This document shows positions 1 to 64,000 of a stretch of DNA of 64,000 nt, piece after piece (position 1 is the first letter of the stretch; every line of letters begins with the position of its first letter). Both the position numbers and the translations under genes were made by a program. This stretch comes from Candidatus Dormiibacterota bacterium (GTDB lineage: Bacteria > Chloroflexota > Dormibacteria > Aeolococcales > Aeolococcaceae): contig CAWCVK010000001.1 in NCBI GenBank assembly GCA_963799005.1, forward strand, positions 867,691 through 931,690. The letters run 5' to 3'. Below the pieces are notes generated by a model, which saw nothing but the letters and a program-made list of their open reading frames with translations, searched no databases and was not told where the DNA came from.

Positions 1-702
1 CGCAATCGCTGCGAGTTCATGCCTTGCGAAGGCGGCTTCATGGCGATGCGTGGTTTCTTCGACCCCATCGCCGCGGCCACCATCAAGACCGCGGTGCTCC
101 CTCTGAGCAGGGCGACCGGCGCGGGCGACGACCGGCCGCTTCCCCGCCGGCTCGCCGATGCACTGGTCGAGGTCGCTGGCCACGCCCTTGACCTCGGAGC
201 GATCCCGACGACGGGCGGGGCGACCACCCACCTCCAGCTCACCGCGTCGGTCGAGACCGTGATGGGGCTGGAAGGAGCACCCGGCGGGGACCTTGAATTC
301 GCCGGCGCGGTTCCCGCCGCAACGGTGCAGCGTCTCGCCTGTGATGCCCGGGTCCGCCGCATCCTCCTCGGACCCAACTCCGCGGTTATCGACGTCGGCC
401 GGACACTCCGGTTGCCGAGTCCGGCAGCCCGAGCGGCGCTTCGGGTTCGGGCTGGCGGCTGCCAATGGCCGCGCTGCGACCGCCCCGTGGCGTTCACCAA
501 CGCACATCACCTGGTGCACTGGGGCCACGGGGGCGGGACCGACGTGGAAAACCTGATCCTGCTGTGCTACCGCCACCACTGGATGATCCATGAGGGAGGC
601 TGGCAGTTAGCGGTGGTCGAGCAGGGGCGGCTGCTGGCGATCCCGCCATCGCAGAATCATCGATCCTGGACGCGCGCCCCCGATACCGCCGTCGGCGGGT
701 AA
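1..702 (+). CDS. DUF222 (13E12-repeat-like) HNH endonuclease, 5'-truncated by window edge
   Basis: Frame is open from position 1. DUF222-like 'RLACDARVRRILLGP..VIDVGR' followed by HNH 'GCQWPRC..AHHLVHWGHGGGTDVENLILLCYRHHWMIH'. Confidence 0.85.
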   Translation, partial: RNRCEFMPCEGGFMAMRGFFDPIAAATIKTAVLPLSRATGAGDDRPLPRRLADALVEVAGHALDLGAIPTTGGATTHLQLTASVETVMGLEGAPGGDLEFAGAVPAATVQRLACDARVRRILLGPNSAVIDVGRTLRLPSPAARAALRVRAGGCQWPRCDRPVAFTNAHHLVHWGHGGGTDVENLILLCYRHHWMIHEGGWQLAVVEQGRLLAIPPSQNHRSWTRAPDTAVGG

Positions 703-819
703 GGGCACCCAACCCTGGCAGGTCGATGCTGCGGGTCGATGCTTCGGGTCGCGTCCGAAGGCGTGCCCGAGTTGGCGCCCAAGCGTCAAGACAGTTGCCT
801 ACCCCATCAACACACCCGA

Positions 820-848
820 TTGAATACCCCTGCATGATGTGCTAGCCT
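820..848 (+). promoter_or_regulatory. sigma70-type promoter
   Basis: TTGAAT(820-825)-N17-TAGCCT(843-848), with extended -10 TG at 840-841. Confidence 0.55.
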
Positions 849-854
849 TCCGCG

Positions 855-975
855 CAGGCCACAAGATGTAGGGCTGCACCCCTTATATCCAAGGCTCGTC
901 GGGCAGCGGGCGCCGGGCTCTCTCATCGCCAGGCCAAATGGCCTCTCCCATCCGGAGGCCCGCTGCCTGCCCCGT
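855..975 (+). ncRNA. candidate small structured RNA
   Basis: Lies downstream of the promoter. 10-bp stem GGCAGCGGGC(902-911)/GCCCGCTGCC(958-967), inner CCGGG/TCCGG stem, apical AGGCC-AAAT-GGCCT hairpin. The next gene has its own -10 (TACGCT 1034-1039). Confidence 0.35.
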
Positions 976-1050
976 TTCCACACTCGGCGCGCCGTGTGCG
1001 ATTGCGACGCCGGTTCGGGTCGGCACCCCCTGATACGCTTCGATGAGTTC

Positions 1051-1560
1051 ATGGCCAAGAAGACTCGAAAGCAGAAACAGCGCGCGGCGACGCGGCGTCC
1101 GGGAACACAGGCCGCCGCAACACCCGGGGCCGCCACAGTACCCCGGACCCCCGCAGCACCCCAGGCCGCCACCGCGCGCGAGGCGCCGGAGGCAGCGCCC
1201 GTCACCGTGCGTCCCGTGACGGGGCAGGTGCTGCCGGAGACCGTCCTCCCGCTGCCGAGCACGCAGCTGCAGATCGAGTCGGAGACGGCCGACGATACCG
1301 AGGAAGGGCTCGCCGCAACCACGGACGGCTATTCGCGCCGGCGCGTCCAGCGTGTCAACCCGGCCGCCCAGCCGCGCGCGATCCGCGGTCAGGTGAGCGC
1401 CGCCGCACTATTCCAGCCGCTGGACAGCGAGGAGGCGGCCATCCCGTTCGACCGCGTCCCCTACGTGCCTCGCGATCTTCGCCGGGTTGCGATCATGGCA
1501 TCGCTCATGGTGGTGCTCATTCTCATCGCGGCGTTCGTGGTGACGCGCATCAATCTGTGA
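1051..1560 (+). CDS. hypothetical tail-anchored membrane protein
   Basis: Basic/Pro-Ala-rich N-terminus; single hydrophobic helix (VAIMASLMVVLILIAAFVV) ending 5 aa from the C-terminus, after YVPRDLRR. Start at ATG 1051 chosen over 994. Confidence 0.75.
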   Translation: MAKKTRKQKQRAATRRPGTQAAATPGAATVPRTPAAPQAATAREAPEAAPVTVRPVTGQVLPETVLPLPSTQLQIESETADDTEEGLAATTDGYSRRRVQRVNPAAQPRAIRGQVSAAALFQPLDSEEAAIPFDRVPYVPRDLRRVAIMASLMVVLILIAAFVVTRINL

Positions 1561-1576
1561 GCCTCGAGACACGCGC

Positions 1577-2749
1577 GTGCGAGTGATTCTCTATACAGGG
1601 AAGGGCGGGGTTGGCAAGACGACCGTTGCGGCCGCGACCGCGGTCAGGTGCGCGAGCCTCGGCTACAAGACGCTGGTCATCAGCACCGACGCGGCCCACA
1701 GCCTGGGGGACAGCGTCGATCAGGAGATCGGCGATCAGCCGACCGAGCTGGCTCCGAATCTCTGGGGCCAGGAGGTCAACGCGCTCCACGAACTCGAGGA
1801 GCACTGGGACCGAATCCACATCTATCTGACATCGCTGTTCGCGTCGCAGGGCGTCGACGACATCGTGGCCGAGGAGATGGCATCGCCTCCGGGGATGGAG
1901 GAGGTCGCGAGTCTCATGTGGATCAAGAAGCACAAGCGCGAGGGCAAGTTCGACGTCCTCATCGTGGATTGCGCACCGACGGGCGAGACCCTGCAGCTGC
2001 TCGCGTTCCCGGATGTCGCCAAGTGGTACCTCGACCGCATCTTCCCGATTCACCGGATGATGAACAAGGTGGCGCGCCCGGTGATGCAGCCATTCATCAG
2101 CATTCCCCTGCCGAGCGACGAGATCTTCAGCAATGTCAAGGACCTGCTTCTCGACCTCGAGGGTATGAAGAAGATCCTCGGCGATCCCAAGGTGTGCACC
2201 ACCCGGATCGTGCTCAACCTCGAAAAGATGGTTGTCAAGGAGGCGCAGCGAGCGTTCACGTATCTGAGCCTCTACGACTACCTCACCGACCTCGTGGTGG
2301 TGAACCGCGTCCTGCCCCCCGAGGTCACGGACAGCTACTTCGACTCGTGGCGCGAGGCGCAGCAGCGCTACGCGCTGATGGTGGAGACCGCCTTCTCACC
2401 GATCCCGACGCTGCAGACCAAGCTGTTCGACCACGAGATCGTCGGACTCGACCACCTCGCCGAGATGGGGGAGTCGATCTACGGCGACCGCGATCCTTCG
2501 CAGATCTTCTACCACGCCGTGCCCCAGCGCATCCGCAAGGTTGGCAACAACTACGAGCTGCAGCTTCATCTCCCGTTCGTCGGCAAGGAGGACGTCGACA
2601 TCAAGCATCGCGAGGGCGAGCTCTTCGTCAGTGTCGGTCCGTACAAGCGCGAGATATCACTGCCGCGGGTGCTCAACGGCAAACGCGTGACCAAGGGGCG
2701 GCTCGACGAAGGCATGCTCCTGGTGACGTTCTCGGATCGCAAGCCATGA
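1577..2749 (+). CDS. ArsA/Get3-family ATPase with C-terminal HSP20/alpha-crystallin-like domain
   Basis: GKGGVGKTT P-loop, STDAAHSL switch I, DCAPTG switch II, C-terminal 'ELFVSVGPYKREISLP'. Confidence 0.92.
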   Translation: MRVILYTGKGGVGKTTVAAATAVRCASLGYKTLVISTDAAHSLGDSVDQEIGDQPTELAPNLWGQEVNALHELEEHWDRIHIYLTSLFASQGVDDIVAEEMASPPGMEEVASLMWIKKHKREGKFDVLIVDCAPTGETLQLLAFPDVAKWYLDRIFPIHRMMNKVARPVMQPFISIPLPSDEIFSNVKDLLLDLEGMKKILGDPKVCTTRIVLNLEKMVVKEAQRAFTYLSLYDYLTDLVVVNRVLPPEVTDSYFDSWREAQQRYALMVETAFSPIPTLQTKLFDHEIVGLDHLAEMGESIYGDRDPSQIFYHAVPQRIRKVGNNYELQLHLPFVGKEDVDIKHREGELFVSVGPYKREISLPRVLNGKRVTKGRLDEGMLLVTFSDRKP

Positions 2750-3009
2750 CCGAATCGTGTCGCATCTGCCCCACGCGTCTCATCGATGAGGCGTCGCGCC
2801 TGCTCGGCACGTCCTTTGGCGAACTCGTGCCACCCGAGGCGCAGCGGCACCTGCTGATCGCCCAGCGCGAGCTTCTGCTCGCAGTTGCGGCGGTGATCGA
2901 ATACCACACACGTCAGCCGGAACCCGCCGCGTCGCGGTCGCGCGGCCGCAAGCGATCCGCAGGCGGAACGGAGCGCTCGCGGCGGCCGTCGCGGGTCGAG
3001 CTCGAGTAG
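2746..3009 (+). CDS. small hypothetical protein coupled to the ArsA gene (CxxCP; DUF5304-like)
   Basis: ATGA overlap with the ATPase stop; MTESCRICP...HLLIAQRELLLAVAAVIE. Confidence 0.75.
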   Translation: MTESCRICPTRLIDEASRLLGTSFGELVPPEAQRHLLIAQRELLLAVAAVIEYHTRQPEPAASRSRGRKRSAGGTERSRRPSRVELE

Positions 3010-3019
3010 CCGTCGCCGG

Positions 3020-3757
3020 GTGACCAGTCCCGGTACCTACCTGGCGATCGTTCTCTACACCCTGCCGGGTTTCCTGTTCGGATCGGTGATTCACGAGCTC
3101 AGCCACGCGGCCATCGCGCTGCGCTGCGGCGACCCGACCCCGCGCCGCGCCGGCCGCATGACCCTCGACCCACGCCGCAACATCGACCCCCTCGGGTGCC
3201 TGGCGCTGCTCCTGGCCGGGATCGGCTGGGGCCGGCCGGTACCGCTGGATCCGTTGTATCTCCGTGCCGGTCGGCAGCGTGCGGCGGTCGCGGCGGCGGG
3301 GCCGCTCGCCCATCTCGTGGTCGCCGCCGTCTTCGCCGGAGCGCTGCGCGTGGAGTTGCTCGGTTCGGGTATCGACGCGAGCGGCTTCGACACGCTCGCC
3401 CAGCTGACGGCCCAGGGCGTGATCTACGGGGTGCTGCTGCAGGGGTTTCTGGTCAACATGGCGCTCTTCGTCTTCAATGCCCTGCCGCTCCCGGGCCTCG
3501 ACGGCTACGCCGTGCTGCGCAGCCTCCTCTTCGGCACCGCACCGCGTTTGTTCCTGTACGTGGAGCAGTACCGCTACGTGGTCTACGCGCTCGCCGCCGT
3601 GGTGGCGCTGCTGCTCCCGCCGCTGACCCACGGCGCCGTCGACCCGGCTGCCGCGATGACGGTGGGGACCGCGTCGCTCACCTTCGATCATCTGATCGTG
3701 CCCGGCGTGGAGCCGCTGTTCATCGGCCTCCCGAACGCGTTTCACCTGATCTCGTGA
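3020..3757 (+). CDS. site-2 protease (peptidase M50)
   Basis: HELSH zinc motif, NALPLPGLDG motif, multiple TM segments. Confidence 0.92.
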   Translation: MTSPGTYLAIVLYTLPGFLFGSVIHELSHAAIALRCGDPTPRRAGRMTLDPRRNIDPLGCLALLLAGIGWGRPVPLDPLYLRAGRQRAAVAAAGPLAHLVVAAVFAGALRVELLGSGIDASGFDTLAQLTAQGVIYGVLLQGFLVNMALFVFNALPLPGLDGYAVLRSLLFGTAPRLFLYVEQYRYVVYALAAVVALLLPPLTHGAVDPAAAMTVGTASLTFDHLIVPGVEPLFIGLPNAFHLIS

Positions 3758-3845
3758 GCTCCGTGGTGATCGACGCGTGAGCGCCGTGGTGATCGACGCG
3801 TGAGCGCCGTGGTGATCCACGCGTGAGCGCCGTGATGATCGACGG
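3754..3845 (+). repeat. 4 x 23-bp tandem repeat GTGAGCGCCGTGGTGATCGACGC
   Basis: Units begin at 3754, 3777, 3800 and 3823, with 0-2 mismatches each. Confidence 0.95.
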
Positions 3846-4332
3846 CGTGGAGTGGCCCGTCGAGGGCGCGCAGGTGGCGATCGTGCAACGCGGGCGTGTG
3901 CTCCTCCAGTTCCGGCCATGGCCGCCCGGCTGGGAGCTTCCCGGCGGTCACTGCGAGCCTGATGAGGACCCCGCCGTCACCGCCGCGCGCGAGACCGAGG
4001 AGGAGACAGGCTACCGGGTGCGCATCGACGGCATCGTCGGCGTGTACTCGTGGCGGGGACTGCGGTCGGCCGGCGACGTGGTCTTCCTTGCCCAGGTCAT
4101 CGGGGGTGCGCCGCGGCGCAGCCTCGAAGCCTGGTCGATGCGGATGGCGAGCCCTGACATGCTTCCGCGAACGGTGTTCCCATGGATCCGGCAGCGCGTG
4201 CGCGACGCGGTCGACGTGGCCGGCGGTGCTGCCCCGGCGCACCGGGAGCAACCGGTGACGATCCGCCACGTGCTCGGTTTTGCGACCGCGTGGCTGCACA
4301 CCCCGGTCGACCGCGTGTTGCGCCGCCGATGA
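3823..4332 (+). CDS. NUDIX hydrolase
   Basis: Nudix box GGHCEPDEDPAVTAARETEEETGY. Confidence 0.92.
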   Translation: MSAVMIDGVEWPVEGAQVAIVQRGRVLLQFRPWPPGWELPGGHCEPDEDPAVTAARETEEETGYRVRIDGIVGVYSWRGLRSAGDVVFLAQVIGGAPRRSLEAWSMRMASPDMLPRTVFPWIRQRVRDAVDVAGGAAPAHREQPVTIRHVLGFATAWLHTPVDRVLRRR

Positions 4333-5319
4333 TCACCGCGCTGCTGTTCGCGGCGAGCCTGCTCCTGGTCGTGGTCGCATCCGAACTGTTCACCAACGCG
4401 ATCGAATGGGCGGGGTACCTGCTCAACCTTGGGAGTGGTGCGACCGGCAGCCTGCTCGCGGCGCTCGGGACGTCGCTGCCCGAGACCGTCGTCCCCATCG
4501 TCGCGCTCGCAACTCATTCCCCGGCGGCCGAACTCGGTCGCCACCGGGGCGGTGCTCGGTTCGCCCTTCCTGCTGCTCACCCTCGGAGCCGGGGCGACCG
4601 GGGTCGCGGTGGTCCTGCGGGGCGGGGCTCGCCGGCTCGTGATCGACCGGCGGCAGGCGAGGCGCGACCTGGGTGTCTTCCTGGCGGCCTTCGCCGTCGC
4701 CATGCTCTCGAGCATTCTGCCGCGCGGCGCCCGGATCGCCGTCGGCGCGCTGCTGCTCATCACCTACGCCGTGTACGTGATCGCAACTCTGCGTGGCAGT
4801 GGAAGCGCGGAGGAGAGCCCGGAGCCGCTGCACATCGTCCGCTGGCGGCCCGGAAAGCCGCACCCCGCGCTGGTGACGGTGCAACTCGTCATCGCCGTCG
4901 CCCTCCTCATCGTCGGCTCGCAATTGTTCGTGACCGCGCTCGACCGGACCGCGACGGCGCTGCAGATACCCGCGCTCGTGCTCGCGCTGGTGATCGTGCC
5001 GGTGGCGACCGAGCTACCTGAGACGCTCAACAGCGTGCTCTGGGTGCGCACGCACGACGACATGCTCGCCTTCGGCAACGTCGCCGGGTCGGCCACGTTT
5101 CAATCGTGCGTCCTCGCCGCCATCGGGGTCATCTTCACGACCTGGCATCCGGGCTCCGCGGGAGTGATCAGCGCCACCCTCACCCTGGTGACGGCGGCGT
5201 TCCTGCTGGCGTTGCTGTGGCGTGGTCAGGCACGGGGCACGCTGCTCATGCTCGCCGCGGTTCCCTGGGTCGCGTACGTGGTGGCGGAGGTCGCGACCGG
5301 GGGACGCCTGGCGGTCTGA
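4329..5319 (+). CDS. sodium:calcium exchanger-family antiporter, with +1 frameshift near 4530
   Basis: Two alpha-repeat motifs, GTSLPE and ATELPE, lie in different frames joined near 4530; ATGA-coupled to the NUDIX gene. Confidence 0.85.
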
Positions 5320-5338
5320 GACCGGCACAATCGGCCGC

Positions 5339-6214
5339 GTGATCCGGGTTCATGCGTCCGGCGACGTCGAGGAGTATGCCGCCGCCGCGGGACCGTTCCT
5401 GAGGGCCGATCCCTGCGCGCGCAACGTGATGCTCTCGATCATGGACATCGTGCGCACCGCGCCCTCGACGTACAGTGCTCCGGCAAGCTTCTGGTGGATC
5501 ACCGACGCGGGGTCGGTGGTCGGCGCCGCCAGCTGGACGCCGCCGCACGGCCTGCTGGTGTCGTCGATCCCGCCGGACGCCGCAGCCGGTCTCGCGGACG
5601 CGGCGCTCGAACGTGCGACCACGCTCGGCATCCGTCCGGGCGGCGTCGTCGGTCCTGCGTCATCGGCGCGCGCGCTGGCCTCGGCGTGGACGGCCATCAC
5701 CGGCGACACCGTCGAGGTCGACCGGTCGATTCTGCTCAACGAGCTCGACGCGCTCACCGAGGTGGCCCGGCCGCCGGGGACGCGCCGCCCTGGCGTCGCC
5801 GGCGACGTCCCGCTGATCGCGGTCTGGCTCGACGATTTCAGCGCCGAGATCGGGCACGTCGCCCCGGTGAACCCGCGTGCGATCGCCGAGCACATGGTGC
5901 AGTCGGGACACATCGACCTCTGGGAGGTCGACGGACAGATCGCGTGCATGGTCGGCCATCGCGACGCGGCCGGTGTCCTTCGGGTCGGACCCGTGTACAC
6001 ACCTCCCGAGCATCGCAACCACGGCTACGCCAGGTGGCTCACCTATGAGGTCACCGCGCTCGCGCTCGAGCGACCGGGCGTCGATCACGCCATGCTCTTC
6101 ACAGATGCAGCCAACCCTGTCTCGAACTCGATCTACCGCCAGGCTGGATACCAGCCCCGCGGCGAACACGTCGAGATCGAGTTCGCGAAGCGCAACGCTT
6201 CACCCGAGCACTAA
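5339..6214 (+). CDS. GNAT N-acetyltransferase (FR47-like C-terminal domain)
   Basis: VGPVYTPPEHRNHGYA acetyl-CoA motif; NPVSNSIYRQAGY. Confidence 0.88.
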   Translation: MIRVHASGDVEEYAAAAGPFLRADPCARNVMLSIMDIVRTAPSTYSAPASFWWITDAGSVVGAASWTPPHGLLVSSIPPDAAAGLADAALERATTLGIRPGGVVGPASSARALASAWTAITGDTVEVDRSILLNELDALTEVARPPGTRRPGVAGDVPLIAVWLDDFSAEIGHVAPVNPRAIAEHMVQSGHIDLWEVDGQIACMVGHRDAAGVLRVGPVYTPPEHRNHGYARWLTYEVTALALERPGVDHAMLFTDAANPVSNSIYRQAGYQPRGEHVEIEFAKRNASPEH

Positions 6215-6274
6215 AGTCATCCACCGCGCACCGCGCCAGGCGCGAGGGTGGCTGCTTGACAGAGGAGCGTCGCG

Positions 6275-7180
6275 ATGAATCTCGACGGCAAGGTGGCCGT
6301 GGTCACCGGAAGTGGACGTGGCATCGGCCGCGCCTACGCGCTCGCGCTGGCCCAGGCGGGCTGCGCGGTGGTTGTCAACGACGTCGACGCTGACGTCGCC
6401 GAAGCGACCGCGGACGCGATCGCCGGCGCCGGCGGCCGGGTGGTCGCGGAGGTGTGCGCGGTCGGATCCGCGGAGACCGCGGACCAGCTCGTCTCCGGCG
6501 CCGTCAAGGCGTTCGGTCACCTCGACATCATGTGCACCAACGCCGGCATCCTTCGCGACCGCGTGCTCTGGAACATGAGCGACGACGACTTCGACGCCGT
6601 GATCGCGACCCACCTCCGCGGCACGTTCGTGTGCGCGCGGGCTGCCGTGCGTCAGATGCGCGAACAGGGCTCGGGCGGACGGATCGTGGTGGTCTCGTCG
6701 ATCGCCGGTCAGCGCGGGAACTTCGGGCAGACCAACTACGCGGCTGCAAAGGCGGGGATTGCGGCATTTGCCCGCACCTGGGCGATGGAGTGCGCCAAGC
6801 ACAACATCACCGTCAACGCCATCGTCCCCAACGCGATCACCCGGATGATCTCGACGATTCCGGGTATGGCCTCACTGGTCGAGGCGGCCGAGAGGGGCGA
6901 GCCACTTCCGTCGACGGTGCGCAAGCAGATGGGCATGGGGACTCCCGACGATGTGGCTCCGCTGCTGGTGTTCCTCAGCTCCGACGCCGCGGCTGGGGTC
7001 ACCGGTCAGTGCATCGGTCTCGGCGGCGACAAGCTGTCGCTCTGGGCACACCCGAGAGAGATATCGGTCGCATTCCGCGACGGCGGCTGGACGGCCGACG
7101 CCATCGCCGACGTCTGGTCGACGTCGGTCGGCTCGGAGCTCGAGACCTATGGCATCCCGTTCCTCAGCGGCTCCGTCTGA
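6275..7180 (+). CDS. SDR family NAD(P)-dependent oxidoreductase
   Basis: TGSGRGIG, NAG, YAAAK motifs. Confidence 0.95.
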   Translation: MNLDGKVAVVTGSGRGIGRAYALALAQAGCAVVVNDVDADVAEATADAIAGAGGRVVAEVCAVGSAETADQLVSGAVKAFGHLDIMCTNAGILRDRVLWNMSDDDFDAVIATHLRGTFVCARAAVRQMREQGSGGRIVVVSSIAGQRGNFGQTNYAAAKAGIAAFARTWAMECAKHNITVNAIVPNAITRMISTIPGMASLVEAAERGEPLPSTVRKQMGMGTPDDVAPLLVFLSSDAAAGVTGQCIGLGGDKLSLWAHPREISVAFRDGGWTADAIADVWSTSVGSELETYGIPFLSGSV

Positions 7181-7188
7181 GCTGAGCG

Positions 7189-7923
7189 CTACGGAGGCGG
7201 CGAGAGCGCGGGCGGTGGGTGCGGCGGTTCGGGGGCAACGACGGCTTCGCGCACCGGCGTCACCATGATCGCCGCGAGGTTGTAGACCACCGCCACCGCG
7301 AGGATCGCGAGCGCCACAAGCAGCCCAATACCCGGATTGACGTTGAAGAGCGACGCGACGTCGATCCCGGGGGCGTTCGGTCCCTCGCTCGAGGCGATCT
7401 TCGCGAGCAGCACGTCGCGGACATGGAACTGATCGAGGATCAGGCCTCCAGCGGCGGCGGTGGAAAGCACCGCGACGATCAGCGCCCTGGTCCTTGCCGC
7501 CAGGAGACCGAGCACGCCGGCGATCGCCGCGCCGAGCGCGAGGACAACGCCGGCCAGCGCGAGGATCACCAGGAGCTGCGGACCGATGTTTTCCGATGAG
7601 GTGTCGATGGTGGGCAGACCCCCACTCTGCCTGCACACCGACGGCACTGACCCGGTCCCTGGATTCCCCCCGAACGCGAGTTGCCAGCCGCTGTAAGCAA
7701 GGACGCTCACCCCGCCGAGCGCGTCGACGCATGCGCTCGCCTGGGACGACTCCGCCGTGCTCAGCCCCTGTGACGCCTCGATCGATCCGATCGTGGACCG
7801 GATCGCGGCCGTATTGCACGACACCCCCGCGAAGGTCATGAAGAACGCGAGGATGACCAGAAGGAGAAGGACCGGGCTCACCCGGCGGGCACCGGGCTCT
7901 CCGGCCAGCGCGGCAGGGCTCAC
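7189..7923 (-). CDS. hypothetical membrane protein
   Basis: About 4 hydrophobic segments; fits between convergent neighbours. Confidence 0.7.
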   Translation of the reverse strand: MSPAALAGEPGARRVSPVLLLLVILAFFMTFAGVSCNTAAIRSTIGSIEASQGLSTAESSQASACVDALGGVSVLAYSGWQLAFGGNPGTGSVPSVCRQSGGLPTIDTSSENIGPQLLVILALAGVVLALGAAIAGVLGLLAARTRALIVAVLSTAAAGGLILDQFHVRDVLLAKIASSEGPNAPGIDVASLFNVNPGIGLLVALAILAVAVVYNLAAIMVTPVREAVVAPEPPHPPPALSPPP

Positions 7924-7945
7924 GCGGCCGCAGGACCGGACATTC

Positions 7946-8305
7946 TCAGCCGACCCGATCGCCGGGCGCGCAGGGGTGGTCGGGACGGACCAGGACGACT
8001 CGCTCCGAGCCCTCCTGGTACACGCCGAGCACGAGCACCTCGCTGCGGAGCGGGCCGATCTGCCGCGCGGGGAGGTTCACGACCGCGATCACCGTGCTCC
8101 CGGTGAGCTCCTCGGGGGTGTACAGATCGGTGAGCCGGCCCGAGGATCGCCGTGTGCCCAGCGGACCGAAGTCGATGACCATGCGGTACGCGGGTCGTCG
8201 CGCCTCGGCGAACCGCTCGCAGCTCACCACCGTTCCCGCGCGGATGTCCACGGCGAAGAACTGCGCCGGATCGATCTGCGCCGGCGCTGCGCCCTCTCCG
8301 CTCAC
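7946..8305 (-). CDS. csaA: CsaA-like tRNA-binding/export chaperone (OB fold)
   Basis: FFAVDIRAGTVV..AYRMVIDFGPLG..SSG..VVNLPARQIG..SEVLVLG; GTG start 7 nt after TACACT. Confidence 0.88.
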   Translation of the reverse strand: MSGEGAAPAQIDPAQFFAVDIRAGTVVSCERFAEARRPAYRMVIDFGPLGTRRSSGRLTDLYTPEELTGSTVIAVVNLPARQIGPLRSEVLVLGVYQEGSERVVLVRPDHPCAPGDRVG

Positions 8306-8380
8306 GCGGGGCAGTGTATCGGCACACCTATACTCGCCCGCGGATACTTCGCGTGGTTCGGAGGGAATGTCATCCGGGGC

Positions 8381-9064
8381 TTGCGCCGCTTCGCCGTGAT
8401 CACGCCCGCCGTGGTCCTCCTGGTCGGCGCGTGCGGCGGACCGTCGATCAACGCGACGTCGTTGCTGAAGACGACCAAGAGCGTTGTCGACAGGACGCCG
8501 TCCTTCCACTTCGTGCTCACCAGTTCCAACGTCACCGGCTCGGGCGCGGCGCTCACCGGCGGACACGGGGACATGAAGCGGCCGGACAGCATGTCCGGGG
8601 TCCTCGAGGTGTCGATCTTCGGGCTGTCGCTCAGCGTGCCCGCCGTGTCGGTGGGGGGCAGGTTCTCGGTGAGACTGCCGACCGGCTCGGGGTTCACCGG
8701 AGCGGATCCGTCCGCGTACGGCTTCGCGGACCCCGCCAGGCTGATCGACCCGAGAAGCGGCCTTTCTTCCCTCCTGCTGCAATGCGGATCCCCCCAGGTC
8801 GAGAGCGACGATCGCTACAACGGTGAGGCGCTGCACGAGATCGGTTGCTCGCTCCCCGGGAAAACCGTCGCCGCGTTGCTCACCAGCGCCGACGCTTCGA
8901 AGAATGTCGCCGCCACCTTCGGCATCGATACCGCCACCGACCAGCTCCGCCGCGTCGTGCTCACCGGACCGTTCATCAGCAAGAGCACGGACAGCACCTA
9001 TACGCTCGTTCTTACCAACTATGGCGAGAACGTGTCAGTGACGCCGCCGCCCGCCAGCGGGTGA
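8381..9064 (+). CDS. LppX/LprAFG-family lipoprotein
   Basis: Lipobox LLVGAC; 'SFHFVL', 'FGIDTATDQLRRVVLTGPF', 'YTLVLTNYGENVSVTPP'. Start uncertain (8381 or 8396). Confidence 0.8.
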   Translation: MRRFAVITPAVVLLVGACGGPSINATSLLKTTKSVVDRTPSFHFVLTSSNVTGSGAALTGGHGDMKRPDSMSGVLEVSIFGLSLSVPAVSVGGRFSVRLPTGSGFTGADPSAYGFADPARLIDPRSGLSSLLLQCGSPQVESDDRYNGEALHEIGCSLPGKTVAALLTSADASKNVAATFGIDTATDQLRRVVLTGPFISKSTDSTYTLVLTNYGENVSVTPPPASG

Positions 9065-10827
9065 ACCCGCGCCGGCGCTGGATCCTCGCGATCGCGGCGG
9101 TGTCGGTGCTCGTCGCCGCGATGGACACCTACGTGATCGTGCTCGCCCTCCCGGCGATCATGGCCGACGTCGGCGTCGGCATCGACCAGCTCCAGGCGGC
9201 GACGCCGATCGTCAGCGGATTCCTGCTCGGCTACATCGTGGTGATGCCCCTGCTCGGCCGGCTCTCCGACATCCACGGCCGCCGACCGCTGCTGCTCCTC
9301 TGCCTGGCGGTCTTCGCCGCGGGTTCGCTGGTCACCGCTTCCGCAACCGACCTCGGGTCGGTGGTGGCGGGCCGAGCGCTCCAGGGCCTCGGCGGCGGCG
9401 GGCTCGTGCCCGTGACCCTCGCCCTGGTCGCGGACCTCTGGCCGCCCGACCGCCGCGGGGTGCCGCTCGGCATCGTCGGGGGCGTGCAGGAGCTCGGGAG
9501 CGTCCTCGGCCCGCTCTACGGCGGGCTCATCCTCAGTGTCGCGTCGTGGCAGCTCATCTTCTGGCTCAACCTCCCCATCGCCGGCGCCCTCGCGCTCGGA
9601 TTGGTCGTCGCCGGTCGCCATGGTGAGCCGACCGCCGCCCCCCCGGCCGGCCGTGCGCGGCTCGACCGCGCCTCGATCTTGCTCGCCTGCGTCGCGCTGG
9701 GGGCCGGGTGCCTGGCGATCGCCGCACCCGGGCCGCTCCGTGACAGCGTCACCTTCGGGGTGGCGTACAGCGCGCTCGGCGGGCTGGTGTGGCTCTCGCC
9801 CATCGCGCTCGTGGCCGCGGGCGCGGCGGCGGCGCTCATCCTCTGGGAGCTGCGCGGACGGCGCTCCACCCGAGGCCTGCTCGCCGTCAGCCGCCTTCCC
9901 AGCCTGGCGGCGAGCGTCGACTGGGCGGGAGCCCTCCTGCTCGGGGCCGCGCTCGCGACCATCATCGTCAGCTTCTCCGCCGAGGACCCCTCCACCGGCG
10001 CGATCTCGCCGGCTGCGCTCTGGCTGCTCCCGCTCGGCGTTGTGGCCGCCGCTGGCTTCGTGGTCAGGGAGCGGCGCGCGCGCCACCCGCTCATCGTCGC
10101 CGGCGACCTCCGGGCCCGAGGCGCCTACGGGGCGCTGCTCACCAACCTCGCTGTGGGGGCCGCGCTGATGGCGGCGCTCCTCGACATCCCCGTGCTCGCC
10201 CGGGCGACCGTGGATCCGAACTCCCAGCTCGGGGCCGCGCTGGTACTCCTTCGGCTCCTGGTGGGCGTGCCGATCGGAGCCGTCGCGGGCGGGTGGCTGT
10301 CCCAGCGCATCGGCAACCGGCTCGTCGCCGCCGCTGGGATGGCGATCACCGCCGCGGCGTTCCTGGCGATGACGCGCTGGACCGCGACCACGCTCGCCGA
10401 CCCGTTCGGTCCGGGGTGGCTGCATCCGAGCGACCCCGTGCTGTTCGCAGGCGGCGTCGGCTTCGGGCTCGCGATCGCCCCGGTCAACGCTTCCATGCTG
10501 GCGTCGGTGCAACCGCGGATGCACGGGCTGGCGTCGGCGCTGGTGGTCGTGGCGCGCATGATCGGCATGCTCGTGGGCATCTCCATCCTCACCGCCGTGA
10601 GCCTGCACATCTTCTATTCGACGGCCTCGGCGTTCCCGTCACCCGCGGCGCTCTGTCCTGCGTCGCCGCTCAGCTGCCCGGCGTATGAGCGCGACGTCAC
10701 CGGCGCGATCGTGACCGAGCTGCACGCCGTGTTTCTCGGCGCCGCGATCTGCGCCGGGCTGGCGGCGATCCTCGCGGCGTCGCTGCTGCGCGGCCGTCGC
10801 GCACGACTGGTGTCCGCAGTCCCGTGA
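9061..10827 (+). CDS. MFS transporter (Rv1410c/P55-like)
   Basis: GRLSDIHGRR motif A, many TM helices, GTGA overlap with the lipoprotein gene. Confidence 0.9.
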   Translation: MNPRRRWILAIAAVSVLVAAMDTYVIVLALPAIMADVGVGIDQLQAATPIVSGFLLGYIVVMPLLGRLSDIHGRRPLLLLCLAVFAAGSLVTASATDLGSVVAGRALQGLGGGGLVPVTLALVADLWPPDRRGVPLGIVGGVQELGSVLGPLYGGLILSVASWQLIFWLNLPIAGALALGLVVAGRHGEPTAAPPAGRARLDRASILLACVALGAGCLAIAAPGPLRDSVTFGVAYSALGGLVWLSPIALVAAGAAAALILWELRGRRSTRGLLAVSRLPSLAASVDWAGALLLGAALATIIVSFSAEDPSTGAISPAALWLLPLGVVAAAGFVVRERRARHPLIVAGDLRARGAYGALLTNLAVGAALMAALLDIPVLARATVDPNSQLGAALVLLRLLVGVPIGAVAGGWLSQRIGNRLVAAAGMAITAAAFLAMTRWTATTLADPFGPGWLHPSDPVLFAGGVGFGLAIAPVNASMLASVQPRMHGLASALVVVARMIGMLVGISILTAVSLHIFYSTASAFPSPAALCPASPLSCPAYERDVTGAIVTELHAVFLGAAICAGLAAILAASLLRGRRARLVSAVP

Positions 10828-12221
10828 CCGCGTCCGTCCGAGAGATCACGCCGGAATCTCCCGAGCTCGAGGACCTCCTCGAGGCGATCGCGACCGCGGC
10901 GCGCACGCTGCAGGTCGAGGTGTACCTCGTGGGCGGATTCGTTCGCGACCGCCTGCTCGGCGGAGCGCAGGGAAAGGACATCGACCTGGTCACGGTCGGG
11001 AGCGATCCCATGCCCTTGCTGGCGGCGGTCGCGTCCGGCTTCGGGTGGCATCCTCCGGAGCGGTTCGAGCGCTTCGGTACCGCGCAGATCCGTGGGGGCG
11101 CGTGGATCGTCGAGGGTGTCCGCGCCCGCGCCGAGCGCTACGACCCCGAATCGCGTAACCCCGAGGTCCGCCCGGGAACACTCGCAGAGGATATCCAGCG
11201 CCGCGACTTCACGGTGAACGCGTTGTGCCAGACCCTCGACGGCGAGGTGATCGACATCACCGGCCTGGGGATCGCCGACCTGCTCGCCGGGGTGCTGAGG
11301 ACGCCGCTCGATCCCGAGGAGACATTCGCGGAGGACCCGCTGCGGATGTACCGAGCGGCTCGCTTCGTGGCCCGGCTGGGGTTCTCGCTCGCTCCCGGGA
11401 CGATCGAGGCGATGCGCGCCCAGGCGGCGAGGACCTCGATCCTCTCCGTCGAGCGGGTCAGCGACGAGCTTCGCCGCCTGCTGGTCGCTCCGCATCCGGG
11501 CGCCGGGATCGCGGTGCTCCACGACGGAGGGCTCCTCGAGCTGGTCCTGCCCGAGCTGGTCGCAGCGATCGGTGTCGAACAGGGCGGCTACCACACCCAC
11601 GACGTCTACGGTCACACCCTCGAGACCATCGACGCCGCACCGCCCGACCTGGTGACGCGCACCGCGGCGCTCCTCCACGACATCGCCAAGCCGCCAACCC
11701 ATGCGATCGCCGCAGACGGACGCCACACCTTCTACGACCACCCCCAGATCGGCGCGGACATCGCCCGGGCGATCCTCACCCGCTGGCGATTCAGCAACGA
11801 CGAGATCAACGACGTGAGCCGGCTGGTCCGCCTCCACCTTCGCCCGATCCAGTACGAGCGCGAGTCCTTCGGCGACGCGGCGGTGCGCCGGCTGATCCGC
11901 GACGCCGGGCCGCTGCGCGACCGGATGCTCGACCTCGCCCGCGCCGACACCACGGCCTCCGCCTACCCGACTCTGGCGGAGCTCGACGAGCTCGGCGAGC
12001 GGATGGCCAGGCTCGACGCCGGGGGCGCGGTGTCCGCGATGGCCGACCCGCTGAGCGGGGAGGAGCTCATGGCGATGGCGGGGCGCGGGCCCGGTCCGTG
12101 GGTGGGACGGGCGAAGGCCGCGATCCGCGAAGCCGTGATTGAGGGAACGATACCGCCGGGCGACGCCGCGCTCGCACGCGCGTGGATCGAGTCGCATCGT
12201 GAGGTCCTGGACGCCGACTGA
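10824..12221 (+). CDS. cca: CCA-adding enzyme / HD-domain tRNA nucleotidyltransferase
   Basis: VGGFVRD, DID, RRDFTVNA, EDPLRMYRA, LLHDIAKP. Confidence 0.92.
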   Translation: MTASVREITPESPELEDLLEAIATAARTLQVEVYLVGGFVRDRLLGGAQGKDIDLVTVGSDPMPLLAAVASGFGWHPPERFERFGTAQIRGGAWIVEGVRARAERYDPESRNPEVRPGTLAEDIQRRDFTVNALCQTLDGEVIDITGLGIADLLAGVLRTPLDPEETFAEDPLRMYRAARFVARLGFSLAPGTIEAMRAQAARTSILSVERVSDELRRLLVAPHPGAGIAVLHDGGLLELVLPELVAAIGVEQGGYHTHDVYGHTLETIDAAPPDLVTRTAALLHDIAKPPTHAIAADGRHTFYDHPQIGADIARAILTRWRFSNDEINDVSRLVRLHLRPIQYERESFGDAAVRRLIRDAGPLRDRMLDLARADTTASAYPTLAELDELGERMARLDAGGAVSAMADPLSGEELMAMAGRGPGPWVGRAKAAIREAVIEGTIPPGDAALARAWIESHREVLDAD

Positions 12222-12402
12222 GCGCACAGCCGTCCGGCGTCGCTGGCGCGTTCGGTCCGGATCGGGCGCGCGCGCAACCAAGGCGCACACCCGTGCGGCG
12301 TCGCTGACGCGTCCGTCCGGATCGGGCGCGAGCGCAACAAAGGCGCACACCCGTGCGGCGTCGCTGACGCGTCCGTCCGGATCGGGCGCGAGCGCAACAA
12401 AG
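12222..12402. repeat. 3 x 60-bp tandem hairpin-rich (REP/BIME-like) repeat
   Basis: Copies at 12222-12282 (diverged), 12283-12342 and 12343-12402 (identical to each other). Confidence 0.95.
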
Positions 12403-12420
12403 TAGAATGCGCGGTTCGAG

Positions 12421-12801
12421 ATGTTGAGCAAGCTTCGCAGCGCCAAACGCCTTTTCGTCGACCTGCCGCGCATGCTGCGGCTCGCGTACTGCCTGATGTT
12501 CGATGCGCGCGTGCCCGGGTACATGAAGCTCGCGTTCGGCGGGGGACTCGCGCTGATCGCGCTGCCGGTGGTCGATCTCCCCGAGTCGCTGCCGGTGATC
12601 GGTGAGCTCGACGTTCTCGCACTCAGCCTGCTCGCCACCCGCGCCTTCATCGCGGCGTGCCCACGTCACATCGTCGCGGAGCAGGAGGAGCTGATCACCC
12701 AGCGGCGCAGCCGCTTCGACGACGACGTCCGCAACGGGGAGCGCATCGCCCTGATGATCTACCGTCGCCTCCGCCCTGAAGAGCGCGAGCCGGTCTCGTG
12801 A
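12421..12801 (+). CDS. YkvA/DUF1232 family membrane protein
   Basis: 'DARVPGYMK..LALIALPVVDLPESLPVIGELD'; TAGAAT -10 at 12403-12408. Confidence 0.8.
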   Translation: MLSKLRSAKRLFVDLPRMLRLAYCLMFDARVPGYMKLAFGGGLALIALPVVDLPESLPVIGELDVLALSLLATRAFIAACPRHIVAEQEELITQRRSRFDDDVRNGERIALMIYRRLRPEEREPVS

Positions 12802-13244
12802 AGGTTCTGTTTCTGAAGGAAGTGGCAGGAACAGCCAAGCCCGGCGACGTGCGCGAGGTCTCACCGGGGTATGCGCGCAACTTCCTGTTCCCGCAGCACC
12901 TCGCGGTGATCGCGGACCAGAACACGGTCGACCAGATCCGGCGGCGTGAGGAGGCGACCCGCCGGCGGGTCGAGAAGGCGCTCATCGACGCCAGGGAGAC
13001 CGCGCAGCGGCTGCGCAAGCTGACCGTCACCGTCTACGCCAAGGCCGGCGAGGCGGGCCGTCTCTTCGGCACCGTCACGACCGCGGACGTCGCCAAGCAG
13101 CTCAAGCGCGAGGCGGGGATCGACATCGACAAGCGGAAGATCGAGATCGATCCGCCGATCCGCTCCCTCGGTCCCCACGAGGCCACCATCGAGCTCCACC
13201 CCGAGGTCACGGAGACACTCAAGGTCGTCGTCGCGGCCCAATGA
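12798..13244 (+). CDS. rplI: 50S ribosomal protein L9
   Basis: MKVLFLKEV..GYARNFLFP..GRLFGTVT..IRSLG. Confidence 0.97.
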   Translation: MKVLFLKEVAGTAKPGDVREVSPGYARNFLFPQHLAVIADQNTVDQIRRREEATRRRVEKALIDARETAQRLRKLTVTVYAKAGEAGRLFGTVTTADVAKQLKREAGIDIDKRKIEIDPPIRSLGPHEATIELHPEVTETLKVVVAAQ

Positions 13245-14615
13245 CCTCTCTCCCGCAGGCCGAGCTGGTGGGACGCGGGGTCACTGCGGGGACAGGTTCG
13301 ATGCGCGTCCCGCCGCACGACAACGAGGCCGAGCAGGCGGTGCTCGGCGGCATCCTCATCGATCGCGAGGCGCTGTCGATCGTGCGCGACGTCCTGGTCC
13401 CCGAGGACTTCTACGCGGAGCGCCACGCGGTGCTCTACCGGGCCGCGCTCGCCCTCGACGATCGTGGCGAGGCGATCGACACGGTGACGCTGCGCGACCA
13501 GCTCGAGCGCGGTCCCGGAATCGGACGCGCCGGCGGCATGGACTACATCGCCGAGCTCACGCTGGTGGTCCCGAGCTCGGCGAGCGTCAAGCACTACGCC
13601 GACATCATCATCGGACACGCGCTGCGCCGCCGCCTCATCGAGGCGGGTGGCATGGTGAGCCGGCTCGGGTTCGACAACACCACCCCGGTGAGCGAGGCGA
13701 TCGACCAGGCGGAGCAGGAAGTCTTCAAGATCGGTCAGGAGAGTCGCGGCTCCGAGATGCGCAACATCGCGCCGGTGGTGCGCGAGTGGTGGGACGTGCT
13801 CGAAAAGCGCATCGAGCACAAGCAGCTGGTCACCGGGGTGCCGACCAACTTCTCGAAGCTCGACATGCTCACCCAGGGGCTGCAGCCGGGTGAGCTCATC
13901 ATCCTGGCGGCGCGCCCCGCCGTCGGCAAGACGTCGTTCGCGCTCAACATCGCTCGCAACGCGGCGGTGCTCGCGGGCCGGCCGGTGGTGGTCTTCTCGC
14001 TCGAGATGTCGCGGCAGTCGCTGGTGCAGCGGCTGATCTGCAGCGAGGCCCACGTCAACTCCTACATGCTCCGCACCGGGCAGGCCGAACTCGATGGCGT
14101 TCCAGAAGATCGCCAAGGCGATGGACACGCTCACCCACGCCGACCTCTGGATCGACAACTCGCCGGGCCTCGCCATCAACACGCTTCGAGCCCGTGCCCG
14201 GCGCATGAAGGCGCAGCACAAGGTCGAGCTGATCGTCATCGACTACCTGCAGCTGATGCAGGGCGGCAGGCGCGATTCCCGGGTCCAGGAGGTGTCCGAC
14301 ATCTCGTCCGGGCTGAAGGCGATCGCCAAGGAGCTCAACGTTCCCGTGCTGGCGCTGTCGCAGCTGTCCCGAGCCGCCGAGCAGCGCGAGAACAAGCGCC
14401 CGCAGCTCAGCGACCTCCGCGACAGCGGCTCGATCGAGCAGGACGCGGACGTCGTGCTCTTCCTCTATCGCGAGGGGATGCACAACCGCGAGATCGACAA
14501 GGGCAAGACCGAACTCATCGTCGCCAAGAACCGCAACGGGCCGGTCGACGACCTGCCCCTGGTCTTCATCGCCGAGCAGACCGCCTTTCGGGAACCCTAT
14601 CTGGCGGCTGAGTAA
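13241..14615 (+). CDS. dnaB: replicative DNA helicase, with +1 frameshift near 14087
   Basis: PPHDNEAEQAVLG, AARPAVGKT, IDYLQL, LSQLSR, RPQLSDLRDSGSIEQDAD, KNRNG. The C-terminal half is in a different frame. Confidence 0.95.
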
Positions 14616-14702
14616 CGCGCCGTCTGCGCATCGCGTTGCAAGGAAGAGTCGCCGTGTCACGGTACGGCCGATGGCACATGGGGGCGGTACAACCCTGATT
14701 CA

Positions 14703-15860
14703 ATGGTGCAGATGAAACGAGCCGTTCAAACCGCCCGCGCCGTGATCGGGTCGCCGTGGACCCGGGTCAGCGGTACGGTGGTCGGGCTCGCCATCCTCGC
14801 CCACTCGATCAACGTGCCACAGGCAGTGGGGAGCCTGGCACACGCCGATCCGCTCTGGATCGCGGCTGCGCTCGGCCTCACCGTGCTCGCGGTCGCCGCC
14901 AGCGTCGTCGAGTGGGGGGTCCTCCTGCGCACCGCGAGCGCCCCCGCTGGCGCCGGCGCCGGCGGCCTGCTCAGCTGGCCACGGCTGAGCTCCACCTACC
15001 TTCAGGGCGTCTTCTTCACCCAGATGCTTCCCGCCGGAGTCGGCGGTGACGCGATGCGCACCGTCGAGATGGGCCGGCAGATCGGCCACGGGCGCGTGCT
15101 CGCATCGCTCGCCGGCAGCAGGCTCGCCGGCATGCTCGGCATGACCTGCTGGGGCATCGCGGCGGCGATCCTGCTTCGCGCCCTGCTCGGGACCGGCATG
15201 GTGATCGTGATCGCCGGGCTCGCGATGGCGGTCGTGGTCATCTGGCTGCTGGCCCTCAGCGCCGACCGGCTGATGCCGCACCGGCTGCTCGCCCGCGTCT
15301 CCGGCGCGATGAGCCGCGGCGCACGCTCCTTCGGTGAGGCGTTCGCCGGGTACCGGAACCATCCGCACGCGGTCGTGCAGTCGCTCCTTGTGGGCGCCGC
15401 CGGCTGGGGATTCAACCTCCTGGCGCTGAGCGTCGCCGCCCGCGCGATCGGCGTGGACCTGAGCTGGACGGTGCTGGCGGTCTGCATCCCGATCACTTTG
15501 CTGGTCGCGCTCGCGCCGTTCAGCATCAACGGACTGGGCCTGCGCGAAGGAGTCCTGGTCGCCTTGCTCTCGCACAGCGGCGTGTCGATCGCACACGCAG
15601 GTGCGATCTCGGTCCTCATCGATCTCCAGATGATCCCGTTCGCCGTGCTCGGGGCCGTGCTCTGGTCGCGCCACCGGCGGAGCTCTCGCTCTCCCGTCGA
15701 GCTCGCGGTCGAGATCGCCGCGATCGATGACACCGTGCTCGCGGGATTGACGCCTGGTGCGCATAGACTTCAGCGGCGTGACCCGGCAGTTCAGCGACTT
15801 CCTGGCGGCCCACGCGGCGCGGATCGCCGACTTGTGGGCGAGGCAGAGATCGCCGGCTGA
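14703..15860 (+). CDS. lysylphosphatidylglycerol synthase TM-domain (UPF0104) protein
   Basis: LPAGVGGDAMR and PFSINGLGLREG motifs. The 3' end overlaps the next gene by 104 nt and may be over-extended. Confidence 0.85.
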   Translation: MVQMKRAVQTARAVIGSPWTRVSGTVVGLAILAHSINVPQAVGSLAHADPLWIAAALGLTVLAVAASVVEWGVLLRTASAPAGAGAGGLLSWPRLSSTYLQGVFFTQMLPAGVGGDAMRTVEMGRQIGHGRVLASLAGSRLAGMLGMTCWGIAAAILLRALLGTGMVIVIAGLAMAVVVIWLLALSADRLMPHRLLARVSGAMSRGARSFGEAFAGYRNHPHAVVQSLLVGAAGWGFNLLALSVAARAIGVDLSWTVLAVCIPITLLVALAPFSINGLGLREGVLVALLSHSGVSIAHAGAISVLIDLQMIPFAVLGAVLWSRHRRSSRSPVELAVEIAAIDDTVLAGLTPGAHRLQRRDPAVQRLPGGPRGADRRLVGEAEIAG

Positions 15861-16893
15861 CGCCGGCGCCCCACCCGACCCGGTTCGAGGCCCGCGCCAG
15901 TTCGTCAACGCCGTGCTGGTGGCGCTCAGCGCCGACGACTTCCGCCCCCTGATCGCCTACCACCACCTGGACGCGGACAGCGGAGTCGAACGCCGGCTCG
16001 AGACGGCGCTCGCCAATCTCACCGCGCTCCGCCAGGCGACCGCGGAAGCGGTCCGCGAGGAGCGGCTCGAGGCCGACGAGACCCTAGCGCTCGCGGCGAC
16101 CACCGCGGACGACATCGAGGCCGTGGGCCAGCGCCTGGCCGCCTCGTGTGTCGCGACGCTCGAGCACCGCCTCTCCAGCGCCACGTCCGAGTCGTCGGCG
16201 CGCGGGACGTCGCTCTCGATCACCATGCACGAGCTCCGCCGGCCGCTCACGATCCTCAACAGCTACGGGCAGCTGCTCAGCGCCGGGATGCTCGGGACGC
16301 TCCCCGAGACCGCGATGGTGGCCATCGAGGGCATCACCGCGAGCACCGAGATGATGGTCCGGATGGTGAACGCGCTCGCCGAGCTGGCCCGCCTCGAGGA
16401 TCCCGACGACCACCTGGCGCTCGAGGTGATCGATGCGGAGGAGGTGGTCAACGAGGCCATCGAGCACGTCGCCATGGAAGCGAGGCTGCGCGAATCGACG
16501 ATCACCAGCGAGACCGAGCAGGGGCTGAGGATGATTGGCGATCGGCGCCGCCTCATCCTGGCGCTGACCAACCTCCTCGGCAACGCCGTCAAGCACGGGC
16601 CGATGGGATCGCCGATCGAGGTGCTGGCCGCGCGCGACGGCGATTCGGTGCGCTTCACGGTCCGCGATCACGGGGCCGGGTTCCCGATCGCGGACACGGG
16701 CCACCTGTTCGACAAGTACTTCCGGTCGGTCGCCGAGCGGCAGCGCAAGGTACCGGGGAGCGGCCTCGGCCTGTACATCGTGCGCACCGTCGCCGAGCGG
16801 CACGGGGGAACGGTCGCCGCCCGGAGCGTTCCCGGGAGCGGCGCCGAGTTCGACATGACCGTCCCGCTGCACCGAGAGGAGACGACCGGATGA
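15757..16893 (+). CDS. soluble sensor histidine kinase (HisKA + HATPase)
   Basis: HELRRPL H-box, NLLGNAVKH N-box, DHGAG G1, GSGLGL G2; no TM segment. Confidence 0.9.
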   Translation: MRIDFSGVTRQFSDFLAAHAARIADLWARQRSPADAGAPPDPVRGPRQFVNAVLVALSADDFRPLIAYHHLDADSGVERRLETALANLTALRQATAEAVREERLEADETLALAATTADDIEAVGQRLAASCVATLEHRLSSATSESSARGTSLSITMHELRRPLTILNSYGQLLSAGMLGTLPETAMVAIEGITASTEMMVRMVNALAELARLEDPDDHLALEVIDAEEVVNEAIEHVAMEARLRESTITSETEQGLRMIGDRRRLILALTNLLGNAVKHGPMGSPIEVLAARDGDSVRFTVRDHGAGFPIADTGHLFDKYFRSVAERQRKVPGSGLGLYIVRTVAERHGGTVAARSVPGSGAEFDMTVPLHREETTG

Positions 16894-18310
16894 CCGGCCC
16901 GGCGACCAGAACCGAAAGAACTCGATGGGCGAATTCGAGGTGCCGGCCGACGCCTACTACGGCGCCAGCACGATGCGCGCGAAGGTCAACTTCCCGATCA
17001 GCGACCTCCGCCTGCCCCGCGGCTTCATCCGCGCCCTCGGACTGATCAAGCAGCAGGCCGCGATCGTCAACCGCGAGCTCGGGCTGCTCGACGAGGATCG
17101 CGCCGGAGCAATCGTCCGAGCCGCCCAGGACGTCGTCGACGGCGCGCTGGACGCCGAGTTCATCGTCGACGTCTTCCAGACCGGCAGCGGCACCTCGACC
17201 AACATGAACGCCAACGAGGTCATCGCCAACCGGGCGATCGAGCTCCTCGGCGGAGTGCGCGGGTCTCGCGCCCCGGTGCATCCCAACGACCACGTCAACC
17301 TCGGCCAGTCGAGCAACGACGTGATCCCGACCGCGATCCAGGTTGCGGCCGCGGTCTCGATCCGCGAGGACACCGTCCCCGGCCTGCAGGTCCTCGAGGC
17401 GTCGCTGCGACGCAAATCGGAAGAGCTGTGGCCGGTCATCAAGACCGGTCGCACCCACCTGCAGGACGCGACCCCGATCAGGCTCGGTCAGGAGTTCCTC
17501 GGCTACGCGGGTCAGGCCGAGCGCACCCGGCTCCGCTGTGAGGAGGCGATCGCGGCGCTCGCCGAGCTGCCCCTGGGCGGGACCGCGGTCGGGACCGGGG
17601 TGGGAACCCACCCGGACTTCCCGCCCAAGGTGATCGCGCTGCTGGCCGCCGACCTGGGAATCCCCTTTCGGGAAACCGACAATCACTTCAGCGGGCAGTC
17701 GACGCTCGACGCCGTCGTCGCCGCCAGCGGCGCGCTTCGCGCCGTTGCCGTCGCGATGTACAAGATCGCCGGCGACATCCGGCTGCTCGGCTGCGGACCG
17801 CGCGCCGGCATCGCGGAGATCGCCATACCGGAGGTGCAGCCCGGGTCCTCGATCATGCCGGGCAAGGTGAATCCGGTCATCTGCGAGTCGGTGACCATGG
17901 TCGCCGCCCAGGTGATCGGCAACGACGCCACGATCGCGTTCTGCGGAGCCGCCGGATCGCTGCTCGAGCTCAACGTGATGATGCCGGTCGCCGCCTACGA
18001 CCTCCTGCAGTCGGCGTCGCTGCTGGCCGCGTCCGCGCGCAACCTGGCGACGCAGTGCGTCGACGGCATCACCGCAACCGAGAACGGCCCCGCCATGGTC
18101 GAGCGAGGGCTCATGCTCGGCACCGCGCTCGCCCCCAGGATCGGATATGACGCGGCCGCGGCGATCGCCAAGGAGGCGTACCGCACCGGACGGACGGTGC
18201 GCGAGGTCGCCCGCGAACGCAGCGGCCTCGACGAGGCCGAGTTGAACCGGCTGCTCGACGCCGAGGCGATGACCCGCCCCGGACGCGACGGCGGGCCGGT
18301 CGGAGGCTGA
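16890..18310 (+). CDS. fumC: class II fumarate hydratase; N-terminus apparently frameshifted near 16918
   Basis: FQTGSGTSTNMNANE, KTGRTHLQDA, GSSIMPGKVNP. ATG 16890 is coupled to the HK stop and 'RTE' is out of frame with 'SMGE'. Confidence 0.93.
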
Positions 18311-18311
18311 A

Positions 18312-19176
18312 ATGCCGGCCGGGCTGACCCTCGCCGTGGTGGGCGCGGGCGCGATGGGCGCACAGATCGCCTACCAGGCGGCCCTGCACGGCTATGAGGT
18401 TCGCCTGATCAGCCGCAGCGAGGACCGGCTCCGCGCAGCAGCGCTCGGCGTCGGCGGCGCTGCTGCGCCGGCGGGTCGAGAAGGGAACGCTCGACGCCGG
18501 CGCCTGCGAGGCGGCACTCGCCCGGGTGAGCCCGGGCACGGGATTCGACGCGGTCGCCGGTGCCGAGACGATCATCGAGTCGGTGGCTGAGGACCGCGAC
18601 ATCAAATGCGAGGTGTTCGCGCGGATCTGCGAGCATGCTTCTGATACTGCCATCATCGGCACAAACTCCTCGACCCTCGCCTGCTCGCTGCTCGAGACCG
18701 CGTTGACCCACCCGGAACGCTTCCTCAACATCCACTTCTTCAACCCGGCGCTGCTGATGGCGCTGGTCGAGGTGGTGCCCGGGCCACGGACCTCGGAGGC
18801 AACGGTGGTCCGCGCGATGGACTTCGCCCGCGCCATCGGCAAGACGCCGGTGCGGCTCGCACGCGCGGAGTACGGCTTCATCGCCAACCGGATTCTCTTC
18901 ATTGCCATGCAGGAGGCGATGCGCCTCGTCGAGGGCGGCTACATCACCGTGGAGGACTGCGATGTCGCGGTGCGCAACGCATTGGGCTGGCCGATGGGTC
19001 CGTTCCAGCTTTCCGATCTCATCGGGCTCGACGTGGTCGAGGCCATCCTCGACGAGGGCCTGCGCCAGACCGGCGATCCGCGCTGGGAACCGGTCGGGCT
19101 GCTCCGCGACCTGGTCGCTCGCGGAGCCCTCGGCAACAAGACGGGCGGAGGCTTCCTGAGCAGCGCGGCCGAGTGA
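18312..19176 (+). CDS. 3-hydroxyacyl-CoA dehydrogenase, frameshifted near 18445
   Basis: GAGAMGAQIA in one frame; IIESVAED, TNSS, HFFNP, GFIANR, PMGPFQLSDLIGLD in another. Confidence 0.88.
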
Positions 19177-19214
19177 ATACGCGGGCGATCGCGCGGCTCC
19201 GGCGGGGGCGCGGC

Positions 19215-20075
19215 TCAGACCAGCAGGAGGAACTCGAGCACGTCGGCGACGCCACCATCCTGCGGCGGCGCGCACGTCGCGTCCGCCGCCGCGATCACCT
19301 CCGGGCGTGACGTCGCGACCGCGACCGCGTATCCCGCGGCGATGAGGAGCTCGATGTCATTCGGCGCGTCGCCGATCGCCACCGACTCCGCGAGCGAGGA
19401 GCCGAGCCGCGCGCAGACGATCTCGCATGCCGCCGCCTTGCTGACCGCCGGGTCGATGATCTCGACGAACTCCGGATTCGAGCGCGTGACCCGTGCGCTG
19501 CCGGCGAGCTCGCGGGTCAACATCCCGGATGCGCGGTCCACCTCGACGGGATCTTCGATGACGCACGCAGCCTTGGTCGTGCCCCGCGCGAGCAGCGGCT
19601 CCAGGTCGGGGACTAGCCGGAACTGGACGCCGCTGATCTGCGAGTAGAGGTGCGCCTCAGGGCGATCCTGCTCGCAGAGCAGCTCATCGTCCTGGTACGC
19701 CTGAAAGTGCCAGTTCTGCCGGCGAGCGGTGTGCAGCGCGCGTCGCGCCGGCGCGGGACGGAGCGGCTGCTCGAAGAGTGTCTGTCCCGGCGAGCCATCC
19801 TGCCGAGGAGTCTCGCGGACCATGGCGCCCTGATAGCAGACCAGCGGCTCGGACACGCCGAGCTCGCCGGCCCACGGCAGAGCCGAACGGTACATGCGCC
19901 CGGTGGCGATGATCACCGGGATGCGCGCCGCGACGGCCCGCACCGCGGCGCGGATTCGCGGATGCAGCCGCTGGGCGTAGTCGATGGTGGTTCCGTCGAG
20001 ATCGAGGACCACGACTCGCGGGATGAACGCCGCGGTCACGGGCACCGATTCGCCGATGCCGGTGGGCAGACGCAC
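19215..20075 (-). CDS. Cof-type HAD-IIB hydrolase
   Basis: DLDGT, ATGR, GDAPND motifs. True start may be GTG near 20039. Confidence 0.9.
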   Translation of the reverse strand: MRLPTGIGESVPVTAAFIPRVVVLDLDGTTIDYAQRLHPRIRAAVRAVAARIPVIIATGRMYRSALPWAGELGVSEPLVCYQGAMVRETPRQDGSPGQTLFEQPLRPAPARRALHTARRQNWHFQAYQDDELLCEQDRPEAHLYSQISGVQFRLVPDLEPLLARGTTKAACVIEDPVEVDRASGMLTRELAGSARVTRSNPEFVEIIDPAVSKAAACEIVCARLGSSLAESVAIGDAPNDIELLIAAGYAVAVATSRPEVIAAADATCAPPQDGGVADVLEFLLLV

Positions 20076-20271
20076 CTGACCTCGAGCGTGCTGACGCGAT
20101 TCATCGGCATCACGCCGATCTTACGCAGGGCGTGCACGCGCGTTATCAAGGCGTGAACGCGCCAATTGGGGGTATGCTGAGAGTGTCTTGCGTTCGTCTT
20201 CTCGCGCGCGGTTTGGTAGACCGCTCGCCGCAAGGCCCCGTCCCGCCGCTCCGACGGCGGTCGATGAGGCC

Positions 20272-21438
20272 TTGAGTGCTGTCATCCCCGAACCGGTGAG
20301 CTTCAACGAGCTTGCCCTGAGCGTCGCCATGCAGCACACCGTGGCTGAGCTCGGCTACACCATGGCCACGCCGATCCAGGCGGGCTCGCTGCCATTCGCG
20401 ATGGCGGGTCGCGACGTCATCGGCCAGGCCCAGACCGGGAGCGGGAAGACCGCCGCCTTCGGCATTCCGATCATCGAGCGCCTCGATCCGCGCGACGGAC
20501 CCGTGCAGGCGCTGGTGCTCTGCCCGACGCGAGAGCTGGCGGTCCAGGTGCACGACGAGCTGACGCGGCTGGGAAAACGCCACGAGCTGCGCAGCGTGGC
20601 GATCTACGGCGGCGACTCGATCGGGCGCCAGATGGAGGAGCTGCGCCAGGGTGCGCACATCGTCGTGGCGACCCCCGGCCGGCTCGGCGATCACATCCAG
20701 CGCCGGTCGCTCACGCTCGCGAACGTCCGTGTCTGCGTGCTCGATGAGGCCGACCGCATGCTCGACATGGGCTTCGCACCGGACGTCGAACGCATCCTTC
20801 GTCAGTGCCCGCCGCAGCGTCAGACGCTGCTCTTCAGCGCCACCATGCCGGAGTGGGTGCGCCGTCTCGCGCTGCGGCACATGCACGACCCCGAGACCGT
20901 TGAGATCAGCACGAGACCGGAGATCCCGGCCGAGGTCCGGCAGCTGTACGTGCAGACCACGTGGGCCGACAAGACGGACGCGCTGGCGCAGATCCTCGAT
21001 CAACCGGACGTGGTCATGGCGCTGATCTTCGTCGAGACCAAACGGACCGCCGATGTTCTCCAGGCGCAGCTCGGCGGACGCGGCTACCAGGTCGGGCTGC
21101 TCCACGGCGATCTCACCCAGCGCGAGCGGGATCGTGCCATGCAGCAGTTCCGCGCCACGCACATCAAGTACCTGATCGCGACCAACGTCGCCGCGCGCGG
21201 ACTCGACATCGACGACATCTCGCACGTCATCAACTACGACGTGCCGCTCACCCCCGACGAGTACCTGCATCGCGTCGGCAGGACGGGCCGCGCCGGGCGT
21301 GCTGGCGTCGCGGTCACGCTGATCACGCCGAGCGAGATCCTCAAGCTCCGCGACGTCGAAAAGCACGCGCGCACGCACATCGAGCCGGCGACCCTTGACG
21401 AGGATTTCCCCGCGGTCGTGGTCGGCGCCGAGGCCTGA
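20272..21438 (+). CDS. DEAD-box RNA helicase
   Basis: Q-motif, GSGKT, PTRELA, DEAD, SAT, ARGLD, HRVGRTGR. Start may be 20188. Confidence 0.96.
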   Translation: MSAVIPEPVSFNELALSVAMQHTVAELGYTMATPIQAGSLPFAMAGRDVIGQAQTGSGKTAAFGIPIIERLDPRDGPVQALVLCPTRELAVQVHDELTRLGKRHELRSVAIYGGDSIGRQMEELRQGAHIVVATPGRLGDHIQRRSLTLANVRVCVLDEADRMLDMGFAPDVERILRQCPPQRQTLLFSATMPEWVRRLALRHMHDPETVEISTRPEIPAEVRQLYVQTTWADKTDALAQILDQPDVVMALIFVETKRTADVLQAQLGGRGYQVGLLHGDLTQRERDRAMQQFRATHIKYLIATNVAARGLDIDDISHVINYDVPLTPDEYLHRVGRTGRAGRAGVAVTLITPSEILKLRDVEKHARTHIEPATLDEDFPAVVVGAEA

Positions 21439-21454
21439 GGCCGCTCGGACAGGC

Positions 21455-22234
21455 ATGCTGCCGGCCATCCACGACACGGGGACCGGCGACGCGGTGCTGT
21501 TCCTCCATGCGTTCACCCTGGACGCGTCCCAGTGGGATCACCAGGTCGCCGCGCTCTCCGGCGACATGCGCTGCGTCCGCGTCGACCTGTGGGGCTGCGG
21601 CACATCGCCACCACCACCCACGGGTGAGCCGACCCTCGAGGGCTTCGCCACGGCGGTGATCGCCGCGCTTGATTCCCGCGACATCGATCGCGTTGCCCTG
21701 GTCGGACTCTCGATGGGAGGCTACCTTGCGTTCGCCATGTGGCGGCTCGCGCCGGAGAGGATCCGCGCGCTCGTGCTCTGCAACACGCGGGCGACCGCCG
21801 ACGCCGACGGGCCGCGTGAGGACCGCCTGGTGATGGCCGAGCGTGTGGAGCGTGAGCAAACTGTCGAGTCGGTCGTCGAGCCTATGGTCGCCCGCATGCT
21901 GAGTCCCGGCGCCAGGGCCGAGGCACACATCGTCGAGCCCGTCCGCGGTCGGATCCGGCGATGCACACCTGCAGGGATCGCATTCGCGCAGCGCGCGATG
22001 GCGGCTCGACCGGACAGCACCGGGCTGCTTGCATCCATCAGCGTGCCCGCCCTGGTCATCGCCGGAACCCAGGACGCCATCGTCGCCACCCCGGAAGTTC
22101 GTGCCATGAGCGGCGGCATCCCGGGGGCGCGCTACGCCGAGCTCGACTGCGGGCACCTCAGCAACCTCGAGCTCCCCCGCGCGTTCAACCGCCGGCTCGC
22201 GGAGTTCCTCGTACCGGCGAGAATGGCGTCATGA
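21455..22234 (+). CDS. alpha/beta fold hydrolase
   Basis: GLSMGG nucleophile elbow; GTQD; CGH. Confidence 0.9.
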   Translation: MLPAIHDTGTGDAVLFLHAFTLDASQWDHQVAALSGDMRCVRVDLWGCGTSPPPPTGEPTLEGFATAVIAALDSRDIDRVALVGLSMGGYLAFAMWRLAPERIRALVLCNTRATADADGPREDRLVMAERVEREQTVESVVEPMVARMLSPGARAEAHIVEPVRGRIRRCTPAGIAFAQRAMAARPDSTGLLASISVPALVIAGTQDAIVATPEVRAMSGGIPGARYAELDCGHLSNLELPRAFNRRLAEFLVPARMAS

Positions 22235-22425
22235 GCCAGCTCCCGAAAACCCTGCTCGACATCCTCGCCTGCCCGCGTTGCCGTGGACCGCTCGCGGTCG
22301 AGCCGGAGGCGCTGCGCTGCGATGCCTGCATGCTGCGCTACCGCGTCGACAACGGCATCCCGGTGATGCTGATCGACGAAGCCGAGCACTTCGGCCCCGA
22401 CGCCGACGCGCCGGCCGTCAGCTGA
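22231..22425 (+). CDS. Trm112 family protein
   Basis: LLDILACPRCRGPL..YRVDNGIPVML. Confidence 0.92.
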   Translation: MSQLPKTLLDILACPRCRGPLAVEPEALRCDACMLRYRVDNGIPVMLIDEAEHFGPDADAPAVS

Positions 22426-22431
22426 GCCGGG

Positions 22432-23622
22432 TCAGGCGGGAACGCCGACCGCCTCGGTCGCGACCGAGGCGGGGGCGGCGCAGAAACCCTCGTAGTCGAT
22501 GGGCTCGGTGATGGTGGGATTCTCGCCACACACCGGGCACTGCGGGTCACGCGGCACCCGGAACTCGCGGAACTTCATCGCCAGCGCGTCGATGTGCAGG
22601 AGCCGGCCGGTGAGCAGGTCGCCGGCGCCGGTGATGAGCTTGATCACCTCGGTCGCCTGCAGCACCCCGACGATCCCGGGGAGCACACCGAGCACGCCGG
22701 CCTCGGCGCACGACGGAGCCTCCTCCGGCGGCGGTGGCGAGGGATACCGGCAGCGGTAGCAGGGCGACTGGAAAGGCACCACGGTCGTGACCTGCCCCTC
22801 GAAGCGGAAGATGCCGCCGTCGACCATCGGCTTCTTGGCAAAGATGGCCACATCGTTGGCGAGGTACCGGGTCGGGAAGTTGTCGCAGCCGTTGACCACG
22901 ATGTCGTACTGGTCGAAGATCTCGCGTGCGTTCTCGCCGCTGAGCACGACGTTGTGCTCGACGACCCTGACGTCACTGTTGAGCGCGGTGAGCGCGATTC
23001 GTGCCGACGCCGTCTTGAGCATCCCGATGCGATCCTCGGTATGCAGGATCTGGCGCTGCAGGTTGCTGCGGTCAACGGTGTCGAAGTCCACGAATCCGAT
23101 CGTGCCCACGCCCGCGGCGGCGAGGTAGAGCGCGGCAGGGCTGCCGAGCCCGCCGGCGCCGATGAGCAGCACGCGTGCGTCGAGCAGTCTCGCCTGACCC
23201 TCGACGCCGATCTCCGGGATGAGCAGATGGCGGCTGTACCGCTGCTGCTGCTGTGCGGTCAGGACGCGGGGCACGATGAAGTCGAAACCGGCCTGCTTCC
23301 AGGCGCCGTAGCCACCCGCCATCGACTGGACGTCGGTGTATCCCAGTTCCTGGAGCGCCCGCGCGGCGAGCAGGGAGCGAACCCCGCCGGCGCAGTAGAG
23401 CGTGATCGGCGTGTCGTGCCTGGGGACGGTGTCCTCGATGCGGGTCTCGATGAACCCCTTGCTCAGGTGCAGCGCACCCGGGATGTACCCCTCGTCGAAC
23501 TCGTTGCGTTCACGAACGTCGATAAGGGTGCGCGATCCTCCCGCAGCCCGAACCTGTTGCGGGGAAACCTCCGGGACGGTGCTGCGCGCGTCGTCGAGGA
23601 GGTCGCGGGACGACTTGGCCAT
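22432..23622 (-). CDS. moeB: MoeB/MoeZ-type adenylyltransferase with N-terminal rhodanese domain
   Basis: Rhodanese CAGGVRS; RYSRH; GAGGLG; CxxC pairs; SCAEAGVLG. Confidence 0.92.
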   Translation of the reverse strand: MAKSSRDLLDDARSTVPEVSPQQVRAAGGSRTLIDVRERNEFDEGYIPGALHLSKGFIETRIEDTVPRHDTPITLYCAGGVRSLLAARALQELGYTDVQSMAGGYGAWKQAGFDFIVPRVLTAQQQQRYSRHLLIPEIGVEGQARLLDARVLLIGAGGLGSPAALYLAAAGVGTIGFVDFDTVDRSNLQRQILHTEDRIGMLKTASARIALTALNSDVRVVEHNVVLSGENAREIFDQYDIVVNGCDNFPTRYLANDVAIFAKKPMVDGGIFRFEGQVTTVVPFQSPCYRCRYPSPPPPEEAPSCAEAGVLGVLPGIVGVLQATEVIKLITGAGDLLTGRLLHIDALAMKFREFRVPRDPQCPVCGENPTITEPIDYEGFCAAPASVATEAVGVPA

Positions 23623-23677
23623 GGAGCCAGTCTACCCAAAAACCGTCGAAACCCGACCTGGATGGTCTGGATTCGGA

Positions 23678-23965
23678 TCAGGCCTTCGTGCGCCGGCCGG
23701 CGGCGGGCCGTGTGCTCGGCCGTCCGACCGAGCGCTTGGCGGGTGCCACGCCGGCCGGCTTCGTCGGCCGGGCGGCGGAGCGCTTCGCGGGCGCGGTCGG
23801 CGGTGCGGCGGGCGTGGGAGCAGACGCCATCGCAGCGAGGATCGTCTGCTCCGTCTCCTCGAGTCGCTCCGCGAGCGCCAGGACGCGGCGTCGCGCCGCC
23901 CGAGTCGCGCTGAGAGCGTCGGCCAGCGAGACGGTCGCGCCGCGCTTCTGCTTCTTCCCAGCCAT
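23678..23965 (-). CDS. small basic protein (coiled coil plus PAKR-rich tail)
   Basis: MAGKKQKRG..., a helical segment, then PAKRSAARPTKPAGVAPAKRSVGRPS. Confidence 0.6.
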   Translation of the reverse strand: MAGKKQKRGATVSLADALSATRAARRRVLALAERLEETEQTILAAMASAPTPAAPPTAPAKRSAARPTKPAGVAPAKRSVGRPSTRPAAGRRTKA

Positions 23966-23996
23966 GATCGCAGCGACCCTACCATAGACTGCGACG

Positions 23997-25523
23997 GTGC
24001 ATCCGACGCCTGCGGCGCGTCCACTCGCGGCCCTGCTGGGCGCGGCGGGGATCGATGTCACGCTGCGGCCGTCGGTGGCAGGCGTCGAGGTCACCGCCGT
24101 CGACTCCGACTCACGCGCGGTGACCCCGGGGAGTCTCTTCGTGGCCATCTCGGGACTCAAGTCCGACGGTCATCGGTTCATCGAGGCTGCGGTGGCGCGT
24201 GGCGCGACCGCGGTTGTCGCCGAGCGACTCTCGGACGCCCCGATCGACCCTGCGATACCGGTGGTCATCGTCGGCGACTCGAGGCTCGCGCTCGGCTCCC
24301 TGGCGGCGGCGTTCAACGATCACCCGAGCCGGGCGCTCTGCATCGCCGGGATCACCGGGACCGACGGCAAGACCACCACGGCGACGCTGCTCTGGCACGC
24401 CTGGCGCGCCGCCGGCATCGCCGCCGGGTCGATCACCACCGTCGATCGCCGAACCCTGGACGTGGTGTCCGCCAACCCGTCGCGGCAGACGACCCCGGAG
24501 GCGCCCGAGCTGCAGGCTGAGCTCGCCAGGATCCGCGACGCGGGAGTCACCCACGTCGCCCTCGAGACGTCGTCACACGCGCTCGAGATGCATCGTGTCG
24601 ACAGCGTGGAATTCCGCGCGGCGGTGTTCACGCGGATCACCACCGAGCATCTCGAGTTGCACGGCACCCGCAGCCGGTACCTCGCTGCCAAGGCGCGCCT
24701 GCTCGAATCCGTGTCGACGCGACCCGACGGCATCGCCGTCCTCGATGCCGGTGATCCGTTCGGTTTTCCCCACCTCGCGGCGATACCGGTGGCCACCAGG
24801 CTGACCTACACAGACCTGCCTGACGTCACCGCGGACCTGCGTGCCGACGCCATCGTCGCGGACGCCTCGACGGTCCGCTTCACCGCGCGCACGCCCTGGG
24901 GCGACGCGGCTGTGCGCCTCCGTCTGGCAGGAACGTTCAACGTGCGCAACGCCCTCGCCGCCCTCGCGGCCGCCTGTGCCACCGGCGCCGGCCTCGGCGG
25001 CGCCGTTGACGGCATCGAGGCGGCCGAGGCGGTCACCGGCCGCATGGAGCGCATCGACCTCGGGCAGCCGTTCGAGGTCGTGGTGGACTACGCGCATACC
25101 ACCGACGCGCTCGAGACGGTGCTCCACCAGCTGCGCCAGACGACCTCGGGGCGGCTCTGGGCGGTGTTCGGCTCGGCGGGAGAACGCGACCTGGAGAAAC
25201 GCCCGGCGATGGGATCGGTGGCGGCGCGACTCGCCGACGTCAGCGTCATCACCGATGAGGATCCGCGCGGCGAGGACCGGCAAGTGATCCTCGAGCAGAT
25301 CGCGGCTGGGGCTGTCGCCGCCGGGGGCGTGCGCGGGGAGAGCGTGTTCGTCATCCCCGATCGCGAGGAGGCGATCGGGTTTGCGGTGGCCAACGCGGCG
25401 GCCGCCGATACAGTGCTCTGCGCCGGGAAGGGTCACGAGAAGACCATCGAGACTGCCGGCGGCGAGATCCCGTGGAATGAGCGCGAAGTCGCGATCGCCG
25501 CGATCCGGCGGCGGTTCAACTGA
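23997..25523 (+). CDS. murE: UDP-MurNAc-dipeptide:diamino acid ligase
   Basis: GTDGKTTT, TTPEA, ETSSHAL, VDYAHT, DEDPR, GKGHE. Confidence 0.95.
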   Translation: MHPTPAARPLAALLGAAGIDVTLRPSVAGVEVTAVDSDSRAVTPGSLFVAISGLKSDGHRFIEAAVARGATAVVAERLSDAPIDPAIPVVIVGDSRLALGSLAAAFNDHPSRALCIAGITGTDGKTTTATLLWHAWRAAGIAAGSITTVDRRTLDVVSANPSRQTTPEAPELQAELARIRDAGVTHVALETSSHALEMHRVDSVEFRAAVFTRITTEHLELHGTRSRYLAAKARLLESVSTRPDGIAVLDAGDPFGFPHLAAIPVATRLTYTDLPDVTADLRADAIVADASTVRFTARTPWGDAAVRLRLAGTFNVRNALAALAAACATGAGLGGAVDGIEAAEAVTGRMERIDLGQPFEVVVDYAHTTDALETVLHQLRQTTSGRLWAVFGSAGERDLEKRPAMGSVAARLADVSVITDEDPRGEDRQVILEQIAAGAVAAGGVRGESVFVIPDREEAIGFAVANAAAADTVLCAGKGHEKTIETAGGEIPWNEREVAIAAIRRRFN

Positions 25524-26163
25524 TAGGGTGGCGGTTCGGCACCCCGGGGCGGCGCGGGTAACGGCCGGTCGTGGCCGCGATCTTTCGCACCCGAAGCACG
25601 CCTTCGGCCGGCGCGTCCGGAGCACTACCGCCGCACGCTGACGCGGCGGCAGTACATCCGGCGAGCGCGTTGCCGGCGCCGGCGACCAGCGCGCAGAGAC
25701 TTCCGCCGACACGCAGCAGCGGGAGCGCGAGCTCGCAGAGTACCGGCGGGGGCGCGGTGGCTCGGGACGTCGCCAGGTCGAAGGCCTCGCGCAGACCGTC
25801 CCGCCATCCCGCGTCCTCGGCGCGGAGCGCCTCCACAACCACTCCGCGGAGCCTGAGCAACCCGGCCACGTGGATGAGAAACCCGGTCTTGCGCCGGTCG
25901 GAGTCCAGCAGGGTCACCGCGAGATCCGGCCGGAGGATCGCGATCACGATCCCCGGCACGCCGCCGCCCGAGCCGATGTCGACGACCCTGGAGCGAGGCG
26001 GCGGAGCGGCGACCTCGAGCAACTCCCGGGCTTCGACGACGTTGCGTGTCCACATGTGCGCGCGCGGGATCGACGTCAGGTTGAGGCGCGTGGACCAGCG
26101 GTCGAGCTCGTCGAGATATGCGTCGAGAGTCGCGTTCATGTCGCCGGTCGGCAGCGGCCCCAT
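25516..26163 (-). CDS. rsmG: 16S rRNA m7G527 methyltransferase
   Basis: NLTS, DIGSGGGVPG, RAE, SRA, YPRRPG. Confidence 0.92.
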   Translation of the reverse strand: MGPLPTGDMNATLDAYLDELDRWSTRLNLTSIPRAHMWTRNVVEARELLEVAAPPPRSRVVDIGSGGGVPGIVIAILRPDLAVTLLDSDRRKTGFLIHVAGLLRLRGVVVEALRAEDAGWRDGLREAFDLATSRATAPPPVLCELALPLLRVGGSLCALVAGAGNALAGCTAAASACGGSAPDAPAEGVLRVRKIAATTGRYPRRPGVPNRHPIS

Positions 26164-26263
26164 GGCGGCGAGCCTAGCGCGCGCGGTCGGGCGTGGCGGG
26201 ACGGTGACGGTGGCTGGATTGGCTCCCCGACCTGGCTGCTCCGTGCGATCATGCAATGGAGCG

Positions 26264-26458
26264 ATGGACATGACCCCGGAAACGTCCGACCGGTGCCCGG
26301 TGTGCAAGGGCGAGATGCTCTCCGTGTTGTACTACGGTGCCGACGGTTTGTCGGTGGGCGGGCACCGGATCTGTCCCGGCTGCGGACCTCGGACAGCCGT
26401 CGAGCTGGTGGCGCCCGACGAGCTCCGCCGTCGCCTCCTGGAGCGCAAGGCCTCCTAG
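26264..26458 (+). CDS. small zinc-ribbon-like protein
   Basis: CPVC...CPGC in 64 aa; a GC hairpin follows the stop. Confidence 0.65.
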   Translation: MDMTPETSDRCPVCKGEMLSVLYYGADGLSVGGHRICPGCGPRTAVELVAPDELRRRLLERKAS

Positions 26459-26466
26459 TCGCGGAC

Positions 26467-26487
26467 GCGCCGGGGCGAACCCGGCGC
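26467..26487 (+). terminator. GC-rich hairpin (possible terminator, no U-tract)
   Basis: GCGCCGGG-GCGAA-CCCGGCGC. Confidence 0.45.
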
Positions 26488-26514
26488 CGGCTCGAATATT
26501 TCACCGGCGGCCCT

Positions 26515-26551
26515 GTTACGCGGCGGTGACAGCCGGTGACGGCGCGATGAC
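26515..26551 (+). promoter_or_regulatory. phased GTnAC repeats (MtrA/GlnR-like OmpR-family box)
   Basis: GTTAC-N6-GTGAC-N5-GTGAC-N6-ATGAC, upstream of a cell-wall hydrolase. Confidence 0.45.
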
Positions 26552-26592
26552 ATGGAGAAGGGACCTGTCCAGCCGATGGGAGACTGGCCGCG

Positions 26593-27786
26593 ATGCGTCG
26601 CCCCCGTTTTTCGTTCGCCCATCGCCGTCTCGTGCTCGCGCTTCCGTTCGCGCTCGCGCTGACGCTGATCGCCGCGCCCGCCGCTGCAGGCCCTACGCCG
26701 GGGGTGACCGCGGCGCAGCAGGCGGCGGCTGCCGCCAAGAAGGACGCTCAGAACGCCAAGGCTGCGGCCAGCAACGCTAACTCCGCGCTGGCGCTGGCGC
26801 GCACCGCGCTGGCGGCGGCGAACGCGCACCTCGCGCTGATCAACACTCAGATCAGCGCGCTCAAGGGCACCATCGCCGCCGACGCGGCAACTCTGCGCAC
26901 CGTCGACGCGCAGCTCGCCGCCGATCGCGGGCATCTCTCGGCCTACCTTCGTCAGTCGTACGAGAACGGCGGCTCCCAGGCGATGCTCGCCTACATCATC
27001 TCCGCCAACACCATCGCTGCGGCGATCCAGCGCGATGTGCAGGTCAACGAGATCTCCTCCGCGAGCCGGCAACTGGTCGCCCGGATCGGGGTTGAGCAGC
27101 AGAAGGCGAGCACCACGCTTGCCCGGCACACCGCCGACCTCGCCAAGCTTGCGGCCGAGGAGGAACAGGCCCGGACCGAGCAGGCGATCATCAAGGTGCA
27201 GACCCAGACCCTGCTTGCGGCGGACATCAGCGCGCACGCGCACGTGTCCCAGGCGCAGAAGGCGCTCGCCGCGGCTGTTGCCGCTCTCGCGGCCGCCCGC
27301 GCACGCGACGCGATCTACCCGCCGGTGCCGGGTCCTCTGTTCACCGTCGACACCAACCTGACGCTGCCGAGCGGCGAGACTGCCGCCAGCCTCAATCAAT
27401 TCCTCAACGGGTCGGCACTCGCCGGACTCGGCGCCAGCTTCATGAAGGCGGAGACGGCGTACCACGTCAGCGCGCGCTACTTCGTCGCGCACGCGATCCT
27501 CGAGTCCGCCTGGGGCACGAGCGCGATCGCAGTCTACAAGCACAACCTGTTCGGCTTCGGCGCCGACGACGCCAACCCCTACGGCGACGCGATGACCTTC
27601 ACCAGCTTCGACGCGTGCATCCAGTTCGTCGCACAGTTCATCGAGACGCACTACCTGACCGTCGGCGGCCCTTTCTATCACGGCCCGACGCTGCGCGGGA
27701 TGAACGTCGACTATGCGAGCGACCCCAACTGGGCGGAGAAGATCGCCAGCATCGCCGACACCATCCCGCCGCTCGCGGTGCCCTGA
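26593..27786 (+). CDS. secreted coiled-coil (PcsB/CwlO-like) + GH73 glucosaminidase peptidoglycan hydrolase
   Basis: Signal peptide, long coiled coil, AILESAWG, NLFGFGA, YASDPNWAEKIA. Confidence 0.88.
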   Translation: MRRPRFSFAHRRLVLALPFALALTLIAAPAAAGPTPGVTAAQQAAAAAKKDAQNAKAAASNANSALALARTALAAANAHLALINTQISALKGTIAADAATLRTVDAQLAADRGHLSAYLRQSYENGGSQAMLAYIISANTIAAAIQRDVQVNEISSASRQLVARIGVEQQKASTTLARHTADLAKLAAEEEQARTEQAIIKVQTQTLLAADISAHAHVSQAQKALAAAVAALAAARARDAIYPPVPGPLFTVDTNLTLPSGETAASLNQFLNGSALAGLGASFMKAETAYHVSARYFVAHAILESAWGTSAIAVYKHNLFGFGADDANPYGDAMTFTSFDACIQFVAQFIETHYLTVGGPFYHGPTLRGMNVDYASDPNWAEKIASIADTIPPLAVP

Positions 27787-27811
27787 CCCGCAGCGCTCGC
27801 AGGCATCGGGG

Positions 27812-28033
27812 TCAGCCCCGCTCGTAGCGAATCAGGTGTGACGGTTTTCCCTCCGTCGCCGTGACGACCGCGAGCCTTGCGGCGTCGGCGGTATCCATGA
27901 CGTCGTACTGGATACCACCGGCGAGATACACCCGCGAGGTGCGCATGTCAGGGCCGTCCTCGATCGCCGCGATGGCGTCGGTGTTCACCCACACGGTCGC
28001 CTGCCGATTGCTGATGATCTTGATGAACTGCAT
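27812..28033 (-). CDS. small hypothetical protein, FlbD-like
   Basis: GGAGG SD; 'VWVNTDAIAAIED..SRVYLAGG' resembles the FlbD pattern. Confidence 0.6.
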   Translation of the reverse strand: MQFIKIISNRQATVWVNTDAIAAIEDGPDMRTSRVYLAGGIQYDVMDTADAARLAVVTATEGKPSHLIRYERG

Positions 28034-28162
28034 CTCTGCCTCCGGGTTCAGCCGCCGATCCGATGGTCCCGATCACTGACGCACGGGCGTCACCGAGTCC
28101 GAATGGGCAGACATGTTGGCGGAACGTGTTGTGTCGTCAGCGCCTGCGGCTACGCTGGCCGG

Positions 28163-29875
28163 GTGCAGCATCCAATCGGCGACCATGCGCTGCTCGCCGA
28201 TTCGAGGACGGCTGCGCTCATCGATCCCGATGGCAATGTCGCATGGCTCTGCTGGCCCTGGATCGATTCCACCCCGTTGCTCTTCTCGATCCTCGACGCC
28301 GGCCGCGGCGGCGGCTTCTCCGTCCGACCGGCGCGTCCCGATGCTCGGGCTGTGTCGCGCCGCTACCACCCGCGCTCGCTGGTGCTCGAGACGGTCTGGG
28401 AGGTTGGTGGCGCGCGGCTGATCGTGGAGGATGCGCTCGGCCTCGGCGCAGGACCGCTGCTGATTCGCGGCCTTCGCGCAGACGGCGATGCCGTGGAAGT
28501 CCTGGTGCACGTCACTGCTCCCGCGTGGCCAGGAACGCCGGCGTCGTTGCGCACCTTCGGCAACGCGGTCGAGCTTGCCGGCGTGAGCCGCGTGGCCGTC
28601 CATGCACCCTCGCGTTGGGAGACGAGGGCAGGCAGCGCGACATGCGAGATGACCGTTCGCCCCGGAGGCGCGGAGGCGGTCACGCTCGGCGCTCCGGACA
28701 TGGAGCACACTGCGGCCTCCATCGAGTCGACGCTCGCCGGCTGGCGGCGAGAGATCCCAGACACCACCGCCTCCATCGACATCGGCCGCCCCGAAACCGC
28801 GCATCTCCTCGTGACCACCGCGGCGGTGCTCGTCGGCCTTCGCCGCCGAGGCGGAGGGATCGTCGCCGCCCCGACGACGTCGCTGCCGCAGTGGCCCGGG
28901 TCGGCACGGACCTGGGATTACCGGTACTGCTGGCTTCGCAACTCGTCGCTGGCGGCGCTCGCGATGCTCCGGCTCGGCCTGGTCGACGCGGCCCGGTCGC
29001 TCGGAGCCTTCGTCGGATCCGTGGTGACCGAGAGCGGACCGGTGCCGCTGGTCCGCGTCGACGGGTCAGCACCGCCCGAGGAGACCGAGATCTCCGAGCT
29101 CACCGGGTACGGCGGGGGCCGTCCGGTCCGGATCGGCAACGCCGCCGCCGGCCAGGCGCAGCTCGACGTACCCGGCGAGGTGATCGAGCTCGCCACGTTG
29201 CTCGATCGGGAACAGGCGCTGCCGGACGAGCTCCGGGCGGCGGTGCCGATCCTCGCCGAATGGCTGGTCGAGCACTGGCGCGAGCCCGACCACGGCATCT
29301 GGGAGATCCGCGGCCGGCCGGCGCGATACACCCATTCCCTGGTCACCGCGGCGAGCGGGCTCGAGGGCGCGGCCGCGCTCGCCGATCAGCGTGCCGTCTC
29401 GGGCGACGCGATCGGCTGGCGGCGGGCCGCGGCGGCGATCGCGGCCAACCTCGGTTCGACCGGCGGCGCGCTGGAGCTCCGCCTCGACGGCGGCGGCGCC
29501 GACGCCGCGCTCGCCCAGACGGCGCTCCTCGACGGGCTCGAAGCATACGAGAGCCGCGTCGACACCACCCTCGACCTCATCGCCGCGCGGCTCGGTCGCG
29601 AGGGACTGGTCGATCGCTACGAGGGACAGTCGGACACGCTCGCGGACCCCAGCGCGCCCTTCGTTTTTCCGACCTTCTGGCTCGCCGCGGCGATGGAGGC
29701 GCGGGGACGCGACGGTTCGCCGTGGCTCGAGGCGGCGCTGGCCACTCGGGGCTTGCTCGGTCTCTTCGGCGAGGTCGCGGACCCGGCGGGCCACTCCCCG
29801 CTCGGCAACTACCCGCAGGTGCAGAGCCACGCCGCGTTCGTGCTCGCCGTGACCGGTCGGAAGGCTCATTCGTAA
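28163..29875 (+). CDS. glycoside hydrolase family 15 (trehalase/glucoamylase-like)
   Basis: PTTSLP, WDYRYCWLR, GIWE, GNYPQ. GTG start 6 nt after TACGCT. Confidence 0.9.
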   Translation: MQHPIGDHALLADSRTAALIDPDGNVAWLCWPWIDSTPLLFSILDAGRGGGFSVRPARPDARAVSRRYHPRSLVLETVWEVGGARLIVEDALGLGAGPLLIRGLRADGDAVEVLVHVTAPAWPGTPASLRTFGNAVELAGVSRVAVHAPSRWETRAGSATCEMTVRPGGAEAVTLGAPDMEHTAASIESTLAGWRREIPDTTASIDIGRPETAHLLVTTAAVLVGLRRRGGGIVAAPTTSLPQWPGSARTWDYRYCWLRNSSLAALAMLRLGLVDAARSLGAFVGSVVTESGPVPLVRVDGSAPPEETEISELTGYGGGRPVRIGNAAAGQAQLDVPGEVIELATLLDREQALPDELRAAVPILAEWLVEHWREPDHGIWEIRGRPARYTHSLVTAASGLEGAAALADQRAVSGDAIGWRRAAAAIAANLGSTGGALELRLDGGGADAALAQTALLDGLEAYESRVDTTLDLIAARLGREGLVDRYEGQSDTLADPSAPFVFPTFWLAAAMEARGRDGSPWLEAALATRGLLGLFGEVADPAGHSPLGNYPQVQSHAAFVLAVTGRKAHS

Positions 29876-29881
29876 AGTCGA

Positions 29882-29947
29882 TCGCACACCGGCGGGAGGG
29901 GCGCCATCCCGGTTAGTCGCACGCCGAGGCGAGGGGCGCGATCCCGG
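29882..29947. repeat. degenerate 31-bp direct repeat (period 35)
   Basis: 29882-29912 vs 29917-29947, about 26/31 identical; spans the stop of the minus-strand gene. Confidence 0.7.
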
Positions 29948-30560
29948 GGCCGTGCACCCCGACCGCCACTCCCCCCGGCACCACCGCGACACACTCGATG
30001 TCCTTGCGCAGGGCGCGAAGCTGGGGGACGATCGCGAAGAGGCGGTCGAGCGACAGACCGGCGTCGATCTGCGAGACAAGGCTTGAGCCGGCGAATCCCG
30101 GTAGCCCCAGCAGCCCGACGTCGACCTCGGGAACCTGAGCCGCGATCACGGGCCCGGACGCCCCCGGCCGCAGGGAGAGGCTGACGTGCGCGACCGCCGT
30201 CGGCGTGAACGGTCCCGCGGAGATGGTTGCGGAGACGACCACCAAGCCGGCTCGGACCCGGACCTGGAGATTCCTGAACTCGTCGGGATGGGGGTTGTTG
30301 GCGATGGCAAGCACCGTGAGGTCCTGCTCGCTCAGCACCACCACGCCGTGGGGAGCCTGGAGCAGCTGTCCCACCATCTGCTCGCCGAGCACCGCCGCGA
30401 TCGTCTGCTCGGTTGCTCCGTGCGCCGGCCCCGCGGGTGGCGCCCCGAGCGTCGGTGCGGCCAGGGCTCGATCGGCGAGAAACACCGACCCGGCCACCGC
30501 GATGAGGAGCAGGGTCAGCCCGAGGCAGCACCCGCGCACCATCCCTCGCTGTGTGGTCAC
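29913..30560 (-). CDS. membrane-anchored hypothetical protein (DUF2993/LmeA-like)
   Basis: N-terminal 'GCCLGLTLLLIAV' anchor; beta-rich body. Confidence 0.65.
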   Translation of the reverse strand: MTTQRGMVRGCCLGLTLLLIAVAGSVFLADRALAAPTLGAPPAGPAHGATEQTIAAVLGEQMVGQLLQAPHGVVVLSEQDLTVLAIANNPHPDEFRNLQVRVRAGLVVVSATISAGPFTPTAVAHVSLSLRPGASGPVIAAQVPEVDVGLLGLPGFAGSSLVSQIDAGLSLDRLFAIVPQLRALRKDIECVAVVPGGVAVGVHGPGIAPLASACD

Positions 30561-30565
30561 GCCTC

Positions 30566-33007
30566 CTATGTTCGCCCGCCGGACTCGATTGCGTGCGTCG
30601 ATGGAGTCGGATGGAGGATCAGCCTGGTCCGAGCGTGGCGGCGCACCTGCTGCGCGCTCCAGTAGAGGGGGAACTGCCGGTTGCTGCGCCAGCGGCGAGA
30701 CAGGTCCCGGTAGTGACGGGACCCAGGCTGCCCGGACTGTCCGGGCAGGTGGATCCCGCCGCTGGCGTCCCAGTCCCCGACGTCGATGACCTGGCGCCAC
30801 GACGGGGCCGAGAGCCGGGTCTCGAAGGGTTCGCCGGGCACATGCGACGTGGCCAGCACGGTGTCGGTGTTGCCGCCGACGCTGATCGAGGGTGCGTTGA
30901 AGAACCAGGCCAGGCCGCGCCGGCGTCCGAACGCGTGGATGAGCTCGAGCCGGTGGACCCGGCCCCACGTCCAGCGACGCGAGTTGCGTCCGTAGCGCGC
31001 CCGGAGGTCGCTCATGGCGTCATCCAGCGACCTCGCCACCACCTCCGCCCAGGTCGTCAGGCCCTCGAACAGGCCGTCGTCTCCGAATTCCCAGCGCTCG
31101 ATCAGCGAGGGGGTCAGCCGGCCGACCAGGTTTCCCGGGTACTGGAAGACCGGGTGGGCCAGGTCGACGCCGGCGAGGATTCGCCACGCGTTGCCGCAGA
31201 CCGGGCTGAGCGAATGCTCGGCGAGCCGGGCCATGAAGGCCTCGTAGATGGTGGGCTCGACGCGGTGCGGATCCATGACCGCGTCCCACTGCGCCAGCCG
31301 GTTGCGCGCGGCCTCGGCACCGGGATGCGCGCAGCGCATCGACGCCAGCAACCGGATCACCTGGCGTGCAGGCGGGCAGACGATGTCCATCTGCGCTCGA
31401 GCCATGAACGCGAGGTCGACCACCGGCGCCGTGAGCAGCTCACCGATCCGGGCCGCGCGGTATCCCGACAGGTAGTCGGTGCCGATGTAGAACGGGAAGC
31501 TCTCGCCGGTGATGCGGTTGTTGGCGGTGATGATCTGCTGCTCGGGGGGGTCGAAGAGCTGCGGGACCTCATCCGGGGTCAGATACCTCGTCCACGTCGC
31601 ATTGCCCGACCAGCCCTGCAGCGGGAGCCCGCTCGGCCGCGCCTTGCGGACCGGAATCCGCCCGCACAGCAGATAGCCGATGTGGCCGTCGACGTCCGCG
31701 TAGACGACATTCTGCGAGGGAGCGTCGAACGAGGCGAAGGCATCCTTGAAGCTCGTCCAGTCGCCGGCGCGCTGGAGGCGGAGGAGGCCCTCGGCGGCGC
31801 CCCCCGGCTGCAGCGCAGTCCACTGCAGCGCGAGCCCGCGCCAGATGGATCGGTCGGAATCCTCGATCCGCTCGACCACGGGACCGTGGCGGGTCACCAC
31901 CACCTCCTCGAGCACGTCGGAAGAACCCTTGACGTGGATGATCTCGCGCAGCCGCCGGACCGGCTCGAATCCGCGCTCGGTGCGGAACCGATCGGCGGCC
32001 GGGGAGTCGAACTCCTCGATCACCAGGTCCTGGCAGTCGGCGAAGGAATTGGTGAATCCCCAGGCGACGCGCTTGTTGTGGCCGATCACCGTGAACGGCA
32101 TGCCGGGCATGGTCACGCCGGTCGACTCGAAGTCCTCTCCGGCGCGGACGTGGGCCGCGTACCAGATCGAAGGCATCCCCGGCACCAGGTGCGGGTCGTT
32201 GCACAGGATCGGCCGGCCCGACGCCGTCCGCTCACCGGAGACGACCCAGGAGTTGCTCATCCCGCCCGCGGTGGGGATCCAGCGAGCGGCTTCGCGAAAC
32301 ATCGTCAGCAACTGCGTCCGCGTCTCGCTGCCTCCGGCCGCGCGGACCGTGCCCGCGAGGATCGTCGGGTTCGCCTCGGGGTAGACGATGTCGAGCCTGG
32401 CCGCGTGCTCGGGACCGATCGCCCGGAGCAGCTCCAGACGCTGCACCTCGGCATCCCAGTTCATGCTCAGCCCAAGCGCGAGCAGCTTGAGCGCGGCAAG
32501 GCTGTGCATCGGCTCCCACGGTTCCGGGGTCACGCCCAGCAGCCGGTACTCGAGAGGGAGTGCCCGGCCGGACTGCGCTATCGCGTTCACGCCGGCGGCG
32601 TACGCCTTGAGCATGCGGCGCGCGTCGGGAGCGAGACGCAGCTCCTCCTCGCGCGCGACCCGATGCAAGCCGACACGACGGATGAAGCGATCGATGTTCA
32701 CGCCGTCGCCGCCGATCACCTCGCTGATCCGCCCGGTCGCCACCCGCCGGGTCACCTCCATCTGCCACAGCCTGTCCTGCGCGTGGACGACCCCGACGGC
32801 GAATGCCGCGTCCTCCATCGAGGTGGCGTTGATGTGGGGCACCCCCCAGCGATCCCTGCCGACGGTGACATCCGCCAGCAGGCCGGCGAGCCCGAGCCTG
32901 CCCCTCACCCGGGGCAGGGACACGCCGAAGGTGCGATGGCGCGCGACCAGCAGAGCGGCGCAGACGACGACCACCAGGGCCGCCACGGCGATGAGTGCAA
33001 TGATCAT
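30566..33007 (-). CDS. penicillin acylase family Ntn-hydrolase (S45)
   Basis: RDRWGVPHI, AQDRLWQME, catalytic SNSW, NDPHL, GQSG. Confidence 0.95.
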   Translation of the reverse strand: MIIALIAVAALVVVVCAALLVARHRTFGVSLPRVRGRLGLAGLLADVTVGRDRWGVPHINATSMEDAAFAVGVVHAQDRLWQMEVTRRVATGRISEVIGGDGVNIDRFIRRVGLHRVAREEELRLAPDARRMLKAYAAGVNAIAQSGRALPLEYRLLGVTPEPWEPMHSLAALKLLALGLSMNWDAEVQRLELLRAIGPEHAARLDIVYPEANPTILAGTVRAAGGSETRTQLLTMFREAARWIPTAGGMSNSWVVSGERTASGRPILCNDPHLVPGMPSIWYAAHVRAGEDFESTGVTMPGMPFTVIGHNKRVAWGFTNSFADCQDLVIEEFDSPAADRFRTERGFEPVRRLREIIHVKGSSDVLEEVVVTRHGPVVERIEDSDRSIWRGLALQWTALQPGGAAEGLLRLQRAGDWTSFKDAFASFDAPSQNVVYADVDGHIGYLLCGRIPVRKARPSGLPLQGWSGNATWTRYLTPDEVPQLFDPPEQQIITANNRITGESFPFYIGTDYLSGYRAARIGELLTAPVVDLAFMARAQMDIVCPPARQVIRLLASMRCAHPGAEAARNRLAQWDAVMDPHRVEPTIYEAFMARLAEHSLSPVCGNAWRILAGVDLAHPVFQYPGNLVGRLTPSLIERWEFGDDGLFEGLTTWAEVVARSLDDAMSDLRARYGRNSRRWTWGRVHRLELIHAFGRRRGLAWFFNAPSISVGGNTDTVLATSHVPGEPFETRLSAPSWRQVIDVGDWDASGGIHLPGQSGQPGSRHYRDLSRRWRSNRQFPLYWSAQQVRRHARTRLILHPTPSTHAIESGGRT

Positions 33008-33044
33008 TTGAAGCGGTCTGGGAACGTACTACACTCGCGAGCCC

Positions 33045-34130
33045 ATGGCCTTGCGAACTCCGCTCCACGACAGGCATGTGGCTGCGGGCGCCCGAATGGT
33101 CGAGTTCGGCGGCTTCGACATGCCGCTCCAGTACACGACCATCCGCGAGGAGCACATCGCGGTGCGGACTCGGTGCGGCCTGTTCGACCTCTCGCACATG
33201 GGCGAGGTCCGGTTCAGCGGCGAGGGCGCGCTCGACGTGGTCCAGCGCCTGGTGACCAACGACGTGGGCCGTCTCGAGGTCGGCGGTGCCCTCTACGGCG
33301 TGATGTGCAACGAGAGCGGCGGGATCGTCGACGACGTGGTCGTCTATCGAGACCCCGGCGGCTACATGGTGGTGATCAACGCGGCCTGCAGGGCGAAGGA
33401 CACCGCCTGGATGCGCGCCCACGGGGGAGATGCATCCTTCGAGGATCTCAGCGACGCGCTCGCGCTCCTGGCCGTGCAGGGTCCTCGGGCGGTGGGCGTG
33501 GTGGCGCGACTCTGTGCCGACGACGTCACCGACGTGCGCCCGTTCCACTTCAGGGACACCCGGGTTGCCGGGGTGCACGCCTCGGTCTCGCGGACCGGCT
33601 ACACGGGTGAGGACGGATTCGAGCTCTACGTCGACGCGCCTGACGCCCCCGGTCTCTGGGACGCGCTCCTCTACGCCGGTGCCGCGGACGGCATGATCCC
33701 ATGCGGTCTCGGCGCGCGCGACACCCTGCGCCTTGAGGCGGGCCTTCGTCTGTACGGGCAGGACATGGACGACAGCGTCGATCCGTACAGCTGCGCCCTG
33801 GGATGGACGGTCAAGCTCCAGAAGGGCGAGTTCATCGGGCGCCCGGCACTGGCCAGGCTCGACCCCGCGCACCCTCCGCGGCGTTTTGTGGGCATCGAGT
33901 TGCAGGGCAGGGCGATCGCCCGGCACGGTCAGAAGGTGCTCGCCGGCGACGAGGCTGCCGGCGAGGTCACCAGCGGGACCTACAGCTTCACGCTCGACCA
34001 CTCGATCGCCACCGCATCATTGGACGGCGGCATCCCGGCGGACGCCGAGCTCTCCGTCGACATCAGGGGCACCGTCGCCGCGGCAACGGTGGTGCCGCTG
34101 CCCTTCTACCGCCGCCCCAAGGGAGCCTGA
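33045..34130 (+). CDS. gcvT: glycine cleavage system aminomethyltransferase T
   Basis: RTPLHD, FDLSHMGE, RTGYTGEDGFE, GLGARDTLRLEAG. Confidence 0.97.
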   Translation: MALRTPLHDRHVAAGARMVEFGGFDMPLQYTTIREEHIAVRTRCGLFDLSHMGEVRFSGEGALDVVQRLVTNDVGRLEVGGALYGVMCNESGGIVDDVVVYRDPGGYMVVINAACRAKDTAWMRAHGGDASFEDLSDALALLAVQGPRAVGVVARLCADDVTDVRPFHFRDTRVAGVHASVSRTGYTGEDGFELYVDAPDAPGLWDALLYAGAADGMIPCGLGARDTLRLEAGLRLYGQDMDDSVDPYSCALGWTVKLQKGEFIGRPALARLDPAHPPRRFVGIELQGRAIARHGQKVLAGDEAAGEVTSGTYSFTLDHSIATASLDGGIPADAELSVDIRGTVAAATVVPLPFYRRPKGA

Positions 34131-34132
34131 AC

Positions 34133-34510
34133 GTGGCCGACCTCTCCAACTACCGGTTCACCCCCAGCCACGAGTGGGTCCGCGTCGAGGGCTCGAAGGC
34201 GACGGTGGGGATCACCGATCACGCCCAGTCGCAGCTGGGTGACGTGATCTTTCTCGAGCTCCCCTCGGTGGGTACCGAGGTGAAGGCGGGCTCGAAGTTC
34301 GGCGCCATCGAGTCGGTGAAGGCCGCGTCCGACCTGTACGCCCCGGTGGGCGGCACCGTGGCGGAGGTGAACGCCGCCCTGACCGACCGCCCCGAGCTGG
34401 TGAACTCCGACCCCTACGGGGAGGGCTGGATGCTCCGCCTCGAGAGCACGGGTGACGACGGCGGTGACCTGCTCGACGAGGCCGGCTACACGAAGCTGGT
34501 CGGCGCCTGA
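34133..34510 (+). CDS. gcvH: glycine cleavage system H protein
   Basis: HEWVR, GITDHAQ, lipoyl motif IESVKAASD, NSDPYGEGW. Confidence 0.97.
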   Translation: MADLSNYRFTPSHEWVRVEGSKATVGITDHAQSQLGDVIFLELPSVGTEVKAGSKFGAIESVKAASDLYAPVGGTVAEVNAALTDRPELVNSDPYGEGWMLRLESTGDDGGDLLDEAGYTKLVGA

Positions 34511-34529
34511 CCTAGACTTTTCTCGACGG

Positions 34530-34606
34530 GGTCAGCTAGCTCAGCTGGTTAGAGCGCGCGGTTCACATCCGCGAGGTCGAGGGTTCGAGTCCCCCGCTGA
34601 CCACCA
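34530..34606 (+). tRNA. tRNA-Val(CAC)
   Basis: Acceptor GGTCAGC/GCTGACC, anticodon arm CGCGG-TTCACAT-CCGCG, TTCGAGT T-loop, encoded CCA; one A.C mismatch in the T-stem; TAGACT -10 upstream. Confidence 0.96.
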
Positions 34607-34686
34607 AGCCGGATCAATCCTGGACAACGGTCATGACGGGAGGCCGGCTCCTTGACAGGGAATCAGCAGACCGTGATCGCCCCGGA

Positions 34687-35622
34687 TCACGTGGATGTTT
34701 TCTTGAAATAGTGACCCTGGTCGAGATCGTCGATGAGCCCCGGCTGAGCCGGCTCCCACCCCATGAGTTCGCGGGTGCGCGCGCTCGAGGCCGGGCTATC
34801 CATTCCGATGAAAGCACCCAGTGGCGCGAAGTGCGTCATGGCGTCGGCGGGATCGATGGCAACCACAGGCACCTCGAGATGGCGCCCGATCACGCCGGCG
34901 ATGTCGCGGAAGGCCACACCCTCGTCCGCAACCGCGTGGAGCGTCGATCCTGCCGGCGCGCTCTCGACCGCCAGACAGAACAGGTGGGCTGAATCGAGCC
35001 GGTGAACAGCGGGCCAGCGGTTGCTCCCGTCACCGACATGGCCGGAAACCCCCTTTTCGCGAGCGATGCGAACGATGGTTGCCATGAAGCCGTTGTCGCC
35101 GTCGCCGTGATTGGTCGGAGACAGCCGCACGATGGACGAGCGGACACCGCGCGACGCGAGCGAGAGCACGAACTCGGCGGTAGCGCGGCGGGTCCCCGGA
35201 CCGCGGTTCCGTGCCGTGATCGGCTCGCTGGAGTCGTGCCCATCTTGTTCGGTAGCCACGCGCCCAGGGGCGAGCCCGAGGGTCCCGGACGCGATGACCA
35301 ATGGTCGATCGGATCCGGCGAGAACCTCGCCGAAGGCCTCCACGGCGCGACGGTCGGCATCGGCGGCGGCCTCGAAGCCGCCGGAGAAGGCGATGTCGTG
35401 CTTGAACGCGAGATGAATCACACCGTCTGACGCCGCAGCCGCCGACCTCAGGATTTCGAGGTCGTCGAGACCGCCACGAGCCACCTCGGCTCCAGCCGCG
35501 GTGAGCGCGGCGGCCGAGCCGTCCGAGCGAGCGAGGCCAGTGACCTGATGACCTGTTTCCAGGAGTTCAGCAACGACGGCGGAGCCGATCCAGCCGGATG
35601 CGCCGGTGATGAAGACATGCAC
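34687..35622 (-). CDS. atypical SDR / NAD-dependent epimerase-dehydratase
   Basis: VFITGASGWIG; WPAVHRLD. Confidence 0.92.
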   Translation of the reverse strand: MHVFITGASGWIGSAVVAELLETGHQVTGLARSDGSAAALTAAGAEVARGGLDDLEILRSAAAASDGVIHLAFKHDIAFSGGFEAAADADRRAVEAFGEVLAGSDRPLVIASGTLGLAPGRVATEQDGHDSSEPITARNRGPGTRRATAEFVLSLASRGVRSSIVRLSPTNHGDGDNGFMATIVRIAREKGVSGHVGDGSNRWPAVHRLDSAHLFCLAVESAPAGSTLHAVADEGVAFRDIAGVIGRHLEVPVVAIDPADAMTHFAPLGAFIGMDSPASSARTRELMGWEPAQPGLIDDLDQGHYFKKTST

Positions 35623-35667
35623 GAGAACACCTCCACTTGCGGACCACTCTCGGTTGGAGGATGGTTG

Positions 35668-35718
35668 ATGTCAGTTACTGTCATCACTGTAGCACGGCAT
35701 GTCAGTCACTGTCATCAC
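35668..35718. promoter_or_regulatory. two TetR operator sites
   Basis: ATGTCAGT(T/C)ACTGTCATCAC at 35668-35687 and 35699-35718, near-palindromic, overlapping the divergent -10 boxes. Confidence 0.8.
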
Positions 35719-35737
35719 CTATCCGTAGAATGGTCGA

Positions 35738-36313
35738 ATGGGACGTTGGGAGCCGGATAGCCGGGGCAGGCTCGAGAAGGCGGCGCTTGCTCTCTTTGGC
35801 GAGCGCGGCTTCGACAACACCACCGTCGCCGAGATCGCGGCCCGGGCGGGGTTGACCGAGCGAACGTTCTTCCGGTACTTCGCCGACAAACGCGAGGTCC
35901 TGTTCGGAGGTGCCGGCGCGCTGCAGGAACTCCTTGTCAGCACCGTCGTTGGCGCGCCTGAGCATGCAGACCCCCTCGATGTTGTCGTCACCGCTTTCGA
36001 GGCGGCGGCCGCCGTGCTCCAGGAGCGACGCGAATTCGCCGTGCAGCGTCAGTTGGTTATCGCCGCAAATACCGAGTTGCGTGAGCGCGAGGTGATCAAG
36101 CTCGCGCTGCTCGCTGCAGCTGTTGCCGGCGCATTGCGCCGGCGCGGCGTGTCAGAAACTGCCGCGTCGCTGACAGCGGATACAGGAATCGCGATCTTCA
36201 GCGCCGCATTTGCGGCATGGATCAACGACACAGAGCATCGGGAGTTTCCGCTGCACATCCGGGAGGCATTCGACGAGCTGCGAGCGGTGACCGGCGGCGC
36301 TACGCGCCGTTAG
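35738..36313 (+). CDS. TetR family regulator
   Basis: TTVAEIAARAGLTERTFFRYFADKREVLF; ATG 6 nt after TAGAAT. Confidence 0.95.
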   Translation: MGRWEPDSRGRLEKAALALFGERGFDNTTVAEIAARAGLTERTFFRYFADKREVLFGGAGALQELLVSTVVGAPEHADPLDVVVTAFEAAAAVLQERREFAVQRQLVIAANTELREREVIKLALLAAAVAGALRRRGVSETAASLTADTGIAIFSAAFAAWINDTEHREFPLHIREAFDELRAVTGGATRR

Positions 36314-36329
36314 GCCCAATTCCGGTCAA

Positions 36330-36923
36330 CTACCACACGAACGGGATCAGCCGCTTCGTCCTCTTGGTGTAGGCCTCGTATCCCGGAAGCTTCCGGCCCA
36401 GCAGTGCTTCCTCGGCCTCGACCCGTCGGTGATACGCGAGACCGAGCAGTCCACCGACAACCTCCACCACCACGAAGCTGCGCGACGTTAGTGCAAATCC
36501 TGTCCAGATCAAGAGCGATCCCGCATACCCAGGGTGGCGGACGAATCGATACGGGCCGCCGTCGATCACACGCTGCGAACGTTCGACGCGCAGCGTGCGC
36601 GAGTAGGAGCTGCCGAGCGTGCGCATCGACCATGCGCGCAGGCCGAGACCGGCCACCTCGAGTCCCACGCCGAGCGGGGCGGCACCCCGCGGCAGTTTGG
36701 GCCTGCGCTTCAGGCGTATCAGTGGCGCCACCACTGCCGCCGTCGCGTACGCGGCGACGATCATTCGCGTCGTTCCTCGGTCATCGCGTGATGCCTTGAG
36801 GCTCGACGCCGCGCCGCGCCCGCGGGTTGACGCCTCGAGGACAAAGAACCCGGCGACGCCGAGATAGCCGGCCACGAACCAGGCGACTCCGCCGCGGGAC
36901 GGTTGCTCGGGCAGATCGCTCAC
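36330..36923 (-). CDS. isoprenylcysteine carboxyl methyltransferase-family membrane protein
   Basis: GPYRFVRHPGYAG; EEALL..GYEAY..RLIPFVW. Confidence 0.9.
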   Translation of the reverse strand: MSDLPEQPSRGGVAWFVAGYLGVAGFFVLEASTRGRGAASSLKASRDDRGTTRMIVAAYATAAVVAPLIRLKRRPKLPRGAAPLGVGLEVAGLGLRAWSMRTLGSSYSRTLRVERSQRVIDGGPYRFVRHPGYAGSLLIWTGFALTSRSFVVVEVVGGLLGLAYHRRVEAEEALLGRKLPGYEAYTKRTKRLIPFVW

Positions 36924-36960
36924 AGCGAGAGCGTGACACCCGGCTGGTACGCTCCGCCGT

Positions 36961-38109
36961 ATGAGTGACGACCGGCCCGTGCTGCTCTTCGGTGAGACGT
37001 ACCACCATCCGGACATCCTGTATCGCACCGGATTCCTCGTCCCCGACCCGGTGGTCGTCGTCGACCGCGGCGGGCCCGACACCGTCCTCTGGACCAGCGC
37101 CCTCGAGGAGGGCCGCGCTCGCAAGCAGGCTTCGGTCGGCGAGGTGCGCAGCATCGTCGAACTGGACATCCCCGCGACGCGCGCGGGTGGCAACGAGCAC
37201 GACGGTTGGGCGGCGCTGCTGGTGGCAGTTTGCCGCGAGCACGGGCTCAGCGCCGTCGACGTCGACGCCGACTTTCCAACCGTGTTCGCCGACCATCTCC
37301 GCCACAGCGATGTCGACGTGCGGCCGCGCACCGACATCTACCAGCAGCGGCGCCGGATCAAGACCGCGCAGGAGCTGGAGTGGATCACCTCCACCGAGAA
37401 CGCCGGCATGGCCGCGCTCCAGAAGGCCATCGACATCATCGCCGCGGCCGGCGTTCGCGATGGTCTGCTCACGCACGAGGGTCGCAACCTCAGCAGCAGG
37501 GACCTGGTCTTCGCCGTCGAGAGCGATCTCCTCGAGAACGGGTGCAGCACCGAGGACTCGATCGCCTGCGGCGGCCCCGAGTCGGCCGACCCCCACCGGG
37601 CGATGAGCGACGTCATTCGCGAGGGCCTGCCGATCGTCCTCGACATCTACCCGTTCGACAAGACCACGCGGTACTGGGGCGACATGACCCGCACCGTGGT
37701 GCGCGGGAGTCCACCGCGCGAAGTGGAGCGCATGTGGGAGGCCGTGCTCGAGGCGCAGCAGGCGGGGCTGGACACCGTCAAGCCGGGAGCCAACGGACGC
37801 GACGTCCATTACGCGTGCTGCGAGGTGTTCAAGAAGCACGGATACGGGTCGCTGGCCAGGCCGTATCGCGATATCCAGAGCGACGCGCGCTTCATCCATG
37901 GAACGGGGCACGGGCTCGGGCTCGAAATCCACGAGTTCCCGCGCGTCAATGAATCGGATGTCGTCCTCGAGGTCGGGGACGTGATCACCGTCGAGCCCGG
38001 GCTGTACGACCCGCGCCTGGGGGGCGTCCGCATCGAGGACCTCGTCGTGGTCACCGAGACCGGGTACCGCAACCTCACCACCCTGCCGAAGACCTTCCGG
38101 CTGGCCTGA
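36961..38109 (+). CDS. Xaa-Pro aminopeptidase (M24)
   Basis: DIYP..GDMTRT, HGTGHGLGLEIHE, TVEPG, GVRIED. Confidence 0.95.
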   Translation: MSDDRPVLLFGETYHHPDILYRTGFLVPDPVVVVDRGGPDTVLWTSALEEGRARKQASVGEVRSIVELDIPATRAGGNEHDGWAALLVAVCREHGLSAVDVDADFPTVFADHLRHSDVDVRPRTDIYQQRRRIKTAQELEWITSTENAGMAALQKAIDIIAAAGVRDGLLTHEGRNLSSRDLVFAVESDLLENGCSTEDSIACGGPESADPHRAMSDVIREGLPIVLDIYPFDKTTRYWGDMTRTVVRGSPPREVERMWEAVLEAQQAGLDTVKPGANGRDVHYACCEVFKKHGYGSLARPYRDIQSDARFIHGTGHGLGLEIHEFPRVNESDVVLEVGDVITVEPGLYDPRLGGVRIEDLVVVTETGYRNLTTLPKTFRLA

Positions 38110-38122
38110 GCGCGGCTCCTGC

Positions 38123-38250
38123 TACACTGCGGACGCTTCTCATCGAGAGGCGTTTTCCAGATAACGCTTTCCTGCGCCCGGATTGCGACTGCCTGACCAC
38201 CTCGGCAGCCGCAGCACCCCGGGCGTCGCAAGCCCAGAGGAAAGGAGGTG
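38123..38250 (+). promoter_or_regulatory. rpsF operon promoter and structured leader (candidate S6:S18 autoregulatory site)
   Basis: TG-c-TACACT -10, hairpin 38132-38153, long stem CGCCCGG..CCGGGCG enclosing CTGCC/GGCAG, then SD AAAGGAGGT. Confidence 0.5.
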
Positions 38251-38256
38251 CCACGC

Positions 38257-38718
38257 ATGGTGCGTGACTACGAGCTGATGTACATCGTCCGGCCGGAGCT
38301 GGAGGATGACGCGGTGCGCGTCGCGGTGAAGTCGGTGCGCTCCCTGATCGAGTCACAGGGCGGCGAGGTGGTCAAGACCACCCTCTGGGGCAAGCGGCGC
38401 CTCGCCTACGAGGTCCAGCGGCTCCGCGAGGGGCACTACGTGCTGGTCGTGTTCCACCTCGACGGCGGCAAGGTCGCCGAGATCGAGCGCGCGCTCCGGA
38501 TCCACGACACCGTCTTCCGGCATCTCATCGTCGTCCACGAGGGTCCGATGCCCGAGCCGGAGGCGGAGATCGAGGAGGTCCAGGGACCGATCGAGCCGCA
38601 GCCTGAAATCGATAGCGCAGACGCGGATACTGTCGATGCAGGGTCCGTGGCTGGGGACGAGGATCTGGAAGCGGACGACGTCCCCTCGGCAATCGATGAC
38701 GACGAAGGAGGTTTGTGA
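38257..38718 (+). CDS. rpsF: 30S ribosomal protein S6 with long acidic tail
   Basis: RDYELMYIVRP, WGKRRLAYEV. Confidence 0.97.
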   Translation: MVRDYELMYIVRPELEDDAVRVAVKSVRSLIESQGGEVVKTTLWGKRRLAYEVQRLREGHYVLVVFHLDGGKVAEIERALRIHDTVFRHLIVVHEGPMPEPEAEIEEVQGPIEPQPEIDSADADTVDAGSVAGDEDLEADDVPSAIDDDEGGL

Positions 38719-39170
38719 TGGCGGGTTCCCTCAATCGCGTGATGCTGATCGGCCGGCTGACCCGCGACCCCGAGCTCCGATACACGCCCAGCGGCACCGC
38801 GGTGTGCAACCTCGCCCTGGCGACCAACCGCTACGGGAGCGACCCGGCGACCGGAGAGCGCAAGGAGTTCACCGATTACCACGACGTGGTCGTCTGGAAC
38901 CAGGGCACCCGCAAGCTCGCCGAGACCACCGCGCAGTACCTGCAGAAGGGCCGGCTGATCTACGTCGAGGGCCGGTTGCAGACACGTTCGTGGGACGACG
39001 CCCAGAGCGGGCAGAAGCGCTACAAGACCGAGGTCAACGCCAACGACGTGCAGTTCCTCGACAGCGCAGCCCGTCAGGACGGTGGCGCGCCCGCCGGCGA
39101 TGGCGGTGGCGCGGTGCCGGTCAGCGTGCCGGCCGGCGGTGACGTCGACCCGGATGACATTCCCTTCTGA
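38718..39170 (+). CDS. ssb: single-stranded DNA-binding protein
   Basis: [18 protein letters not shown]; C-terminal DDIPF. Confidence 0.98.
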
Positions 39171-39181
39171 GGTGGAAAGCA

Positions 39182-39409
39182 ATGCCTGATTTCGACCGGC
39201 GGCGGCGCAAGGTCTGCAGCTTCTGCCTGGAGCACATCGATTTCATCGACTACAAGGAGGTCACCAGGCTGCGCCGCTACCTCTCCGAGCGGGGCAAGAT
39301 CCTGCCGCGGCGGATGACCGGGACGTGCGCGCGGCATCAGCGCTCCTTGACGGTCGCTCTGAAGCGGGCGCGGCACATCGCCTTGCTGCCGTTCGCGGAG
39401 ATCCGCTGA
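39182..39409 (+). CDS. rpsR: 30S ribosomal protein S18 (Zn-binding C+ form)
   Basis: CSFC, IDYK, GKILPRR, CARHQR. Confidence 0.98.
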
Positions 39410-39411
39410 GC

Positions 39412-39450
39412 ACGCAGCGTCGGTGTGAGCCGCGGGTGGCGTCGCTGCGT
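39412..39450. terminator. hairpin between convergent genes
   Basis: ACGCAGCG...CGCTGCGT. Confidence 0.45.
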
Positions 39451-39452
39451 AA

Positions 39453-40805
39453 CTAGGGCCGGTTCGACATGTTTGCCCCGCCGGCACCCCAGGAGGAGCC
39501 GTACCCCTGCTCGGGCTGTATCTCCCACCCGACCCCGGGTGGGGCCTCGACTGCCAGAGAAAGCGGCTGTCCTGGGACCTGGTTCGGCGGCGTGAACCAG
39601 CCCGTATGACCGCCACACAGGGTCGTTGCGGTGTGAGCCACGCCACCGATGACGATCGTCAAGGATCCGGCGCCAGAACATGAGAAGGCCATGGTGTACT
39701 GCTGGTCGGTGGTGAATGACAGCAGGACAGTCGAACCGACACCGTAGTCAGCGGGGGCGACGCTGACGTCTTAAGTCACCGGCCCCTGATTGCCCAACTC
39801 GGGCAGGATGATCCCCTCCGGACCCTCGCTGATCTGGACCTCCCAGCTGACCGAGGGATCGGCTGTGAATTGCACGCTGACCGGTCCAAGACCGCCGCTT
39901 CCTGAGTCGGAAACGGCATTCCCCCCGAAGGAGATGGAGAACCCACCATGAGGGTTGAACACGAAACACTGGACCTGCTCTCCGTTGGGCCACAGGGCAT
40001 TGGGCGCAATCTCGAGGGTGCGGCCTGCAATCGGTGAGCTGCACAAGACCTGGCCCAGGATTGACTCGTCCGGTGCGACGGTGAACGTTTGCAGTGTGCT
40101 CGAGCCCGTGCCAAAAGTGTCGCCCACCAGAAGCTGCGCATCGGCCTGTGGGGGCCGCAGCTCGGGAAACCACACGGTGGTTTCGGCAACGAGAATCTCC
40201 CACGACATCGACGGGGCGGCGGTGATGTCAATGGTCATCGGCTTGCCGTCGTACCCGCGCGAGCACGGGTTCTGACCACCGGGCGAGCAGTGCAGGTTGC
40301 CGGCTGCGGTCGCGTCATCAACTGTCAGCGTGGTGACGCCGAGCGAGGTCGAGCACTGTTCGAGAGTGCTGCCGATCACTCGGTTGGTCGATATGACTCT
40401 GAACGATCCCGGTCCGACACAATCGAACTGGAGGAGCAGCGTCCCCGTGGGGACGAACGTCTTGAGGCGCACGGATCCGTGGCCGCGCGTCAGAGGGATC
40501 AGCATGCGGGCGGACTTGGGAATCCCACCATTGCCGAAGAGTGGCATCCGCTTCAGCTGCGCAGCCGAAGGCGGCAATGCGGACTTCGCCGGGGCGTGAT
40601 GGTTCGACAGCTCAACGGCGAACAACGTGACGCTCGCGGCCACCGCGGCGACTGCAGCAAGACCCGCCACCAGGTTGACTGTCCGGCGTCTGCGGCTGGG
40701 CGCCGGCGTCGCGACGTCCGTCAGAGCGGGCGGCGGAGGGGATGCCTCGATGTGGTCGAAGAAGGCGCGCAACTTCGCGTCCAGTCCGGGATCGATGTCA
40801 AGCAT
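39453..40805 (-). CDS. putative anti-sigma factor with TM helix and three extracellular repeats, interrupted by in-frame TAA at 39771-39773
   Basis: Overlaps the ECF sigma stop. The frame continues past TAA into a third 'G.GS..F..C.G.G..C..WE' repeat. Confidence 0.7.
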
Positions 40806-41325
40806 CGCCGAGCTCCTTTCGCAACGTGACCAGACCGCGCGCGAGGTGGGCTCGCACGGTTCCGGGCCGGCACCCCATGAACACCGCGCACTCCTCGACC
40901 GAGTAGCCGTGCCGGTAATTGAGGGTGATCGCGGCCCGCTGCCTGAGTGACAGCCTCCGATAGGCCCGGTCGACATCAAGGTGGGTGGCGGCAGCGACCG
41001 GGTCGCCGCGCGACACGGCATCTGCGACGAGTGCCAGCGGCGGCCAGCCTCGCGAGCGCAGGTGGCGGCGCCGGCTGATGCAGTGGTTGACGCATACCCG
41101 CGTGAGCCATGCAGCCGGTCGATCCATCTCCGCCACCGACTCCCAGGACCGCCAGGCCTTGAGCAGCGTTTCCTGAACCGCATCCTCAGCCTCGCCCTCG
41201 TCTCGGAGAATCGAGAGTGCGAGCAGGTAGAGCCGCCTGGCGTCCGGTACGGCGATTGCCTCGAAGGTTCGCTCGGGCAACGCCTCGCCCGCCGGCACGA
41301 TCCCCGCCGCTGCAATCACATCCAT
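40798..41325 (-). CDS. ECF RNA polymerase sigma factor
   Basis: AEDAVQETLLKAW, LSLRQRAAITL..SVEECA..GTVRAHLARG. Confidence 0.93.
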   Translation of the reverse strand: MDVIAAAGIVPAGEALPERTFEAIAVPDARRLYLLALSILRDEGEAEDAVQETLLKAWRSWESVAEMDRPAAWLTRVCVNHCISRRRHLRSRGWPPLALVADAVSRGDPVAAATHLDVDRAYRRLSLRQRAAITLNYRHGYSVEECAVFMGCRPGTVRAHLARGLVTLRKELGDA

Positions 41326-41384
41326 CCCAACGCTTCCGGTGGCGGTTTTGCTGACGCGCGCCTCATATACTGGCCCCCAGGCGC

Positions 41385-42410
41385 ATGCGCCACCGGGCAC
41401 CTTCTCTTCACATCCTCGCCGCAGCCCCGGTCGCCGCGATCGTCGCGGGAGTCCTCGGCCCGGCGACCCACGCCCTCACGGCCTCGTCCCAGCCGCCTGC
41501 CGCCATCGTGGTCGCCGTCGACCCCGGCCATGGCGGCCGGCCCACCGCGGCACGCCCGGGCGCGCCATCCGACCCAGGAGTGGTCGGGATCAACGGCCTC
41601 GTCGAAAAGGTCGTCGACCTCGACGTGGGTACGCGGCTCGCCACCCTGCTGCGCGCCGACCTTGTCGACGTGGTGCTCACCCGGAGCTCCGACGTGTACG
41701 TGTCCGCTGCTCGGCGTCAGCGGGTCTCGATCGCGCATCACGCCGCGCTCGTGGTGAGCATCCACGCGGCCAAGTCCACCGACCCGAGGACCGGCGGGTC
41801 GCTGGTGCTCTATCCGACCGTGGCGAGCGCCGCGCTCGCGCAGACGCTGAGCGACGCGCTCACCGCCCAGACCACGGACGACGGCCTGGTTGACGGCGGC
41901 GTGGCGCTCGGTGACCCGGCCTGGGCTCGGAACCCGGTGCCGACCGCGACGGTGGAGATCGGGTATCTGAGCAATCGGCTCGATGCATCCCTGATGGCCT
42001 CGGCGCCCTTCCGTCAGGACGTGGCTGTCGGTCTGCGCGACGGGGTCGAGGCGTACATGCCCGCGATCATCGCCCGGCGCGATGCGATCCGAGCGTGGCG
42101 GAACGGCCACCCCGGCTCGCTGGCTCCGGCGTCGGCAGCCATCCCGGGGACCAAGGGGTTCCAGTTCGGCCCGGTCATCGCGTGGCTTGCCGGCGTCGCC
42201 ATCGTCGGACTGGTGCTCTTGTTTCGCGATGCGGTGGCCCGCGTCCTGGTGGTACTCATCGCCTTGGCCCTGCGTCTATTCGGCGGCGTGGTGTGGGTGG
42301 GCAGGGCGGGCATGCGACGTCGACGAAGGCGGCGGCAATTTCCCACGGACTCACAGCCCGAGCAACCGGTGCCGCGGAGCGGTTCGGTCTATGACGACAT
42401 CCCGCTGTGA
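41385..42410 (+). CDS. N-acetylmuramoyl-L-alanine amidase (Amidase_3) with C-terminal TM segment
   Basis: DPGHGG, EK, SIHA, VEIGYLSN. Confidence 0.88.
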   Translation: MRHRAPSLHILAAAPVAAIVAGVLGPATHALTASSQPPAAIVVAVDPGHGGRPTAARPGAPSDPGVVGINGLVEKVVDLDVGTRLATLLRADLVDVVLTRSSDVYVSAARRQRVSIAHHAALVVSIHAAKSTDPRTGGSLVLYPTVASAALAQTLSDALTAQTTDDGLVDGGVALGDPAWARNPVPTATVEIGYLSNRLDASLMASAPFRQDVAVGLRDGVEAYMPAIIARRDAIRAWRNGHPGSLAPASAAIPGTKGFQFGPVIAWLAGVAIVGLVLLFRDAVARVLVVLIALALRLFGGVVWVGRAGMRRRRRRRQFPTDSQPEQPVPRSGSVYDDIPL

Positions 42411-42459
42411 TATCGAACATCGAAACCGTCCGCGTCCAGCACGGAACGCCTCCGGCGCC

Positions 42460-42765
42460 ATGAGTCAATCCGTCATCGACGACCCCGCCGGGGAACGATT
42501 CGCCGTGTCCCTGGACGGGGCCACGGCAACGATGGAGTACCGGCTGCACGGGGATCGGTTGCACCTCCTGCACACTGAAGTCCCCGAAGCGTTTCGCGGT
42601 CAGGGCGTCGGCAGCCGGCTGGTCGAGGCGGCGCTTGCCAAGGCCCGGGCAGACCACCTGACGATCGTGCCCTGGTGCCCCTATGCACGCGGGTGGCTGA
42701 AGGAGCACCCCGACCAGATCAGCGGTGTCACCCTGGACTTCAAAGCCAGGCCGTCCAGGAAGTAA
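42460..42765 (+). CDS. small GNAT (YjdJ-like) acetyltransferase
   Basis: HTEVPEAFRGQGVG..VPWCPY. Confidence 0.9.
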   Translation: MSQSVIDDPAGERFAVSLDGATATMEYRLHGDRLHLLHTEVPEAFRGQGVGSRLVEAALAKARADHLTIVPWCPYARGWLKEHPDQISGVTLDFKARPSRK

Positions 42766-42829
42766 GCCGGCTCGGCTTCCCGGCTGCGTCGTGGCGGGGC
42801 GGAAGGCGGCCTTCGCTAGACTTCGGCCC

Positions 42830-44008
42830 ATGGGTGAACCACAGCTCCGCATTCCCGGTCCGACCCCGCTCCCCGCTCGCGTGGTCCGCTCCGCGAGCCG
42901 TCCCATGATCAACCACCGCGGCCCGGAGTTCGCCGAGGTGCTGGATGAGGTGATCGGCGGGCTGCGCTGGGCGCTGCGCACCGACGACGACATCCTGCTG
43001 TACCCCTGCAGCGGCACCGGGGGCCTAGAGGCCACGGTCGTTAATCTGCTCAGCCCCGGTGAACAGGCGCTGTTCTGCGTGATGGGGTCGTTCGGTGAAC
43101 GCTGGGCGAAGATCGGCGACGCCTACGGCGCCGAGGTCGTCCGCCTGACGGTGCCGCAGGGAGAGCCGATCGATCCCGAGGACGTCGAACGCACGCTTGC
43201 AGCGCACCCCGACATCACCACTGTGTTCGTCACGCACAACGAGACGTCGACAGGAGTCACCAACGACCTCGCCGCGATTGCCGGTGTCGTCAAGAGCCGC
43301 GGCAAGATGCTCGCGGTCGACAGCGTGAGCGGTGCCGGCTGCCTGCCGCTCGAGACCGACGCACTCGGCGTCGACGTGCTGGTGACCGGATCTCAGAAGG
43401 GGTGGATGGCCCCTCCCGGCATCGCGATGATCGCAGTCAGCGCGGCGGCATTCGCGCGTTCGGAGACCGCGACGAACCCCCGCTTCTACCTCGACTTCGT
43501 TCGCGAAAGGAAGTCGCAGGAGAAGAAGCAAACCGCGACCACCCCACCGGTCTCGGTGATGTTCGCGCTCCAGGAAGGTCTGGCGATGCTGCGCGAGGAG
43601 GGGCTTGACAACGTCTGGGCGCGCCACGATCGCGTCGGCAGGATGATCCGCGCCGGTGTCGAGGCAATGGGCCTGAGGCTGCTCGCCGCCGAGGGGCACC
43701 GCAGCAACACGGTCACGGCCGTGCACAGCCCCGCTGACACACCTGAGGCGCTGAAGAACCTCCTCACCACGCTGCGAACGGCGCACGGCCTCGTGCTCGC
43801 GGGTGGCCAGGAATCGCTCCAGGGCAAGATCTTCCGTATCGGCCACCTCGGCTTCATCGACGATGCCGACGCCTATACGATCCTCGCCTTGCTCGAAGCC
43901 GGCCTCATCGACACGGGGTTGCGCACGCGAGGGGGCCTCGCGATCGCGGCGGCGCAGAGGGAAGCACGCGGGACGGTCGCGCAGGCAGAGCCCGTCACCG
44001 TCGGGTGA
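42830..44008 (+). CDS. class V PLP aminotransferase (Ser-pyruvate/phosphoserine type)
   Basis: PGPT, HNETSTG, DSVS, GSQKG, FRIGHLG; adjacent to serA. Confidence 0.93.
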   Translation: MGEPQLRIPGPTPLPARVVRSASRPMINHRGPEFAEVLDEVIGGLRWALRTDDDILLYPCSGTGGLEATVVNLLSPGEQALFCVMGSFGERWAKIGDAYGAEVVRLTVPQGEPIDPEDVERTLAAHPDITTVFVTHNETSTGVTNDLAAIAGVVKSRGKMLAVDSVSGAGCLPLETDALGVDVLVTGSQKGWMAPPGIAMIAVSAAAFARSETATNPRFYLDFVRERKSQEKKQTATTPPVSVMFALQEGLAMLREEGLDNVWARHDRVGRMIRAGVEAMGLRLLAAEGHRSNTVTAVHSPADTPEALKNLLTTLRTAHGLVLAGGQESLQGKIFRIGHLGFIDDADAYTILALLEAGLIDTGLRTRGGLAIAAAQREARGTVAQAEPVTVG

Positions 44009-45621
44009 CCGTCACCGCGGAGCCGCGCATCGCCGCCGGCACCGTCACCCGCATCCTGGTGGCGGACCCGATCGCCGAGGACGGCGTCGCGCGCCTGCGC
44101 GCCGCGGGCGAGGTCGACGTCATGACCGGGCTCGAGCCGAGCGCGCTGCGCGAGCGAATCGGTGACTACGACGCGCTCGTGGTTCGCAGCGAGACCAAGG
44201 TCACCGCCGAGGTGTTCGCCGCCGCGCCGCGCCTGCGCGTGGTCGGACGCGCCGGGGTCGGCGTCGACAACATCGACCTCGAGGCGGCGACGCGGCATGG
44301 CGTCCTGGTGCTCAATGCACCCACCGGCAACACGATCGCCGCGACCGAGCACGCCATCGCCATGATGCTCGCGCTCGCGCGCAACCTTCCCGCCGCCGAC
44401 CGCTCGCTCCACGCCGGTCTCTGGGAGCGCTCGAAGTTCATCGGGATCGAGTTGCACGAGAAGACGCTCGGAGTCCTCGGGCTTGGAAAGATCGGATCCG
44501 AGGTGGCTCGTATCGCCCGCGAAGGGTTGCGCATGCGGGTGCTCGCCCACGACCCGCTGGTCACGGCCGAGCGCGCTCTCCAGGCGGGCGTCGAACTGTG
44601 TGACTTTGAGACATTGCTGACCGAAAGCGACTTCCTCACCGTCCACGTCCCCCTGACCGACGCCACCCGTGGCGTGATCGGCGCGGCGGAGCTGAGACGG
44701 ATGCGCACCGGTGCCCGCCTGATCAATGTGGCGCGCGGCGGCATCATCGACGAACACGCGCTCGCCGATGCGATCCGTGACGGGCACATCGCCGGGGCCG
44801 CCGTCGACGTCTTCACCAGCGAACCGCCGGATCCAGCAAATCCGTTGCTCCAGCTCGAGAAGGTGGTGGTCACGCCACACCTCGGTGCCAGCACGCGCGA
44901 GGCGCAGGTGAACGTCGCCTTCGACGTGGCCGACCAGATCGTGGAGTACCTCGCGGGAGGCAACCCGCGCTACGCGGTCAACGCGCCGACGGTGTTGCCC
45001 GAGGAGCTCGCGAGGCTCCAGCCCTATCTCGTCCTCGCCGAGAAGATCGGCTCGCTTGCGGCGCAGCTGGACGGTCGCAAGCTGCGCAATGTCGTGTGCA
45101 GCTACTCCGGTGAGCTCGCGGGGATCGACACCTCGATCATCACCGCGCACGTCCTGCGCGGGCTCTTCGCGCACTTCACCGAGACGCGCGTCAACCCGGT
45201 CAACGCGAAGGTCGTCGCCACGTCGATGGGCGTGGGTGTCGACGAGCGCCACACCACGCGCAGCGTCGATCCCGAGGGATCGCTGCTCGTCGAGGTGGTC
45301 GGCGAGCAGACACTTCGCATCGCCGGAACACAGTTCGATGACGGGGCTCGGATCACCCGCATCAACGACTTCCGGGTCGACATGCAGCCCGCCGGCACAT
45401 TCCTCGTGGTCACCCACCAGGACCGTCCCGGTGTGATCGCCGCCATCTCGACACTGCTCGCGCGCAACGACGTCAACATCGCCGGGATCGAGCTGGGACG
45501 CGACCGGCCGCGCGGCCACGCGGTGATGCTGATGGAGATCGACGACCCGGTGGGTGCCGAGCTCCTCGAGGAAGTTCGCGAAACCGCCATGCTCGATCAG
45601 CTCCGCCAGGTGCGGCTCTGA
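44005..45621 (+). CDS. serA: D-3-phosphoglycerate dehydrogenase with ACT domain
   Basis: RAGVGVDNID, GLGKIG, NVARGG, TPHLGAST, DRPGVI. Confidence 0.96.
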   Translation: MTVTAEPRIAAGTVTRILVADPIAEDGVARLRAAGEVDVMTGLEPSALRERIGDYDALVVRSETKVTAEVFAAAPRLRVVGRAGVGVDNIDLEAATRHGVLVLNAPTGNTIAATEHAIAMMLALARNLPAADRSLHAGLWERSKFIGIELHEKTLGVLGLGKIGSEVARIAREGLRMRVLAHDPLVTAERALQAGVELCDFETLLTESDFLTVHVPLTDATRGVIGAAELRRMRTGARLINVARGGIIDEHALADAIRDGHIAGAAVDVFTSEPPDPANPLLQLEKVVVTPHLGASTREAQVNVAFDVADQIVEYLAGGNPRYAVNAPTVLPEELARLQPYLVLAEKIGSLAAQLDGRKLRNVVCSYSGELAGIDTSIITAHVLRGLFAHFTETRVNPVNAKVVATSMGVGVDERHTTRSVDPEGSLLVEVVGEQTLRIAGTQFDDGARITRINDFRVDMQPAGTFLVVTHQDRPGVIAAISTLLARNDVNIAGIELGRDRPRGHAVMLMEIDDPVGAELLEEVRETAMLDQLRQVRL

Positions 45622-45658
45622 AGGCCTGACCTGCCGTCCGCGGCAGGACCAGAACGCC

Positions 45659-46939
45659 ATGGCCACGGTGCTGCCGTTCGAAGGCACTCGCTACAACCCC
45701 GAGCACGTGAAGCTCGGTGGCGTGCTCGCGCCGCCGTACGACGTCATCACCGATGCGCAGCGCGACGAGCTGTACGGCCGTGATATGCGCAACATCGTGC
45801 GCATCGACTCGGGCATCTCCTACCCGGACGATGTCGAGGGCATCGACGACCGCTACACGCGCGCCGCGTCGTTCCTGAGCTCGTGGCGGGATCTCGAGGT
45901 CCTGGTCCGCGACGCTCCGCCGAGCTTCTACGTCGTCGACCACCACTTTCAGCACCCGGATGGGACCCGGAGAATGCGGCGGGGCCTGCTGGCGACCGTG
46001 ACGGCGTCACCGTGGGAAACCTCCGAATTGCGCCCGCACGAGCGCACCCTTCGAGGTCCCAAGGAGGACCGCCTCGCGCTGCTTCGCGCCACCCGGGCAC
46101 AGACGAGCCCGGTCTTCGCGGTGTGGTCCGGCGCCGATGGCATCGCCGAGACGCTCGGCGGCATAGCGGTCGGCGACGCTTTGCTGGGCGGGCGCATCGA
46201 CGGCGAGATCGGTTCGGAGAAGCTGCTGCTCTGGCGTGTCGCCGACCCCGGCCGGGTGGCCGCGATCGAGCGCGCACTGCGGCGTGCAACGCTGTACGTC
46301 GCCGACGGCCATCACCGCTACGAGACCGCCGCCGCGTACGCGGCGGAGCGCCGTGCGCTGGACACGATCGCGCCGCCCGGTGCTTCCTTCGAGCGCTGCC
46401 TCGTCCACCTCGCCGCGGCCGACGACCCCGGGATTGTCATCCTGCCGACGCACCGCCTTGTCCGCCCAGGTCCGGGCATCGCGTTCAGCCTCGACGACCT
46501 GTGGGCACGGCTCGACGACGCCTACGAGACAGTGCCCGCGGCGGGTGGACGCGCGGCACTCGCCGCCGCTGCTTCGATGCACGCGACCCACCACGCGTTC
46601 GCCGTCGTCGCCCATGACGGCGCCGCGGTGCTGCGCCGCCCGCGCCTGGTCGCCGGGTCGCCGCGCGACCGGCTCGACGTCGCGGTGCTCGAAACCGAGG
46701 TGCTCGGGCCCGCCGGCGTGTCTCGCGACATGATCAGCGGGGGCGCGCTCACCTATACCCGCGACCCGGACGGCCTCGAGGCCGCGGTCGGCAGCGGCGC
46801 GGCGATCCTCGCCTTCGGCGTGTCGCCGGTGACCGCCGAGGAGGTCATCGCCGTGGCTGACGCCGGCGAGACGATGCCGCAGAAGTCCACGTACTTCTAC
46901 CCGAAGGTGCCGACCGGGCTGGCGCTGTTCGAGGTGTGA
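45659..46939 (+). CDS. DUF1015 family protein
   Basis: PPYDVI, PHERT, ADGHHRYET, MPQKSTYFYPK. Confidence 0.95.
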   Translation: MATVLPFEGTRYNPEHVKLGGVLAPPYDVITDAQRDELYGRDMRNIVRIDSGISYPDDVEGIDDRYTRAASFLSSWRDLEVLVRDAPPSFYVVDHHFQHPDGTRRMRRGLLATVTASPWETSELRPHERTLRGPKEDRLALLRATRAQTSPVFAVWSGADGIAETLGGIAVGDALLGGRIDGEIGSEKLLLWRVADPGRVAAIERALRRATLYVADGHHRYETAAAYAAERRALDTIAPPGASFERCLVHLAAADDPGIVILPTHRLVRPGPGIAFSLDDLWARLDDAYETVPAAGGRAALAAAASMHATHHAFAVVAHDGAAVLRRPRLVAGSPRDRLDVAVLETEVLGPAGVSRDMISGGALTYTRDPDGLEAAVGSGAAILAFGVSPVTAEEVIAVADAGETMPQKSTYFYPKVPTGLALFEV

Positions 46940-47025
46940 TCGGGTTGCTGTGACCTCGGCGTGTTTGGCTCGAGGCCGTCAGCGGGTAGCATTGAAGCGT
47001 TCAACCGCGAACAGGGAACCATTGA

Positions 47026-47373
47026 TTGCCCACCTACGGATATCGCTGCCCAACGTGCTCGACCGAGTTCGAGATCTGGCAGTCGATGAAAGACGACCCC
47101 GGCGCTGCCTGCCCGACGTGCGGCGCGAGCGCGGTGCGTCAGTTCTTTCCCGCGGGCATCGTCTTCAAAGGCTCCGGCTTCTACAAGACCGACAGTCGCG
47201 GATCCGCCTCCTCCTCTATCACCGCGGACGGCGGCGACGCGAAGAGCGCCACCAACGGCACCAAGGCTGACGGGGCAAAGTCCGACAGCGCAAAGTCGGA
47301 CACCAAGGCTCCCGCACCCGAGACGTCATCGACCAAGACCCCAAAACCCGTTTCGACTGACGCCGCCAGTTGA
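47026..47373 (+). CDS. FmdB family zinc-ribbon protein
   Basis: MPTYGYRCPTC..CPTC..FKGSGFYKTD. Confidence 0.93.
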   Translation: MPTYGYRCPTCSTEFEIWQSMKDDPGAACPTCGASAVRQFFPAGIVFKGSGFYKTDSRGSASSSITADGGDAKSATNGTKADGAKSDSAKSDTKAPAPETSSTKTPKPVSTDAAS

Positions 47374-47414
47374 GTACGATGAATCAGCGGCTGCCCCACA
47401 ACCAGGAGACCCAC

Positions 47415-47744
47415 ATGTCCCACCCCGTCACCGTTACAGACACCACCTTCAAGGAAGAGGTGCTGGACTCGCAGCTGCCCGTTCTCGTTGACTTCTGGGC
47501 CTCGTGGTGCACCCCGTGCAAGATGATCGCCCCGATCGTCGAGGAGTTCGCCACCCAGTACGACGGCCAAGTCAAGGTCGCCAAGGTGGACGTCGACGCC
47601 AACCCGATCACGCCCGGGATGTTCGGAATCATGAGCATCCCCACGCTGATGATCTTCCGCGGTGGCAAGGCCGAAGAGCGCATCGTCGGCTACCAGCCGA
47701 AGCAGTCGCTCGAGGCGAAGCTCCTCGCCGTTCTCGCCGCCTGA
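47415..47744 (+). CDS. trxA: thioredoxin
   Basis: VLVDFWASWCTPCK, SIPTL; SD AGGAG. Confidence 0.95.
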   Translation: MSHPVTVTDTTFKEEVLDSQLPVLVDFWASWCTPCKMIAPIVEEFATQYDGQVKVAKVDVDANPITPGMFGIMSIPTLMIFRGGKAEERIVGYQPKQSLEAKLLAVLAA

Positions 47745-47749
47745 ACCGC

Positions 47750-49018
47750 TCAGACGCGAAGTAGCTCGAGCACCTCACCCGCGAGGTAGAGGGACCCACA
47801 CACCACGACCACGCCGTCGCACCCGGCACGGTCGCGGGCGCGATCGAGCGCGGTCCTGACGTCGGCGTCGGCTTCGGCACGGGGGTCGAACAGTCGTGAC
47901 AGGTCGGCGGGCGGGGTGGCCCGCTCCACCGCCGGCGCGGTCACGATGATCTCGCGGGTGAGCTCGCGCAACCCGGCGGCCATTGACTGGACGTCCTTGT
48001 TGCGCATCGCGGCGAAGACGGCGACACACCGGCGTCCGCCGACCAGCTCACGCGCCGCGGCGACCATGGCTGCCATTCCGGCGGGGTTGTGGGCGCCGTC
48101 GATCAGGATCGGGGGCGCGCCGTCGATCCAGTCCATGCGCCCCGGCCAGCGCACGGTCGCGCAGCCGAGGACGACAGCCTTCGCGTCGATGCCGGCGGCG
48201 GTGCCCGTCGCCCTGAGCGCGTCGCAGATCGCGACCGCGGTGGCAATGTTCGCGACCTGGAAGGCTCCGCGCAGCGGCGCGCGCACCGAGACCGGACGAC
48301 CGTCGAAGACCGTCTCGACCGCCACACCGCGCATCCCCTCGGAGTGCCCCAGGAATTCCACGTCGCTGCCGACAACGGTCAGGATCGCGCCGACCTCGGC
48401 GGCGCGCGCCCGCACCGGGCCGAGCCCGGGCTCGGATGCCCCGGTCACCACACGGTTGCCCGGCTTGATGATCGCCGCCTTCTCGCGGGCGATCTCGGGG
48501 ATCGTCTCACCGAGCAGGTCCTGGTGGTCGAGGGCGACGTTGGTCACCGCGGCGACGCCGAGGTCGAGCACATTGGTGCTGTCGAGCCGGCCGCCGAGGC
48601 CGACCTCGCACACGAGCACCTCGGCACCGGCCTCTCGCGCGACCAGGATGCCCGCGGCGGTGAGCACCTCGAACCCGGTGGGCTGAAGCTCCTCCGGGAG
48701 CGCCTCGGCCGCCTCCCAGACGCGAGCGACCAGCGCTCCGAACTCGGTCTCGGTGATCGGGGAGCCGTCGCGAACGATGCGCTCGCAGTACGAGATGAGG
48801 TGCGGGCTGGTGAGGAGGACAGATCGATACCCCGCCGCGCGGCAGATCGAATCGACGGTCGCGCACACCGATCCCTTGCCGTTGGTGCCCGCGACCAGGG
48901 CCCCGCGAAGGCCGAGGTGCGGATTGCCCAGCGCCGCGAGCAGGGCGCGGGTGCGTTCGAGCCCGGGCATGATGCCGCGCCACGCGACCGAGTTCGAGGG
49001 CGGCCACCGCTCGGGCAT
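47750..49018 (-). CDS. folC: folylpolyglutamate synthase/dihydrofolate synthase
   Basis: GTNGKGS, TSPHL, EVGLGGRLDSTN, DGAHNP, GSLYLAG. Confidence 0.96.
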   Translation of the reverse strand: MPERWPPSNSVAWRGIMPGLERTRALLAALGNPHLGLRGALVAGTNGKGSVCATVDSICRAAGYRSVLLTSPHLISYCERIVRDGSPITETEFGALVARVWEAAEALPEELQPTGFEVLTAAGILVAREAGAEVLVCEVGLGGRLDSTNVLDLGVAAVTNVALDHQDLLGETIPEIAREKAAIIKPGNRVVTGASEPGLGPVRARAAEVGAILTVVGSDVEFLGHSEGMRGVAVETVFDGRPVSVRAPLRGAFQVANIATAVAICDALRATGTAAGIDAKAVVLGCATVRWPGRMDWIDGAPPILIDGAHNPAGMAAMVAAARELVGGRRCVAVFAAMRNKDVQSMAAGLRELTREIIVTAPAVERATPPADLSRLFDPRAEADADVRTALDRARDRAGCDGVVVVCGSLYLAGEVLELLRV

Positions 49019-49030
49019 AGGTTGTCGCGG

Positions 49031-49588
49031 TCACGCCCAGTGCCAGACCTCGTTCATCGCCTCACCGGGGTCGGGCCGGCTGACGAGGAGGCGCAGCGCC
49101 CCGATCCAGGCTCGGCGCCGGTCGGAGGCATCGACGATCGACTCGATCGCGAGGTTGCGGTAGAGGCCACCGGTCTGATGAGCGAGCACCGCCTGCAACT
49201 CCTGGTACTCGAGGAGCCCCGAGGCATCCACGATCGCCGCGCGACCGCCCTCGGCGCTGATCACCAGCCGGAAGACACGCCCCTGTGCATCGTCGAAGGT
49301 CGATCGCGGCATGATCGTGATCGCGGCGATCGCGGGAAGGAGGCCGGCGACGCGATCCAGCCAGGCGCGCTGCGGGTCGGAAGAGCCCTCGGCCGCGGCG
49401 TCGACGAAGAGCTCACCGGCCAGGGCGAGCACCGCGGTCTGGAACTGCGTGTAGTACAGGAGATCGGCGCCGTTCAGCGCGACGCTGCCGACGTCGGTGC
49501 CGTCGTCGCCCGTGAACGTGACCATGAAGGGGCGCGCGTACGGCTTGCGCGCCTCGGACTCGCTCCAGCGAATGCGTATCGACGGCAT
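49031..49588 (-). CDS. hypothetical protein with internal two-fold repeat
   Basis: Sits in the folate operon between folD and folC with short spacing. Confidence 0.7.
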   Translation of the reverse strand: MPSIRIRWSESEARKPYARPFMVTFTGDDGTDVGSVALNGADLLYYTQFQTAVLALAGELFVDAAAEGSSDPQRAWLDRVAGLLPAIAAITIMPRSTFDDAQGRVFRLVISAEGGRAAIVDASGLLEYQELQAVLAHQTGGLYRNLAIESIVDASDRRRAWIGALRLLVSRPDPGEAMNEVWHWA

Positions 49589-49593
49589 CGGTC

Positions 49594-50460
49594 TCAGACC
49601 GGCACGAGCCCACGACGCGCCCGCGCAAGTGCCAGCGTGTTGCGGAGCAGCATGGCGATGGTCATCGGGCCGACGCCGCCCGGCACCGGGGTCAGCCAGC
49701 CCGCCACCGGCTCCACCGACAAACGGTCGACGTCGCCGGCCACGACACCGTCCTGCGGGGTCGTTCCCACGTCGATGACGAAGGCGCCGGGTTTGACGTA
49801 GGCCGCGTCGACCATGCGCGGACGGCCGATCGCGGCCACGAGGATATCGGCCTCGCGGCAGATGGACGCGAGGTCATGGGTTCTGGAGTGGCAGACGGTC
49901 ACCGTGGCATCGGCATTGGTGAGCATCAGCGCCAGCGGGCGTCCGACGATGGCGCTGCGCCCGATCACGACCGCCCGGCTGCCGCGCACCGGCACGTCGC
50001 TACGGCGGAGCAGTTCCATGCACCCGAGCGGTGTGCCCGGAGCGACCACGGCCGGATGGCCGGCGGCGAGCCGGCCGAAGTTGTAGGGATGGAAGCCGTC
50101 GGCATCCTTGCCCTGGGACACGCACTCGGTCACGGCCTGCGCGTCGATGTGCGCGGGCAGCGGCAGCTGCACGAGGATCGCGTCGACGCTGTCATCGCCG
50201 TCGAGCCGCGTCACCAGGTCGGCGAGCTCGGCGGTGGTGCTCTCCGCCGGGGGCCTGTGGAGCGCGAACCGGACGCCGGCGCGCTCGGCGGCGCGACCCT
50301 TGTTGCGCACGTAGATCGCCGACGCCGGGTCGTCACCGCACAGAACCACGGCGAGTGACGGCGGACGGCTGCCGTCCGCGGTCATGGCGACGATCTCCGC
50401 CGCGATCTCCTCGCGCAGCTCGGCGGCGATCGCCCTGCCGTCGACGATGACCGCGCTCAT
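49594..50460 (-). CDS. folD: methylene-THF dehydrogenase/cyclohydrolase
   Basis: ILVQLPLP, KDADG, GRSAIVGRP, TPVPGGVGPMT. Confidence 0.97.
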   Translation of the reverse strand: MSAVIVDGRAIAAELREEIAAEIVAMTADGSRPPSLAVVLCGDDPASAIYVRNKGRAAERAGVRFALHRPPAESTTAELADLVTRLDGDDSVDAILVQLPLPAHIDAQAVTECVSQGKDADGFHPYNFGRLAAGHPAVVAPGTPLGCMELLRRSDVPVRGSRAVVIGRSAIVGRPLALMLTNADATVTVCHSRTHDLASICREADILVAAIGRPRMVDAAYVKPGAFVIDVGTTPQDGVVAGDVDRLSVEPVAGWLTPVPGGVGPMTIAMLLRNTLALARARRGLVPV

Positions 50461-50840
50461 CGCCGGGCTCCCGTCGGCGCGAATCGCTCGATGATCACCG
50501 AGCAGCGGTCGATCGCTCCCGCGATCGGTGGCTGCTTGCCCACCCGGATCCTGACGCTGAGCACTCCGGGCTCGGCGAGCAGGCGCTCCGCGACGCGCGC
50601 GGCGATCGCCTCGATCAGGCTGTACTGCTGATCCTCGACGATGGTGCGAACCATGGCGAAAGCACGCGAATAGTCGAGCGTGTCGGCAATGTCGTCGCTG
50701 CGGCCGGCGGCCGACAGGTCCATGCGGATCTCCGCGTCGACGTGGAAACGGTTGCCGAGGGTGCGCTCGGCTTCCGTGTCGCCGTGATAGCCGTAGAACG
50801 ACATTCCCTCGAGGACGAGCAGATCCGGCGAGCCATCCAC
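50457..50840 (-). CDS. folB: dihydroneopterin aldolase
   Basis: FYGYHG..ERTLG..F..D..DY..LIE. Confidence 0.93.
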   Translation of the reverse strand: MDGSPDLLVLEGMSFYGYHGDTEAERTLGNRFHVDAEIRMDLSAAGRSDDIADTLDYSRAFAMVRTIVEDQQYSLIEAIAARVAERLLAEPGVLSVRIRVGKQPPIAGAIDRCSVIIERFAPTGARR

Positions 50841-50910
50841 GGCGCGATTGTACGGAGGCGCGCTGTCGCCGGCGGGACGCCCGCGCCGCTGCGGCGTGCG
50901 CGGCTGCGCC

Positions 50911-51180
50911 TCAGACTCCGCGAACGCCGCCCTCGGGTCGCAACACCTGCTCGTGATGGTCGACCGGGTTGACCATCACCACCTGAAAGAGATCCTCAAA
51001 ATCGCACGCGAACAGCTGCATGAGGGACTGGCGCAGCTTCGGCCCCGGGTTGCGGGTTCCTGCCTCCAGGGCGGGGATGTAGTTCTGGGTGACCCCGAGC
51101 CGGCGCGCCAGCTCGCGCTGGGTCAGGTGATGCTTGTCACGCATCGCCCGCAGACCGACCGCCCTCACTTCGACATTCAC
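50911..51180 (-). CDS. XRE-family HTH protein
   Basis: LTQRELARRLGVTQNYIPALEAG; GTG 7 nt after TATATT. Confidence 0.88.
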   Translation of the reverse strand: MNVEVRAVGLRAMRDKHHLTQRELARRLGVTQNYIPALEAGTRNPGPKLRQSLMQLFACDFEDLFQVVMVNPVDHHEQVLRPEGGVRGV

Positions 51181-51261
51181 ACGGACAAATATACCCACCT
51201 GTGAGTGTGTTCGTCAACGCAACCCAACTCGCCGGCCTCGCCGTCTGGTAGACCGTCACCT

Positions 51262-51792
51262 GTGAGCAGCCTCGCTCGCCTGCCGCTCCCCACCGCCCGG
51301 CTCGTCCTGGAACCGGTCTCCCACGCCCACGACAACGACCTGCTCCAGGCCGCGCTCGCCTCGCGTGCCGAGCTCCTGCCCTGGATGCCATGGGCGGTCG
51401 ACCTCTCCATGGACACGCAGTCGGCGTACACCGATCGAGCGCTGCCGGAATGGGAGGCAGGGTCGCCCGCCTTCGCTATCACCGAGCACGGCGTGGCCAT
51501 CGGCGTGATCGGGCTGACACGCGCAACCGAGTCCGACTATGAGATCCACTACTGGCTCGCCACCGAGTGCACCGGACGGGGCTACGTCACCGAGGCCGCC
51601 CAGGCTCTGCTCACCTGGGCTCGAGATGCGCTCGGGGCGCGCCGCATCGTGCTCCACGCCGGCATGGAGAACCGGCGCAGCCTCGCCGTCGCGGAGCGGC
51701 TCGGCTTCACGCGCGATGGTGAGCTCGACGGCGGCATGACCGGAGGAAGCGTCGCCGTGTTCCCCGCCTACCGGCACCACCTCGACCTTTAG
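51262..51792 (+). CDS. RimJ/RimL-type GNAT acetyltransferase
   Basis: EIHYWL..GRGYVTEA..NRRSLAVAERLGF. Confidence 0.9.
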   Translation: MSSLARLPLPTARLVLEPVSHAHDNDLLQAALASRAELLPWMPWAVDLSMDTQSAYTDRALPEWEAGSPAFAITEHGVAIGVIGLTRATESDYEIHYWLATECTGRGYVTEAAQALLTWARDALGARRIVLHAGMENRRSLAVAERLGFTRDGELDGGMTGGSVAVFPAYRHHLDL

Positions 51793-51797
51793 ATATT

Positions 51798-52664
51798 TCA
51801 GCCATTGCGCTTGAGCAGCCCCAGCCGCTTGGCGCGGCGTTCCGCCTTTGCGAACACCAGGACCCCGCACGGGATCAGCACGGCGCCCATGCCGAGCAGG
51901 AGCAGGATGGTTCCGAGCAGCGCGCCCGCGCCGGCGTGATCGAGCAATGCCGAACGGATGCCGGTGAGCGTGTACGTCAGGGGCGAAGCGTCTCCCATGA
52001 TCCGGAACACCGCCGGAAGCACGGTCAGCGGGTAGTACACCCCCGACACCAGCAGGAGCACTCCCTGCACGGCGACGGTCATCTGCTCGCCCTTCTCGGG
52101 CGACAGCAGCGGCAGGACCGACGTGAAGATGCCGAGGCCGAGCACGGGGAAGGTCGCGGCGGCCAGGACCAGGAGCGCCGACCCGATGTCGGCGTGGGAG
52201 AGGTCGAGGTGGAACGCCAGCGCGATCGCGACCAGGATGAGGACACTGCGCAGCATCGCATACACGATTGCGAACGAGCAGACGCCGAGCAGGTGGGTGA
52301 CGCGATGGACCGGCGCCATGAACGTGTACTCGATCGTCCCTTCCCACCGCTCCCACGCGATCGCGAAGGACACGTCGAAGAACATCAACGACAGATAGCT
52401 CCACAGCAGCGACCCGACCAGCAGGTACAGCTGGGCCTGCGCGATGTCGACCCGGGCGTTGGCGCCGCTGAACGAGCCCAGCCCCGAAGCGAGGTAGCCG
52501 ATGCTCAGCGTGCTGACGATGCTGTAGACCAGCCAGACGACCTCCCAGACCCAGTAACGGCGATAGAGGTTGCGCTGGCGCTCGAAGAATCCCAGAAACG
52601 CGTTGGCCTCGAGGCGCATCCCGCGCGAGCGCAGATCGACCTCCTGGATACCGGCACTCATCAC
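51798..52664 (-). CDS. ABC-2 type exporter permease
   Basis: ERWEGTIEYTF, SGVYYPLTVLP, SPLTY; about 6 TM segments. Confidence 0.92.
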   Translation of the reverse strand: MMSAGIQEVDLRSRGMRLEANAFLGFFERQRNLYRRYWVWEVVWLVYSIVSTLSIGYLASGLGSFSGANARVDIAQAQLYLLVGSLLWSYLSLMFFDVSFAIAWERWEGTIEYTFMAPVHRVTHLLGVCSFAIVYAMLRSVLILVAIALAFHLDLSHADIGSALLVLAAATFPVLGLGIFTSVLPLLSPEKGEQMTVAVQGVLLLVSGVYYPLTVLPAVFRIMGDASPLTYTLTGIRSALLDHAGAGALLGTILLLLGMGAVLIPCGVLVFAKAERRAKRLGLLKRNG

Positions 52665-53515
52665 GATTCCTCCTCGTCGTCGTCGACTTCGCTGTCGTCG
52701 TCGAAGCTCTTCCCGGTCAGCCGGAGGAACACATCCTCCAGCGATGATCCATCGCCCGACGCCCCGTGCTCGGCACGCAGCGCCTCGGCTGTGCCCTCGG
52801 CCAGGATCCGGCCGCGGTCGAGGATGACCACGCGATCACAGAGGCGCTCCGCCTCCTCCAGGTCGTGGGTGCTGAGCAGCACGGTCACGCCCGATTGCGA
52901 GCGGATGTCGCGCACGAATCCCTGCACCTCACGCTTCGAGCGCGGATCGAGACCGGTCGTCGGCTCGTCCATGAGCAGCAGCGAGGGGCTGGTCAGCAGG
53001 CTCCGGGCGATGGCGACCTTCTGCTGCTGTCCGCGTGACAGCTGCTTCATGGGTCGGTCGACCGTGTCACGCGGGAGTCCGAGCCTGATCAGCGCGGCGA
53101 TCGCGGCCTCGCGGGTGCCCCGTCCACCACGTCCGTAGAGACGCGTGGCGTAGGACAGGTTCTCCCATGGGCTCATCTCCTTGAAGAAGCTCGCCTCGAC
53201 CGAGACTCGATTCACGTGGCGGCGCACCTCATGGCCGTCGTCGACCACGTCGTGGCCGAAGACGCTCGCACTGCCCTCGTCCGGGATCGTCAGGGTTGCG
53301 AGCACGCGCAGCAGCGTTGATTTACCGCTGCCGTTGAGCCCGACGATCGCGACCATCTCCCCGTCGCGGACGCGCAGGTCCACGGCATCGACCGCACGTT
53401 TGAACGCCTGTGCCGGCGCGCGGCGACGCCATGGGCGTCCGCGTCGCTCGCGCCGGAACGACTTCACGAGCTTGGTCACCTCGACGGCGATGCCGCCGTC
53501 ACCTACCCTGGACAC
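52661..53515 (-). CDS. ABC exporter ATP-binding protein
   Basis: GLNGSGKS, LSRGQ, MDEPTTGLD, STH. GTG start 6 nt after SD AGGAG. Confidence 0.95.
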   Translation of the reverse strand: MSRVGDGGIAVEVTKLVKSFRRERRGRPWRRRAPAQAFKRAVDAVDLRVRDGEMVAIVGLNGSGKSTLLRVLATLTIPDEGSASVFGHDVVDDGHEVRRHVNRVSVEASFFKEMSPWENLSYATRLYGRGGRGTREAAIAALIRLGLPRDTVDRPMKQLSRGQQQKVAIARSLLTSPSLLLMDEPTTGLDPRSKREVQGFVRDIRSQSGVTVLLSTHDLEEAERLCDRVVILDRGRILAEGTAEALRAEHGASGDGSSLEDVFLRLTGKSFDDDSEVDDDEEES

Positions 53516-53550
53516 CGATTTCTCCTGCTCACTTTGATGCTCTCTTCTGG

Positions 53551-53588
53551 ACAAACAAAAGGACCGTGCCGGCCGGGCCGCACGATCC
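53551..53588 (-). terminator. intrinsic terminator within the ABC operon leader
   Basis: GGAUCGUGC..GCACGGUCC stem followed by UUUUGUUUGU. Confidence 0.8.
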
Positions 53589-53618
53589 TGTGAGCAGAGC
53601 TGTTCGATGCTCAGAGAC

Positions 53619-53693
53619 TCAAGGAGCGACCCCCGACGTGCGGACTCGTCCCTCTAACGGGGTGAGCCCGATGCCGATGCCCTGCGTCACCAT
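53619..53693 (-). CDS. putative 24-aa leader peptide MVTQGIGIGLTPLEGRVRTSGVAP
   Basis: SD GAGGAG 9-12 nt upstream of GTG/ATG; stops about 30 nt before the terminator. Confidence 0.5.
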   Translation of the reverse strand: MVTQGIGIGLTPLEGRVRTSGVAP

Positions 53694-53736
53694 CACAAAA
53701 AGGCGCTCCTCTGCGCGAAATAACGAACGAGCCGTC

Positions 53737-53765
53737 ATGGTAGGCGCTGCATGCCGCGCTGTCAA
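53737..53765 (-). promoter_or_regulatory. sigma70 promoter of the ABC operon leader
   Basis: TTGACA-N17-TACCAT on the minus strand. Confidence 0.8.
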
Positions 53766-53806
53766 ACCAGCGCCGCCGGCCGCGCGGACAACGCTATCCT
53801 CGGAGC

Positions 53807-54172
53807 ATGTGTCGCGTCTGCATGAAGCGACCGGAGATCCCCGACGAGCGCTACGGCCGCTGCGAGCAGTGCGTCAAGGCGGGTCGCAACGCCTTCCGTT
53901 TCCGGCTCTTTCCGGGGCGTGGGGGCACCGGGTTCACGGTCAAGGCCGGCGAGCTGTCGCCGCACGCGCTGCGCCAGAAGTGGCGCACACCGCTCGGCGC
54001 GTACAAGGGTCACCTCGCCACCAAGGCCAACCTGGGACTCCACGAGCTGGAGATGGTGACCGCCAAAGAGCGAGTCGAGAGCCTGCGCATCGCGCCCGAC
54101 CTCGCCGGCCACGACGCCGAGGTGCTCGCCGCCCTGCAGTCCGCCGCCGAGCGAACCGACTCGGCCTGGTGA
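53807..54172 (+). CDS. hypothetical protein with N-terminal Cys4 motif
   Basis: MCRVC...CEQC; ATG 6 nt after TATCCT. Confidence 0.75.
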   Translation: MCRVCMKRPEIPDERYGRCEQCVKAGRNAFRFRLFPGRGGTGFTVKAGELSPHALRQKWRTPLGAYKGHLATKANLGLHELEMVTAKERVESLRIAPDLAGHDAEVLAALQSAAERTDSAW

Positions 54173-54182
54173 GCCGCGGCCC

Positions 54183-55451
54183 TCAGCCTGAGATCAGCTT
54201 CCACCACAGGGATGGACCGGCGATGGGGGCGGTGCTAACCACGTTCCAGGTGATCGATGTCCCCGCGTCCAGCACGCCGGCGACCTCGCCGACGGTCGCA
54301 CCCGATGGAATCGGCGCACGAGGGGACAGGACGGTGATGTCGAGGCGAAGCATGGCGCCGGCACGGAGCAGTGCCACATCTGGTGCGTGATCGGCGATCG
54401 CCACCGACGAGCGGCTCCCCCACCGCGTCGAGATCGACCCAGCCACAGCCGGGGACCGCGCGGCGAGATCAATTGCCGCGTAGCCCGCAAGCGCTGCCGC
54501 AGCAGCGGTTCGCGCTGATGCGAAGGCTCCGCCAAGCTCGGGATGTCCCGGGTCACCGGCGCGCGATGACGGCTGTCCGAGCACCGCGCCCCAGACGGTG
54601 ACGGCACGACCCGGCGCATAGGACCTGGTGGCGGCGAATACAAGACACCCTCCGGCCGCTCCGGTCCACCCGGTCTTGATCCCCAGCCAGCCGGCCTGCA
54701 CGCCGAGCAGGATGTCGAGGTTGCGCAGCACGGTCCGGTCGGGGAGGGTGGACTGCCGCACCTGCACCAGCTCAGCAAGCGCCGGGTTGGCGGTCACCGC
54801 GCGCGCGAGCACGACCAGGTCATCGGCGGTGGAGACGGTCGCCCGGCTCAGACCGCTCGGATCGGCGAGGTGCGTGTGGGTCATACCCATCGCCGCCGCG
54901 GTCGCGTTGAGCCGCGCGATGAATGCCGAGCGATCGCCGGACACCCAGACCGCCAGCGTCTCGGCGATGTTGTCGGCTGACGGCAGCAGCAACGCCAGCA
55001 GCAGATCTCGCTCCGTGAGCACCTCGCCGCTCCGCACTCGAAGGTTCGATCCGCCCGCGGCAACCGCCTGCTGATACAGGGTCACGTCGGCGCCGGTCAT
55101 GGTGAGCGATGGGCCGGCGGCACCGGCCGCGATCGGGCGCGCCGCCAGAACCACGAGCGCGGTCAGCGCTTTGGCGACGGAGCCGATCGGGCGGACGGCG
55201 GTGGCGTCGCGGCTCGCCAGCGTCCCGTTCAGGCTGCTCGCGAGGGCGAAGCTCCCACCGGTGGGAATGGGAATCGGGGGCGGCGTGCTTCCATCCACGA
55301 GAAGCGTGGAGGGCGCGACGATGCTGACGGTCGGGTCCGGCAGCGGCGCCGTCAGACGCGCGGCGACCACGCTGGCCGCCGTGATCAGCACCACGCCGGC
55401 CACCGACACGAACGCGATCCACACCCACGACGTGCGCCGCGCCCGAGCCAT
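54183..55451 (-). CDS. D-alanyl-D-alanine carboxypeptidase (S11)
   Basis: SVAK (SxxK), SADN, KTG; N-terminal TM segment. Confidence 0.9.
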   Translation of the reverse strand: MARARRTSWVWIAFVSVAGVVLITAASVVAARLTAPLPDPTVSIVAPSTLLVDGSTPPPIPIPTGGSFALASSLNGTLASRDATAVRPIGSVAKALTALVVLAARPIAAGAAGPSLTMTGADVTLYQQAVAAGGSNLRVRSGEVLTERDLLLALLLPSADNIAETLAVWVSGDRSAFIARLNATAAAMGMTHTHLADPSGLSRATVSTADDLVVLARAVTANPALAELVQVRQSTLPDRTVLRNLDILLGVQAGWLGIKTGWTGAAGGCLVFAATRSYAPGRAVTVWGAVLGQPSSRAGDPGHPELGGAFASARTAAAAALAGYAAIDLAARSPAVAGSISTRWGSRSSVAIADHAPDVALLRAGAMLRLDITVLSPRAPIPSGATVGEVAGVLDAGTSITWNVVSTAPIAGPSLWWKLISG

Positions 55452-55547
55452 CAGGCTTGCTGGCGCGCGTCGACCCGTAGCATGCGTACGTGCCTATCGA
55501 CGACGACATCGCGCGGGTGGCGGCGTCATGTCACGCCGCTTGACGGA

Positions 55548-55862
55548 TCAGGCCTTGGCCCGGCGTGTGCCCCGCGCGCCCTTCACCGCGCTCGACAGCG
55601 AGGTGCTCGCCGAGAAGCGCACCACACGGCGCGCCGGCACCTTGACCGCCTCGCCGGTCCGCGGGTTGCGGCCGAGCCGAGCCGCGCGCTGTGCCGTCTT
55701 GAAGTTGCCGAAACCGTGGATGCGAACCTCGTCACCTTTTTCCAGCGATTGCGCGATGGTGTCGAAGAACCAGCGCACCTCATCGCGTGCCGCGGTGACG
55801 GTGATTTCTGCACGATCTGCGAGTTGCTTTGCGAGCACGTCGCGTGTCACGACTGTGGCCAT
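55548..55862 (-). CDS. hup: HU family DNA-binding protein
   Basis: VRIHGFGNF..RAARLGRNPRTGE. Confidence 0.95.
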   Translation of the reverse strand: MATVVTRDVLAKQLADRAEITVTAARDEVRWFFDTIAQSLEKGDEVRIHGFGNFKTAQRAARLGRNPRTGEAVKVPARRVVRFSASTSLSSAVKGARGTRRAKA

Positions 55863-55967
55863 GCGTTCTCTCCAGGAGTTTGACGGGGAAACGGGCGCGA
55901 TTGTAAGGAAAACCAACGTGCTTTCTCAACATCGATCGTGTCAGTCGCTGTGCTAGCGTCGCACCGA

Positions 55968-56951
55968 GTGTCGTCGGCGCACTTCGGCGTGGCAGATGCG
56001 GACTGGGACGTTGCGCTGCAGCGCATGGGCGGCCATTTCCTGCAGAGCTCCCTGTGGCAGCGCGTCCAGACCTCGCTCGGGCATGACGTGATCTGGGCTC
56101 GCAGCGAGCAGTGGATGTGGGCGGGCGCGATCCGCGCCGGCCACTTTCCTCGCTACGTCTACCTGCCGCACGGGCCGACGGCGACCTCGTCGGACGCGAT
56201 GACCGCCGCGCTGAGGGACGCCGTTGCCGCGGCGCGCGTGCGTTCGCTCGATTTCGTCCGCGCCGAACCGGCCGGAGCGGCGAAACCCGCACTGACCGCG
56301 TCGGGCGCTCATCCGAGCAGATCGATTCAGCCGCGCTGGACGTGGATCCTCGATCTCACCCCTGACGAGGCTGCGCTCCGTCGCGGCCTGAGCGGGGGGC
56401 ACCGAGGGGCGATCAACGCGGCCGAACGCCGCGGGTTGACCTTCCGTGCGAGCGGCGATCCGGAAGACATCGAGATCTTCCTCCGCCTCCAGCAGCGAAC
56501 CGCCGCGGCCGGCCGGTTTCGCGGGCAGGAGCAGGCGTATCACCGCGCGGTCGCACGCACGCTGATGCCCGTGCAGGCTGCCACGCTCTACATCGCGGAG
56601 GCGTCGGGAGCGCCTGTCGCCGCCGCGCTCGCCTTCGATTTCTCGGGGACCCGCTACTATGCGCACGCGGTTTCGGACCCGGAGTCGGGTCGCAGGCTGC
56701 AGGCTGCCGCGCCCCTGGCGTGGCGGATGATCCTCGACGCACGCGCGGCCGGCGCGCGGAGATTCGACTTCTGGGGAGTCCGCCCCGGTGCTCAGGCGGC
56801 GCCTGGAGCAGCGCCCCATCCCTGGGATGGGTTTTCACAGTTCAAGCGATCGTTCGGCGGCGAGGCGGTCGAGCGCGCCGGAACGTGGGACCTGGGCGTT
56901 CGTTCCCTGCGCCACACCCTGTATCGCGCCGCCGTCCGGCTGCGGCGATGA
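55968..56951 (+). CDS. FemABX-family lipid II peptidyltransferase 1
   Basis: HFLQSSLW, YLPHGP, YYAHAVS, FDFWGV, FKRSFGG. Confidence 0.88.
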   Translation: MSSAHFGVADADWDVALQRMGGHFLQSSLWQRVQTSLGHDVIWARSEQWMWAGAIRAGHFPRYVYLPHGPTATSSDAMTAALRDAVAAARVRSLDFVRAEPAGAAKPALTASGAHPSRSIQPRWTWILDLTPDEAALRRGLSGGHRGAINAAERRGLTFRASGDPEDIEIFLRLQQRTAAAGRFRGQEQAYHRAVARTLMPVQAATLYIAEASGAPVAAALAFDFSGTRYYAHAVSDPESGRRLQAAAPLAWRMILDARAAGARRFDFWGVRPGAQAAPGAAPHPWDGFSQFKRSFGGEAVERAGTWDLGVRSLRHTLYRAAVRLRR

Positions 56952-57988
56952 GGCCGGCCGGGGCGCAGGAGCTGAGACGCTGGGACGAGCTCGTGGCGAA
57001 CAACCCCGATGGGGGTCAGATCCTGCAGACACGCGCGTGGGGCGAATTCAAACGTGCGCATCGGTGGGCGCCGCGGTACCTCCTGTCCGAGGACGGACCG
57101 CCGGTCGCGGTGCTGGTGCTGCGTCATCCCGTGCCCGGGCTCGGCGCGCTCGGGTATGCGCCGAAAGGGCCCGGTGTGGCCGACGTCGCGCAGCTGCCCG
57201 CGCTCATCGACGGGCTCCGCGCGACCGCCGGCGGGGCGTTCGCGATCAAGGTCGAGCCGGAGATCGAACAGAGCGAGGCGGCTGCGGCGGCGTTGCGCGA
57301 CATGGGGCTGGAGAAGTCTCGCCACGACGTGCAGATCAGCCGGGCGACGATCATCGTGGACCTGCGGCCGGACGACGACGCCCTGCTCGCCTCGTTCAAG
57401 CCGAAATGCCGCTACAACATCAGGCTGGCGCAGCGTCATGGCGTGACCGTCGCGCCGGTGTCGCTCGACGACGAAACCATCGACACCATGTACTGGCTCA
57501 TGGCCTCGACACGCGACCGAGCCGGCTTCACGCTGCGCAGCCGCGAGTATTTCTCGCAGTACTGGCACCTCCACGCCGCGGCCGGTCAGGGTCAGCTCTT
57601 CTTTGCATCGCTCGACGGTCAGGTGCTCGCCGGGGTGTTCGCGACCTACATCGGCACCAAGGGCTGGTACAAGGACGGCGGGTCGACCAAGGAGCACGCT
57701 GCGGTGATGGCGCCCCACCTGCTCCAGTGGGAGGTGATGCGCTGGCTCAAGACCCGCGGGGTCGAAGCCTACGACCTGGTCGCGGTACCTCCGCGCGCGG
57801 AGCTCAAGCCCACGCATCCGCTGTACGGGCTTTACCGCTTCAAGTCGGGGTTCAGCGAGCACATCACCGAGTACGTCGGCACGTGGGATCTGCCGATCCG
57901 CCGGAGTCGTTACGCGGCGTGGAACGCTCTCGCGGAACGGGCCGCTCACCAGTGGGCGTACCGCGTGCGCCACGACCTCCTGTACTAG
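56948..57988 (+). CDS. FemABX-family lipid II peptidyltransferase 2
   Basis: QILQTRAWG, YAPKGP, KCRYNIRLA, WYKDGGS, YDL, FKSGF. Confidence 0.92.
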   Translation: MRPAGAQELRRWDELVANNPDGGQILQTRAWGEFKRAHRWAPRYLLSEDGPPVAVLVLRHPVPGLGALGYAPKGPGVADVAQLPALIDGLRATAGGAFAIKVEPEIEQSEAAAAALRDMGLEKSRHDVQISRATIIVDLRPDDDALLASFKPKCRYNIRLAQRHGVTVAPVSLDDETIDTMYWLMASTRDRAGFTLRSREYFSQYWHLHAAAGQGQLFFASLDGQVLAGVFATYIGTKGWYKDGGSTKEHAAVMAPHLLQWEVMRWLKTRGVEAYDLVAVPPRAELKPTHPLYGLYRFKSGFSEHITEYVGTWDLPIRRSRYAAWNALAERAAHQWAYRVRHDLLY

Positions 57989-59280
57989 CGCCAGATCCTC
58001 TTCATGATCACCTTGGACAGCTTTTCCGGGTCGTGGTGCGTGGAGATGTGCGAGGACGCGACGTCGGCGAGGATGTAGTTGACCGGCTGGCGGATGGCCT
58101 GGTCGCGGTCGAATCCGACCCGGGTCACGCCCGCCTCCACCGCTGACGGCGGCAGCGGCAGCCCCACGTTGCTGTTGACGATCACGTAGTCGAAGAGATT
58201 GACGCCCACGTGGTCCTCGATGGTCTTCAGATGCCCGCTCACCGAGTATCCGATCGTCTCGCCGGGCTGGCCGGCGATGTTGCACACGTAGACCTTCACC
58301 GCCGGGCTCGCGCGCAGCGCCTCGACCATGCCCTCGATCAGCAGGTTGGGCAGGATCGACGTGTACAGCGACCCCGGCCCGACGATGATGAGTTCGGCGG
58401 CGAGGATCGCGTTCTCGGCTTCGGGGTTGATCTCCGCGTCGGGCGGCTCGAGGAACACGCGATCGATCTGCTCGACGCCGTTGGGCACCTGCAACTCGCC
58501 GACCCTCACCTCGGTGCCCGCGGTCGCGCACAGCACCACGTCGCGCAGCGTCGCCGGGACGATCTGGCCGCGCACCGCGAGGACCCGACCGGACTCGCGG
58601 ATGGCGTGTTCGAAGTCGCCGGTGATCTCGGCCATGGCGGTGATGAAGAGGTTGCCGAAGGAGTGGCCGGCGAGCGCTCCCTCACCACCGAATCGATACT
58701 GGAAAAGCTCGGTCATCAGGGGCTCGGTCTCGGCAAGCGCGGTGAGGCACTGGCGGATGTCTCCCGGCGGCAGCACGCGGTACTCCTCGCGGAGGCGCCC
58801 GCTCGATCCGCCGTCGTCGGCGACGGTGACGATGGCGACGATGTTGCCGGTGTACTTCTTCACGCCCCGGAGGAGCGATGACAGGCCGGTGCCGCCGCCG
58901 ATCGCGACCAGGCGGGGGCCCTTGGCGAGCGAGCGGAATTTGTAGAGCTGCTCGGCAAGCCCGCGGTCGGTGCTGCCGCGGCCGGGGAGAAAGGGCCCGA
59001 GGATCGAGCGGCCGAGCTTGTAGAAACACAGGATGATGAGCCCCACGCCGACCAGCGCGAACAGCAACGCGCGCACCAGGCGGGGCAGGAACTGCAGGGT
59101 GACGTCGCCAACCCAGGAGGGAAAGGTGATGGACGCGCTGTAGAGGTCTCGCAGGATGTAGCCGGCCGCGAGGCTGATCATCACGATCGCGAGGAACAGG
59201 AGCAGCAGCCAGCGTTTGACGTGGAGCCCCGGCGTGAACCAGCGCATCAGGTTCGCGCTCGGGCGGATTCGGACCTTCAT
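57985..59280 (-). CDS. yvcK: YvcK/CuvA family UDP-sugar-binding gluconeogenesis factor with N-terminal TM segments
   Basis: GGGTGLS, DDGGSSGRLR, PPGDIR, GPGSLYTSILPNL. Confidence 0.93.
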   Translation of the reverse strand: MKVRIRPSANLMRWFTPGLHVKRWLLLLFLAIVMISLAAGYILRDLYSASITFPSWVGDVTLQFLPRLVRALLFALVGVGLIILCFYKLGRSILGPFLPGRGSTDRGLAEQLYKFRSLAKGPRLVAIGGGTGLSSLLRGVKKYTGNIVAIVTVADDGGSSGRLREEYRVLPPGDIRQCLTALAETEPLMTELFQYRFGGEGALAGHSFGNLFITAMAEITGDFEHAIRESGRVLAVRGQIVPATLRDVVLCATAGTEVRVGELQVPNGVEQIDRVFLEPPDAEINPEAENAILAAELIIVGPGSLYTSILPNLLIEGMVEALRASPAVKVYVCNIAGQPGETIGYSVSGHLKTIEDHVGVNLFDYVIVNSNVGLPLPPSAVEAGVTRVGFDRDQAIRQPVNYILADVASSHISTHHDPEKLSKVIMKRIWR

Positions 59281-59335
59281 ACCGCTGCTCGATTCTGGCA
59301 CTTCGGATCCAACGTGCCAGCGATTCGCCTGGAGA

Positions 59336-60379
59336 TCAGCCTCCCGGAGATGGGCGGGCCTCGCCTTTCGAAGCCAGCTCGACCGGGTCGCGGCGGCGGC
59401 GCAATTTCGCGAGATTGTGCTCGGCGTCGATGTAGCGGGAGGTTCCCGAGTACGAGCGCATCACCAGGCTCTGGGTGTGGCAGCGGTCCTCGCCGAGGAA
59501 GCGCACCCCTTCGAGGAGCTCGCCGCTGGTGATCCCGGTGGCGGCGAAGAACACGTTGTCGCCGGAGACGAGATCGTCAAGCTCGAGCACCTCGCCGGCG
59601 TGCTTGCCCTCGCGCTCCTCGACGCTGCGCTCGCCCTCGCCGACCCAGATTCGAGCCTGCATGCCTCCACCGATGCACTTGATGCCACAGGCGGCGAGCA
59701 CGGCCTCGGGGGCGCCTCCGATCCCCATCAGCACGTCGATACCGGTGCGGTGCTCCATGGCGGCCATCAGGCCCGCCGCGACGTCCCCGTCCATGATCAG
59801 CTTCACCCTGGCGCCGGCTGAGCGGATCTCGTCGAGCAGCGCCTCGTGGCGTTCGCGATCGAGCACCACCACGGTCAGGTCCTCGACCCGGCGATCCTCC
59901 GCCCTCGCGATCCGCTTGAGGTTCTGCGCGACCGGCACCGTGATGTCGATCACCCTGGCGGCCGCCGGGCCGACGATCAACTTCTCCATGTAGTGCAGGT
60001 GGGTGTGGAACATCGAGCCCCGTTCGGCCAGCGCCACGGTCGCGATGCCGCCGGGAATGCCGCGCGCGACCAGGCGCGTGCCGTCGATCGGATCCACGGC
60101 AACGTCGACGGCGGGAGGGTTGCCGTTGCCGACCTGCTCGCCGATGTAGAGCATCGGCGCCTCGTCCTTCTCACCCTCGCCGATCACCACCACGCCGTCC
60201 ATGTCGACGAAACCCAGGCTGCGGCGCATCGAGTCGACGGCCGCCTGGTCGGCCTGCTCCTTCTGGTTGCGCCCCATGTGGCGGGCGGCGGCCATCGCCG
60301 CACCCTCGGTGACGCGGACCAGCTCGAGCGCGAGGTTGCGGTCGATGGGTGTCCCCAGGTCGCGCGGCCGCGTTCCCAT
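59336..60379 (-). CDS. glpX: class II fructose-1,6-bisphosphatase
   Basis: VIGEGEKDEAPML, DPIDGT, MDGDV, FAATGIT. Confidence 0.96.
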   Translation of the reverse strand: MGTRPRDLGTPIDRNLALELVRVTEGAAMAAARHMGRNQKEQADQAAVDSMRRSLGFVDMDGVVVIGEGEKDEAPMLYIGEQVGNGNPPAVDVAVDPIDGTRLVARGIPGGIATVALAERGSMFHTHLHYMEKLIVGPAAARVIDITVPVAQNLKRIARAEDRRVEDLTVVVLDRERHEALLDEIRSAGARVKLIMDGDVAAGLMAAMEHRTGIDVLMGIGGAPEAVLAACGIKCIGGGMQARIWVGEGERSVEEREGKHAGEVLELDDLVSGDNVFFAATGITSGELLEGVRFLGEDRCHTQSLVMRSYSGTSRYIDAEHNLAKLRRRRDPVELASKGEARPSPGG

Positions 60380-60389
60380 TAGCCCGCGA

Positions 60390-61247
60390 TCATACGGCGC
60401 GCGTCGAGCGCAGCCCAGCGGTTCCGAACTCGACGATCGCGGCGGCGGCGCAGCCGACGCCCGCGGAGAGCGCCGCCTCGAAGGCGGCGTCATCGCTGCA
60501 CTCCACGCGGGCGACGTGGCCGAGAAAGCCCCCGGCCATGGCGTCACCGGCGCCGGTGGGATCGACCACACGCTCCACCGCTTCGGCCGGCGCCTCGACG
60601 ATGCTCCGCGCGGTGACGCACGCGGCGCCGAGCGGCCCTTGTTTGACCACGACCGCGCGCAACCGGCCGGTGCCACAGAGGCGGGCTGCCGACGTGCGCC
60701 AGTCATCGCTCCCGCTGAGCGCGGCCAGCTCGGCGACGGTGAGAAAGAGGACGTCCACCTGCTCGATCAGGGATCGGATCTCGTCGCTCCGGGTGTCGAT
60801 GAACACGGTCATGGAATCGATGCCGATGACGCCCGCCGCGGACTGGTCGATCACCGCCCGCTGGATGCGCGGATCCATGCTCCCGACGAAGAGCACCTCC
60901 GCCCGGCGCGAGCTCTCGGGGAGCAGCGGCTGCCACTCCGGATCGCATCCGGGCTCAGAGGACTCGTGGGATGTGGCCCAGAGTCCGAAGTCGTGGACGG
61001 CGTGCCAGCGAAACGTCGGCGAAGCGCTTTCCACCAGGCCCTCGAGGTCGATGTCCGGGTGGGCGAGGATGCGACGAAACTCGGCGGCGGTGTCGGTGCC
61101 GACGATCCCGTTGACATGAACAGGTGCGTAGCGCACCGCCGCGAGCGCGAAGTACACCGCGGACCCACCCAGGGTGTCGCGCCTGCCGGAGGGCGTGGTC
61201 AGATCGTCGCTGTGGAGCGTGCCTGCGACCGCGACCTCCCAGGTCAC
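60390..61247 (-). CDS. PfkB family carbohydrate kinase
   Basis: GGSAVY; DPTGAGDAMAGGF. Confidence 0.92.
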   Translation of the reverse strand: MTWEVAVAGTLHSDDLTTPSGRRDTLGGSAVYFALAAVRYAPVHVNGIVGTDTAAEFRRILAHPDIDLEGLVESASPTFRWHAVHDFGLWATSHESSEPGCDPEWQPLLPESSRRAEVLFVGSMDPRIQRAVIDQSAAGVIGIDSMTVFIDTRSDEIRSLIEQVDVLFLTVAELAALSGSDDWRTSAARLCGTGRLRAVVVKQGPLGAACVTARSIVEAPAEAVERVVDPTGAGDAMAGGFLGHVARVECSDDAAFEAALSAGVGCAAAAIVEFGTAGLRSTRAV

Positions 61248-61260
61248 GCCGGGACGAGCG

Positions 61261-61665
61261 TCAGCCCGCGGCCGCGGTTCGCTTCCGCTCGCCGAAGAGC
61301 GGAATGATCGGGGCCAGCCGCGGACGACGCAACTCCAGGGCACGCATGAGGAGAACCTCCTGCGCCTCGAACAGGATGTCGGCGACGTGATCGGGGTCGC
61401 GGTCGATGCCGAGCCGGTCGCGCAACCCGGGATCCACGGCGCCGACCGCGCGGACCACGGCGCTCCAGAGCGCAGCGGGAATCAGACGGAAGGACCGCAG
61501 CCGGCATTCCTCGATGAGGTCGATGAGCACGTCGGCCTCGCGAACGCGGAGCCGGGTGCGCGAGATCCGTTCACGGCGGAAGGCGGCCTCACGTTCGACC
61601 CGAGCGATTTCCAGGCACGTCCGTTCCATCGGACCCGGCTGCGAGCGGGTGGCGGCAGCGTGCAT
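61261..61665 (-). CDS. hypothetical helical protein
   Basis: Plausible codon usage; co-oriented with pfkB/glpX. Confidence 0.6.
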   Translation of the reverse strand: MHAAATRSQPGPMERTCLEIARVEREAAFRRERISRTRLRVREADVLIDLIEECRLRSFRLIPAALWSAVVRAVGAVDPGLRDRLGIDRDPDHVADILFEAQEVLLMRALELRRPRLAPIIPLFGERKRTAAAG

Positions 61666-61716
61666 CAGCGGATTGTCCCACGCCCGGATGGGGCTGCGAA
61701 GAACGGTTGACTGCTG

Positions 61717-62406
61717 TTACACGGGATAGCAGATCGACCGCCACCGGCCGCCGCCGGGGACGAGGTGCACCACCCGCCGGATCCTCGCCACCGGGTCGGG
61801 GTCGCCGACCTCGTATTCGACGTCGAGCTCGGCGACGTCGCGATAGGTCTTGCCTCGCGACGTTTCGGTCCATTCCGGCAGGTATCGCACCTCTTTGACG
61901 CTCACCCCGCGGAGACGGCGCATCGCCGACGCCCCCTGCGCCTCGGCGAAGGCCTCGGGTGAGCCCCAGCTGATCTGGCAGTCCTCGCTCAGCAGCGAAA
62001 AGGCCCGGCGATACTGGTTCGCGCGCATCAGCTCCACAAAGAGCGCCTCGCTGAAGGCGGGGTTGCCCGGTGGGCGGGCGCCGAGTGGAGGGCGGCCGCG
62101 CTCGTGCGCGTCGACCAGCGCGGCGGCGCGCCGCGAGGTGACATTCGCGGTCTCACTCCCGGCCCAGAACGCCCTGGTTCCCTCGTCGACCTGCGTGATC
62201 CTCGGCGCCGGTGCCTGCGTCTCCGCCGGCGCTGGCGCGGTGACGGGGCGGCGAGCCGGACGGTGCAGCCAGCGGGTGAAGCGGCTGCCGTCGAAACGCC
62301 CGCGCCGGGGACGCTCGGTGCCGATCAGGACGTGGGGTGGCAGCGGCATCGCCGGCGTCAAGTGTACGCGGCCGGAGCGCGGCACTGAAGACGGACACGC
62401 CGGCAT
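61717..62406 (-). CDS. hypothetical protein, C-terminal NTF2-like pattern
   Basis: 'YRRAFSLLSEDCQ..EAFAE' followed by beta-strands ending 'WRSI'. Confidence 0.6.
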   Translation of the reverse strand: MPACPSSVPRSGRVHLTPAMPLPPHVLIGTERPRRGRFDGSRFTRWLHRPARRPVTAPAPAETQAPAPRITQVDEGTRAFWAGSETANVTSRRAAALVDAHERGRPPLGARPPGNPAFSEALFVELMRANQYRRAFSLLSEDCQISWGSPEAFAEAQGASAMRRLRGVSVKEVRYLPEWTETSRGKTYRDVAELDVEYEVGDPDPVARIRRVVHLVPGGGRWRSICYPV

Positions 62407-62427
62407 GCCGTTTGCCTACGATGCGCC

Positions 62428-62808
62428 GTGATGCCGCCAGCCCCCGCTCGCATCCTGATCGCCGAGGATGAGGCCGCCGTCGCTCAGCAGGTCATCAATC
62501 GATTCACCTTGCGGGGCCATGATGTCCGCTGGGCGAAGGCGGTTCGCGAGGTCCGCGCCGACCTCTCCGCGTTCGAACCGGACGTGCTCGTCCTCGACGC
62601 CACGCTCGACACCGACGGGCTCGAGCTGTTCCAGGCGATCCGTTTCGCGCCTGAGCATCCGCGCGCCGGGGTGGTGATTCTCACCGCCGCGGGCGACGTC
62701 GGCGCACGGGAGCGTGCCCAACAGCTCGGCGCCGCGGCCGTGATGATGAAACCCGTACGCAACGACGAGCTCGTGGAGATCGTCGAAGACCTGCTCACCT
62801 ATATCTGA
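62428..62808 (+). CDS. single-domain response regulator
   Basis: ILIAEDE, LVLD, ILTA, MKP. Confidence 0.92.
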   Translation: MMPPAPARILIAEDEAAVAQQVINRFTLRGHDVRWAKAVREVRADLSAFEPDVLVLDATLDTDGLELFQAIRFAPEHPRAGVVILTAAGDVGARERAQQLGAAAVMMKPVRNDELVEIVEDLLTYI

Positions 62809-62819
62809 GCGGCGGCGCG

Positions 62820-63362
62820 TCAGCGAGCCACGGCGGCGAGGACGATGATCATGACGCTGCCGCCGATCCAGAGTGCCAGTGTCGCCCGCACGTAGACCGG
62901 GATGGCCGCGGCCTGGTCGTACCAGCCGACGACGCGCCGCTCGGTCATGATCACGATCGCGAGCGCGTCGAGGAGCACGAAGATCAGGGTGACGATGAGC
63001 CCGGTCGCATCGACGCCGTTGCCGACGATCGCCCCGACAGCCACCGAAACAGCGGCAAGCGCAATCGCGGTTGCGAGCGTGCCGATCTGCGTCTGGCGCA
63101 CCCACGAGCGCTTTCTGGTCAGCAGCACCGCCAGGATGATCAGCGTCGCCGAATAGGACGCGGACGAGACGGCCGCGACCACCTGCGCCGCCAGGGGCAG
63201 GCTGGCGATGCGACCCGCGCCCGTGGCCAGCCCACCCGCAAACGGTGCCAGTGCTCCGAAGAGCGCCAGGATGGCCAGCGCAAGGTCCCACGTGTACACG
63301 AACAGCAGAGCGCCCGGACGCCGTTCCTGCTCGTCGTCTCGTGACGTCACCGAGTTCGGCAC
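62820..63362 (-). CDS. hypothetical membrane protein
   Basis: About 5 hydrophobic helices. Confidence 0.7.
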   Translation of the reverse strand: MPNSVTSRDDEQERRPGALLFVYTWDLALAILALFGALAPFAGGLATGAGRIASLPLAAQVVAAVSSASYSATLIILAVLLTRKRSWVRQTQIGTLATAIALAAVSVAVGAIVGNGVDATGLIVTLIFVLLDALAIVIMTERRVVGWYDQAAAIPVYVRATLALWIGGSVMIIVLAAVAR

Positions 63363-63424
63363 GCGGCGATGATGCCATCGCGCCTGCCTGTCGCCGCCTC
63401 CGGGTGGGGACGTACGCTGTGACG

Positions 63425-64000
63425 GTGACCACCATCGTCGTCCTGCGTGGCGACCAGACCGGCCAGGAGTTGCTCGACGAGGCGCTCCGGGTGATCCGCC
63501 CGGAGGTGATCGGCGTCGAGCTCGAGCTGCGGACATTCGACCTCTCACTGCAACACCGCCGCGAGACCGCCAATGCGGTGGTCAGCGAAGCCGCCGACGC
63601 GATGCGTGCCGCCGGGTTCGGGCTGAAGGCGGCGACGGTCACCCCGACCGATCGCACCGATGTCGGCAGTCCCAATGCGCTGCTTCGTGAGCGCGTCGGC
63701 GGACGCGTGATCCTGCGCACCGGCAGGCGCATCCCGGGCGTCGCGGGGATCGCCGGGGTGAGCGCGCCGATCAGCATCGTGCGGATGGCGGTCGACGACG
63801 CCTACAACGCCCGCGAGTGGCGCGACCTCAGCGACGGGGACGAGATCGCATACCGCACCGAGCACATCTCACGCTCAACCTGCCGTGCCGTCGCCGAGTT
63901 CGCCTTCGTCCACGCCTCTCGAACGCGCGCGCGGGTCTTCGGCGGCCCGAAGTTCACCGTGTCGAGGATCTACGAGGGCATGTTCAAGGAGGAGCTCGAC
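63425..64000 (+). CDS. isocitrate/isopropylmalate dehydrogenase family protein, 3'-truncated by window edge
   Basis: TTIVVLRGDQTGQEL, GLKAATVTP, SPN..LR; GTG 6 nt after TACGCT. Not in the ORF track because no stop lies in the window. Confidence 0.9.
   Translation, partial: MTTIVVLRGDQTGQELLDEALRVIRPEVIGVELELRTFDLSLQHRRETANAVVSEAADAMRAAGFGLKAATVTPTDRTDVGSPNALLRERVGGRVILRTGRRIPGVAGIAGVSAPISIVRMAVDDAYNAREWRDLSDGDEIAYRTEHISRSTCRAVAEFAFVHASRTRARVFGGPKFTVSRIYEGMFKEELD

Follow-up and report, generated by a model that had tools for sequence, protein, structure and literature searches.

The window analyzed here is a 64,000-nucleotide stretch from the genome of a Candidatus Dormiibacterota bacterium, an uncultured soil organism of the class Dormibacteria. 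It contains a locus of four closely spaced genes, followed by a Nudix hydrolase gene:

1051..1560, + strand: tail-anchored (TA) protein gene, ATG at 1051 to TGA at 1558-1560, 169 aa
1577..2749, + strand: Get3/ArsA-family ATPase gene, GTG at 1577 to TGA at 2747-2749, 390 aa
2746..3009, + strand: gene for a small candidate partner protein, PF27253 in the database, start ATG at 2746, 87 aa
3020..3757, + strand: M50 protease gene, GTG start, 245 aa
3823..4332, + strand: Nudix hydrolase gene, PF00293 at 3e-14

The TA gene is separated from the ATPase gene by 16 nt, the ATPase stop codon overlaps the start of the 87-aa open reading frame as ATGA, and 10 nt lie between the latter and the M50 gene; these four reading frames and spacings are confirmed on the sequence as the initial annotation described them. 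No terminator-like site is present on the + strand between the TA, ATPase, 87-aa, and M50 genes. The neighbors of the locus encode an HNH endonuclease, the Nudix hydrolase, a Na/Ca exchanger, and a GNAT acetyltransferase. The four-gene order is found again in 22 further genomes of the same genus and in seven genomes of a second family, and therefore the arrangement is not a product of chance. The Nudix hydrolase gene keeps its downstream position in the window's family and in a second family of the order; it is a syntenic neighbor, and no functional link to the locus is argued for it.

The ATPase matches PF02374 (1e-90), PF17886 (ArsA_HSP20, 1.5e-18), and TIGR00345 (score of 257.8 versus a cut-off of 135). 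Its GKGGVGKTT segment, containing the deviant Walker A motif GKGGVGKT, and its STDAAHSL segment, containing the switch I STDxAH aspartate, show no variation in the alignment. On these matches and motifs, the protein is a member of the Get3/ArsA/TRC40 family. It harbors a single Get3 domain and a C-terminal α-crystallin-like domain (approximately residues 317-386), the latter appearing as a β-sandwich at 317-386 in the AF2 model (pLDDT of 79.3). The HSP20-like domain proposed initially is thus borne out, with the ATPase being of the Get3 type and not an arsenic pump. Full-length alignment of the model (385-420 columns) is obtained only with the Get3d structures 8EGK, 3IGF, and 8ELF, and structure comparison places the core closest to archaeal Get3 (3ZQ6/3UG6). 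Two long helices, 144-170 and 181-202, carry the Met-rich stretch HRMMNKVARPVMQPF and might provide a hydrophobic groove or TRC40-insert for a TA transmembrane helix, but their pLDDT is only 55-63. The 390 residues include three isolated cysteines without a CxxC zinc motif. In domain layout and motifs, the ATPase corresponds to the "group 6" or Get3d type with intact catalytic motifs. Its scores against the NosAFP equivalog NF050088 of the Nostoc All4481 type (132.6) and against the mycobacterial BagA/BagB models NF053622 and NF053621 (47 and 44) fall below the respective cut-offs of 325, 400, and 521. Full-length homologues occur in 231 of 401 genomes of the phylum Chloroflexota.

The 87-aa protein consists of an N-terminal CxxCP, an amphipathic helix with invariant H34 and E41 (PPEAQRHLLIAQRELLLA), a basic disordered linker, and the C-terminal tail RVELE. 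The core of the helix is fairly hydrophobic (LLLAVAAVIEY in the window), and the charged linker is variable in the family. The CxxC is found in only one family of the class. Being soluble, the protein is ruled out as a membrane receptor or insertase. The PF27253 assignment comes from the database's precomputed annotation, which covers the window's protein and 105 of the 107 homologues listed; no paper naming this family was found in the literature. The family comprises 1462 representatives at 50% clustering, all of them small proteins, and its distant members are metagenome proteins. An [IV]x[IVL][ED] tail stands at the exact end of 271 of 323 family members (84%) and at most four residues from the end in 295 of 323, and some members have two helix repeats and no tail. 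In adjacent ATPase/small-gene pairs, the tail and the crystallin-like domain always occur together.

The small gene lies directly 3′ of the ATPase gene on the same strand at 86 of 110 ATPase loci across the phylum. It does so at each of the 23 further loci sampled from the class and at 32 of the 57 from other classes. Both genes are present in 145 of the 401 genomes, the ATPase only in 86, the small protein only in 13, and neither in 157, corresponding to an odds ratio of 20 (Fisher p of 7e-32, genomes counted without phylogenetic correction); these pairing counts are inflated by shared ancestry within one phylum. A search from the small protein across 185,579 species genomes, with a pattern that covers one subfamily only, yields 80 loci, 74 of which have the ATPase immediately upstream. 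Because the pattern samples a single subfamily, the absence of cyanobacteria from this search is uninformative. Across 63 complete pairs, the start of the small gene falls between −41 and +5 nt from the ATPase stop, and the codons overlap in most. One family is without both genes, as is one additional genome from the window's family. Among the loci compared outside the class, the flanking genes are not conserved and the ATPase/small-gene pair is.

The phylum-wide adjacency and co-occurrence agree with the earlier designation of the 87-aa protein as the partner of the ATPase. The protein appears to behave as a dedicated ATPase partner and is a candidate partner of Get3d/group-6 ATPases. The partnership is not universal, since 86 of the 231 ATPase-bearing genomes have no small-protein match (e.g., one whole genus with complete genomes), some copies of the small protein are distant from any ATPase, and some have no tail. 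No consistent neighbor gene accompanies the copies that are unlinked to an ATPase.

Comparable gene pairs are found in other phyla. Bacillus thuringiensis has a DUF3926 gene that overlaps an ArsA+HSP20 gene and whose product ends in NIIIE. A DUF5304 gene follows the ATPase gene in Nonomuraea; its product carries a CRACPVC motif and an H..A..E helix and has HIDLN at its C-terminus. The 87-aa protein has no direct Pfam match to DUF5304 (PF17230); an hhalign comparison of the family alignment with one DUF5304 protein aligns the H..A..E helix (probability of 19%, E of 0.0012), and the CxxCP motif is common to the 87-aa protein and the DUF5304 protein.

Residues separating ATPases with and without a partner are enriched about twofold in the crystallin-like domain, which has 16 of the top 40 positions versus 7.5 expected, a comparison confounded by phylogeny; no clean signature residue for partner-bearing ATPases emerged from it. 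Three related loci have the partner in frame with the ATPase, a TGA stop standing between them, and an ATPase-partner fusion was modeled from these loci with the TGA read as glycine. The MAFFT alignment for the fusion was kept to at most 12 close ATPase rows, as more rows misplaced the short partner rows. The resulting model is unreliable (pLDDT of 56, pTM of 0.38), and its last residues, drawn as β-bridges, are not relied on.

The TA protein opens with a basic N-terminus, MAKKTRKQKQR, whose conservation in relatives indicates that ATG 1051 is the correct start. A Pro/Ala/Thr-rich linker follows, leading to a conserved juxtamembrane motif (IPFDRVPYVPRDLRRV) and the only hydrophobic stretch of the protein, residues 146-164 of 169 (Kyte-Doolittle mean of 3.1), past which a tail of five residues remains. 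The tail-anchored topology recognized initially holds up, being kept in 24 of 24 aligned homologues. The protein has no match in Pfam or NCBIfam. Its family is confined to the class Dormibacteria, where homologues are retrieved at E values of 1e-16 to 1e-26; none was found outside the class. Throughout four families of the class, the TA gene precedes the ATPase gene on the same strand, and in several class members other genes, including a DUF4446-like one, stand between the two with gaps of 500-1050 nt.

The M50 protein matches PF02163 (5e-10, score of 39.5 versus a cut-off of 27.2) and contains HELSH and NALPLPGLDG (HExxH and NxxPxxxLDG), approximately five hydrophobic segments, and no PDZ domain. 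It is a predicted PDZ-less intramembrane metalloprotease of the site-2-protease type, and a sequence search of the PDB gave no match. The M50 gene is syntenic across the class Dormibacteria; five genomes of the window's family, drawn from four genera, have no M50 gene at the locus and still keep the TA gene. The TA family is also matched (E of 1e-19 to 1e-21) in seven of eight sampled genomes of the family that is without the ATPase and small protein; this family either lost the two genes or never had them. There, the M50 gene is the next recognizable gene after the TA gene in six of seven loci, in the order YchF, TA, M50, SelB. Beyond the class, an upstream open reading frame with a C-terminal transmembrane segment is absent at 56 of 57 ATPase loci. 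The TA gene may thus belong with the M50 protease instead of the ATPase, and the TA/M50 adjacency may itself be inherited synteny.

We infer every functional link within the locus from gene order and co-occurrence. In the class Dormibacteria, the locus probably consists of two adjoining units, one formed by the ATPase and the 87-aa protein and the other by the TA protein and the M50 protease. In the first unit, the 87-aa protein would serve the ATPase dimer as a dedicated subunit or regulator. By analogy with the IxI/V tails of small heat-shock proteins, its [IV]-x-[IVL]-[ED] tail would dock as a β-strand on the crystallin-like domain, and its helix would contact the ATPase or the hydrophobic client groove of the latter. 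Like Get4 on yeast Get3, the helix could by this contact tune the turnover of ATP or the capture of clients. In the second unit, the M50 protease could cleave the TA protein and free its basic N-terminal part; because the TA protein exposes almost nothing outside the membrane, this cleavage could proceed without a prior site-1 cut. By virtue of the juxtaposition of their genes, the TA protein is perhaps one possible client of the ATPase within Dormibacteria, albeit not an obligate one.

A broader proposal is put forward tentatively, as one that is conceivable but on balance doubtful. In this proposal, the crystallin-like domain of group-6/Get3d-type ATPases acts as the receptor of C-terminal [IV]-x-[IVL] tails. 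Dedicated small proteins, whose genes directly follow the ATPase gene, would supply these tails in trans: PF27253 in Chloroflexota, DUF5304 in Actinomycetota, and DUF3926 in Bacillota. Such proteins would then be the partner or regulator that has been missing for this widespread ATPase family.

Several other explanations of the locus can be weighed against these proposals. The initial annotation combined all four genes into one GET-like module, with the TA protein as client, the ATPase for targeting, the 87-aa protein as adaptor, and the M50 protease for quality control or signaling. The tight spacing on one strand, uninterrupted by any terminator-like site, agrees with such a module, as does the upstream placement of the TA gene in the four families, and Get3d proteins bind TA transmembrane helices in vitro (PMC10248533). 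However, the TA gene is kept in seven of eight genomes of the family without the ATPase and its partner, with M50 as its next recognizable gene in six of these seven, intervening genes separate it from the ATPase in several class members, and the survey of TA-ATPase adjacency set as a test found no conservation beyond the class. The class-restricted TA protein is therefore not backed as a dedicated ATPase client. Neither is the M50 protease as the quality-control protease of that client, given its absence from the locus in the five genomes noted above. The separation of TA and M50 from the ATPase and small protein weakens both assignments, and a single four-gene module is unlikely. A role in arsenite or antimonite resistance, with the ATPase as ArsA and the small protein as an ArsD-like metallochaperone, would agree with the Pfam name ArsA_ATPase, with the annotation of homologues in some sources as arsenite-transporting ATPases, and with the N-terminal CxxC of the window's small protein. 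This role is improbable in the extreme, as the protein has a single Get3 domain in place of the duplicated ArsA architecture, scores only 84 against the arsenical pump model TIGR04291 (cut-off of 650), and has Get3 proteins as its nearest structures, and the CxxC is limited to one family of the class. Domain annotation of the neighbors also reveals no arsB, arsC, arsR, or arsD near the locus, consistent with the absence of the first three reported initially.

The adjacency of the ATPase and small genes might also reflect inherited gene order without a functional link, given that one phylum supplies much of the evidence. This is very unlikely: the pair is conserved outside the class where its flanking genes are not, the two genes have apparently disappeared as a pair from one family and from one genome of the window's family, their start and stop codons overlap in most pairs, and analogous pairs exist in Bacillota and Actinomycetota. 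A further possibility accepts the partnership and differs in its mechanics, such that the 87-aa protein is a pseudo-client or lid whose helix fills the hydrophobic groove of the ATPase until displaced by a client or by stress, and whose tail serves otherwise. The amphipathic, fairly hydrophobic helix is the conserved core of the protein, some family members have two helix repeats without a tail, and in Nostoc and Arabidopsis Get3d the crystallin-like domain is already packed against the dimer (PMC10248533), all of which would suit a lid. In contrast, the tail, found in 84-91% of members, is second only to the helix in how widely it is kept, a similar tail ends the positionally equivalent DUF3926 and DUF5304 proteins, and the strict association of tail and crystallin-like domain in adjacent pairs favors docking. 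A pseudo-client is hence quite unlikely, and docking of the tail on the crystallin-like domain is the preferred reading of this partnership.

Get3 homologues with a crystallin-like domain are present in many bacterial phyla and in plant chloroplasts. A translationally coupled, co-inherited small protein with a docking-type tail provides a concrete and testable candidate partner for them. If true, a role of the domain as tail receptor would explain the retention of a chaperone fold that neither oligomerizes nor is required for client binding. The locus also cautions against taking an upstream TA gene as encoding a client, as this gene is kept where the ATPase is missing.

In small heat-shock proteins, a C-terminal IxI/V motif docks in the β4/β8 groove of the α-crystallin domain. 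The small proteins resemble this arrangement in that a short [IV]-x-[IVL] motif ends a flexible charged extension and is encoded beside a crystallin-fold domain. They differ in that the motif would be supplied in trans and lies at the very C-terminus with an acidic residue after it; its docking is proposed by likeness.

The partners of yeast Get3, Get4/Get5 and Get1/Get2, regulate its ATPase activity and client handover. The 87-aa protein, which shares no sequence similarity with them, is a possible functional analogue. The core of the window's ATPase has its best sequence and fold match in archaeal Get3 (Methanothermobacter thermautotrophicus 3ZQ6 and Methanocaldococcus jannaschii 3UG6/3UG7; E of 2e-47, 30% identity, TM of about 0.75), with which it shares an intact Walker A motif, switch I aspartate, and A-loop region. 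However, archaeal Get3 has no crystallin-like domain, and the clade of the window's ATPase has an invariant DxAPTGET where archaeal Get3 has DTAPTGHT. To our knowledge, the class Dormibacteria is not known as photosynthetic, which disfavors a "photosynthesis-associated" framing of Get3d.

Like group-6 Get3 (PMC6593721) and Get3d (PMC10248533), the window's ATPase combines a single Get3 domain with a C-terminal α-crystallin-like domain and is without CxxC; like Get3d, it also appears to have a TRC40-insert-like region. Chloroflexi are among the phyla listed for group 6 (Farkas et al. 2019, PMC6593721), and structures of Get3d are available from Nostoc (3IGF/8EGK) and Arabidopsis (8ELF) (Barlow et al. 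2023, PMC10248533). Identity to 8EGK and 8ELF is only 19-20%, and the catalytic motifs are intact, as in Sll0086 and the green-bacteria subtype and unlike in Nostoc and Arabidopsis Get3d. In Get3d, the Get4 site is taken by the crystallin-like domain (PMC10248533). A partner gene is described in neither PMC6593721 nor PMC10248533, and Barlow et al. state that Get3d partners must exist and are still to be found (PMC10248533). Mycobacterial BagA/BagB are also bacterial Get3-like ATPases, which, unlike the window's ATPase, have no crystallin-like domain. A BagA/BagB-like pair of Get3-like ATPases is encoded elsewhere in the same genome.

The TA and M50 proteins can be compared with site-2 proteases and their membrane-tethered substrates, namely RseP/RseA and SpoIVFB/pro-sigma-K. 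Unlike in those systems, the M50 protease is without PDZ or CBS domains and its TA neighbor is without a recognizable anti-sigma or sigma domain. As in both systems, an M50 protease with intact HExxH and LDG motifs adjoins a single-pass protein that is almost entirely cytoplasmic.

The ATPase and the 87-aa protein encoded directly after it (the small partner) form a co-inherited, translationally coupled cassette, while the tail-anchored (TA) protein and the M50 protease on either side constitute a separate class-specific pair. The locus lies in high-GC DNA from a metagenome-assembled Dormibacteria genome. Homologues carry the source label Candidatus Dormibacteraeota, a group ranked by the genome database as a class within a Chloroflexota-sized phylum. 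The genes are arranged as follows:

19-702, DUF222/HNH endonuclease gene, upstream of the TA gene
1051-1560, + strand, ORF for the TA protein (169 aa)
1577-2749, + strand, ATPase gene (390 aa), starting 16 nt past the TA gene; ArsA_ATPase at 1e-90, ArsA_HSP20 at 1.5e-18
2746-3009, + strand, small partner gene (87 aa), its ATG sharing ATGA with the ATPase stop
3020-3757, + strand, M50 gene (245 aa), 10 nt past the 87-aa ORF; its Peptidase_M50 match exceeds the cut-off
3823-4332, + strand, Nudix gene

ORF reading and profile matches bear out in every detail what the initial annotation had observed here, i.e., the ORFs, spacings, TA topology, domains, and the lack of ars genes, none of which lies near the four-gene locus. 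The TA and 87-aa proteins have no match in local Pfam or NCBIfam, and a scan of the locus found no terminator-like site on the + strand between the genes. YchF holds the position of the DUF222/HNH gene in the majority of the other class families; thus, local synteny is broken in the window. A 23-bp tandem repeat (4.2 copies, 93% matches, 3753-3849) runs from the M50 stop into the Nudix start, duplicating the junction of the two genes and encoding VSAVVID-like units. Most relatives in the genus are free of this array, and in them the M50 stop directly adjoins or overlaps the start of the Nudix gene.

The five-gene order from the TA to the Nudix gene is found again in 22 other genomes of the genus and in 7 genomes of a second family, in which identity to the window is 65% for the ATPase and 27-30% for the TA protein. 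A survey of 401 genomes spread over the phylum, from which 80 loci of different genera were fetched, recovered full-length ATPase homologues, including the C-terminal crystallin-like (HSP20-like) domain, in 231; plain tblastn matched the TA protein, M50, and Nudix only within the class. When the ORF directly after each ATPase was read out, a recurrent small protein emerged that reaches far outside the class, and no other conserved neighbor was found at ATPase loci there. A profile built from these downstream ORFs places the small gene immediately after the ATPase gene, in the same orientation, at 86 of 110 ATPase loci, including all 23 further loci that were sampled in the class and 32 of the 57 from other classes.

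Both genes occur in 145 of the 401 genomes, the ATPase only in 86, the partner only in 13, and neither in 157 (odds ratio 20, p 7e-32, with phylogeny ignored). The partner is missing in 37% of the sampled ATPase-bearing genomes, some copies are unlinked to the ATPase or tail-less, and neither gene occurs in the eight genomes of one class family or in one additional genome from the window's own family. The reverse search, in which 185,579 species genomes were scanned for a small-protein pattern, returned 80 loci, nearly all in Chloroflexota (Limnocylindria, Chloroflexia, and Anaerolineae). The ATPase is immediately upstream at 74 of them, and a contig end cuts four of the remaining six; the small gene starts at -41 to +5 nt relative to the ATPase stop (63 complete pairs). 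The family comprises 1462 representatives at 50% clustering, with sizes of 50-155 aa throughout, and is listed in the protein database as PF27253. A literature search found no paper naming this entry, and within the literature covered, the conserved small partner is undescribed.

The partner is characterized by the motif P-x-E-x-x-x-H-x-x-x-A-x-[RK]-E-x-L-L-A, after which come a charged linker and, at the C-terminus, [RK]-[IV]-x-[IV]-[ED]. H34 and E41 (window numbering) are invariant, and an exact terminal [IV]-x-[IVL]-[ED] is present in 271 of 323 members. In a subset of the window's family, the N-terminus carries a CxxCP (residues 4-8, window 2755-2769) in the form of CRICP, CPLCP, CRACP, CTLCP, CGICP, or CDGCP, which other clades lack. 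In Limnocylindria and relatives (loci L146-L223), the partner has an added N-terminal coiled-coil-like helix (ELEARIADLERRL), which would suit dimerization on a dimeric ATPase. Relatives from one Chloroflexota family (loci L127-L129, L132, and L133) harbor the helix motif twice in tandem and lack the C-terminal tail; their genomes are without an ATPase match at E<=1e-30, and their genes lie beside an ABC1/UbiB-like kinase gene.

The initial annotation had proposed a GET-like module in which the ATPase serves a dedicated TA client and the M50 acts in quality control or signaling. The Get3-type ATPase and a conserved small partner survive from this proposal; support for the client and the protease ends at class-level synteny. 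The TA protein has one hydrophobic helix (residues 146-164 of 169), and its class-conserved features are a basic peptide at the N-terminus (MAKKTRKQKQR or MARKNKRSQ), a linker that is variable and rich in Pro/Ala, and a juxtamembrane motif. A profile covering the conserved C-terminal region (the TM helix together with IP-x-DRVPY-xxx-DLRR) locates the gene upstream of the ATPase class-wide, either adjacent or 500-1050 nt off with intervening genes; in two families of the class (L057-L061 and L049), a DUF4446-like gene intervenes. Genome-wide, strong matches (1e-16 to 1e-26) occur within the class only, and weak matches outside it span the hydrophobic segment alone. At 56 of the 57 ATPase loci outside the class, no same-strand upstream ORF has a C-terminal hydrophobic helix.

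The key result is that the TA gene is kept in seven of the eight genomes of the class family that has neither ATPase nor partner. The order YchF, TA gene, M50, SelB is found at six of these seven loci, with a TA-M50 gap ranging from overlap to about 550 nt. Because the TA/M50 order is kept there, the ATPase-partner cassette either lies inside an older TA/M50 pair in the remaining families or was excised from the pair in this one. The M50 is itself missing from the locus in five genomes of four genera in the window's own family. From adjacency alone, the TA protein, of which only 1-5 residues lie beyond the membrane, would be a natural substrate for a site-2 protease, with no site-1 cut needed.

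The layout extends beyond the phylum. A tblastn search of plasmid-labelled records identified full-length ArsA+HSP20 genes in Bacillus thuringiensis and Nonomuraea. In the former, the gene that overlaps the ATPase stop encodes a 63-aa DUF3926 protein with NIIIE at its C-terminus; similarity between DUF3926 and the partner family is undetectable. In the latter, a gene 48 nt after the ATPase gene encodes a 145-aa DUF5304 protein with CRACPVC (CRICP in the window's partner), an H..A..E helix, and HIDLN as its C-terminus. Profile comparison aligns the DUF5304 helix weakly with the partner family (probability 19%, E 0.0012). With one example per phylum, layout and tail are shared, and homology is short of proven.

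The crystallin-like domain of Get3d is reported to be located at the Get4 site, dispensable for TA binding, and non-oligomerizing (Barlow et al., PMC10248533), which leaves it without a known role. On the basis of these findings, the small partner may bind the ATPase dimer. By analogy with small heat-shock proteins and their IxI/V tails, its terminal [IV]-x-[IVL] strand would dock on the crystallin-like domain, and its helix could regulate ATP turnover or the client groove. The fusion model for testing partner docking was unreliable. The partner offers a direct experimental handle on the open question of the function and partners of the ATPase.

The ATPase belongs to a protein type that is already known. 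It satisfies the Get3/ArsA/TRC40 subfamily model and falls below each of the equivalog models for arsenical-pump ArsA, Nostoc NosAFP, and mycobacterial BagA/BagB. Elsewhere in the same genome (G000:C1:403908-405772, outside the window), a tandem ArsA-family gene pair without the HSP20-like domain would be BagA/BagB-like, and nearly every genome of the genus has a similar pair. The nearest solved structures by sequence are archaeal Get3 (3ZQ6 at 2e-47), whereas Nostoc Get3d matches at 1.7e-21. In an AlphaFold model from 53 sequences (pLDDT 79.3), the core is best matched by 3ZQ6/3UG6 (30% identity), and an alignment that runs the whole length and takes in the C-terminal beta-sandwich is achieved by the Get3d entries 8EGK, 3IGF, and 8ELF alone. 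The ATPase has an intact Walker A and retains the switch I aspartate. In contrast to canonical Get3, the ATPase lacks the CxxC zinc motif, and the histidine of the canonical DTAPTGHT is replaced by a glutamate that is invariant in 53 of 53 aligned homologues. The clade-wide switch II is DxAPTGET (DCAPTGET in the window, 1967-1990, residues 131-138). The ATPase corresponds to what Farkas et al. (PMC6593721) term bacterial "group 6", and it fits the catalytically intact Get3d subtype described for green bacteria and Sll0086 by Barlow et al. (PMC10248533).

Follow-up and report, generated by a model that had tools for sequence, protein, structure and literature searches.

A conserved leader upstream of an ABC-2 exporter operon in Dormibacteria, a probable leader-peptide transcription attenuator

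The ABC exporter locus and its leader

The window, i.e. the whole stretch of DNA analysed, is 64,000 nt long, and the leader described here lies on its minus strand, directly upstream of a pair of genes annotated as an ABC transporter. A sequence-only reading of this DNA had listed a promoter, an SD, an upstream reading frame (uORF), a terminator and the SD and GTG start of the first ABC gene, each of which was found again in the current study:

53737..53765, minus strand: promoter, with -35 TTGACA (53765-53760), a 17-nt spacer and -10 TACCAT (53742-53737)
53697..53731, minus strand: 5' UTR, which holds the uORF SD GAGGAG (53711-53706) within the conserved block CGCGCAGAGGAGCGC
53619..53696, minus strand: uORF, V/M-M-VTQGIGIGLTPLEGRVRTSGVAP-stop, stop codon TGA at 53621-53619
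53551..53588, minus strand: predicted intrinsic terminator, stem GGAUCGUGCGGC / GCCGGCACGGUCC (53588-53561), U-tract UUUUGUUUGU (53560-53551)
53526-53522 and 53515-53513, minus strand: SD AGGAG and start codon GTG of the first ABC gene
52661..53515, minus strand: ABC transporter ATP-binding protein, 284 aa, DrrA/ABCA-like (Pfam ABC_tran, E = 3e-31)
51798..52664, minus strand: ABC-2 type permease, 288 aa (Pfam ABC2_membrane, E = 2.7e-13)

The start of the permease gene overlaps the stop of the ATPase gene. Similarity of the pair to entries in PDB and NCBIfam was generic and DrrA/ABCA-like only: the ATPase scored 216.9 bits against TIGR01188 (drrA), which is under the family cutoff, its best PDB matches were ABCA-type nucleotide-binding domains, and the permease had no sequence match in PDB. 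A conserved third gene of the operon, which could have given a hint of the substrate, was sought and none was found; the downstream neighbours vary between loci.

The promoter matches the consensus at 10 of 12 positions and was the sole promoter-like site detected in 2.5 kb (0.2 expected). Transcription is predicted to start near 53732-53729. In 30 genus members the TTTGAC and CCTA[AC]CAT blocks of this promoter were invariant, and of the ~70 leaders scanned, nearly all have a TTGAC-N17-19-TAnnnT promoter in the corresponding position. The core AGGAG of the uORF SD was kept in 29 of 30 genus sequences. The distance from the U-tract to the ABC start codon is only ~35 nt (10–14 nt in leaders L127 and L128), indicating that no separate promoter serves the ABC genes, and that their expression would therefore require read-through of the terminator.

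Taken singly, several of these elements are unremarkable. A 25-codon frame in DNA of 68% GC has an estimated chance of ~58% of staying open, the terminator scan gave one site where 0.6 was expected (stem energy about -20 kcal/mol), and the minimum-energy fold of the full-length leader alone was not significant (z = -1.95; 8 of 200 shuffles folded equally well). An open frame together with one terminator-like hairpin is thus not above chance, and it is because the feature is conserved that it is raised above this level.

Conservation of the leader and its reading frame

The leader was found in 32 of 36 genomes of the same genus, with 77–89% identity, and a covariance model built for it gave matches in 82 of the 151 genomes of the class Dormibacteria and in two genomes of another class. 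Each genome carries one copy, save one genome with two. In every locus checked, the leader lies directly upstream of an orthologous DrrAB-like ABC-2 ATPase and permease pair. The permease orthologue was present in 93 of the 151 class genomes, and at about ten loci compared by coordinates the leader match was located ~0.9–1.1 kb upstream of it on the same strand. Among the distant ABC orthologues examined, those that still have sequence upstream of them also had the leader on their 5' side (60–74% identity). Divergent lineages missed by the covariance model still carry the uORF, with a terminator-like hairpin also in lineages g9 and g17; in lineage g12 the uORF is present and no obvious U-tract terminator was seen. 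Four weak matches of the model (L132, L133, L134 and L136), which had neither the uORF nor the ABC context, were judged to be false. Judging by this distribution across the class, with relatives in a second class, the leader unit is old.

The uORF had been read as 24 codons starting from ATG 53693. This frame is present, but the conserved start is a GTG one codon upstream (53696), which gives 25 codons. The start pattern is complementary: without exception, genus members that lack GTG/TTG at codon 1 have ATG at codon 2. Frame, start and stop were kept in 30 of 30 members. Among the C-terminal ten codons, entropy by codon position was 0.30/0.13/0.61, third positions varying most, and the stop alternates between TGA, TAG and TAA from lineage to lineage. 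In the distant (type-B) leaders, for which frames were assigned by anchoring on the AUG frame, the interval from AUG to stop was 72, 75 or 78 nt in all 28 cases, always a multiple of 3; the spacer 3' of the uORF has mixed lengths in these leaders, with indels of 1 and 2 nt. On sequence grounds, the uORF appears to be a truly translated frame.

No run of codons for a single amino acid was found in any lineage, which agrees with the sequence-only reading that the peptide has no run typical of biosynthetic attenuators. Within the genus the peptide ends in G-[GR]-V-x-x-S-G-V-A-P-stop, with synonymous changes (UCG/UCC/UCU, GGG/GGA, GCU/GCA). The class-wide pattern is G-x-[AV]-[RC] at positions -10 to -7, often with F at -13/-14, and the codons of this motif vary as well, Gly being specified by GGC, GGU, GGA or GGG and Val by GUC, GUG or GUU. 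The Pro-UGA end is invariant in the genus and occurs in a few other lineages; elsewhere the last residue is mostly H, S, R, Y or A. An R-V-R motif, earlier noted as resembling a macrolide-arrest sequence, is carried by 20 of 30 genus members, and other lineages have G-G-A-C or other sequences instead. The objection raised at the time, that a ribosome at R-V-R would cover the antiterminator, is still valid with the corrected wiring described below, as a P site there covers the element AT2.

Codons 13–17 of the uORF include UUA, the rarest codon of the genome (0.2 per thousand), and minor codons stand at -10 and -9 in most or nearly all genus members (GGA or GGU at -10 in 28 of 29; a minor codon at -9 in 26 of 29). 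Since base-pairing also fixes the rare codons at -10, -9, -2 and -1, a control function is not required to explain them.

Pairing elements and a proposed switch

The RNA elements predicted within the leader are as follows:

53622..53652, minus strand: hairpin P-x, a predicted anti-antiterminator inside the uORF (RNAalifold); 5' strand GGGACGAGUCC (53652-53642), 3' strand GGGGUCGCUCCU (53633-53622), loop GCACGUCG
53635..53643, minus strand: AT1, CCGCACGUC, the antiterminator proposed earlier; it falls within P-x, where it takes up the final two 5'-strand pairs and the greater part of the loop
53623..53634, minus strand: AT2, GGGGGUCGCUCC, predicted antiterminator strand formed by the last four uORF codons; partner, the terminator 5' arm GCGGCCC plus AGGA
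53591..53621, minus strand: post-stop hairpin H, UGAGU/GCUCA around an inner GAGC/GCUC stem, as predicted by folding
53590..53609, minus strand: strand a of the predicted anti-SD helix, CAUCGA....CUCUGCUCAC, directly 5' of the terminator stem
53513..53532, minus strand: strand a' of the same helix, GUGAGCAGGAG..AUCGGUG, which includes the ABC SD AGGAG and the start codon GTG

The earlier reading had assigned the antiterminator to AT1. In this sequence AT1 is indeed complementary to CGUGCGG of the terminator arm (about -14.7 kcal/mol), but it is not the conserved element. Its pairing energy ranges from -5 to -24 kcal/mol across the genus, with -5 kcal/mol in one member, and family-wide it was 72.7% paired, with 0 compensatory changes and no excess over shuffles; it was the minimum-energy structure only at a transcript length of 120. 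The conserved antiterminator strand is the 3' end of the uORF, AT2. The mean energy of the AT2 duplex was -16.4 kcal/mol over 42 unique leaders versus -9.7 +/- 3.0 in shuffles. Across 39 diverse leaders it was 90.8% paired, three pairs being changed on both sides in a compensatory manner, and in lineage g17, where the sequences are unrelated, 8 of 8 positions nevertheless match. For nascent transcripts ending at nt 123–126, AT2 was the minimum-energy structure, at -27.3 kcal/mol.

Two further pairings had been suggested. That of the uORF SD with CGCUCC exists here as 7 bp between AGGAGCG and CGCUCCU, but it is broken without compensation in 13 of 30 genus members and is not conserved. The closing helix GCAGAG/CUCUGC was not upheld, two of its pairs being broken, each in 13 of 30 members and again uncompensated.

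The hairpin P-x, which is predicted to mask the antiterminator, was 98.9% paired with a mean energy of -14.2 kcal/mol. One of its pairs (A1 93-117) is A-U in 16 sequences and U-A in 12, which exceeds 500 of 500 shuffles; the covariation in the leader reflects mostly a few deep lineage splits and not many independent events. In type-B leaders the predicted anti-antiterminator is formed by pairing of the start-codon region with the uORF end, where one pair is A-U in 11 sequences and U-G in 16.

The lower stem of the terminator was 98.7% paired in 39 leaders, and a T-run follows the stem in 39 of 39 aligned leaders. Hairpin H lies between AT2 and the terminator arm and, according to the folds, draws both together. 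Other lineages have equivalents between stop and terminator whose sequences differ (GAAAGC/GCUUUC, GAUUUC/GAAAUC and CAACG/CGUUG). The anti-SD helix had energies of -16 to -23 kcal/mol and z of about -2.4 to -5.5 in every genus member and was 98–99% paired in the genus, where variation consists solely of one-sided, wobble-compatible changes. Other genera differ on both strands of this helix, with GCUCGU/ACGAGU in L059 and GCUCACUG/CAGUGAGC in g17. As a family-wide feature the helix was rejected, being not significant in type B (z about 0).

In the scheme that we infer for the stall site, the signal, the termination itself and the role of the anti-SD helix, transcription would begin ~35 nt 5' of the 25-codon uORF. 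By default, AT2 would be held in P-x by codons -10 to -7, or be covered by a ribosome at the uORF end, and the terminator would form. A ribosome lingering with its P site at about codons 13–17 would melt the 5' strand of P-x and leave AT2 exposed as the terminator arm emerges; AT2 would then pair with the terminator 5' arm, block the terminator and permit read-through. The signal sensed is likely to be slowed elongation, brought about by ribosome-targeting compounds or by limiting charged tRNA. In this genus the anti-SD helix may add translational control by masking the ribosome-binding site and start codon of the ABC gene.

Folds computed with the ribosome occupying part of the leader gave AT2 when the leading edge was at or before nt 62. 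At nt 70 the upper helix of AT2 was lost and the terminator 5' arm was free, and at nt 90 AT2 was fully covered. At equilibrium the full-length leader favoured the terminator even when a ribosome blocked nt <= 62, and the switch must therefore be kinetic.

The hallmarks of an attenuator can be recognised in these data: a selected short ORF near the promoter, an intervening terminator without a promoter after it, an antiterminator and an anti-antiterminator. The comparison of covariation and peptide conservation upstream of orthologous ABC pairs, which had been named earlier as a check, showed that the unit is conserved and that the antiterminator covaries, once the wiring is corrected. The leader had originally been proposed to be a leader-peptide transcription attenuator of an ABC exporter, and this is well supported by the comparative evidence because the uORF appears translated, the terminator is conserved, the antiterminator covaries, the linkage to the ABC genes is strict and there is no room for another promoter. 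We consider it probable that the leader is a ribosome-mediated (leader-peptide) transcription attenuator gating the two-gene ABC-2 exporter operon.

Alternative readings and comparison with known systems

Nascent peptides that arrest the ribosome serve as sensors in TnaC, SpeFL, ErmBL/ErmCL and the Cat/Cml leaders. Here too the peptide could be the sensor within the same hardware, its C-terminal ~10–14 residues arresting the ribosome only while a specific small molecule occupies the exit tunnel, but we regard this as rather unlikely. The ligand may be, for example, the pump substrate or a ribosome-binding antibiotic, and arrest at the Pro-UGA stop might melt the CAUCGA/AUCGGUG helix and so uncover the ABC ribosome-binding site. 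It is true that the C-terminal end is the conserved part of the peptide, with synonymous codon changes both in the genus and in the class, that Pro-UGA does not vary within the genus, and that a ribosome standing at the stop codon would occupy 53618-53606 and with it part of the anti-SD helix. However, no residue is invariant class-wide, the last one being P, H, S, R or Y, and the conserved codons mostly double as pairing partners of AT2, so that RNA constraint explains much of their conservation. In L096, compensating +1/-1 frameshifts keep the length of the frame and destroy the GGAC motif. Moreover, arrest at or near the stop would cover AT2 and favour termination, and Pfam searches with three leader peptides gave no match, including to any leader-peptide family. 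A bolder version, to which we likewise attach a low probability, would be a new class of arrest peptide with two checkpoints, conserved throughout the history of the Dormibacteria. In this version the C-terminal G-x-[AV]-[RC]...A-x-stop (~10–14 residues) would sense a ribosome-binding natural product, possibly the pump substrate; a pause in mid-uORF would give read-through, and a ribosome slow to leave the rare GCU-CCU-UGA end would open the long-range helix that masks the ABC ribosome-binding site.

It is improbable that the leader is instead a ligand- or protein-binding RNA (a riboswitch or protein-dependent attenuator), in which one fold is stabilised and the uORF is incidental or auxiliary. 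A riboswitch had been kept as an alternative in the earlier reading, which had also named a match to a known Rfam family as a check; no match was obtained in the leader with the Rfam 15 covariance models, even at E up to 10, and over the whole 64,000-nt window only a tRNA was detected at the gathering threshold. The lack of a known family leaves room for an undescribed class, several helices are mutually exclusive, and in the genus the stretch from stop to terminator is more conserved than the uORF, with many invariant columns. Hairpin H, the anti-SD helix and the terminator nevertheless account for this invariant block. Inside the element, evolution follows the pattern of a reading frame: the region from the uORF start to AT2 is fast-evolving, the AUG-to-stop length changes in 3-nt steps only, and the start and stop codons are under selection. 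No conserved multi-helix aptamer or core common to the lineages was found, and the riboswitch is not favoured. Still less probable is that the uORF with its terminator is a small gene in its own right, for a micropeptide or a terminated small RNA, with the ABC genes expressed by constitutive leak-through. There are precedents for small RNAs derived from attenuators and for leader peptides that act in trans, rnTrpL and peTrpL among them, and the default product here would be a terminated transcript of ~180 nt. Against this, every lineage examined has the unit linked to the ABC pair, the two cases of loss or degradation fit this linkage, a plain terminator would give the covarying antiterminator no purpose, and the peptide shows little sequence conservation from one lineage to the next.

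The Dormibacteria, once called candidate division AD3, occur abundantly in soil, peat and permafrost, and almost all knowledge of them comes from metagenome-assembled genomes. The leader, taken as a ribosome-mediated attenuator, would be a concrete cis-regulatory element in this group that is old, nearly always single-copy and bound to one exporter, and it would mark the pump as one that is switched on only under particular stress. Should a ribosome-targeting compound prove to be the trigger, the operon would represent an inducible efflux defence that is intrinsic to an uncultured soil lineage, and the leader could provide a compact biosensor part. The ~70 divergent leaders would also offer a clean natural case in which the last codons of a uORF double as the antiterminator, the same nucleotides being constrained by coding, pairing and codon choice. 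A literature keyword search found no attenuator or leader peptide described for Dormibacteria. The switch is very probably of a well-known kind, but the leader family itself appears to be undescribed.

The leaders trpL, hisL, leuL, pheL, thrL and ilvL operate by a 1:2 / 2:3 / 3:4 logic, with a leader ORF, an anti-antiterminator, an antiterminator and an intrinsic terminator. The same geometry is found in the Dormibacteria leader, where it was checked by pairing and folds. Unlike the trpL type, the Dormibacteria leader has no regulatory codon run, the genes downstream encode an ABC ATPase and an ABC-2 permease of an exporter and not biosynthetic enzymes, and in this genus the ORF contains the anti-antiterminator as well as the antiterminator. 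TnaC, a 24-residue leader with a Pro-UGA end, acts through Rho and blocked peptide release. The Pro-UGA end is shared in this genus, but Pro-stop is not conserved beyond the genus and a few lineages, an intrinsic terminator takes the place of a Rho site, and a ribosome arrested at the stop would hide the antiterminator.

Among antibiotic-inducible leaders (ermC/ermB/ermK, cat86/cmlA, msrD, vmlR and lmo0919), those of ermK, msrD and vmlR use transcription attenuation. The Dormibacteria leader resembles this group in having a short uORF through which ribosome occupancy would remodel the downstream RNA, and a drug-defence gene class is a plausible match. The Erm/cat/msr-type peptides have defined drug-dependent arrest motifs, whereas the R-V-R of the Dormibacteria peptide is limited to the genus and a stall there would mask AT2. 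In mycobacteria and other actinobacteria, the whiB7 5' leader has a uORF followed by an intrinsic terminator, and translation stress relieves termination. The two leaders are alike in being high-GC and Gram-positive-type and in combining a uORF with an intrinsic terminator; however, whiB7 controls a transcription factor and not a pump, there is no sequence relationship between them, and no Rfam or Pfam match links both.

The bmrB-bmrCD operon of Bacillus subtilis is a precedent for such a switch and offers a further comparison. According to Reilman et al. (2014, PMC4191407), the multidrug ABC transporter BmrCD is induced by antibiotics, translation of the BmrB leader is needed for read-through, and rare codons affect the outcome. 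BmrCD belongs to the type-I heterodimeric exporters, whereas the Dormibacteria pump is an ABC-2 (DrrAB-like) pair. The two leaders belong to different phyla and have no sequence similarity, and the anti-SD helix is an extra feature of the Dormibacteria leader. The BmrB terminator lies within the leader coding region, whereas here it lies ~30 nt past the stop and the uORF 3' end is the predicted antiterminator. What the two have in common is a small ORF directly 5' of ABC exporter genes and alternative stem-loops that include an intrinsic terminator.

The leader and its gene pair

The source is a metagenome-assembled genome of Candidatus Dormibacterota. The promoter, Shine-Dalgarno (SD) sequence, uORF, terminator and ABC ATPase start proposed in the sequence-only reading are all present on the minus strand in that order:

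53765-53760 and 53742-53737, minus strand: predicted promoter (TTGACA, 17 nt, TACCAT)
53711-53706, minus strand: GAGGAG, within a 5' UTR of about 35 nt
GTG 53696 or ATG 53693 to TGA 53621-53619, minus strand: uORF, an open frame
53588-53561, minus strand: GC-rich terminator hairpin, followed by UUUUGUUUGU
53515, minus strand: GTG start of the ABC ATPase, with AGGAG, about 35 nt past the terminator
52661-53515, minus strand: ABC ATPase, 284 aa, its stop overlapping the permease start
start overlapped by the ATPase stop, minus strand: ABC-2 permease, 288 aa

Because the gene upstream is divergently oriented, the terminator cannot be that of another gene. A motif scan of 2.5 kb found the leader promoter as the only promoter-like site (expectation 0.2), a terminator scan of the region has an expectation of 0.6 sites, and 25-codon open frames are frequent in DNA of 68% GC. 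The leader features of the window sequence alone do not beat chance, and the case was therefore built on comparison with related genomes. No match was found for the leader in Rfam (E up to 10), or for the leader and its peptide in Pfam.

The promoter spacer (AGCGCGGCATGCAGCGCC, 53743-53759, minus strand) is an imperfect palindrome centred on GCATGC; relatives do not conserve it, which makes an operator improbable. The promoter shares its intergenic region with a divergent ORF of 121 aa (53807-54172, plus strand; MCRVCMKRPEIPDERYGRCEQC...), which carries two CxxC pairs at its N terminus, had no match in Pfam or NCBIfam, and has a start region conserved in part of the genus only. A tRNA gene (34530-34603, plus strand) was the only match at the Rfam gathering threshold in the 64-kb window.

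The operon consists of the two ABC genes only, and its neighbours vary between lineages. Both proteins resemble DrrA/DrrB-like exporters in Pfam and NCBIfam, with scores below the curated cutoffs; in PDB the ATPase showed generic ABCA-type similarity alone and the permease had no match. Early in its nucleotide-binding domain (residues ~20-40) the ATPase has a basic insertion, FRRERRGRPWRRRAPAQAFK, recognisable as ..PW(W)RR.. in all orthologues examined; the protein ends in a strongly acidic tail, DDDSEVDDDEEES.

Distribution of the leader

Of 36 genomes in the genus, 32 contain the 300-nt leader at 77-89% identity. Among distant ABC orthologues (60-74% protein identity), those examined whose upstream sequence was retained have the same layout, namely a TTGAC-N17-19-TAnnnT promoter, a uORF of 21-34 codons, a hairpin with a U-tract and the ABC start. 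A covariance model trained on 39 diverse leaders matched 82 of 151 genomes of the class Dormibacteria, once per genome except for one genome with two matches; 93 of the same 151 genomes have a permease orthologue. Coordinates were compared in about ten loci, where match and permease share a strand and the match precedes the permease by ~0.9-1.1 kb. A phylum sample of 401 genomes gave 27 matches, four of which were judged false; two genuine ones (L127, L128) lie in another class, directly before the orthologous ATPase.

Lineages missed by the model still have the uORF on inspection. Two of them (g9, g17) also keep a terminator-like hairpin; a third (g12) has no clear U-tract, as in its leader L140, where a 34-codon uORF ending FP-UAG is followed by a hairpin without obvious U-tract. 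In family f4 (L126, L129-L131, L135, L137, L142) the leader starts with a conserved 5' hairpin, ACACCC-AUCC-GGGUGU, upstream of the uORF SD, which is absent from the window's genus. In genome G283 the leader (L124) is intact, the ATPase frame is open for just 106 aa and no permease match was found, which suggests that this operon is decaying.

Reading frame and alternative pairings

Comparative data indicate that the uORF is translated. A start codon is present in all genus members, as GTG or TTG in the first codon or as ATG in the second. Gaps within the frame are confined to small ones at the start codon in four members, whereas indels of 1-2 nt occur in the 5' UTR and in the spacer between terminator and ABC gene. 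Column entropy by codon position over the last ten codons was 0.30/0.13/0.61, and the stop position is kept across lineages while its identity switches between UGA, UAG and UAA. In the distant type-B group (L064-L101) the AUG-to-stop distance is 72, 75 or 78 nt, divisible by 3 in 28 of 28 leaders, and the spacer after the uORF has 1- and 2-nt indels and mixed lengths. The type-B AUG lies just 9 nt past the -10 hexamer, so that the mRNA translated into this peptide is probably leaderless or almost so. In type-B leader L096, +1 and -1 frameshifts inside the uORF compensate, AUG-to-stop remaining 72 nt, and the GGAC motif becomes GRSLPT; the peptide sequence is thus dispensable, unless the assembly is in error there.

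RNAalifold of the genus alignment placed a hairpin, P-x, inside the uORF (53652-53642 with 53633-53622), 98.9% paired and exceeding 500 of 500 shuffles. At one pair, 16 members have A-U and 12 have U-A, a swap at synonymous third positions (Gly GGA/GGU, Ala GCU/GCA). The 3' strand of P-x, AT2 (53634-53623), comprises the last four codons and is complementary to the terminator 5' arm. Across 42 unique leaders this duplex averaged -16.4 kcal/mol; shuffled strands gave -9.7 +/- 3.0, and other windows taken from these leaders -9.9 +/- 3.3. Seven core pairs were 90.8% paired in a 39-sequence alignment (slid controls, 22-54%), and three pairs were changed on both sides (7 cells), a level reached by 1 of 500 shuffles, although the covariation in these leaders, P-x included, goes back to a few lineage splits. 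The two strands of g17 have no sequence relation to those of the window, yet match at 8 of 8 positions (CUGCCGGA with UCCGGCAG).

The antiterminator originally proposed, CCGCACGUC (53643-53635), covers the last two 5'-strand pairs and most of the loop of P-x. It pairs well in the window (-14.7 kcal/mol), but this does not hold family-wide: energies within the genus span -5 to -24, and it was 72.7% paired across the family, with no compensatory change and not above shuffles. Only in a transcript of length 120 did it have the lowest energy of all folds, so it may help transiently. Two further proposed pairings failed in the alignment: SD/CGCUCC breaks in 13 of 30 genus members, the column in question covarying instead with P-x, and GCAGAG/CUCUGC loses two pairs, in 13 of 30 members each. 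Type-B leaders mask the antiterminator by pairing the start-codon region with the 3' end of the uORF (UG(A/U)GGC with GCC(U/G)CA; A-U in 11 sequences, U-G in 16), so the principle is constant and its implementation differs.

A second helix joins 53609-53590, just 5' of the terminator, to 53532-53513, which holds the ribosome-binding site and start codon of the ABC gene. It reaches -16 to -23 kcal/mol (z about -2.4 to -5.5) in every genus member and is 98-99% paired, with one-sided, wobble-compatible changes; across genera the two strands both vary (GCUCGU/ACGAGU, GCUCACUG/CAGUGAGC). It is absent from type-B leaders, and may serve to mask translation of read-through transcripts.

These comparisons support well the view that the leader represents a new family of leader-peptide attenuators, with the wiring corrected. 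A riboswitch is unlikely, as the leader interior changes in the manner of a coding frame and no aptamer core common to the lineages was seen. That the uORF and terminator form an independent small gene is highly improbable, since this would leave both the covarying antiterminator and the linkage to the ABC pair unexplained. The most interesting alternative, a ligand-specific arrest peptide acting as the sensor, agrees with conservation of the C-terminal 10-14 residues and with synonymous variation of Gly and Val codons; it is nevertheless doubtful, because no residue is invariant across the class, most of the conserved codons double as pairing partners, the motif is scrambled in L096, and a ribosome arrested close to the stop would promote termination.

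Predicted switch and known attenuators

For the attenuator, nascent RNA was folded with the ribosome footprint blocked. In transcripts to nt 123-126, before the terminator 3' arm is made, AT2 and the post-stop hairpin H (53621-53591) formed a -27 kcal/mol antiterminator, provided that the ribosome leading edge had moved no further than nt 62, which puts the P site no later than about codon 16-17. Advancing the edge to nt 70, where the P site is on R-V-R, cost AT2 its upper helix and left the terminator 5' arm free; a ribosome that had reached the stop, with its edge at nt 90, covered AT2 wholly. When no ribosome was present, the local hairpin P-x could form first.

Stalling is predicted to occur while the A site is on codons 14-17 (UUA-GAG-GGA-CGA). 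No codon of the genome is rarer than UUA (0.2 per thousand); 28 of 29 genus members have GGA or GGU at uORF position -10, and 26 of 29 have a minor codon at position -9. As these codons are also fixed by pairing, rare codons as the stall site are suggestive only. The stall window and its rare codons point to slowed elongation as the probable signal.

The mechanism would be an ordinary one; the lineage is uncharted. The full transcript at equilibrium preferred the terminator, so the choice would be kinetic, as in classical attenuators. A precedent for the proposed signal is BmrB-bmrCD, for which the published account (PMC4191407) describes read-through induced by ribosome-targeting antibiotics and a role for rare codons.
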